Part shown: in pieces, positions 1 to 24,000 of the stretch
Position numbering within the stretch: the first letter of the stretch is position 1
Layout of the letters: every line of letters starts with the position of its first letter
Made by a program: the position numbers and the translations under genes
The notes under the pieces: model-generated
Told to the model about the DNA's origin: nothing
Database searches by the model: none
Seen by the model: only the letters and a program-made list of their open reading frames with translations
DNA from: Candidatus Scatosoma sp.
GTDB taxonomy: Bacteria > Bacillota > Clostridia > Christensenellales > Borkfalkiaceae
Direction of reading: 5' to 3'
Length of the DNA: 24,000 bases
Assembly (NCBI GenBank): GCA_045127595.1
Contig: JBGVQS010000027.1
Span: 42,447-66,446 of the forward strand

Positions 1-402
1 TATGCGATTTCCAAAGAAACGACGGCAAAAGAAGGGGAAAAGCTTGTGGGCAAAAACGCATTCGTGCTTTCTTCGGGCAATATCAAATTGATGGATTTGC
101 CCTATTGTCCGTTTGGAAAAACTTGCTCCGTATGCGATAAAAAAGAAGAATATGCGCTTAGGGACGAAAACGGGCGAATTTTCCCTGCAAAGCGTTATCT
201 TTCGGCGGACGGCGCTTGCCGTTTTGAAATCTATAATTGCGCTTCGCTTGTCGGCGTAGGGTTAAAAGGTTTTGGCAAATTATTAGATTTATCCGTTTGC
301 AAGGAAAAAGAAGGGGCGTTTTTAGCGAGAAACGACGAAGAAAAACAAAAGGAACTGTATAAAACGTATACGTCGGGACATTTTAGACGGGGCGTAGAAT
401 AA
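1..402 (+). CDS. 3' end of a CDS entering from upstream of the window; Cys-rich C-terminal domain, product uncertain (weak resemblance to C-termini of U32-family peptidases)
   Basis: Frame 1 is open from base 1 through the listed Met at 46 and ends at TAA 400-402. It contains the Cys clusters CPFGKTCSVC and CRFEIYNC. The family guess rests on recollection only. Confidence 0.45.
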   Translation, partial: YAISKETTAKEGEKLVGKNAFVLSSGNIKLMDLPYCPFGKTCSVCDKKEEYALRDENGRIFPAKRYLSADGACRFEIYNCASLVGVGLKGFGKLLDLSVCKEKEGAFLARNDEEKQKELYKTYTSGHFRRGVE

Positions 403-411
403 GGAAATAGA

Positions 412-2811
412 ATGAACGCAAGAGCACTTGAAAAAACAGAACTGAATAAAATTCTTTCGCTCGTTGCGGAATACGCCGTAACGGACGGCGGAAAGCGCAA
501 AATCACGGAAACCGAACCCGCCAGCATATTGTCTGAAACGGTTCAACGTTTGCGCGTTACCGAAGAATGTATAAAACTACTCTTTACGCACGGCGTTGCG
601 AAAATAGAGAGTTTTGAAGCAATTACCGACGAGATCGGCAGGGCGAAAAAGGGCTCGGCGCTGTCTTGTGCGGAGTTGAAAAAAGCGGAAACGTTACTGC
701 GTGCTACAAGAATTGCGCATACTAGTATCTCTGCGGTCAACGACGAAGAAATCCGCTTAATGAAAGAAGAAGCGGATCGGCTTTATTATGACGCAAACTT
801 AGAAGAAGATATTTCCACAAAAATTCTCAGTGATACGGAGATCAGCGATTACGCCAGTGATAAACTGTATTCCGTGCGCCGTGAAATTCGGTTGTTGAAT
901 GAAAAAATTCGTGCTCGTCTTGCGGAATATTTAACGGGCAGCGAGGGGAAGTATTTACAAGACGGTATTGTAACAATGCGTGATAACCGTTACGTATTGC
1001 CCGTTCGCGCGGAGTATAAACGGAACATCAAAGGCTTTATCCACGACCGTTCAGCAAGCGGCGCAACTTTCTTTATCGAGCCGGAAGAAGTTTTGGAAAT
1101 GAACAACGAGCTTCGCTCTCTTGCCATTGACGAACGGGAAGAAGTAGAACGCATTTTAGGGGAATTATCCCGCCGAGTCGGCTTTATCGGCGAGGAGCTT
1201 CTTATTGATATTGAGATTTTGGAAATCATAGACGGTGCTTACGCTCGCGCGGAATACGCGTATAAGCTTTCATGCGTACGCCCTGAAATGAACGATAAGG
1301 GGATTATTTCTATCGATATGGGACGACACCCGTTAATCGATAGAAAAAAAGTCGTTCCCGTCAGTTTATCCTTGGGGAAAGAATACCGTTTTCTTTTAAT
1401 TAGCGGTCCAAATACGGGCGGTAAAACGGTAACGTTAAAAATGGTCGGGCTTTTTTCGCTTATGGCGATGTGCGGGCTTTTTATTCCTGCCAAACGAGCA
1501 ACACTCTCCATTTTTGACGAGATTTATTGCGACGTTGGGGACGCGCAAAGCATTGAAGAAAGCTTGTCCACCTTCTCGTCGCACATAACGAATATTATCG
1601 ATATCGTCAACAAAGCCAATGCCAAAAGCTTGGTATTGATTGACGAGCTTGGCGGCGGTACTGATCCAGACGAAGGGCAGGCACTTGCAAAAGCGATCGT
1701 TTCCCATCTATTGCGTACAGGTTGCGCAGGCGTTGTTACAACGCACTATACTTCTTTAAAGGAATTTGCTTTTTCCGCAAACGGTATTGAGAACGCTTGT
1801 ATGGAATTCGACAGCAATACCTTGCAACCCCTTTACGTAATCCATATCGGTTTGCCTGGGGCTAGTAACGCTTTGGCAATTTCGCGGCGTTTGGGGCTAA
1901 AAGAAAGCGTGTTGCAAGAAGCACTTTCCAACTTATCGGTAGACGCACAGCGTTTTGAAAATATCGTTCGCAGTGCCGAAGATAGCCGTATTCAAGCGGA
2001 AGAAACGTTAAAGGAATGTAATCGCTTAAAAGCGGAATGGCAAGAAAAAATCCTTGCGCTTGATAATGAACGTGATAAGCTAAAAAAAGAAAAGGAAAAA
2101 TTATACGTTTCAGCGAAAGCGGAAGCTCGACGAATTATCAACGATAAGGCGGCGGACGCGGAAGAACTCTTAAAGGAAATTGAAGAAATTTTTGCTAAGG
2201 AAAGCGTGTCTGAAGCGGATTTAATCAAGGCACGCACGTTAAAGAATAAAATCATTTCCAAAACGTACGAACAGGACGAAGAGCAGGAAACGCAAACGCA
2301 ATATTTGCCTGTCAAGGGCGAAACGCTCAAAATAGGCGCGAACGTTTTTGTGAAAACGATTCAACAGGAAGGCAACGTGCAAAACGTACGTCTTCAAAAA
2401 GAGGAAGCGGAGGTTCTTTGCGGCAATATGCGCCTGCGCTGTAAATTTTCCGATCTTGCGGTTGTAATTAAACCGAATATTACACAAACTAACGCTAAGA
2501 AAAAATATAAAATGCAGGAAAAGTCGGAGAAGGTGCAAGTAAGCAAATCTTTAACGCCGAAACCCGTTCCGACCTTGGAAATCAACGTAATCGGCAAGAC
2601 TGTTTACGAAGCGTTGCCCGACGTGGAAGCGTTTATCGATTCTGCCGTTATCGCAAACCTTTCGGAGGTCAGGATCGTACACGGCGTAGGAACAGGAAAG
2701 CTCCGCGCAGGGATTCACGAATTTTTACGAACGCACAGAAACGTGGAAGAATACCGCTTGGGTAAATACGGAGAAGGGGAAACGGGCGTAACGATCGTCA
2801 AAATCAAATAA
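412..2811 (+). CDS. mutS2: Endonuclease MutS2 (MutS-family ATPase with C-terminal Smr domain)
   Basis: 799 aa. Walker A GPNTGGKTVTLK and Walker B region LVLIDELGGGTDPDEG are present. A long charged coiled-coil linker leads to a C-terminal Smr-like block (VRIVHGVGTGKLR). An AAGGA RBS lies upstream. Confidence 0.95.
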   Translation: MNARALEKTELNKILSLVAEYAVTDGGKRKITETEPASILSETVQRLRVTEECIKLLFTHGVAKIESFEAITDEIGRAKKGSALSCAELKKAETLLRATRIAHTSISAVNDEEIRLMKEEADRLYYDANLEEDISTKILSDTEISDYASDKLYSVRREIRLLNEKIRARLAEYLTGSEGKYLQDGIVTMRDNRYVLPVRAEYKRNIKGFIHDRSASGATFFIEPEEVLEMNNELRSLAIDEREEVERILGELSRRVGFIGEELLIDIEILEIIDGAYARAEYAYKLSCVRPEMNDKGIISIDMGRHPLIDRKKVVPVSLSLGKEYRFLLISGPNTGGKTVTLKMVGLFSLMAMCGLFIPAKRATLSIFDEIYCDVGDAQSIEESLSTFSSHITNIIDIVNKANAKSLVLIDELGGGTDPDEGQALAKAIVSHLLRTGCAGVVTTHYTSLKEFAFSANGIENACMEFDSNTLQPLYVIHIGLPGASNALAISRRLGLKESVLQEALSNLSVDAQRFENIVRSAEDSRIQAEETLKECNRLKAEWQEKILALDNERDKLKKEKEKLYVSAKAEARRIINDKAADAEELLKEIEEIFAKESVSEADLIKARTLKNKIISKTYEQDEEQETQTQYLPVKGETLKIGANVFVKTIQQEGNVQNVRLQKEEAEVLCGNMRLRCKFSDLAVVIKPNITQTNAKKKYKMQEKSEKVQVSKSLTPKPVPTLEINVIGKTVYEALPDVEAFIDSAVIANLSEVRIVHGVGTGKLRAGIHEFLRTHRNVEEYRLGKYGEGETGVTIVKIK

Positions 2812-2879
2812 AGAAAAACAAGCATATTTATATGCCCTTTGAAAATAGGATATTACGAGATTTATTTTCAGGGGGCTAT

Positions 2880-3617
2880 ATGAAAAAAAGAGTAAAATCG
2901 GTTGCGGATTTAAAGAAGAACGTTGTAACGAATTTGATTTTGAGTGTTTTGGTGCTTTCGGTTGGCGCGTTATGCCTTGCTCCCGATCGCAGCGAAATAA
3001 CGACGAAAGGGGAAACGGTGGTATACCGTTCCGCGGACGGTTCTTCGGGTGGCGTGTCCTTAATGTTCAACGTGTATTGGGGAACGGAAGAAGTTTACCG
3101 CATTTTGGATATTTTAGACGAACACGGCGCAAAATCGACCTTCTTTATCGGCGGGTGCTGGGCGGACGATAACGTCGAATGCTTAAAAACGATTGCCAAA
3201 CGTGGGCACGAGCTTGGCAATCACGGCTACTTTCATAAAGACCATAAAACTCTTGGTGTTACGGATAACCAACGGGAAATTTCCGAATGCAACCGTTTTA
3301 TCGAACTTGCAACGGGGATAAAACCGACGTTATTCGCACCCCCCTCAGGTTCATACGGGAACGATATGCTTACGGCGTGCTCCCTTTTGAAGCTGAAAAC
3401 TATTTTATGGTCAAAAGATACGATCGATTGGCGGGATAAGGATTCATCGCTCATTTATACCCGTGCGACAAAAAACGTAAAAAGCGGCGATTTTATCTTG
3501 ATGCATCCGATGAAAGAAACGGCGGATGCGCTCAATGATATTTTAAAATATTATGAAAAAAATTCTTTGAAAGTCATTACCGTATCAGAGAATTTGCAGG
3601 AGAATACAGAAAAATGA
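2880..3617 (+). CDS. Polysaccharide deacetylase (NodB-homology) family protein, YlxY/PdaB-like sporulation type, with N-terminal signal anchor
   Basis: NodB-like blocks STFFIGGCW, GHELGNHGYFH, LFAPPSGS and ILMHP are present. I moved the start to ATG 2880 because a GGGGG RBS sits at 2871-2875 and a K-rich n-region plus hydrophobic segment follows; ATG 2832 has no RBS. The deacetylase-then-M16-peptidase order matches my recollection of B. subtilis ylxY-mlpA. Confidence 0.8.
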   Translation: MKKRVKSVADLKKNVVTNLILSVLVLSVGALCLAPDRSEITTKGETVVYRSADGSSGGVSLMFNVYWGTEEVYRILDILDEHGAKSTFFIGGCWADDNVECLKTIAKRGHELGNHGYFHKDHKTLGVTDNQREISECNRFIELATGIKPTLFAPPSGSYGNDMLTACSLLKLKTILWSKDTIDWRDKDSSLIYTRATKNVKSGDFILMHPMKETADALNDILKYYEKNSLKVITVSENLQENTEK

Positions 3618-4852
3618 TCAACGAAAAAAAATACCCCAACGGATTGCGTTTGGTGGTAAAACAAATGCAGGGCTTACTGTCGGTAACGATGGGGATACTC
3701 GTCGGTACGGGCGGCGGTGCGGAAACGGATTCAGAAGACGGTATTTCGCATTTTATCGAACATATGCAATTTAAAGGCACGCAAAAACGCAACGCCTTTG
3801 AAATTTCCGACGCGTTCGATCGCATAGGTGCGCAAGTAAACGCATTTACGGGCAAGGATCTTACTTGTTATTATTCCAAATGCACAACCGACCATACGGC
3901 GGCATGTTTCGAGCTTTTATCCGATTTGTTCCTGTACGCCACTTTTCCCGAAGAAGAAATGGAGCGTGAAAAAGGCGTTGTTTGCGAAGAAATTTCAATG
4001 AACGAGGATTCACCTGAGGATTTATGTTTGGATTTACTTTCTCGCGCGTTTTACGGCACGAAAAATTATGGGAGAAACATTCTCGGTCCAGCTAAAAACG
4101 TAAAGGGCTTTACCGTTTCCGATATTCAACGGTATAAAAAGGCGCGGTATTGCCCTGAAAATATCGTTATTTCCTTTGCAGGCGGAATCGATATGCAAAC
4201 GGCGCAAGCGCTTGTGGAAACGTACTTTGTGGATTTACCGCAAGGGGAATACGAAGAAAGAAAACCGCAAATAACGTTTGCGCACCAGTCTTTGGTTAGA
4301 AATAAACCGATTGAACAAATGCATCTTGCCATTGCATATCCTTCCGTGCGCCGTGGAGACGAACGGGAAGATACGGTCAGCGCGTTGAACGGTATTCTCG
4401 GCGGTTCGATGAGCGCTCGTTTATTCCAAGAAGTACGCGAAAAACGCGGGCTTGCCTATTCGGTGTATTCCTATACGTCGTCTTTTCCTGAATGCGGTTC
4501 ATTGAATATTTACGCGGGCGTGAACCCTGCTAACGTAGGACAGGCATACGACGCGATTTGCAGCGTTATTAAGGAAATGCAGGAAAAGGGGATTACAGAA
4601 GAAGAATTTCTTCGTAGCCGTGAACAAATGAAGTCGGGACTCTTTTTCAGCAGCGAAAGCAGCAATGCGCAAATGCTTTTGTACGGAAAATATATGCTGT
4701 ATTTCAATAAAATTTTTGATTTTGAAGAAAAATTAAATAAAATCAATCAAATGACCTATCAAACAGCGCAGGAAACGCTTGCGACGATGTTTGATGAAAA
4801 ACAAAAGGCTTTGGCGCTTGTGGGCAATACGGATACGCCGTTATCATTCTAA
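3614..4852 (+). CDS. M16 (pitrilysin) family zinc peptidase, MlpA/YmxG-like
   Basis: Inverted zinc motif HxxEH (HFIEHMQFKG). 412 aa, typical of a two-domain M16B protein. Its start overlaps the upstream gene by 4 nt (ATGA). Confidence 0.9.
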   Translation: MINEKKYPNGLRLVVKQMQGLLSVTMGILVGTGGGAETDSEDGISHFIEHMQFKGTQKRNAFEISDAFDRIGAQVNAFTGKDLTCYYSKCTTDHTAACFELLSDLFLYATFPEEEMEREKGVVCEEISMNEDSPEDLCLDLLSRAFYGTKNYGRNILGPAKNVKGFTVSDIQRYKKARYCPENIVISFAGGIDMQTAQALVETYFVDLPQGEYEERKPQITFAHQSLVRNKPIEQMHLAIAYPSVRRGDEREDTVSALNGILGGSMSARLFQEVREKRGLAYSVYSYTSSFPECGSLNIYAGVNPANVGQAYDAICSVIKEMQEKGITEEEFLRSREQMKSGLFFSSESSNAQMLLYGKYMLYFNKIFDFEEKLNKINQMTYQTAQETLATMFDEKQKALALVGNTDTPLSF

Positions 4853-5334
4853 TGGATAGAAAGATCGGCTTTCCGCCCGTATACGATATAGAAAGCAAAG
4901 TGTTGATTTTGGGCAGTTTTCCGTCGGTGAAAAGTAGGGAAATTTCCTTTTACTACGGACACAAGCAAAACCGTTTTTGGAAAATGCTTTGCGGTTATTT
5001 TCACGAAGAAGTACCTGTGTCCACGGATTCCAAAAAGAATTTTTTATTACGAAAGAAAATCGCGCTTTGGGATATAGCGGAATCGTGCGAGATTAAAGGC
5101 TCGTCAGACGCCTCTATTAAAAATGCAAAAATCGTGGACTTGACGGAGATTTTTAATAAGGCAAATCTTCAGCGTATTCTTTTAAACGGCACGCTTGCTT
5201 ACGAGTTATTTCTTTCTCGATATAAGGAAGTGAATATTCCTTATTTGAAAATGCCCTCGACAAGCCCTGCAAATCCGCGCTATAACGAAGAACTATGGAG
5301 AAATGCTTTAGATGAAGTATTCGGAATTTCTTAA
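4852..5334 (+). CDS. DNA-deoxyinosine (hypoxanthine) glycosylase, uracil-DNA glycosylase superfamily
   Basis: The N-terminal block FPPVYDIESKVLILGSFPSVKSREISFYYGHKQNRFWKML matches the signature of this UDG-superfamily clade as I recall it. Its start overlaps the M16 stop by 1 nt. Confidence 0.8.
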   Translation: MDRKIGFPPVYDIESKVLILGSFPSVKSREISFYYGHKQNRFWKMLCGYFHEEVPVSTDSKKNFLLRKKIALWDIAESCEIKGSSDASIKNAKIVDLTEIFNKANLQRILLNGTLAYELFLSRYKEVNIPYLKMPSTSPANPRYNEELWRNALDEVFGIS

Positions 5335-5980
5335 TATATTGCAATCAAAAGCAGAGCCGAACTTTGCGGATTTTCAAAGGAAATTGATATTTACGAAATA
5401 CAAAATTTTAGGCGTTCGTACACCAACGCTTCGAAAGCTTGCAAAAGAATTTCAAGAAAATCTTGAAGAAGTTTTTCATTATCCCAACGAATACTATGAA
5501 GTTGTTTTTATAAAGCTGACAATGGTCTCCATGTTGCCGTATGCAAATTTTTTGGCGTATTTAGACGATAGCGTTTCGCTCATGGATAATTGGGCACTTT
5601 GCGATTCTTTTAAGGCAAAATGCATTAAAAAGCGTTTGGAGGAGTTCTTGCCCGTTTTAGATAAAATCTTTCAAAACGGCGGCGTTTATCACGTTCGATA
5701 CGTGTTGGTTACCTTGTTGTCCTTTTATTGCGACGGAAATTATTTGACGGAATTGAGCGGATATATAGTAAAAGCGGATACGTCAAAATATTACGTACAT
5801 ATGGCAGTTGCATGGCTGACTGCAGAACTTTTAATCAAACAGTATGAATATGGCGTTATCTTGTTAAAAAATAGGTGTTTTGACAAAAAAACACATAACA
5901 AAGCCATTCAAAAAGCGGTAGAAAGCTACCGTCTTTCAACAAGTCAAAAAGAGTATTTACGTACTCTAAAAATAAAATAA
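5312..5980 (+). CDS. DNA alkylation repair protein (AlkD-like HEAT-repeat family)
   Basis: 222 aa all-helical protein with the block DNWALCDSF and a repeat layout typical of the DNA alkylation repair enzyme family. It overlaps the upstream gene by 23 nt. Confidence 0.7.
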   Translation: MKYSEFLNILQSKAEPNFADFQRKLIFTKYKILGVRTPTLRKLAKEFQENLEEVFHYPNEYYEVVFIKLTMVSMLPYANFLAYLDDSVSLMDNWALCDSFKAKCIKKRLEEFLPVLDKIFQNGGVYHVRYVLVTLLSFYCDGNYLTELSGYIVKADTSKYYVHMAVAWLTAELLIKQYEYGVILLKNRCFDKKTHNKAIQKAVESYRLSTSQKEYLRTLKIK

Positions 5981-5993
5981 AGTAAGGTAAAGT

Positions 5994-8162
5994 ATGGACA
6001 TTTTACAAACGATTACACAAGAATTTAATTTAAAGCCTATCCACGCGCAAAATATTGTTTCCTTGATCGATGAAGGGAACACAATCCCTTTTATCGCGAG
6101 ATACCGTAAAGAAATGACGGGTAGCTGCGACGACCAAGTGTTGCGTGAATTTTTTGATAGATTGACCTATCTTCGCAATCTTGAAAAACGTAAAGAAGAA
6201 GTAACGAACGCGATTACGGAGCAAGGAAAAATGACGGATGATATTCGCGCGGCTTTGGGAAAAGCGGTTACGCTTACTGAAGTGGAAGACATTTACCGCC
6301 CCTATAAGCAAAAGAGAAAAACGCGCGCTTCGGTGGCGATTGCAAAAGGTTTGCAGCCGCTTGCCGACGCAATTTTGGCGCAGGATAAAACGCTCGACGT
6401 ATCAGCGGAAGCGGAAAAATATTTATCCGACGAAGTTCCTACCGTAAAGGACGCGATCGACGGGGCGCGTGATATTATTGCGGAAATTATTTCCGACGAC
6501 GCGCAAACGCGTAAAAAGCTTCGTAATTTCTTCTTTAAGCACGGGGAAATTTCTTCCGTATACGCAAAGGGAAAAGAAGCGGAAGACGAAGTAAAAACCT
6601 ATGGAATGTACGCAGAGTATTGCGAACCCATCAGCGAAGTAAAAAGCCACCGCATTCTTGCGCTCAACCGTGGAGAAAAGGAAGAATTTTTAAAGGTATC
6701 CATTGTTGTAGATGAAGAATTTGCAAAGCGTATTACCGCGGCGAGCTTTTTAAAAGACGGCGGCGAAAGCAGCAAGATTGTTAAAGAAGCCGCGGAAGAC
6801 GGGTATACTCGCTTGATTGCGCCTTCGGTAGAACGAGAAGTCCGTGCGCAGCTTTTTGACGATGCAAGCGAGCAGGCGATTAAAATGTTTGAATTGAATT
6901 TGAAACCGCTTTTGATGCAACCGCCCGTCAAGGATAAAATTACGATGGGTTGGGACCCTGCGTTTAGAACGGGCTGCAAAATTTGTGTTGTAGACGGCAC
7001 GGGCAAGGTGCTCGATAAAACGGTTGTGTTCCCCACGCCGCCGCAAAATAAAACAGCGGAAGCGAAAGTCGTTTTAAAACAGTTGATTGCGAAACACGGG
7101 GTAGAGGTCATTTCTTGCGGAAACGGCACGGCGAGCAAGGAAAGCGAAATTTTTATCGCGGAATTGATTAAAGAAATCAAGGCGGAAACAGGCCACGAAG
7201 TCGGCTACGTAATCGTAAATGAAGCGGGCGCGTCCGTGTACTCGGCAAGCGCACTCGGCGCGGAAGAATTCCCCGATTACGACGTTACGGCAAGAAGTGC
7301 GGTATCGATTGCAAGACGTTTACAAGATCCGCTTGCGGAATTGATAAAAATCGATCCGAAATCCATCGGCGTTGGTCAATATCAGCACGATATGAATGAG
7401 AAACGTTTGGACGGTGCACTTTCGGGGGTTTTGGAAGATTGCGTAAACAGCGTTGGTGTGGATTTGAACACCGCGAGCGTTTCGCTTTTGAAATTTGTTG
7501 CGGGGCTCAATTCTTCCGTCGCGAAAAATATCGTTGCGTACCGAGAAGAAAACGGTCGTTTTAAATCGAGAAAACAGCTTTTGAAAGTGCCTAAACTCGG
7601 TGAAAAGGCGTATACGCAATGCGCAGGGTTCTTACGTATCGACGGCGGTGAAAATATCTTGGATAATACCGCAGTACACCCCGAATCGTACGCAAAAGCT
7701 GAAAAATTATTGTCCTTGTTCTCTTATACCAAAGAAGACGTAAAAGCAAGAAGAATTTCCGATTTACGCCAAAAGATTAAAGCATACGGGGAAGAAAAAG
7801 CTGCAAAAGAAACGGAACTTGACAGCGCGACCCTTTCGGATATTGTAACTGAACTTATGAAGCCAGGCAGAGATATTCGTGAAGGTTTGCCTGCGCCTAC
7901 ACTTCGCAAAGATATTATGGGTATTGAAGATTTACGGGTCGGAATGGAGCTTACCGGCACGGTACGTAACGTGGTAGACTTCGGCGCATTTATCGATATC
8001 GGCGTGCATCAAGACGGCTTGGTACATATTTCCGAAATTACGGAACGATACATTAAACACCCGTCGGAAGTTTTAAAAGTAGGGCAAATCGTGCAAGTTT
8101 GGGTAAAAGAAGTAGACGTTAAAAAGAACCGTATCGGGCTTACGATGAAAAAGAAAAAGTAA
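5994..8162 (+). CDS. tex: Tex-like transcription accessory protein (YqgF/HHH/S1 domains)
   Basis: 722 aa. The N-terminus has NTIPFIARYRKE. A central RuvC/YqgF-like region and an HhH region are present. The C-terminal S1 domain reads GTVRNVVDFGAFIDIGVHQDGLVHISE. Confidence 0.93.
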   Translation: MDILQTITQEFNLKPIHAQNIVSLIDEGNTIPFIARYRKEMTGSCDDQVLREFFDRLTYLRNLEKRKEEVTNAITEQGKMTDDIRAALGKAVTLTEVEDIYRPYKQKRKTRASVAIAKGLQPLADAILAQDKTLDVSAEAEKYLSDEVPTVKDAIDGARDIIAEIISDDAQTRKKLRNFFFKHGEISSVYAKGKEAEDEVKTYGMYAEYCEPISEVKSHRILALNRGEKEEFLKVSIVVDEEFAKRITAASFLKDGGESSKIVKEAAEDGYTRLIAPSVEREVRAQLFDDASEQAIKMFELNLKPLLMQPPVKDKITMGWDPAFRTGCKICVVDGTGKVLDKTVVFPTPPQNKTAEAKVVLKQLIAKHGVEVISCGNGTASKESEIFIAELIKEIKAETGHEVGYVIVNEAGASVYSASALGAEEFPDYDVTARSAVSIARRLQDPLAELIKIDPKSIGVGQYQHDMNEKRLDGALSGVLEDCVNSVGVDLNTASVSLLKFVAGLNSSVAKNIVAYREENGRFKSRKQLLKVPKLGEKAYTQCAGFLRIDGGENILDNTAVHPESYAKAEKLLSLFSYTKEDVKARRISDLRQKIKAYGEEKAAKETELDSATLSDIVTELMKPGRDIREGLPAPTLRKDIMGIEDLRVGMELTGTVRNVVDFGAFIDIGVHQDGLVHISEITERYIKHPSEVLKVGQIVQVWVKEVDVKKNRIGLTMKKKK

Positions 8163-8176
8163 TCTCTTTGAAACGC

Positions 8177-8205
8177 TTGACATATTTTGGGAAATATATT
8201 AAAAT
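8177..8205 (+). promoter_or_regulatory. Sigma-A-type promoter for acpP
   Basis: TTGACA (8177-8182), 17-nt spacer, TAAAAT (8200-8205). A GGAGGA RBS precedes ATG 8249. Confidence 0.55.
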
Positions 8206-8248
8206 AATAAGGTAAGTATTTTTACTTTAACAACGGAGGATAATTATT

Positions 8249-8476
8249 ATGTTAGAAAAAATTCAAGCAATGCTTGCAGAAGCGCTCAATTTACCTTTGG
8301 AAAAAGTAACCCCTAACGCAAAGATCGTTGACGATCTCGGCGCGGATTCGTTGGACGTTGTTGAACTTTTAAGCCAACTTGAAGACGAATATGGCATTGT
8401 TATTCCCGACGACGAAGTAGAATCGCTCGTTACGGTAGAAGACGTTGCAAATGCACTTGACAAACTTGTAAAATAA
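8249..8476 (+). CDS. acpP: Acyl carrier protein
   Basis: 75 aa acidic protein with the phosphopantetheine attachment motif DLGADSLDVVEL. Confidence 0.9.
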   Translation: MLEKIQAMLAEALNLPLEKVTPNAKIVDDLGADSLDVVELLSQLEDEYGIVIPDDEVESLVTVEDVANALDKLVK

Positions 8477-8484
8477 GAAAAACG

Positions 8485-8526
8485 GAAAGGAAGGTTCATA
8501 AAGCTATGTGAACCTTTCTTTTTTAG
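8485..8526 (+). terminator. Rho-independent terminator after acpP
   Basis: The core stem AAGGTTCA (8491-8498) / TGAACCTT (8509-8516) is extended by flanking A/G-T pairs and followed by TTCTTTTTT. Confidence 0.7.
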
Positions 8527-8557
8527 GTTAAATTGTGGCAAATACGGGCATAAACGT

Positions 8558-8586
8558 TTGCTTTAAATATTTTTATATGGTATAAT
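8558..8586 (+). promoter_or_regulatory. Putative promoter of the ABC-F gene (extended -10)
   Basis: TGGTATAAT (8578-8586) is an extended -10. A weak -35, TTGCTT (8558-8563), lies at 17-nt spacing. Confidence 0.4.
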
Positions 8587-8617
8587 TGCCAAGTAATAAA
8601 AAGAAACGGAGTGAAAC

Positions 8618-10195
8618 ATGTTACAGGTAACGGGGGTATCCCTGCAATACGGAAGTAAAAAATTATTTGAAGACGTGAATTTGAAATTTACGAAAGGCAA
8701 CTGCTACGGCATAATCGGCGCAAACGGCGCGGGAAAATCGACTTTCTTAAAAGTGCTTTCCGGGGAAATTGAACCGCAAAAAGGGTTTGTTTCCATGGAT
8801 AAAAACGAACGTATGTCCGTTTTACAGCAAAACCAAAATATGTACGATAACGAAACTGTATTGCGTACGGTAATGCTTGGTTTTAAACGCCTTGTCGAAG
8901 TGATGGATGAAAAGGACGCTTTGTACGCAAAGCCCGATTTTTCTGAAGAAGACGGGGTGCGTGCAGCCGATCTTGAAAGCGAATTTGCCGAAATGAACGG
9001 CTATGATGCGGAGTTTCAAGCGGCGCAGCTTTTAAATGCTTTGGATATTTCCGAAGATTTACATTATTGTATGATGAGCGAGTTGGACGCGAAACAAAAG
9101 GTTCGCGTGCTTTTGGCACAAGCATTATTCGGCGATCCTGACGTATTATTATTGGACGAACCTACGAACAACCTTGACATTAAGACGGTGCGTTGGTTGG
9201 AAAACTATTTAATGGATTTTGAAAACACGATTATTATCGTATCGCACAATCGACACTTCTTAAACAAGGTTTGTACCAACATTTGCGACGTGGATTTCGG
9301 GAAAATCAATATGTACGTGGGTAACTACGATTTTTGGTATCAAACGAGCCAACTCCTTGCCCGCCAACAAAAGGAACAGAATAAGAAAGCGGAACAACGC
9401 GCGAAAGAATTGCAAGAATTTATCGCTCGCTTTGCCGCAAACGCGTCAAAATCCCGTCAAGCAACTTCGCGTAAAAAAGAACTTGAAAAGCTCACGATCA
9501 ACGATTTTAAACCGTCTTTGCGTAAATATCCCTATATCGATTTTAAATTCGAAAAAGATATTGGGAACGACATTTTAATCGTAGAAGATTTGACGAAAGA
9601 AGGCTATTTTGAAAAGCTTTCGTTTACCGTACAAAAGGGCGAAAAAATCGGTATCGTTTCGGATAAGAGTACTACGCTTACCATGCTTTACGATATTTTG
9701 ATGGGCAAGGAACAACCCGATTCGGGTACGATTAAATGGGGGAAGACCATTTCCGTTTCCTATTTCCCGCAAAATAATAACGAATACTTTATCAATTGCG
9801 ATTTGAATCTTGTCGAGTGGCTTTCGCAATTCTCCAACGACCATTACGAAGAATATTTGCGTGGCTGGCTTGGTAGAATGCTCTTTTCAGGGGAAGAAGC
9901 TCTCAAAAAAGCAAAAGTGCTTTCTGGGGGCGAAAAAGTTCGCTGTATGCTTGCGAAAATGATGCTTGAAGGCAGCAATTTCCTGATTTTTGACGAACCG
10001 ACCAACCACCTTGACTTGGAATCGATTACGGCGCTCAATAACGGTTTAACCAACTATAAAGGCTGCATGTTGTTGACTTCTCACGACCAAGAATTGATGA
10101 ATACCGTTGCAAACCGTATCATCGAACTCAATAACGTGAAAACGTACGATAGACAGGTTACTTACGACGAATATATCGACGAGACGCACGCTTAA
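8618..10195 (+). CDS. ABC-F family ATPase (two NBDs, no TMD), YbiT-like
   Basis: NBD1 has GANGAGKST, a diverged signature position MSELDAKQKVRV (no LSGG) and LLLDEPTNNLD. A charged linker follows (QQKEQNKKAEQRAKELQEFIARFAANASKSRQATSRKKELEKL). NBD2 has LSGGEKVRCMLA and LIFDEPTNHLD. It is colinear end to end with E. coli YbiT as I recall that sequence. Confidence 0.9.
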   Translation: MLQVTGVSLQYGSKKLFEDVNLKFTKGNCYGIIGANGAGKSTFLKVLSGEIEPQKGFVSMDKNERMSVLQQNQNMYDNETVLRTVMLGFKRLVEVMDEKDALYAKPDFSEEDGVRAADLESEFAEMNGYDAEFQAAQLLNALDISEDLHYCMMSELDAKQKVRVLLAQALFGDPDVLLLDEPTNNLDIKTVRWLENYLMDFENTIIIVSHNRHFLNKVCTNICDVDFGKINMYVGNYDFWYQTSQLLARQQKEQNKKAEQRAKELQEFIARFAANASKSRQATSRKKELEKLTINDFKPSLRKYPYIDFKFEKDIGNDILIVEDLTKEGYFEKLSFTVQKGEKIGIVSDKSTTLTMLYDILMGKEQPDSGTIKWGKTISVSYFPQNNNEYFINCDLNLVEWLSQFSNDHYEEYLRGWLGRMLFSGEEALKKAKVLSGGEKVRCMLAKMMLEGSNFLIFDEPTNHLDLESITALNNGLTNYKGCMLLTSHDQELMNTVANRIIELNNVKTYDRQVTYDEYIDETHA

Positions 10196-10210
10196 ACGAC
10201 AAATAAAACG

Positions 10211-10250
10211 AAAAGACAACGGTTATTTCTTCATCGTTGTCTTTTATTTT
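10211..10250 (+). terminator. Rho-independent terminator after the ABC-F gene
   Basis: Perfect 11-bp stem AAAAGACAACG (10211-10221) / CGTTGTCTTTT (10235-10245), followed by TTTATTTT. Confidence 0.75.
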
Positions 10251-10256
10251 ACCTTC

Positions 10257-10263
10257 TTCGACA
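10257..10263 (-). promoter_or_regulatory. Consensus 0A box (TGTCGAA) upstream of spo0A
   Basis: The + strand reads TTCGACA, the exact reverse complement of the B. subtilis Spo0A-binding consensus TGTCGAA. It lies about 95 nt upstream of the predicted -10. Confidence 0.4.
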
Positions 10264-10266
10264 ATA

Positions 10267-10328
10267 TTTTACAATATTATTGAAAAATAGTCATAAAATA
10301 TTAAAAAATATTTTTCAATATTGTAAAA
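10267..10328. repeat. AT-rich imperfect inverted repeat in the spo0A upstream region
   Basis: The left arm TTTTACAATATTATTGAAAAATA (10267-10289) pairs with the right arm TATTTTTCAATATTGTAAAA (10309-10328) apart from a 3-nt indel. The octamer ACAATATT occurs at 10261, at 10271 and inverted at 10317. Confidence 0.6.
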
Positions 10329-10334
10329 TAATGC

Positions 10335-10363
10335 TTTACAGTTGGGATTTTTTGTTGTATAAT
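10335..10363 (+). promoter_or_regulatory. Sigma-A-type promoter for spo0A
   Basis: TTTACA (10335-10340), 17-nt spacer, TATAAT (10358-10363). An AAGGAG RBS precedes ATG 10408. Confidence 0.5.
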
Positions 10364-10407
10364 AGAAACACTTCCATTGGAAAAGCAAAGAAAAAGGAGT
10401 AGAAAAT

Positions 10408-11169
10408 ATGCGTACGAATTCAATCGTAATATTAGAATTAAACGCGGCTGTATTAGAGCAGTTAAAAGAAGCGTTAAGCAATCATGAAGAATTCAAAATT
10501 TTATATGCGGGCGACGATGGAGACGAAGGCATCAAAAAGATATTGCATCTAAAGCCTGATCTTGTGATTACGGGTATGTTTTTAAAGGGAACGGACGGTT
10601 GCGGAGTAATACATACGGTTAAGAAAACGTGGGCGGACGCAAAAATTATCGCAACGGGCGCACCGAACGATTCGCTCATTGAGCGCGCAATGAATGAGGG
10701 TGCGGCGTATTATTTGGTGAAACCGTTCAGTATTGACGCAGCGATAGAACGTATCCGTGATATTTTGAAAGAGAAAAATGAAAAGAATAAAAACGTGGCG
10801 ATTGGAAGGCGTAAAGCCGTTACGATTGATGAAAAGATCAGTGAAATATTTATTTCGATCGGAATTCCGCCGCATATCAAAGGTTACGGATATTTGCGCG
10901 AAGGGATAAAAATGACGATTGAACGTCCGAATATCATCAATAGCGTTACGAAGGAGCTATATCCATCGATCGCGAAGCGGTTTTCTACGACTTCGAGCAA
11001 AGTGGAGCGTGCCATTCGGCATGCGATAGAAGTGGCATGGAATCGCGGGAGAATTGACGCGATTAACGCTATATTTGGCGCAAGGATATATTTGGGTGCG
11101 GAAAAACCAACGAACAGCGAATTTATTGCGCTCGTTGCGGACAAATTGATTTTAGAAAATATGTTATAA
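10408..11169 (+). CDS. spo0A: Sporulation master regulator Spo0A homologue with an atypical (Asp-less) receiver domain
   Basis: The C-terminal Spo0A-specific DNA-binding domain is present: GIPPHIKGYGYLREGI, SKVERAIRHAIEVAWNRG, KPTNSEFIALVADKL. The N-terminal CheY-like receiver retains the conserved Thr (IIATGA) and Lys (LVKPF). Confidence 0.9.
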   Translation: MRTNSIVILELNAAVLEQLKEALSNHEEFKILYAGDDGDEGIKKILHLKPDLVITGMFLKGTDGCGVIHTVKKTWADAKIIATGAPNDSLIERAMNEGAAYYLVKPFSIDAAIERIRDILKEKNEKNKNVAIGRRKAVTIDEKISEIFISIGIPPHIKGYGYLREGIKMTIERPNIINSVTKELYPSIAKRFSTTSSKVERAIRHAIEVAWNRGRIDAINAIFGARIYLGAEKPTNSEFIALVADKLILENML

Positions 11170-11172
11170 AAG

Positions 11173-11200
11173 AAGAACGGCTGAAAAACAGCCGTTCTTT
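11173..11200 (+). terminator. Hairpin terminator after spo0A
   Basis: 11-bp stem AAGAACGGCTG (11173-11183) / CAGCCGTTCTT (11189-11199) with loop AAAAA. The T-tail is short and partly inside the stem. Confidence 0.55.
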
Positions 11201-11227
11201 GACGTTGTAGCCTTTAGCGGAAAACAA

Positions 11228-11246
11228 CCACCACTTGAAGTGGTGG
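11228..11246 (+). repeat. Left-end subterminal hairpin of the IS200-type element
   Basis: Perfect 7-bp stem CCACCAC/GTGGTGG with loop TTGAA. Confidence 0.7.
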
Positions 11247-11270
11247 AATAAAAAATGCTTTAGCAAAAGT

Positions 11271-11331
11271 AATCCTCCTGTGTTATAATAAAGTGGGTTT
11301 GCCGACCACAAATAAACAACACAGGAGGATT
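11271..11331 (+). promoter_or_regulatory. 14-bp perfect inverted repeat able to sequester the tnpA Shine-Dalgarno; the loop carries a putative tnpA promoter -10
   Basis: AATCCTCCTGTGTT (11271-11284) pairs with AACACAGGAGGATT (11318-11331), and the right arm contains the AGGAGG RBS 5 nt upstream of ATG 11336. TGTTATAAT (11281-11289) is an extended -10 that starts in the left arm and runs into the loop. Confidence 0.6.
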
Positions 11332-11335
11332 AGTC

Positions 11336-11806
11336 ATGACTGACACAAATAGTTTATCACATACCAAATGGAATTGCAAGTATCATATCGTATTTTGTCC
11401 AAAATATCGTAGACAAGAAATATACGGTAAGATAAAAGAAGACGTAGGGAAGATACTTCGAAAATTGTGCGAAGCGAAAGGAGTAGAAATTATAGAGGCG
11501 GAAGCATGTCCAGACCATATACATATGTTGGTGTCAATACCGCCCCATTTGAGCGTAGCACAATTTATGGGATATCTGAAAGGTAAAAGTTCACTGATGA
11601 TTTTCGATAGGCGCGCAAACTTAAAATACAAATACGGAAATAGGCATTTTTGGTGTCGTGGGTATTATGTAGATACAGTAGGCAGAAACGAAAAGAAGAT
11701 ATCGGAATATGTAAGGAATCAGTTGCAGGAAGATATAGTAGCCGACCAACTGAGTTTGAAAGAATACATAGACCCGTTTACGGGTAGCAAGAATAGCAAG
11801 GCATAA
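11336..11806 (+). CDS. tnpA: IS200/IS605 family Y1 (HUH) transposase TnpA
   Basis: 156 aa. It has the block SHTKWNCKYHIVFCPKYRR, the HUH motif (PDHIHMLVSIPP) and the C-terminal catalytic Tyr region (SEYVRNQ). Confidence 0.93.
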   Translation: MTDTNSLSHTKWNCKYHIVFCPKYRRQEIYGKIKEDVGKILRKLCEAKGVEIIEAEACPDHIHMLVSIPPHLSVAQFMGYLKGKSSLMIFDRRANLKYKYGNRHFWCRGYYVDTVGRNEKKISEYVRNQLQEDIVADQLSLKEYIDPFTGSKNSKA

Positions 11807-11811
11807 AAAGA

Positions 11812-11931
11812 CAGCCGCTTTAGCGGCTGCCTGAGATAGTTTGCGGTTGGCAAACCTTTCAATGAGCCTTTAGGCTCAGCCAGTATTATGCCCTTGAAGG
11901 GCCAGTGCATACCACCAGTTGAACTGGTGGT
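11812..11931 (+). repeat. Array of five consecutive stem-loops forming the IS right end
   Basis: The stems are 11812-11829 (CAGCCGC/TTTA/GCGGCTG), 11839-11855 (GTTTGC/GGTTG/GCAAAC), 11863-11878 (TGAGCC/TTTA/GGCTCA), 11890-11902 (GCCC/TTGAA/GGGC) and 11911-11931 (ACCACCAGTT/G/AACTGGTGGT). Confidence 0.7.
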
Positions 11932-11951
11932 TTTGATTTAATTGTTTTCAA

Positions 11952-13592
<1,641 letters not shown>

Positions 13593-13603
13593 TTACTCTA
13601 TTT

Positions 13604-13891
13604 TCAGTCTTCTACGATTGCCAAAATATCGCTTTGCTTGATAATCGTAAATTCTTTACCATTTACTTTAAAATTAGAACCTGCATAATTTGCGCAAAGT
13701 ACTTTGTCGCCGACTTTTACCTGCATAACGATTTCTTTGCCGTCGATAATACCGCCCGGACCTACTGCTACAACTTGGCAGGTTTGGGGCTTTTCTTGCG
13801 CGGAAGTAGGGAGAAAGAATCCACTTTTCGTCTTTTCTTCCGTCGTAACGCTTTCAACGACTACTTTGTCAAATAAGGGTTTGATATTCAT
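13604..13891 (-). CDS. groS: Co-chaperonin GroES (10 kDa)
   Basis: 95 aa beginning MNIKPLFDKVVVE. It sits 23 nt upstream of groEL on the same strand, with a GGAGGA RBS. Confidence 0.95.
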   Translation of the reverse strand: MNIKPLFDKVVVESVTTEEKTKSGFFLPTSAQEKPQTCQVVAVGPGGIIDGKEIVMQVKVGDKVLCANYAGSNFKVNGKEFTIIKQSDILAIVED

Positions 13892-13945
13892 AATGTATCC
13901 TCCGATATTGCGGTAAAAAAACCGCCGATTTTTTTATACGAATAT

Positions 13946-13973
13946 ATTATAACCATTTTTTACCGTTCGTCAA
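13946..13973 (-). promoter_or_regulatory. Sigma-A-type promoter of groES-groEL
   Basis: On the - strand: TTGACG (13968-13973), 16-nt spacer, TATAAT (13946-13951). Confidence 0.5.
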
Positions 13974-14008
13974 ACAGAAAAAAGAAAATAAATTGCGTTT
14001 TTCTGTTT
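13972..14008. repeat. Perfect 11-bp inverted repeat abutting the groES -35
   Basis: AAACAGAAAAA (13972-13982) and TTTTTCTGTTT (13998-14008) are separated by 15 nt. The left arm overlaps the -35 hexamer by 2 nt. Confidence 0.6.
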
Positions 14009-14065
14009 TTTTATAAAAAAACAAAAAGAAAAGGGCGAGGAATTGAAAAAATCCTTTTGAAAGAA

Positions 14066-14094
14066 TTGATTTTCAGGGAAATAAGTGTTATAAT
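14066..14094 (+). promoter_or_regulatory. Sigma-A-type promoter (extended -10) for the dCMP deaminase-cyclophilin-purB block
   Basis: TTGATT (14066-14071), 17-nt spacer, TGTTATAAT (14086-14094). Confidence 0.55.
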
Positions 14095-14123
14095 ATAAAA
14101 TGACTTATTGCGTATAAGGAGTA

Positions 14124-14606
14124 ATGTTTTTTATGGCTTCGGCAAAATGGGATAAACGTTTTATGGATCTAGCGGAAACGGTAGCGACTTGGTCAAGCTG
14201 TTTTCAGGAAAACCGCCACGTAGGCGCAATTATCGTAAAAGATAAAAAGGTCATGACGACTGGTTATAACGGCGCGCCCGCAGGAATTAAAAACTGCGAA
14301 GAAAAAGGCGAATGTTTACGTAGAAAACTCAATATTGAAAGCGGTACGAAGCACGAACTTTGCTTTGCCGTTCATGCGGAACAAAACGCAGTGATCCAAG
14401 CGGCGCGTTATGGAATCAACATCAACGGCGCAACCTTATATTGTACGCACCAACCCTGCGTGATATGCGCAAAAATCATCATCAACGCAGGCATTACGCG
14501 CGTTGTATATAAAAACGGCTATCCCGACGAATTTTCGTTGCAGCTTTTTCAAGAAGCCAACGTTACGGTTGAAAAATATCAAGATAATGAGGAGATAAAC
14601 GTATGA
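14124..14606 (+). CDS. Deoxycytidylate (dCMP) deaminase, ComEB-type cytidine/deoxycytidylate deaminase family
   Basis: Zinc motifs HAEQNA and PCVICAK with the spacing typical of dCMP deaminases. The start is ambiguous between ATG 14124 (2 nt after the AAGGAG RBS) and ATG 14133 (11 nt after it). Confidence 0.85.
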   Translation: MFFMASAKWDKRFMDLAETVATWSSCFQENRHVGAIIVKDKKVMTTGYNGAPAGIKNCEEKGECLRRKLNIESGTKHELCFAVHAEQNAVIQAARYGININGATLYCTHQPCVICAKIIINAGITRVVYKNGYPDEFSLQLFQEANVTVEKYQDNEEINV

Positions 14607-15124
14607 ACAACCCGATTATAACTTTTGAAATGGAAAACGGCAAAATATTTAAAGCGGAGCTCTATCCCGAAAAAGCGCCTAATACCGTCAATAACTTTCT
14701 TTCACTCGTCAATAAAGGATTTTATAACGGTGTCATTTTTCATCGCGTAATCGCGGGATTTATGATTCAAGGCGGAGATCCCGACGGGCGCGGTACGGGC
14801 GGTCCAGGTTATCGTATTAAAGGGGAATTTTTCGCGAACGGTTTCAAAGAAAACGACATTACGCACGAACGAGGCGTTCTTTCCATGGCAAGGGCGCAGG
14901 ATTTCAATTCCGCAGGCTCGCAGTTTTTCGTTATGCATGACGTTGCGGAGTATCTCGACGGACAGTATGCGGCGTTTGGACGAATCATTGAAGGCATGGA
15001 TGTCGTTGACGAAATTGCCACGACGAAAACCGATTGGTACGATCGTCCCTATGAAGATCAAGTTATGAAAAACGTTACTGCAGAAACGTTTGGCGTTGCT
15101 TATGCAGAGCCTATTAAGGCATAA
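14603..15124 (+). CDS. ppiB: Cyclophilin-type peptidyl-prolyl cis-trans isomerase
   Basis: Contains FHRVIAGFMIQGGDP and GSQFFV blocks. Its start overlaps the upstream gene by 4 nt. Confidence 0.92.
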   Translation: MNNPIITFEMENGKIFKAELYPEKAPNTVNNFLSLVNKGFYNGVIFHRVIAGFMIQGGDPDGRGTGGPGYRIKGEFFANGFKENDITHERGVLSMARAQDFNSAGSQFFVMHDVAEYLDGQYAAFGRIIEGMDVVDEIATTKTDWYDRPYEDQVMKNVTAETFGVAYAEPIKA

Positions 15125-15136
15125 AGAGAGAAGATT

Positions 15137-16573
15137 ATGACCGATTACAGTATTTACAATAATCCGTTGGTTACGCGCTATGCCAGCAAAGAAATGCAGC
15201 ATGCGTTCTCCGACGAAAAACGTTTTAAGCTTTGGCGTAAGCTTTGGGTAGCTCTTGCCGAATCGGAAATGGAGTTGGGTCTCAATGTTACGGAAGAACA
15301 GGTAGCCGAGTTAAAGCAATACGCAGACGATATCGATTACGAATTAGCGGCAAAGTTTGAACGAGAAGTTCGCCACGACGTTATGGCGCACGTAAAGGCG
15401 TACGGGGAATATGCAAAAAAAGCAATGCCCATCATTCATCTTGGCGCAACGAGTTGCTTTGTCAACTGTAACGCCGAGGCGATGATGCTTTACGACGCAC
15501 TGGAAATTATTCTTAAAAAGCTTGTCAATGTCATTGAAAAATTAAAGAATTTTGCTTTAAAGTATAAGGATTTGCCGACGCTTGGTTTTACACATTTACA
15601 GCCCGCACAGCTCACGACGGTAGGGAAACGCGCTACCTTATGGTTGCAGGATTTGGAAATGGATTACGTGAACTTGATGCATGCAAGGGAAAATATCAAA
15701 CTTCGCGGGGTAAAAGGCACAACGGGTACGCAAGCTAGCTTTTTAGAGCTTTTCAACGGCGATGAAAGTAAGGTAAAAGCGCTTGAAAATAAGGTTTTGG
15801 AAAAGCTCGGGTACGACAAGGTGTACGGCGTAACGGGACAAACCTATCCAAGAAAGCTCGATTATAATATACTTTGTGTACTTTCGCAAATTGCGCAAAG
15901 CTCCTATAAATTCTCCAACGATATTCGTCTTTTGCAAAGTATGAAAGAAATCGAAGAACCGTTTGAAAAGAAACAAATCGGGTCTTCGGCAATGGCGTAC
16001 AAACGCAATCCTATGCGTACGGAACGTATCGGTGCTTTGGCAAGATACGTGATCTCTTTGCCTATGAACAGCGCTTTGACCGCTTCGACTCAATGGTTTG
16101 AACGTACCTTGGACGACTCGGCAAACCGTCGTATTGTCAATGCACAGGCGTTTATGGCAGTAGACGCGATCTTGAATATTTATATGAACGTTGCGGAAAA
16201 TTTGGTCGTTTACGAAAAGGTAATCGCAAAGCACATTCGTGCGGAATTACCGTTTATGGCAACGGAAAATATTATGATGGGTTGCGTAAAAGCTGGCGGT
16301 AACCGTCAAGAACTCCATGAACGTATTCGCGTGCTTTCCATGGAAGCGGGGAAAAACGTAAAAGTGGAAGGCGGAGAAAATAATTTGATTGAACTCATTA
16401 AAAATGATGAAATGTTCAAGCCTGTTTGGGGGCAACTTGACGAGATTTTAGACGCTAAAAACTTCATTGGAAGAGCACCTTCTCAAACGGTAGAATTTAT
16501 TCAAAACGAAATTGAACCGATATTAAATAAGCATGCTCAGTGGCTTGGTAAAACGGGCGACGTGCGCATTTAA
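15137..16573 (+). CDS. purB: Adenylosuccinate lyase
   Basis: 478 aa with the fumarate-lyase signature GSSAMAYKRNP and the typical N-terminus (YxNPLxxRYASxEM). Confidence 0.95.
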   Translation: MTDYSIYNNPLVTRYASKEMQHAFSDEKRFKLWRKLWVALAESEMELGLNVTEEQVAELKQYADDIDYELAAKFEREVRHDVMAHVKAYGEYAKKAMPIIHLGATSCFVNCNAEAMMLYDALEIILKKLVNVIEKLKNFALKYKDLPTLGFTHLQPAQLTTVGKRATLWLQDLEMDYVNLMHARENIKLRGVKGTTGTQASFLELFNGDESKVKALENKVLEKLGYDKVYGVTGQTYPRKLDYNILCVLSQIAQSSYKFSNDIRLLQSMKEIEEPFEKKQIGSSAMAYKRNPMRTERIGALARYVISLPMNSALTASTQWFERTLDDSANRRIVNAQAFMAVDAILNIYMNVAENLVVYEKVIAKHIRAELPFMATENIMMGCVKAGGNRQELHERIRVLSMEAGKNVKVEGGENNLIELIKNDEMFKPVWGQLDEILDAKNFIGRAPSQTVEFIQNEIEPILNKHAQWLGKTGDVRI

Positions 16574-16582
16574 GGGGAAAAA

Positions 16583-16741
16583 ATGAAAAAGAAACTGATG
16601 ATATTATCGCTTTGCTGTTGTTTGTTTGTCGCGATTTGCGGAATCTTTTCTTCTTGTATGTTGAGCGAACCTGAACAGCCTTCTACAAGCAAAAATTCGG
16701 CGGTAAACGGCGATACGGATTCTTGGACGGGGAATTATTAA
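16583..16741 (+). CDS. Small ORF (52 aa) missing from the supplied track: signal-peptide/lipoprotein-like N-terminus plus a short polar tail
   Basis: My translation is MKKKLMILSLCCCLFVAICGIFSSCMLSEPEQPSTSKNSAVNGDTDSWTGNY, ending at TAA 16739-16741. An AGGGGA RBS lies 5 nt upstream of the ATG. The ORF exactly fills the gap between purB and the next gene. Coding status is not proven. Confidence 0.45.
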   Translation: MKKKLMILSLCCCLFVAICGIFSSCMLSEPEQPSTSKNSAVNGDTDSWTGNY

Positions 16742-16750
16742 GGCATAAAT

Positions 16751-17464
16751 ATGATTTACGATATTGCAGGTCTGCGGATAAAAATTGAAAATCAATATTC
16801 TTTCACGGATAATTTTTGCAAAGCCTACCTTTCGGAAGATCAATCTTCCCCCAGTGATATTATTGCTGCGGTAACCCAAGAAGAATTTGCGGAAGAAAAA
16901 GAAAAAAGCGAAGGTTTTTCAGACGGATATATTGAAAATATTTGTTTGTATCGCTCGATTTGTTTGCAACTTCCCAAATTTAATCGTATGCTTTTGCATG
17001 CAGCGATTCTCGAATGCGACGGAAGCGGTTATGCATTTTTAGGGAAAAGCGGCACGGGGAAATCTACGCATACGCGATTGTGGTTACAGTATTTACCGCA
17101 ATCCTTTATTGTAAACGGCGACAAACCGATTTTAGAATTTACGGATCATGGCGTTTTTGCCTACGGTACGCCTTGGATGGGAAAAGAACGTTTCGGCAGG
17201 AATACGAAAACGGAACTGAAAGGGCTTTGCTTTTTAGAACAGGCGAAAGAAAATTCAATCGAAAAATTATCCGTTACAAAAATTGCGGCAAGATTATTCA
17301 TTCAGATTCTTTTGCCGACCGAAGAAAAAGCGGCTACGCGGACGTTAGAACTCGCAGACGAGTTGGTGATGCGCGTGCCGGCGTACTTATTGAAATGCGA
17401 TATTTCCGAAAAAGCGGTTGCAACGTCTTACGAAGCATTGACGGGAAAAGCTTATAACATTTAA
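16751..17464 (+). CDS. HPr kinase/phosphorylase C-terminal-domain-like P-loop protein (HprK-related)
   Basis: LLHAAILECDGSGYAFLGKSGTGKSTHTRLWLQYLPQSFIVNGDKPIL lines up with the HprK block LHGVL..YGVGVLITGxSGVGKSExALEL..RGHRLVADD..EI as I recall it. The protein is 237 aa and has no other recognisable domain. Confidence 0.6.
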   Translation: MIYDIAGLRIKIENQYSFTDNFCKAYLSEDQSSPSDIIAAVTQEEFAEEKEKSEGFSDGYIENICLYRSICLQLPKFNRMLLHAAILECDGSGYAFLGKSGTGKSTHTRLWLQYLPQSFIVNGDKPILEFTDHGVFAYGTPWMGKERFGRNTKTELKGLCFLEQAKENSIEKLSVTKIAARLFIQILLPTEEKAATRTLELADELVMRVPAYLLKCDISEKAVATSYEALTGKAYNI

Positions 17465-17483
17465 AAAAATACGGAGGAAACGT

Positions 17484-17747
17484 ATGAAGATAAAAAAAGG
17501 ATTTGTTGTTCGCGTTGTTGGCGGCGAACACGTTGTCGTACCGGTTGGGGAACTTAGCAAAACCTTTCACGGTATGATCAATTTAAACGGAACGGGCGCG
17601 TTTTTATGGAATTTCTTCACGCAGGATCATACGGTAGAAGAAGGCGTTGAAGCACTTTGCGCTGAATACGACGTTGCGGAAGAAAGAGCAAGAGAAGACG
17701 TGGAACGTTTTGCACAAATTATAACGGCGAACGGATTTACGGAATAA
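17484..17747 (+). CDS. PqqD-family protein (RiPP recognition element-type peptide chaperone)
   Basis: 87 aa. The pattern LNGTGAFLWNFF...TVEEGVEALCAEYDV..ERAREDVERFAQIITANGF matches the PqqD pattern (LN.tg..iW..l....t.eei...l...y.v....a..Dv..fl..L...g). A GGAGGA RBS is present. Confidence 0.75.
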   Translation: MKIKKGFVVRVVGGEHVVVPVGELSKTFHGMINLNGTGAFLWNFFTQDHTVEEGVEALCAEYDVAEERAREDVERFAQIITANGFTE

Positions 17748-18214
17748 TGGAAGCACAGCAAACAAAAAATATAGAAAGCGTACTTTTGGAAAAGGGCGTG
17801 TATATTGGTCCAACCGTTGGGGTAAGTATGCTACCCATGCTAAAAAATAGGCGGGATACAATCGTTGTTCGTCCCAAAACGGGAAAATTGAAACCGTTGG
17901 ACGTTGCGCTTTATCGGCGCGGAGAAGCTTACGTTTTGCACCGTGTTTTGCGGCCGACGGATAGCGGATATATTATCCGCGGCGATAATTGCTATTCCGA
18001 CGAAAACGTGCCGGAAGATTGCGTAATCGGCGTTTTAACCGAGTTTTTCCGTAAAGGAAAGCATATTGATTGTACGGACGAAAAATATATCGCTTACGCA
18101 AAAAGACGTGTGAAAACTTATAAATTTCGCCGTTTTTTTGTATTATTAAGAATGCGAACCGTCGGATTAATAAAGAAAATTGTAAGAGTTTTTATTAAAA
18201 AGAAAAAGGACTAA
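17747..18214 (+). CDS. S24/S26-family serine peptidase, ER/SipW-like Ser-His signature, no predicted TM segment
   Basis: It has box-B-like GVSMLPML, box-D-like YVLHRVL (His where bacterial SPase I and LexA have Lys) and box-E-like RGDNCYSDE. The start overlaps the PqqD stop (TAATG). Confidence 0.65.
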   Translation: MEAQQTKNIESVLLEKGVYIGPTVGVSMLPMLKNRRDTIVVRPKTGKLKPLDVALYRRGEAYVLHRVLRPTDSGYIIRGDNCYSDENVPEDCVIGVLTEFFRKGKHIDCTDEKYIAYAKRRVKTYKFRRFFVLLRMRTVGLIKKIVRVFIKKKKD

Positions 18215-18216
18215 TT

Positions 18217-19896
18217 ATGAAAAAGGCAAAAGGCAAAGCAAAACTTTGGTTGAATAGAGAGATGCGCCCTTATCGCGTGTCTATTTTATCTTTGACCGTT
18301 TTGGGCTCGATTGCCACTCTTTCTACGTTGGCTTTTGCGTATTTGGTTCGTTATTTGATAAATACTGCGGCAGACGGTGATAAAAAGCTCTTATGCATTT
18401 TTTCCGCCGTTGCACTGGGGCTTTTACTACTGAAAATTTTTATTAGGACGTTTGATTCCTATTATGCAGAGAAATTGCGTTCAAAAATGGTTTCATCCTT
18501 GCGTACAAAAACATTTTCAAGGGTTTTACGCTCGGAATATGCAGGCTTGCAAGGGTATCACAGCGGAGATGTTTTAAACCGCTTAACTTCTGATATAAAC
18601 GAAGTTACGGTAGATACGGTAGGTTTTTTGCCGACTGTAACGGGCATGATTTTACAGTGTGTCGGCGCGGTAGTTGCATTATTGACGATTGATCCTTTGT
18701 TTACGTGTATATACGTGGTTTGCGGATTGATTTTTGGCGGCCTTGCAACACTGTTTAGAAAACGAATTAAAAAATGTCATAAAGAAGTCATGGAAGCAGA
18801 CAGCGCGTTCCGTGCGTTTATGCAAGAAAGTTTAGGCGCTACTATGACCTTAAAGGCATATGGTGCGGAAGGGCGTGTGGAAGAAAAAACGGCTCAAATC
18901 GCCACGGAATATTACGAAAAACGCAAACAAAGAAATATTTTGCGGGCAATAATGAGCGGTTTATTCAGCTTATTGAGTAATTTTGGGTTAATTTTTGCCA
19001 TTGTTTGGTGCAGTTTTAGCGTTTTAAAGGGCAATAACGATTTTGGCTCTATTTTATCCGTTATTTTGTTATTGATGCAATTCCAGCAGCCTTTGACTGC
19101 TTTTTCGTCCGTTTTGCCTGTATATTATGCTCGATTAGCAAGCGCGGAACGCATTTTAGAATTAGAAGAAATTCCTAAGGAAGATTTAATTTCTCAAGAT
19201 GATAATGCGGCTGATTATGAGAACTTACAGGAAATCGTCTTTGAAAATATTGATTTTTCCTACGGCCGTGAAATTATTTTTGAAGATGCAAGTGTTCGGT
19301 TTAAGAAAAAGGAAATCATATGCTTGACGGGTATGTCGGGGGCAGGCAAAAGCACGATCTTTAAGCTATTGATGAGCATTTATAAACCGAATAAAGGGGG
19401 AATTTTGTTGTTGGGGACATTTGACGGCGCGGAAAAAATTCCTTTAAATGAAACTTCTCGTGCTTTATTTGCCTACGTTCCGCAGGGGAATTTTCTCTTT
19501 TCAGGAACGATTTATGAAAATATAAAATTTTTTGCTGAAGAACAAAAAGAGGATAAACTTTTGCAAAAAATCAAACAAGCCCTTTCTGCGGCTTGTGCGG
19601 ACTTTGTTTGGGAATTGCCTGACGGCTTGCAAACCTCTTTAAACGAAGGCGGGGCAGGGCTTTCCGAAGGGCAGTTGCAACGTCTTGCCGTCGCGCGTGC
19701 ATTGTTGTCCGAACGTCCTATTTTGCTTTTGGACGAAGCTACGTCGGCACTTGACGCGGATACGGAAAAAACGTTGCTTGAAAACATTAAAAACTTTACG
19801 GATAAAACCTGTTTAATCGTTACACACCGTCCTGCTGCATTACATATTGCCGACCGTATCATTACGATCGAGAACGGTAAAATTCGAGCAAAATAA
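18217..19896 (+). CDS. ABC exporter, fused permease-ATPase (type I exporter half-transporter)
   Basis: 559 aa. The N-terminal TMD has about 6 hydrophobic segments. The NBD has Walker A GMSGAGKST, signature LSEGQLQRLAVARAL, Walker B ILLLDEATSALD and H-loop IVTHR. There is no C39 peptidase domain. Confidence 0.9.
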   Translation: MKKAKGKAKLWLNREMRPYRVSILSLTVLGSIATLSTLAFAYLVRYLINTAADGDKKLLCIFSAVALGLLLLKIFIRTFDSYYAEKLRSKMVSSLRTKTFSRVLRSEYAGLQGYHSGDVLNRLTSDINEVTVDTVGFLPTVTGMILQCVGAVVALLTIDPLFTCIYVVCGLIFGGLATLFRKRIKKCHKEVMEADSAFRAFMQESLGATMTLKAYGAEGRVEEKTAQIATEYYEKRKQRNILRAIMSGLFSLLSNFGLIFAIVWCSFSVLKGNNDFGSILSVILLLMQFQQPLTAFSSVLPVYYARLASAERILELEEIPKEDLISQDDNAADYENLQEIVFENIDFSYGREIIFEDASVRFKKKEIICLTGMSGAGKSTIFKLLMSIYKPNKGGILLLGTFDGAEKIPLNETSRALFAYVPQGNFLFSGTIYENIKFFAEEQKEDKLLQKIKQALSAACADFVWELPDGLQTSLNEGGAGLSEGQLQRLAVARALLSERPILLLDEATSALDADTEKTLLENIKNFTDKTCLIVTHRPAALHIADRIITIENGKIRAK

Positions 19897-19927
19897 AAAA
19901 ATGAACTCCTCGGAGTTCATTTTTTTT
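19897..19927. terminator. Bidirectional rho-independent terminator shared by the ABC exporter operon and the AraC gene
   Basis: Perfect 9-bp stem ATGAACTCC (19901-19909) / GGAGTTCAT (19912-19920), with an A-run before it and a T7 run after it. Confidence 0.85.
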
Positions 19928-20813
19928 ATTTAATGCTAGCTCTATATTCGCTTGGGGTTAATCCTACGTGTTTTTTAAATATGCACGTAAAGGTTGATAT
20001 TGAATCGAAGCAAAGACTGTCTGCAATGTTACCGAAAGATATATTTTTTCGTATCATTTTTTTGGCTTCGTCAATTTTCAGTTTTAAGTAGGTTTGATAA
20101 ATGCTTTTGCCTGTCTTTTCACGGAAAAAAGTGCATAAATGGGTTGTGCCATAATGCAATTCGTCGCTTAAATCGCTTAATTTAAATTTGCCGTGTATTT
20201 TTGAGCGTAATATACGTACAATTTCATCTTCCAACTCCGAAGAATCGGCAATTTTTGATACAAAAAACTCTTGGGAGGCTTGGTTATTGTCTTGTAATCG
20301 CAATAAGTAAATCAATAACAATTCCAAAGAATTTTTTAATATTTGTTCTCCTCCCAAATTCGGGTTTTCTTTTAATTTCAATTCCGTTAAATTCGGATCG
20401 AATTCAGGAAGATTAAACGTTCCAAGGGCTTCACTCATAATATTTTGCAGTAAATAACGAAAGTTTTCGGGTACGGAGAACTTTTTATCAATGAAATATT
20501 GCATAGATTCCGAACGGCAACTGAACGAAATGATAAACAAGTTCGGTTCTTTGTCGCCACTTTCAACAAAATGCGGTTGATTCGGCTTGATAAAAATAAT
20601 TTCGCCTTGCTTTAATTGTACGTGCTTGCCGTCGATAATAACAAAAATATCTTCCTTGTCTGCATAATTGATTTCCCAAAAATCATGTTTTTCTTCGGGA
20701 AAGGAATAATTTTTTTCCAATGCTTGATAATGGATCGTTACAATTTTTTGCACGTTTAACAAGTTGGAAATTTTGTGCATATAAAATTTTTTCGCAGGAA
20801 TTTTTGTGTTCAT
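19926..20813 (-). CDS. AraC-family transcriptional regulator (N-terminal cupin, C-terminal HTH)
   Basis: The cupin core reads GEIIFIKPNQPHFV. The C-terminal AraC double-HTH includes HYGTTHLCTFFREKTGKSIYQTYLKLKIDEAKKMI...FDSISTFTCIFKKHVGLTPSEYR. I set the start to ATG 20813 (MNTK...) because the longer track ORF begins at TTG and would run through a strong promoter. Confidence 0.85.
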   Translation of the reverse strand: MNTKIPAKKFYMHKISNLLNVQKIVTIHYQALEKNYSFPEEKHDFWEINYADKEDIFVIIDGKHVQLKQGEIIFIKPNQPHFVESGDKEPNLFIISFSCRSESMQYFIDKKFSVPENFRYLLQNIMSEALGTFNLPEFDPNLTELKLKENPNLGGEQILKNSLELLLIYLLRLQDNNQASQEFFVSKIADSSELEDEIVRILRSKIHGKFKLSDLSDELHYGTTHLCTFFREKTGKSIYQTYLKLKIDEAKKMIRKNISFGNIADSLCFDSISTFTCIFKKHVGLTPSEYRASIK

Positions 20814-20819
20814 ACCCGT

Positions 20820-20848
20820 ATTATAGCAAATCCAAAAACATTTGTAAA
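20820..20848 (-). promoter_or_regulatory. Strong sigma-A promoter of the AraC gene; geometry implies a leaderless mRNA
   Basis: On the - strand: TTTACA (20843-20848), 17-nt spacer, TGCTATAAT (20820-20828). The ATG at 20813 starts 7 nt after the -10 and no SD can fit. Confidence 0.5.
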
Positions 20849-20925
20849 ACGTTTCAAGCAAATATTTGATTTTTTCATATAAAAAAACTGTGAAAGAATT
20901 CCAAACAAAAGAGAAAAATTTTCTA

Positions 20926-20954
20926 TTGTAATTTTCTGAAAAAAATTGTATAAT
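20926..20954 (+). promoter_or_regulatory. Putative promoter of the NahK-like gene
   Basis: TTGTAA (20926-20931), 17-nt spacer, TATAAT (20949-20954). An AGGAGA RBS precedes ATG 20983. Confidence 0.45.
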
Positions 20955-20970
20955 GTTAAAAAATTTATAG

Positions 20971-22047
<1,077 letters not shown>

Positions 22048-22051
22048 TACG

Positions 22052-22079
22052 AAAAACACCGTCGGTTGACGGTGTTTTT
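22052..22079. terminator. Bidirectional terminator between the convergent nahK-like and HAD phosphatase genes
   Basis: Stem CACCGTC (22057-22063) / GACGGTG (22068-22074) with loop GGTT, flanked by A5 and T5 runs. Confidence 0.8.
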
Positions 22080-22579
22080 CAATATAAATTTAAAATTTCA
22101 TCAAAGCGATTAAGAATGGGAACGTCGGGATATTTTTCGCGGACAACAGAATGTTCGTTTGTTCCATAACCCGTCATAACGAGTATAGCTTGCGCGCCTA
22201 CGTTTTTTGCGCAAAGTACGTCGCTTTCTCGATCCCCGACGACCAAGCATTCATTAAGGGGGATTTTTAGCTTTTGTGCGGCACGCAAAAGCAAACCACT
22301 TTTAGGCTTTCTGCAATCGCAATGGTCTGCGTTATCGTGCGGACAAATTTCCCATACGTCTACACCGTAAGAATCGAATTCTTTGGCATAATCGTAATTT
22401 TTTGCCGTACCGCGCGCAATACTTGATTGATTTGTAATAATACCAACGAAATAACCGCGTTTTTTTAATGTGTGAAAAACTTCAGCGATATCGCAAAAAG
22501 GGGAAAAGGTTTCAGGAAAACGTTTATCTGATAGCTCGCCAAGCGTACCGTCCCGATCAAATAATATACATCGTATCAT
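22079..22579 (-). CDS. HAD-IIIA family phosphatase, GmhB (D,D-heptose 1,7-bisphosphate phosphatase)/histidinol-phosphatase-like
   Basis: HAD motif I is FDRDGTL, motif II is ITNQS and motif III/IV is VGDRESD. The Zn-binding insert CPH...CDCRKP is typical of GmhB-type enzymes. Confidence 0.8.
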   Translation of the reverse strand: MIRCILFDRDGTLGELSDKRFPETFSPFCDIAEVFHTLKKRGYFVGIITNQSSIARGTAKNYDYAKEFDSYGVDVWEICPHDNADHCDCRKPKSGLLLRAAQKLKIPLNECLVVGDRESDVLCAKNVGAQAILVMTGYGTNEHSVVREKYPDVPILNRFDEILNLY

Positions 22580-22697
22580 TATGCACCTATAAAAATATCT
22601 ATTTTGATTATATCATTATAGGCTGATATTGTCAAGCAATAAAAAATCTATAAAATTAAAACGAAGAATTTCTAATATGGCTACGCGCTTTTTAAAA

Positions 22698-22726
22698 TTT
22701 AAATTTGCAAAAAACGGTGTTATAAT
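22698..22726 (+). promoter_or_regulatory. Putative promoter P1 (extended -10) upstream of the toxin-like gene leader
   Basis: TTTAAA (22698-22703), 17-nt spacer, TGTTATAAT (22718-22726). Confidence 0.4.
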
Positions 22727-22780
22727 AGTATCGTGGAATTGAAAAAAAATCGATTCTCGGACGTTCTATTTTCTTCTCAG

Positions 22781-22812
22781 CCCCGTTTGTCTTATTGGAC
22801 GAGCGGGGTTTT
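22781..22812 (+). terminator. Intrinsic-terminator-like hairpin inside the leader (attenuator, or 3' end of a small RNA)
   Basis: 11-bp stem CCCCGTTTGTC (22781-22791) / GACGAGCGGGG (22798-22808), including 2 G-U pairs, with loop TTATTG, followed by TTTT (22809-22812). Confidence 0.5.
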
Positions 22813-22824
22813 ACATGAGAAGTA

Positions 22825-22853
22825 TTGACAAACAAGACGAGGTGTGGTACAAT
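22825..22853 (+). promoter_or_regulatory. Near-consensus promoter-like element P2 overlapping the RBS and start of the toxin-like gene
   Basis: TTGACA (22825-22830), 17-nt spacer, TGGTACAAT (22845-22853). It ends 1 nt before ATG 22855, so its role is unclear. Confidence 0.35.
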
Positions 22854-22854
22854 T

Positions 22855-23271
22855 ATGGCAGAGTTTGACGAAAGCAAGCATCCGCGTGATGAACAGGGAA
22901 AGTTTACAAACGGCAATGGAGCGACAGAGTATAGACAAAATACGCCGTATGAACAAATAAGCGGAAAACTTATTCCTGAAAAAGCGTACGGCTTTGCGAA
23001 TAAACAAAGAAAACATACAAAGGACCACGTTGCTCACGCCCAAGAAATGGGATTTAAGAATCAAGACGATTATGAAAAAGCCGCATGTGAATTTTTCAAT
23101 GGAGATAAAGGAAAACTTTATTTCGAGCCAAGAAGAAGTCGTTTTTATCGCTACGATGAAAAGAGTCAAAGAATGGCTGTATCGAGCAATGGCATTATTC
23201 ATACTTTTCTTTTTTATGATAAAAAGAAATTTGAAAAAGTAAGAAAACAGGAGGGATTAAATGATTTATAA
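22855..23271 (+). CDS. Hypothetical protein with an N-terminal KHPR-x4-GKF motif and a His-rich toxin-like C-terminal domain
   Basis: 138 aa counted from ATG 22855, with a GAGGTG RBS at 22839-22844. The supplied track starts at TTG 22825. Motifs are ESKHPRDEQGKF and HTKDHVAHAQEMGF...YEKAACEFF...FYRYD...GIIHTF. The local GC content is low. No family is confidently recognised. Confidence 0.6.
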   Translation: MAEFDESKHPRDEQGKFTNGNGATEYRQNTPYEQISGKLIPEKAYGFANKQRKHTKDHVAHAQEMGFKNQDDYEKAACEFFNGDKGKLYFEPRRSRFYRYDEKSQRMAVSSNGIIHTFLFYDKKKFEKVRKQEGLNDL

Positions 23272-23473
23272 AGTGAAATGTCCGATTTGTGGGACATTAT
23301 TTGAGGGTGGTTCTTTTGATAATTGCCCGAAGTGTGATTGGTGTTATCAAGGAATTGAAGGTGAGTTAGATAAAGACGAATATGATGAGGCGAACCACAC
23401 TACGATTGCAAAAGCAAAAGAAAATTTCTCGAAAGGATTAGATAAATGGGGTGAACCGTTATCTAAAAAATAG
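23261..23473 (+). CDS. CPCC-family cysteine-rich zinc-ribbon protein
   Basis: 70 aa. The pattern CPICG-x11-CPKCDW...DEANHTTIAKAKENFSKG fits the CPCC-domain pattern (CPCCG...CPvCfWeDD...aN..sL.eAr.nf). A strong AGGAGGGA RBS is present, and the start overlaps the upstream ORF by 11 nt. Confidence 0.7.
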   Translation: MIYKVKCPICGTLFEGGSFDNCPKCDWCYQGIEGELDKDEYDEANHTTIAKAKENFSKGLDKWGEPLSKK

Positions 23474-23510
23474 TATAAACTAACTATTACGTATAAGTAT
23501 TAAGTAAGTA

Positions 23511-23563
23511 TATAATAAAATATATATTATATAATAATAAATATAATAAATAATAATAAAAAA
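23511..23563. repeat. 53-nt tract of pure A/T low-complexity sequence
   Basis: Positions 23511-23563 contain no G or C and consist of TATAATAAAA / ATAATAATAAA-type iterations. Degenerate AAGTA repeats at 23491-23510 precede the tract. Confidence 0.8.
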
Positions 23564-23696
23564 CAAAGCACAGTGCAGATAATAAAATGCACCGTACTTT
23601 TTTCATACAAGTAAACTTGATAGATGTTAAGGATATTACTTCCCCAAAAGCAACATTTTTTAGTAACTTTTGCATAGACCATACACAAATGCAAAC

Positions 23697-23746
23697 AAAA
23701 ACGCCCGTATTTAAGCGTTAAAACCGCTAAAAACGGGCGTTTTTGT
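23697..23746. terminator. Bidirectional terminator between the CPCC gene side and tRNA-Leu
   Basis: Stem ACGCCCGT (23701-23708) / ACGGGCGT (23733-23740), extended by an A4/T4 flank. T-runs follow on both strands. Confidence 0.7.
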
Positions 23747-23748
23747 AT

Positions 23749-23834
23749 TGGTGCCGAAGGTGGGACTTGAACCCACACGGTATCGCTACCAATGGATTTT
23801 GAGTCCATCGCGTCTGCCATTCCACCACTTCGGC
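23749..23834 (-). tRNA. tRNA-Leu (anticodon CAA), class II with long variable arm, CCA encoded
   Basis: The reverse complement reads GCCGAAG-TG-GTGGAATGGCAGACGC-G-ATGGA-CTCAAAA-TCCAT-TGGTAGCGATACCGT-GTGGG-TTCAAGT-CCCAC-CTTCGGC-A-CCA. The 7-bp acceptor stem, 5-bp anticodon stem, 5-bp T stem and TTCAAGT T-loop all pair. Confidence 0.93.
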
Positions 23835-23853
23835 AACGATTAACAGCTTATTT

Positions 23854-23882
23854 ATTATACTCAATCCATAAAAAAAAATCAA
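23854..23882 (-). promoter_or_regulatory. Sigma-A-type promoter of tRNA-Leu
   Basis: On the - strand: TTGATT (23877-23882), 17-nt spacer, TATAAT (23854-23859), about 20 nt upstream of the tRNA 5' end. Confidence 0.55.
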
Positions 23883-23931
23883 GCGTTTGCACAAGGTTTT
23901 TTATAAAAAATTAAATATTTTTTTAATTCTC

Positions 23932-23960
23932 TTGCGATTTTTTTTATTTCGTGGTAAAAT
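23932..23960 (+). promoter_or_regulatory. Promoter for a gene starting at the window edge
   Basis: TTGCGA (23932-23937), 17-nt spacer, TGGTAAAAT (23952-23960). AAAGGA at 23979-23984 and ATG at 23995 follow, and the CDS is cut off by the window end. Confidence 0.45.
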
Positions 23961-24000
23961 ACTAATATATATCAATAAAGGATGCGCATTATATATGGAA

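Follow-up and report, generated by a model that had tools for sequence, protein, structure and literature searches.

Spo0A is the textbook response regulator whose graded phosphorylation at an aspartate residue determines cell fate and, to our knowledge, all current models of sporulation initiation, for Bacilli and Clostridia alike, have kinases or a phosphorelay feeding D56. The locus described here raises the question of what becomes of Spo0A when that residue is absent. It lies within a window of 24,000 nucleotides, the whole stretch of DNA that was analyzed (positions 42,447 to 66,446 of the forward strand of contig JBGVQS010000027.1, assembly GCA_045127595.1, Candidatus Scatosoma sp.), and was singled out by a preliminary description of that sequence, which reported a C-terminal half typical of Spo0A joined to a receiver with glycine in place of the acceptor Asp and a disrupted acidic pocket.

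The spo0A coding sequence (10408 to 11169, plus strand) is an intact open reading frame of 253 amino acids plus stop, assigned by its TIGR02875 and Pfam matches. The whole protein scored 227.2 bits against the NCBIfam model TIGR02875, above the equivalog cutoff of 200, and the match to Pfam Spo0A_C (PF08769; residues 144 to 247; 2.9e-40) spanned 104 of 104 profile positions; the identification of the C-terminal half as Spo0A is therefore secure. This DNA-binding and transcription activation domain (residues 140 to 253; 10825 to 11166, plus strand) was recovered by Pfam, phmmer (1e-38 against 1LQ1/1FC3), and Foldseek (rmsd of 1.2 to 2.0 Å against the same structures) and has the lower of the two dN/dS values given below, and its recognition helix, SKVERAIRHAIEVAW, is nearly identical in the phmmer alignment to that of B. 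subtilis Spo0A (1LQ1), SRVERAIRHAIEVAW. The N-terminal pseudo-receiver (REC) domain (residues 4 to 121; 10417 to 10770, plus strand) matched Response_reg (PF00072; residues 6 to 116; 7.9e-13) and has an intact (beta/alpha)5 fold by Pfam, AF2, Foldseek, and dN/dS: the AF2 model gave pLDDT values of 79 to 92 per 10-residue block and a receiver-type order of strands and helices, and Foldseek returned TM-scores of 0.87 to 0.91 against solved receiver domains. A low-complexity, Lys/Asn-rich linker (residues 122 to 139; 10771 to 10824, plus strand) joins the two; residues 124 to 135 had pLDDT values below 50, and at a pTM of 0.49, the arrangement of the two domains relative to each other in the model is unreliable. 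The protein has thus kept both a complete REC fold and a DNA-binding domain close to that of canonical Spo0A.

Three independent, gap-free alignments, obtained with phmmer against the archaeal CheY chain 6er7, with MAFFT against B. subtilis Spo0A, and with a hidden Markov model (HMM) of 33 fully canonical Spo0A representatives, placed Gly56 (GGT; 10573 to 10575, plus strand) at the phospho-acceptor position and Glu10-Leu11 (GAA, 10435 to 10437, and TTA, 10438 to 10440, plus strand) at the metal-binding acidic pair, which is Asp-Asp in canonical Spo0A. In the HMM alignment, the posterior was high in both regions; "vlivDDnk" was paired with "IVILELNA" and "dvlilDiimpklDG" with "DLVITGMFLKGTDG", so that even a profile of canonical Spo0A did not place Asp at the acceptor position. 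The conserved Thr at the end of beta4 (Thr83; 10654 to 10656, plus strand) and the conserved Lys of the K-P-F motif (Lys105; 10720 to 10722, plus strand) remain, the latter invariant among 120 homologues and in 81 of 81 clade members. The preliminary description was correct on all of these residues, but one point of its argument against a sequencing error needs correction: Leu11, given there as at least two nucleotide changes from Asp, is peculiar to the source species. Relatives carry Ser11, for which codons of the TCN and AGY families are both in use, and since a single step separates TTA from TCA, this Leu is derived from Ser and not from Asp. With both the acceptor Asp and the acidic pair absent, a phosphorelay or orphan kinases would be left without a site, and we infer from the sequence that Asp phosphorylation of this protein by either route would be impossible.

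That the unusual residues stem from errors in sequencing or assembly, or from decay of a pseudogene, can, to all practical purposes, be dismissed. Eight independent contigs from different samples encode the identical protein, a finding that excludes an assembly error, and hundreds of homologues share the same state. Purifying selection acts on both domains: over 41 pairs with a dS of <1.2, the receiver had a median dN/dS of 0.115 and the DNA-binding domain one of 0.033, where relaxed selection would give values near 1. Decay of a redundant copy, raised at the outset as an alternative, is ruled out by the intact reading frame, by dN/dS values of 0.03 to 0.12, and by the conservation of synteny and of the promoter and 0A boxes.

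Relatives of the protein, drawn from Ca. Scatosoma, Ca. Gallimonas, and other gut Clostridia metagenome-assembled genomes (MAGs) down to 54% identity, do not carry the missing Asp as a rule. The acceptor position is occupied by Gly in 75, Ser in 44, and Asn in 1 of the 120 closest homologues, with Asp in none, and by Gly, Ser, Asn, or Ala in 77 of 80 species-level GTDB loci (54 to 80% identity, aligned with MAFFT). No Asp-Asp pair was found at any of these 80 loci, 72 of which have a pair of the E-S type (E or D at position 10); among the 81 members of the clade, position 10 is Glu in 77 and position 11 is Ser in 72. Acceptor codons in the same 81 members were GGN (47), AGY (28), GAY (3), AAT (2), and GCA (1), with all four Gly codons in use and Ser encoded by AGY only; such codon diversity at the acceptor and at Ser11 points to an old, selected state. 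The Asp-less state is thus common to the whole gut Clostridia clade of Ca. Scatosoma, Ca. Gallimonas, and their relatives.

The serines at the acceptor position (44 of 120 closest homologues; 28 of 81 clade members) could be taken as a sign that phosphorylation has moved elsewhere, for example to Ser56 or another residue modified by a Hanks-type kinase, and RitR-type atypical regulators are targets of Ser/Thr kinases. We regard activation of this kind as very improbable, given that the nonphosphorylatable Gly is found in the protein encoded in the window and in the majority of the clade, and that G, S, N, A, and D interchange through single-nucleotide steps in a manner that looks like tolerance of small residues, not selection for a phospho-site. 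Ser56 was rejected as an alternative phospho-site since it is not universal among homologues. Retention of a phospho-site in the one Asp-bearing subclade (L045, L048, and L049) was likewise rejected; this subclade is nested inside the Asp-less clade, has an E-S pocket, and carries Ile at position 83, and a neutral single-step change is the likelier source of its Asp. A redox switch at Cys65 was considered and discarded, as the position varies among C, S, F, L, I, Y, T, and A. A full canonical site was present in only 32 of the 112 nearest full-length 50%-identity representatives, which raises the possibility that receiver degeneration among Spo0A proteins is far more common than cultured organisms suggest.

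What has replaced the phosphorylation site is itself conserved. A position-by-position comparison between the 81 clade members and 33 canonical Spo0A proteins identified a clade-specific beta3-alpha3 loop, Phe58-Leu59-Lys60-Gly61 (10579 to 10590, plus strand), with frequencies of 0.91 for F58, 1.00 for L59, 0.93 for K60 (the remainder Arg), and 0.96 for G61; canonical Spo0A has I/M/P/x at positions 58 to 61, and Lys60 replaces the conserved Pro at D+4. The clade-specific invariant residues, L9, E10, S11, F58, L59, K60, G61, G84, and D88, are grouped in the former active-site loops, and Tyr102, at the aromatic switch position, is invariant.

Other atypical response regulators are switched by a ligand or a partner protein, and the pseudo-receiver may still be a switch that responds to a small anionic ligand or a partner at its pocket or at its alpha4-beta5-alpha5 face. 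The invariance of Lys105 and Tyr102 and the retention of Thr83 in most homologues (99 of 120) would accord with this, since such a pocket could still bind an anion or ligand and switch; so would the fact that conservation within the receiver is strictest, and clade-specific, in the loops of the former active site, and a receiver dN/dS of around 0.1 indicates that the domain has some role. Set against these points, no conserved neighboring gene suggests a partner, the adjacent ABC-F and groEL genes being housekeeping genes, and the occurrence of a subclade with Met or Ile at position 83 and Gly in place of Val104 shows that the classical Thr/Tyr coupling is not universal. We consider a surviving switch driven by something other than Asp phosphorylation possible but unlikely.

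The region upstream of the gene indicates how its expression may be controlled. The preliminary description credited the gene with its own promoter, ribosome-binding site, terminator, and upstream 0A box, and all four were located. A 0A box, TGTCGAA, lies on the minus strand (TTCGACA on the plus strand, 10257 to 10263) and is accompanied by a degenerate second box, TTTTACA (plus strand, 10267 to 10273; 5 of 7 matches), 10 bp from the first, so that the putative tandem spans 10257 to 10273. A perfect box in the same orientation is present upstream in 60 of 74 related loci, compared with an expectation of 0.053 per 300 nt, at positions between -112 and -187, mostly -131 to -175, or about 150 bp upstream. 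In 43 of 61 regions, a second box with at most two mismatches was found at a distance of exactly 10 bp, compared with 7 of 366 (2%) at control offsets. A sigma-A-type promoter, TTTACA-17 nt-TATAAT (10335 to 10363, plus strand), matched the consensus at 11 of 12 positions in a consensus scan; across 58 loci TTTACA ... TGTAGTATAAT is kept, with the -35 and extended -10 elements conserved. Directly upstream of the -35 element, alignment of 58 upstream regions revealed an AT-rich block, AATATTGTAAAATAAT (10317 to 10332, plus strand), with the consensus AATATTGTAaAA-tAaT, which is a candidate UP element or site for another regulator. The ribosome-binding site AAGGAG (10394 to 10399, plus strand) is situated 8 nt 5' of the ATG, and its GGAG core is conserved among the aligned regions. 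By its sequence signals, spo0A has a strong and conserved sigma-A promoter behind conserved tandem 0A boxes in a 10-bp register.

The 7-mer TGTCGAA is not enriched across the window as a whole (3 seen, 4.3 expected); conservation of the box across loci is far above chance, unlike its count within the window alone. A second member of a putative regulon, suggested by a 0A box "upstream" of a dCMP-deaminase gene in 9 of 20 loci, was rejected: the box lies within the F-D-K codons of groES and reflects coding constraint, not a binding site. On the 3' side of the stop codon, the terminator scan detected a GC-rich hairpin (11173 to 11199), which it scored on the minus strand and whose stem has 11 pairs, 6 of them GC. 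It is probably a bidirectional terminator shared with a convergent groEL in strains without an IS200 insertion; at one related locus (L081), groEL directly follows spo0A.

The genomic setting bears on whether this is the Spo0A of the lineage or a paralogue, acting as a heterodimer partner or 0A-box competitor, beside a canonical, phosphorylatable protein. The usual context of spo0A, typical although not strictly defining, has spoIVB directly upstream. No Peptidase_S55 gene was seen upstream of spo0A in the examined loci; instead, an ABC-F ATPase gene is found there in 65 of 80 loci and likewise in sister lineages, a conserved slot that supports orthology with the Spo0A of those lineages. Paralogues of Spo0A do exist, in 11 of 118 Spo0A-positive genomes (10.1101/2022.02.25.481979), but we judge this explanation improbable: each of the 80 GTDB assemblies yielded a single locus of this type, in the same ABC-F-linked slot as the sole Spo0A type seen in sister lineages, the TIGR02875 equivalog cutoff is passed, the nearest relatives in a neighbor-joining (NJ) tree all have degenerate pockets, and identity to even the closest fully canonical representatives is only about 45%.

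We therefore favor, with a probability of about 0.65, the interpretation that the gene is the lineage's own orthologous Spo0A, functional without Asp phosphorylation and autoregulating. An intact and conserved Spo0A that has neither the Asp nor the acidic pocket must be controlled by some other means, and the earlier proposal that it is constitutively configured or otherwise regulated follows from a state that is Asp-less, selected, and no artifact. We suggest that the receiver has been turned into an aspartate-less pseudo-receiver whose remodeled former active site, comprising the invariant Glu10, Asp88, Lys105, and a Lys or Arg that replaces the conserved Pro at position 60, would lock it in one dimerization-competent conformation with no phospho-switch; the E10-K60-D88-K105 network is proposed from conservation. 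A head-to-tail dimer would then bind the putative tandem boxes upstream of its own gene, giving autoregulation, and activity would be set mainly by the amount of Spo0A made. The loss looks stepwise: in sister lineages, the acidic pair has already gone (E-R, Q-R, E-N, or A-N) and Asp56 is mostly kept, which suggests that the pair was lost before Asp56 disappeared in the focal clade.

Whether these organisms sporulate affects how far the interpretation can be extended. Sister lineages with degenerate pockets carry spoIIIA 8 to 10 kb downstream of spo0A. No match to sister-lineage SpoIIIAA-AD was obtained by tblastn in any of the collected loci, no spoIIIA was present in the polA-coaE-glgBCDA-glgP region reached through GlgD homologues on the 286-kb contig of one relative (L006), and no sporulation-specific gene was found in about 80 neighboring families of Asp-less loci, a small sample with conserved synteny. 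Extension of the window through the genes at its two edges led to short contigs only. In a separate search for relatives, a sister-clade protein (P0124) returned MAG proteins only. A broader proposal, that Spo0A has been uncoupled from His-Asp phosphotransfer throughout an order-level radiation of gut Clostridia, comprising the Scatosoma/Gallimonas clade and the E-R, Q-R, E-N, and A-N sister lineages, with at least some members still sporulating, as the position of spoIIIA near spo0A in sister lineages would suggest, is tentative, and we think it unlikely. If it held, sporulation in that radiation would begin with neither a kinase nor a phosphorelay as its trigger, and control would be transcriptional or autoregulatory and exerted on an always-competent Spo0A, or would reach the pseudo-receiver through some other input.

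A conserved and selected Asp-less Spo0A would imply that the DNA-binding module can be retained and used without phospho-input, and it provides a natural experiment in which the contribution of the receiver domain can be considered apart from phosphorylation. It also advises caution with MAG pipelines that take the presence of spo0A as an indication of sporulation potential, and it offers a possible handle on the trigger of sporulation, or of another Spo0A-controlled process, in uncultured gut Clostridia; high abundance of the genus has been reported for gut metagenomes of Tibetan antelope and gayal (PMC12990503, PMC12862909).

The protein shares with canonical Spo0A from B. subtilis and C. 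difficile (TIGR02875; 1QMP, 1DZ3, 1FC3, and 1LQ1) the same REC and Spo0A_C architecture, 58% identity in the DNA-binding domain and an almost unchanged recognition helix, 0A boxes (TGTCGAA) ahead of the spo0A gene itself, and the conserved Thr, Lys, and aromatic switch residues. It differs in the absence of the acceptor Asp and acidic pair, in Lys for Pro at D+4, in the ABC-F gene upstream instead of spoIVB, and in a shorter linker (253 compared with 267 amino acids overall). In having a receiver fold without a phosphorylatable Asp, attached to a DNA-binding output and conserved in evolution, it resembles the aspartate-less receivers (ALRs), or atypical response regulators, such as HP1043, ChxR, RitR, FrzS, and C. 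difficile CmrT (Maule et al. 2015, PMC4395418). The most common ALR replacement of Asp is Glu (26%; PMC4395418), whereas the clade described here has Gly or Ser. A full-text literature search found no paper discussing an Asp-less Spo0A, the sole trace being the count of 7 ALRs among 391 Response_reg~Spo0A_C proteins in S6 Table of Maule et al. 2015 (PMC4395418). What appears new here, on the evidence of the compared sequences, is that the Asp-less state is lineage-wide, orthologous, and selected, with conserved tandem 0A boxes. The doubtful sporulation status of the lineage and its vertical inheritance of the gene recall the Spo0A of non-spore-forming Clostridia; the text of that survey (Galperin et al. 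2022 preprint, 10.1101/2022.02.25.481979) makes no mention of loss of the phospho-acceptor and terms only a Macrococcus Spo0A copy "highly degraded." In contrast to that copy, the window gene is not degraded.

Spo0A activity without Asp phosphorylation, as proposed here, has laboratory counterparts in Spo0A-sad67, a phosphorylation-independent form reportedly described by Ireton and colleagues in 1993, and in the isolated Spo0A C-domain, which is another. In those forms, the receiver is partly or wholly removed and inhibition is thereby relieved, whereas the window protein keeps the full receiver fold; the retention of a complete receiver under selection implies that it makes a positive contribution, through dimerization, stability, or another input.

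The spo0A gene (10408..11169, plus strand) is an intact ORF encoding 253 aa, in which Pfam recognized a receiver domain (residues 6-116; 7.9e-13) and, over its full length, Spo0A_C (residues 144-247; 2.9e-40). The protein scored 227.2 bits against TIGR02875, the NCBIfam equivalog model for Spo0A (cut-off, 200); its C-terminal half matched two structures of the Spo0A DNA-binding domain, 1LQ1 and 1FC3, at 1e-38 (phmmer), and the helix SKVERAIRHAIEVAW is nearly identical to SRVERAIRHAIEVAW of B. subtilis. In an AlphaFold2 model built with 53 homologues as input (mean pLDDT, 79.7), the receiver has a regular (beta/alpha)5 fold, residues 124-135 form a disordered linker, and the C-domain is entirely helical; by Foldseek, the C-domain lay 1.2-2.0 A from 1LQ1/1FC3, and the N-domain matched many receivers with TM scores of 0.87-0.91. 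Three independent, gap-free alignments (phmmer against the archaeal CheY chain 6er7, MAFFT with B. subtilis Spo0A, and an HMM from 33 fully canonical Spo0A representatives) agreed in placing Gly56 (GGT, 10573-10575) at the acceptor Asp and Glu10 (10435-10437) and Leu11 (10438-10440) at the acidic pair, with Thr83 and Lys105 kept. The preliminary description, which had claimed an intact ORF, a Spo0A C-terminal half, and precisely these losses and retentions, was thus borne out.

A sequencing or assembly error or a one-off event was rejected, since 8 contigs, assembled from different samples, encode the identical protein and the state is common to homologues; an artifact or pseudogene is so improbable as to be negligible. 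Thousands of homologues emerged from a search over 5.8 billion proteins, and among the 120 best of them (74-99% identity) the acceptor was Gly in 75, Ser in 44, and Asn in 1, with Glu at position 10 in 119 and Ser at position 11 in 107. Activation of the protein by phosphorylation at an alternative residue is very unlikely. A GTDB scan with one genome per species yielded 80 loci, each in a separate assembly and most of them from the guts of ruminants, chickens, and humans, under names including Candidatus Scatosoma sp., Ca. Gallimonas, "Clostridia bacterium," and "Christensenellaceae bacterium." At identities down to 54%, none of these carried the Asp-Asp pair and 77 had no Asp at the acceptor, so that the suspicion that relatives might all carry Asp proved unfounded; 72 had Glu-Ser (E-S) at positions 10 and 11. 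The Asp-bearing exceptions (L045, L048, and L049) are nested within the Asp-less clade in a neighbor-joining (NJ) tree, keep the E-S pocket, and have Ile in place of Thr83. Across the clade, all four Gly codons are in use at the acceptor, Ser there is always encoded by AGY, and Ser11 is encoded by TCN as well as AGY; the acceptor residues G, S, N, and D lie single-nucleotide steps apart. This codon usage points to an old, tolerated state, and Leu11 of the window, encoded by TTA, one step from TCA, derives from Ser and not from Asp. In one subclade (loci L002, L003, L007, L020, and L024), Met replaces Thr83, Gly replaces Val104, and Ile replaces Phe58, all three jointly, a pattern suggestive of compensatory repacking where the active site used to be.

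Among 1.84 billion representatives clustered at 50% identity, 865 proteins matched at E <= 1e-30; among the 112 full-length proteins in the best 150, a set biased to relatives of the query, 32 had the canonical DD/D/[ST]/K site in full, 56 kept Asp56 with an altered acidic pair, and 24 had a residue other than Asp at the acceptor (G, E, N, S, A, Q, or Y). The Asp-less clade was monophyletic (NJ tree), with nearest neighbors having E-R, E-H, or E-S pockets and D or N at the acceptor; a search with P0124, a sister-clade protein, agreed, returning E-R with Asp in 50, followed by Q-R, E-N, A-N, V-R, and others. The loss looks stepwise, the acidic pair going first and the acceptor Asp second. The gene occupies a conserved genomic slot, with an ABC-F gene 5' of spo0A in 65 of 80 loci, convergent groEL/ES 3' in many, and no spoIVB at the slot in related loci; sister-lineage Spo0A proteins share the ABC-F-linked slot, and the spo0A genes are therefore orthologues. 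A preprint by Galperin et al. (2022; 10.1101/2022.02.25.481979), in which the phospho-site of Spo0A is not mentioned, reported Spo0A in 32 of 42 nonsporulating Clostridia and Spo0A paralogues in 11 genomes; that ours is a paralogue alongside a canonical Spo0A elsewhere in the genome is improbable. Among the metagenomic representatives, P0123, P0125, P0127, and P0128 comprise 3-4 tandem Spo0A_C domains without a receiver (Pfam, 1e-94 to 1e-121), P0132 is REC-REC-Spo0A_C, and P0152 has two receiver and two Spo0A_C stretches, further ways to uncouple the DNA-binding module from a single phospho-receiver.

Nei-Gojobori dN/dS over 41 pairs (dS below 1.2) had a median of 0.115 in the receiver and 0.033 in the DNA-binding domain, and on these ratios the pseudo-receiver is apparently functional. 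When 81 clade members were compared with 33 canonical Spo0A proteins, L9, E10, S11, G41, F58, L59, K60, G61, G84, D88, and E118 emerged as clade specific and near-invariant, K60 (R in the remaining members) standing in place of a canonical conserved Pro, while G38, D63, G64, G98, Y101, K105, and P106 were common to both groups; Y102, at the aromatic switch position, is invariant in the closer homologues. The clade-specific changes concentrate in the loops that once made up the active site (beta1-alpha1, beta3-alpha3, and beta4-alpha4), and the site has evidently been rebuilt and then held fixed, without drift. A charge network of E10, K60, D88, and K105 may take the place of Mg2+ and the phosphoryl group. 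As an alternative account of the protein's control, a switch driven by a ligand or a partner is possible, if doubtful.

The gene's predicted own promoter (TTTACA-17-TATAAT, 10335-10363; consensus scan), its RBS, the terminator hairpin past the stop codon, and the upstream 0A box (TGTCGAA, 10257-10263; 7-mer scan) were all present as initially described. Counted over the window alone, the 7-mer is about as frequent as expected by chance; across relatives, 60 of 74 loci have a perfect TTCGACA, in constant orientation, 112-187 nt (mostly 131-175) 5' of the start codon, against a background of 0.053 per 300 nt. A second box (<=2 mismatches) was found exactly 10 bp off in 43 of 61 regions, compared with 7 of 366 at control offsets. 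The head-to-tail arrangement with boxes one helical turn apart is that of the Spo0A C-domain dimer on DNA in 1LQ1. Downstream of the boxes, 58 aligned upstream regions conserve a TTTACA-N17-TGTAGTATAAT promoter and an AT-rich block, AATATTGTAAAATAAT (10317-10332), which adjoins the -35 element and could be an UP element or the site of a second regulator; an imperfect inverted repeat (10270-10289/10309-10325) lies between boxes and promoter. The focal Spo0A looks like a 0A-box-binding autoregulator. An apparent second target 5' of the dCMP-deaminase gene was discarded: in many relatives the groES Phe-Asp-Lys codons read TTCGACAAA, a perfect 0A box within coding sequence that gives a false signal "upstream" of the divergent deaminase gene; in the window (about 13880-13900, minus strand, groES start) they read TTTGACAAA.

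Sister lineages carry the spoIIIA operon (Spore_III_AA, SpoIIIAC, and Spore_III_AE) 8-10 kb 3' of spo0A (17025-20768 in L093; also L094; about 20760 in L090/L091), a proximity that presumably echoes B. subtilis; their acidic pair is degenerate (A-N or E-R) and Asp56 is kept, so the wider group has not discarded the sporulation machinery despite a degenerate Spo0A pocket. No sporulation-specific domain was found in about 80 gene families neighboring Asp-less spo0A or in a second region, reached via GlgD, of a 286-kb Scatosoma contig, both weak negatives. On that contig (that of L006), five consecutive minus-strand genes follow the glycogen operon (L099, 17224-21113; 104, 114, 499, 187, and >397 aa) with no Pfam match on record. 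In the window, a polysaccharide deacetylase precedes an M16 peptidase (2832-4852), in the order of the B. subtilis ylxY-mlpA pair. NCBIfam matched the deacetylase best to YlxY and PdaB, which are of sporulation type, in each case below the cut-off, and the two genes may be what is left of a locus associated with sporulation. In the stretch 11200-11950, which also has a hairpin at 11227-11246, an IS200/IS605 tnpA (11336-11806, plus strand; NF033573, 1.8e-46) is inserted between the spo0A terminator hairpin and convergent groEL; it is absent from L081, which encodes an identical Spo0A, and the insertion is therefore recent and strain specific. In L043, a 22-residue fragment (7909-7974), 91% identical to Spo0A residues 232-253 and about 4 kb 3' of the intact gene, is probably a rearrangement scar. 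A small RiPP-like cassette conserved in 22-32 related loci (16751-19896) comprises genes for a protein resembling ScmC (16751-17464), a member of the PqqD family (an 87-aa gene in L081), an uncharacterized protein of 155 aa (17747-18214), and an ABC exporter (18217-19896).

Full-text literature searches turned up no discussion of a Spo0A that lacks the acceptor Asp; the aspartate-less receiver (ALR) survey of Maule et al. (2015; PMC4395418) tabulates 7 ALRs among 391 "Response_reg~Spo0A_C" sequences (S6 Table), and such proteins have been counted before and never described. Related uncultured Ca. Borkfalkia were predicted to form spores from gene content (PMC6839795), most Christensenellales MAGs were predicted to be nonsporulating (PMC12536801), and Scatosoma is reported as one of the abundant gut genera of Tibetan antelope and gayal (PMC12990503, PMC12862909). 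Our best explanation, to which we give a probability of roughly two in three, is that the gene encodes an orthologous Spo0A active without phosphorylation of an Asp, which would bind the tandem 0A boxes of its own promoter and be controlled by expression level and/or an input acting on the rebuilt receiver. The expectation of constitutive activity or other regulation holds, the Asp-less state being real and lineage-wide and the receiver being under selection. The protein falls within known kinds and creates no new category: it resembles Spo0A in passing TIGR02875 and in its near-identical recognition-type helix but differs in the absence of the acceptor Asp and acidic pair, and it shares with aspartate-less receivers a receiver fold without the acceptor Asp.

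Follow-up and report, generated by a model that had tools for sequence, protein, structure and literature searches.

The window, i.e., the whole 24,000-nucleotide stretch of Candidatus Scatosoma sp. DNA that was analysed, contains a block of five open reading frames, all on the + strand and tightly packed between positions 16583 and 19896, as taken from the ORF list and by direct reading (Table 1). The junctions, which were read directly, comprise a gap of 9 nt between the small ORF and K, a gap of 19 nt between K and B, a TAATG stop/start overlap of B and S (17745-17749), and a gap of 2 nt between S and D (18215-18216). The terminator has T-runs on both strands, scores as a terminator in both directions, and closes both the block and a convergent AraC gene. 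These ORFs, spacings, and terminator had been described in an earlier note on this DNA, and re-reading of the coordinates and junctions gave the same layout; the motifs that it named were likewise found, i.e., LLHAAILECDGSGYAFLGKSGTGKST in the 237-aa protein and GVSMLP, VLHRV, and RGDN in the 155-aa protein. According to a Pfam scan, the remaining large ORFs of the window are housekeeping genes and, as had also been stated, the window is without a cyclase, B2, radical-SAM, YcaO, or LanM enzyme.

Table 1. Features of the block, with positions in the window.
Feature	Position	Strand	Description
Small ORF ("type ii")	16583..16741	+	52 aa
K	16751..17464	+	237 aa; HprK/PEPCK-fold P-loop protein; predicted peptide Ser kinase
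B	17484..17747	+	87 aa; discrete RiPP recognition element (PqqD family)
S	17747..18214	+	155 aa; SipW / archaeal-type signal-peptidase-I-like Ser/His/Asp peptidase
D	18217..19896	+	559 aa; MsbA-like half-transporter ABC exporter
Terminator	19895..19926	both	Bidirectional, intrinsic; 14-bp stem, A/T-rich tails

Recognition element, kinase, peptidase, and exporter

The linear polyphosphorylated peptide (LPP) clusters of Bacilli have the gene order lppA-K-B-S-D-N (Popov et al., Nat Commun 2026, PMC13381572). Deletions in the Paenibacillus lpp cluster revealed that K phosphorylates Ser3 and that S removes the leader, and leader cleavage in an in vitro assay required the RRE. The precursor has an N-terminal YxxPxVLxHQxIxFETxxS (Px9Fx[T/A]) leader and a variable core, the NTP-transferase is a core LPP gene, and the clusters, found in capsule loci, have a patchy, HGT-like distribution in Bacilli (PMC13381572). 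In the same study, SSN cluster 1 of LppS homologues is defined by edges at E<=1e-23, and clusters 4 and 9, "SpI + other RRE" (Dehalobacter, Anaerocolumna, and Ruminococcus), are given with the precursor as "ND" (Supplementary Data 1, PMC13381572).

Protein B matches Pfam PqqD with an E of 2.3e-17, and thus the PqqD assignment in the earlier note holds in a profile search. Its best solved relative is LppB (9x8z_B, 8.5e-5), and N33, Y60, D70, and F74 of LppB have their leader-binding equivalents in N35, Y62, D72, and F76 of B, which are nearly invariant in 37 orthologues. In BLAST comparisons, B is 37-44% identical to the "RRE others" of SSN clusters 4 and 9 (E 1e-21 to 1e-24) and 27-32% identical to LPP RREs (6e-8 to 2e-5); by these scores, it groups with the "RRE others" of PMC13381572 rather than with the LPP RREs. 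Judged by its sequence, B is the counterpart of LppB.

The best NCBIfam match of K, TIGR04249 (ScmC, 8.5e-7), is sub-threshold, with 28.6 bits vs. an equivalog cut-off of 125 bits, as is the match to HprK_rel_B (4e-3). On a matching contig, the 237-aa K gene carries the label PF27840:ScmC, the AF2 model of K (pLDDT 97.7) has ATP-PEPCK and HprK/P as its top Foldseek matches (prob 1.0, E about 1e-6), and residues H83, S100, G101, G103, K104, N122, and D124 are invariant in the orthologue alignment. By this label, the fold, and the invariant P-loop and His, the HprK-like assignment stands, and the tie to paeninodin-type kinases and SynChlorMet ScmC that had been proposed holds at the level of family resemblance. 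With 8107 cluster representatives at E<=1e-3 (clustered at 50% identity), the K family is very large, and fusions of K to NTP_transf_5, to Peptidase_S24, and to PqqD occur. From family profile and fold, K is predicted to be a peptide Ser kinase and the counterpart of LppK, and we infer kinase chemistry for it.

The best model of S is TIGR02228, with an E of 6.6e-5 that falls below the curated cut-off. Its triad S27, H65, and D85 aligns with S29, H68, and D93 of LppS and is invariant among orthologues, which NCBI names "S24/S26 family peptidase". The AF2 model (pLDDT 81.8) matches UmuD', LexA, SpsB, and SipA in Foldseek with a prob of 0.98-1.0 at a weak E of about 0.02; the protein has no N-terminal TM segment and carries a long basic C-terminal helix. 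The S24/S26 label given previously is acceptable, although the enzyme is more precisely of the SipW / archaeal Ser-His type. It is 34-36% identical to the SpI proteins of SSN clusters 9 and 4 (E 1e-14 to 1e-18), with an E of 4e-6 to 1e-3 against LPP SpI; in pairwise BLAST with four cluster-1 members, a small subject set, its best E of 3.6e-6 (vs. the edge at E<=1e-23) places it outside SSN cluster 1. S is predicted to be the leader peptidase and the counterpart of LppS.

Both ABC_membrane (2e-34) and ABC_tran (3.8e-23) match D in Pfam, in agreement with the previous description of the last gene as a full exporter. The top NCBIfam models are MsbA_rel and MsbA (TIGR02203/4), and a C39 peptidase domain is lacking. 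D is an MsbA-like exporter and the counterpart of LppD.

Conservation of the block and the search for a precursor

About 50 of 59 related genome loci (K identity 58-70%) share the order K-B-S-D in synteny, i.e., the conservation in related genomes to which the earlier note had tied its claim was found; about 42 Scatosoma-type loci have the four genes intact, again with a K identity of 58-70%. In about 45 of the 59 loci, most of them titled Candidatus Scatosoma, the block lies directly downstream of purB, and the order dCMP deaminase-PPIase-purB followed by the block is invariant in about 45 loci. No terminator was found between purB and the block, and the two are probably transcribed together. 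In many of 80 metagenome loci, the K-B-S(-D)(-N) set likewise recurs. Given the synteny in related genomes and this recurrence, the gene arrangement is not due to chance. Among 30 distant loci, K-B-S-D-N is present in 14 and precursors with a YxxP leader in 20, and precomputed Pfam labels independently confirm this picture. Some relatives have no RRE (K-S-D) and others keep K-S alone; therefore, the family is not always leader/RRE-dependent. K-only contexts also exist.

A canonical precursor was looked for in the window and, to a distance of about 8 kb, in the Scatosoma-type loci and the 54-62% relatives, and none of them had one. A regex scan of the YxxPxVLxHQxIxFETxxS type gave chance matches only, and an HMM of the Clostridial leader variant had no match in the window or in loci L001-L074. 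Similarly, the NTP_transf_5 (LppN) domain was not found in the window ORFs by the Pfam scan, and none of the purB-linked loci has it; L027, L051-53, and many distant loci do. Alongside K-B-S-D-N, distant gut relatives have a precursor family of the form MKEKYxxPEMEIxEFExEDVITTS..., which has 1437 database matches and no model or name match in the curated libraries searched. For the window, the most likely site of the cognate leader-peptide gene is some other part of the genome.

The 52-aa ORF

Two small-ORF classes were observed. The 52-aa ORF, which is preceded by a Shine-Dalgarno-like AAGGGG, begins with a signal or lipobox-like segment (..IFSSC), continues with a short acidic linker, and ends in the conserved WTGNY. 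The C-terminal motif WTxNY was matched by 20 of 16,381 frames, and each of the 20 directly precedes K on its strand. The small ORF is translated, because the motif codons of its class vary synonymously while the peptide motif stays fixed. All 28 members of the class have an N-terminal hydrophobic segment; a simple parser detected a lipobox-like x-[AGS]-C in 17 of them, with more visible by eye, and about five have a signal or TM anchor only. The mature parts are net acidic, and small ORFs of relatives end in ..ELPPxPxF or ..DWNPWF (vs. WTxNY here). This is the only conserved family of intergenic small ORFs near the block, it is missing from about 60% of the loci with K-B-S-D intact, and in distant relatives it co-exists with canonical precursors. 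The 52-aa product had no match in the curated families or literature searched. As a candidate for the LPP-type precursor, the small ORF of the earlier note was rejected because it has no YxxP leader (regex scan and leader HMM), bears a Sec/lipoprotein-type signal, and is absent from so large a share of intact loci. From its sequence features, it appears to be one of a class of companion proteins that are small, acidic, and of the Sec/lipoprotein type, that share a conserved aromatic C-terminus, and for which an accessory role may be assumed.

It is conceivable, although unlikely, that the 52-aa ORF class is itself the substrate. The signal-like N-terminus would then be the leader cut by S, K would phosphorylate the Thr/Tyr of WTxNY or a Ser of the linker, and export would fall to D, in a follower- or C-terminus-recognised variant. 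The ORF occupies the exact lppA position, 9 nt upstream of K, and its evident translation, the confinement of WTxNY frames to this site, and the singular conservation of the family near the block are all consistent with such a role. Moreover, S is descended from true signal peptidases, and paeninodin-type kinases act at the precursor C-terminus (PMC13381572 introduction and established knowledge). However, the RRE keeps its YxxP-binding residues, whereas the ORF has no YxxP; the ORF has an export signal of its own and is missing from most intact loci; in distant relatives, it stands beside canonical precursors and not in their stead; and LppK did not accept Thr or Tyr instead of Ser (PMC13381572). 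If the small ORF were the substrate here, its C-terminus would be recognised and its signal-like leader freed by the SipW-like peptidase, and the cassette of the Scatosoma type would have to be regarded not as a degenerate LPP cluster but as a domesticated pathway, passed on vertically, that follows a new substrate logic.

A further and likewise doubtful idea is that the signal/lipobox-bearing acidic small ORFs are an integral, undescribed cluster component, perhaps mimics of the exported phosphopeptide that are tethered to the surface and act as immunity factors, decoys, or cis-ligands, or even the substrate here. The idea of phosphopeptide mimics would fit small-ORF C-termini that echo those of co-encoded precursors.

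Proposed pathway and relation to known systems

The reading that we favour, and consider fairly probable, is that the block 16751-19896 is a Clostridial relative of the LPP RiPP machinery, i.e., a reduced, fixed cassette whose leader peptide is encoded elsewhere and of which the 52-aa ORF is a companion and not the precursor. By homology to the dissected Paenibacillus lpp cluster, four steps can be drawn: the discrete RRE (B) would bind a YxxP-type leader, the HprK/ScmC-type P-loop kinase (K) would phosphorylate a Ser close to the beginning of the core, the SipW-like S, cytoplasmic or membrane-associated, would remove the leader at a cleavage site presented by the RRE, and the MsbA-like pump (D) would export the product. 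We infer that the pathway depends on the RRE. The earlier note had proposed a minimal pathway of recognition, modification, cleavage, and export that fits no characterised RiPP class. Its logic matches the LPP pathway, profiles, motifs, and folds uphold the four assignments, and the synteny is strong. The term "undescribed" is out of date because a description of LPP clusters, with their genetic dissection, appeared in 2026 (PMC13381572) and the block appears to be a reduced, distant homologue; as such, it is in part the fragment of a known cluster type that the note had set against its own reading.

It is rather improbable that co-option has turned the cassette to a housekeeping role outside RiPP biosynthesis, e.g., to phosphorylating and exporting a cellular peptide or envelope component. 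Such a co-option would explain why the cassette stays at one place in a purine/nucleotide operon and why precursor and NTP-transferase have been lost, and the invariant linkage to purB with no terminator in between, the vertical pattern (vs. the patchy LPP spread in Bacilli), the size of the K family, and the K-S and K-only contexts would agree with it. However, the leader-binding residues of the RRE are conserved, close and distant relatives with richer context are all clearly peptide-maturation clusters, and no alternative substrate is indicated. It is very improbable that the block is a decaying, non-functional remnant or a fragment of a paeninodin-type lasso cluster with cyclase and B2 elsewhere: kinase, PqqD, and ABC exporter are indeed common to Firmicute lasso clusters (PMC13381572), and NTP-transferase and precursor are missing, but no Asn-synthetase-like cyclase or transglutaminase-like B2 was found in the Pfam-scanned window ORFs or Pfam-labelled relatives, B2 is replaced by a SipW-like S, as in LPP, and the ORFs are intact with catalytic residues invariant across dozens of species.

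LPP clusters were described only in 2026 and for Bacilli only. By the reading favoured here, gut Clostridia hold a much larger sister family, one lineage of which has fixed a stripped-down K-B-S-D inside a housekeeping operon. Handles on the function of phosphorylated linear RiPPs are offered by the many examples in the gut, by naturally "minimal" variants, and by those that lack an RRE. The RiPP-mining rules now in use would miss precursors and clusters alike.

Compared with known systems, K is a member of Pfam "ScmC" and has a PqqD-family protein as its partner, as in SynChlorMet (ScmC TIGR04249 / ScmD plus two radical-SAM/SPASM enzymes); however, the window has no radical-SAM/SPASM genes, and the ScmC and ScmD matches are far below the equivalog cut-offs. 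With paeninodin-type lasso clusters (PadeK/ThcoK, B1 RRE, NTP-transferase, and ABC), the block shares the HprK-like kinase, the discrete PqqD RRE, and the ABC exporter, and the leaders of distant Clostridial precursors (YxxPxMEV..) resemble lasso leaders, whereas macrolactam cyclase and cysteine-protease B2 are lacking and it is a serine SpI-like peptidase to which we assign the removal of the leader. S has the boxes GxSMxP, HR, and GDN and the best model, TIGR02228, in common with SipW / archaeal-ER-type signal peptidase I (S26B); unlike these, it has no N-terminal membrane anchor and is predicted to cut a RiPP leader under RRE guidance, not Sec signal peptides.

The gene set and order K-B-S-D are the same as in LPP clusters, and a small ORF occupies the position of lppA. 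The same models (TIGR04249, PqqD, TIGR02228, and TIGR02203/4) populate the LPP domain matrix and the window proteins, the Ser/His/Asp triad and the leader-binding residues of the RRE are kept, and LppB is the closest PDB relative of the window RRE. The homology to LPP is distant, with 27-32% identity of S and B to their LPP counterparts; by BLAST, S lies outside SSN cluster 1 (four members compared) and B scores closer to the "RRE others" than to the LPP RRE clade. In contrast to LPP, the window has neither an NTP_transf_5 gene nor a YxxPxVLxHQxIxFETxxS precursor, and the block, with a lipoprotein-like small ORF upstream, lies after purB in a housekeeping operon of Clostridia, not Bacilli, and looks vertically inherited. 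SSN clusters 4 and 9 are only listed in PMC13381572, with no architecture or product given, and the window lineage is further reduced; nonetheless, they provide the best matches of both S and the RRE, and both they and the window are Clostridial.

Layout and distribution of the block

On the best-fitting reading, the block is a reduced homologue, found in Clostridia, of the machinery of linear polyphosphorylated peptide (LPP) clusters (lppA-K-B-S-D-N), known from Bacilli. Direct reading confirmed the arrangement described in the earlier note, i.e., five same-strand ORFs (a small ORF followed by genes for the HprK/ScmC-type kinase-like protein K, the PqqD-type RRE B, the SipW-type peptidase S, and the ABC exporter D) separated by 9-nt and 19-nt gaps, a TAATG overlap, and a 2-nt gap. 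The bidirectional terminator claimed for the end of the block was likewise recovered, with a 14-bp stem. No terminator was found in the window between the upstream purB and the block, and the best promoter-like site upstream precedes the dCMP-deaminase gene; thus, co-transcription of the block with dCMP deaminase-PPIase-purB appears plausible. The remaining large ORFs of the window are all housekeeping genes (MutS2, polysaccharide deacetylase, M16 peptidase, UDG, Tex, ABC-F, Spo0A, IS200 TnpA, GroEL/ES, AraC regulator, APH-family kinase, and HAD phosphatase), and the window therefore holds no cyclase, B2, radical-SAM, YcaO, or LanM gene, as had been stated. An Rfam scan of the window returned nothing besides one tRNA.

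The synteny on which the earlier reading depended is present in related genomes: a scan yielded 59 loci, most titled Candidatus Scatosoma (gut Clostridia incertae sedis), with K-B-S-D syntenic at K identities of 58-70%. In approximately 45 of the 59, the block directly follows dCMP deaminase-PPIase-purB, and B is missing in four (K-S-D). A gene for an NTP_transf_5 nucleotidyltransferase (N) is also found in four loci lacking the purB linkage (L027, L051-53). Among distant metagenome loci with enough flank (36-46% identity), 14 of 30 have K-B-S-D-N; this ScmC-PqqD-(S)-ABC-NTP_transf_5 arrangement was independently confirmed by precomputed Pfam labels. RRE-less K-S-D variants were observed in L043, L047, L048, L050, L062, L072, and L073, and K-S pairs only in L054, L077, L079, L080, L129, and L137.

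With regard to the surroundings, an IS200/IS605-type Y1 transposase (Pfam Y1_Tnp, 5.5e-41) lies between spo0A and groEL. The AraC-family regulator, APH-family phosphotransferase, and HAD phosphatase genes are conserved 3' of the block in many loci, and the APH gene is directly upstream of K in the RRE-less lineage (L043, L050). The stretch at 22600-24000 has a low GC content (0.32-0.35) and contains a 148-aa ORF without a Pfam match at E<=0.01, a 70-aa Cys-rich (CxxC) ORF, and tRNA-Leu(CAA); this stretch is a possible integration hotspot or hotspot remnant.

Table. Coordinates of features in the window and in related (L-numbered) loci
Feature	Locus	Position	Strand	Basis or remark
Small ORF, 52 aa	window	16583-16741	+	ORF reading
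K, 237 aa	window	16751-17464	+	ORF reading
B, 87 aa	window	17484-17747	+	ORF reading
S, 155 aa	window	17747-18214	+	ORF reading
D, 559 aa	window	18217-19896	+	ORF reading
Terminator	window	19895-19926	both strands score	direct reading and terminator scoring
Y1 transposase	window	11336-11806	+	
AraC-family regulator	window	19926-20861	-	
APH-family phosphotransferase	window	20983-22047	+	
HAD phosphatase	window	22079-22579	-	
148-aa ORF	window	22825-23271		
70-aa Cys-rich ORF	window	23261-23473		
tRNA-Leu(CAA)	window	23749-23834	-	
Type (i) precursor	L082	6366-6473		
Type (i) precursor	L083	6329-6445		
Type (i) precursors	L103	813-935 and 1428-1544		
Type (i) precursor	L131	2071-2190		
Type (i) precursor	L141	9001-9111		
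Type (i) precursors	L143	9001-9126 and 9175-9303		
Type (ii)-like ORF	L082	6541-6978		ends ..GERWTGYY
Type (ii)-like ORF	L092	6564-6992		L092, L123 and L134 end ..DW[KN]PWF
Type (ii)-like ORF	L103	935-1411		ends ..DEDELPPIPVF
Type (ii)-like ORF	L131	2425-2832		ends ..ELPFVPIG
Type (ii)-like ORF	L141	9179-9610		ends ..ELPFVPME
Type (ii)-like ORF	L055	7678-7968		
Tandem type (ii) ORFs	L011	7523-7699 and 7620-7991		end ..EGWSKNY and ..QKWTKNY
K paralogues	L089	5873-6856 and 6986-7699	- and +	

Putative kinase, RRE, peptidase, and exporter

The protein assignments proposed in the earlier note are upheld. The HprK-like assignment of K is supported by sub-threshold NCBIfam matches (ScmC TIGR04249, 8.5e-7; HprK_rel_B, 4e-3), by Pfam PF27840 on its homologues together with the precomputed name 'ScmC' on the K gene of a matching contig, and by a very confident AlphaFold2 model (pLDDT 97.7), whose matches are ATP-dependent PEP carboxykinases, along the entire protein, and HprK/P, along the kinase core (prob 1.0, E ~1e-6). 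A PDB sequence search with K gave chance matches only, and a literature search for PF27840 found no record. Across 38 diverse K homologues, no variation was seen at H83, in the P-loop S100-G-x-G-K104, or in N122-G-D124. The family is large (8107 cluster representatives at E<=1e-3 and 4413 at <=1e-10 in an exhaustive HMMER search) and includes fusions of K with NTP_transf_5, Peptidase_S24, or PqqD (P0198, P0269, P0129, P0188). A tblastn search of K against plasmids, aimed at annotated Bacillus LPP clusters, returned three weak matches in unrelated taxa (Phocaeicola, Prevotella, and Butyrivibrio). In the metagenome locus L089, two K paralogues in divergent orientation adjoin each other.

B clearly belongs to the PqqD/RRE family (Pfam, 2.3e-17), and its closest solved relative is LppB of the LPP clusters (9x8z, 8.5e-5); N35, Y62, D72, F76, and L34 align with the LppB residues that hold the leader Tyr and Pro. 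These leader-binding positions are invariant or nearly so in 37 Scatosoma-type RREs, which argues that the window-type RRE would still bind a YxxP-type leader. In part of the K family, a discrete RRE may not be needed for leader recognition. The S24/S26 peptidase assignment of S rests on its top model (archaeal-type signal peptidase I, TIGR02228, 6.6e-5), on NCBI orthologue names ('S24/S26 family peptidase'), and on a structural model (pLDDT 81.8) matching UmuD', LexA, SpsB, and SipA with high probability and weak E-values. S starts with a helix, lacks a membrane anchor at the N-terminus, and carries a long, basic helix at the C-terminus; its S27, H65, and D85 align with the LppS triad. In Pfam and NCBIfam scans, D matched ABC_membrane and ABC_tran and scored best against MsbA-type models, and no peptidase domain was found in it. 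That the ORFs are intact, and that catalytic and binding residues do not vary across dozens of species, speaks for a functional block.

Precursor peptides and the small ORF

Distant loci encode 35-45-aa peptides with a lasso/LPP-like leader (for example, MKYETPSMEVVEFEGKDVVCSS..), here termed type (i). Their leader HMM matches in approximately 30 loci, in every case on the strand that encodes K, and a profile search collected 1437 database proteins with the consensus MKEKYxxPEMEI[VI]EFExEDVITTS and, after it, a short acidic core often terminating in ..ELPPxx. Members of this family (31-66 aa) adjoin ScmC-PqqD-S-ABC-NTP_transf_5 clusters in gut metagenomes; Pfam and NCBIfam scans of type (i) examples and of the LPP precursor LppA matched no family. 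Neither the type (i) ORF nor the leader HMM had a match in the window, any Scatosoma-type locus, or the 54-62% relatives, and inspection of the Scatosoma-type and 54-62% loci revealed no divergent precursor downstream of N or D. The published LPP leader regex gave chance matches only in the window and the 59 loci, several of them across stop codons. Conservation of the YxxP-binding pocket favours a canonical precursor that would be encoded remotely.

The 52-aa ORF of the window belongs to a different class, type (ii), with an N-terminal segment resembling a signal or lipobox, an acidic, low-complexity linker that varies between members, and the conserved C-terminus [DE]xW[TS]xNY-stop. This motif occurs 20 times among 16,381 stop-to-stop frames (window and 59 loci), always directly upstream of K and in the same orientation, and there is synonymous variation in the codons for Thr, Asn, and Tyr and in the stop codon, which indicates conservation at the peptide level. 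In all-against-all clustering of intergenic small ORFs, the WTxNY family alone emerged, besides gene shadows and a small acyl-carrier-like protein. Pfam and NCBIfam scans of type (ii) matched no family, the 52-aa ORF having two sub-threshold lipoprotein-type matches. In L011, two tandem type (ii) ORFs precede K, the lipobox Cys being followed by linkers that differ widely in length (34 and 67 residues).

An exclusive linkage to K and an lppA-like position might suggest that the 52-aa ORF is itself the substrate, but this is unlikely. It has no YxxP leader, carries its own export signal, and is dispensable in most loci (a WTxNY-type ORF is present in approximately 40% of purB-linked loci, the gaps in the others being at most about 50 nt), and analogous ORFs co-exist elsewhere with true precursors. 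An accessory or partner protein is therefore the more likely reading. In distant loci, the analogues (lipobox-bearing, acidic, low-complexity, 96-158 aa, with an aromatic C-terminus) lie between type (i) precursors and K, and in L103 and L131 their C-termini echo those of the co-encoded precursors (..DEDELPPVIVG and ..DENELPIM, respectively); possible roles are as tethered mimics, in immunity, or as a second substrate. A Phr/PapR-type signalling propeptide, despite its similar architecture, was rejected given the strict K linkage and the lack of a nearby RRNPP receptor.

Comparison with LPP clusters and other systems

A lasso-cluster fragment was rejected, as there is no cyclase or B2 gene in the window. 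LPP clusters of Bacilli were described by Popov et al. (Nat Commun 2026, PMC13381572), where deletions showed that the kinase puts up to four phosphates on core Ser3 and that S removes the leader, cleavage requiring the RRE in vitro; the leader motif is YxxPxVLxHQxIxFETxxS, and the catalytic residues of LppS are S29, H68, and D93. The window order small ORF-K-B-S-D is that of LPP clusters, and its top models (PqqD, TIGR02228, TIGR02203, and TIGR04249) also populate the LPP domain matrix of that paper. By analogy with the Paenibacillus experiments, K would phosphorylate Ser under RRE guidance, the SipW-like S would then remove the leader, and D would export the product.

Nonetheless, when compared with sequences from Supplementary Data 1 of PMC13381572, window S is only 27-29% identical to peptidases of SSN cluster 1 (LPP; E 4e-6 to 1e-3), whereas it is 34-36% identical to those of clusters 9 and 4 (Ruminococcus, Dehalobacter; E 1e-18 to 1e-14). 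Similarly, window B shares 37-44% identity with 'RRE others' of clusters 9 and 4 (1e-21 to 1e-24) vs. 27-32% with LPP RREs. Clusters 4 and 9 were listed in that paper but left uncharacterised, with the precursor given as 'ND'. The earlier note was thus right that the gene combination defines a RiPP pathway, and this logic has since been validated experimentally (PMC13381572), so that the system can no longer be called undescribed. What remains new is a Clostridial sister clade with a precursor family matching no curated model or named record searched, a version fixed after purB that lacks both the NTP-transferase and a precursor, the RRE-less variants, and the companion class of lipoprotein-like ORFs.
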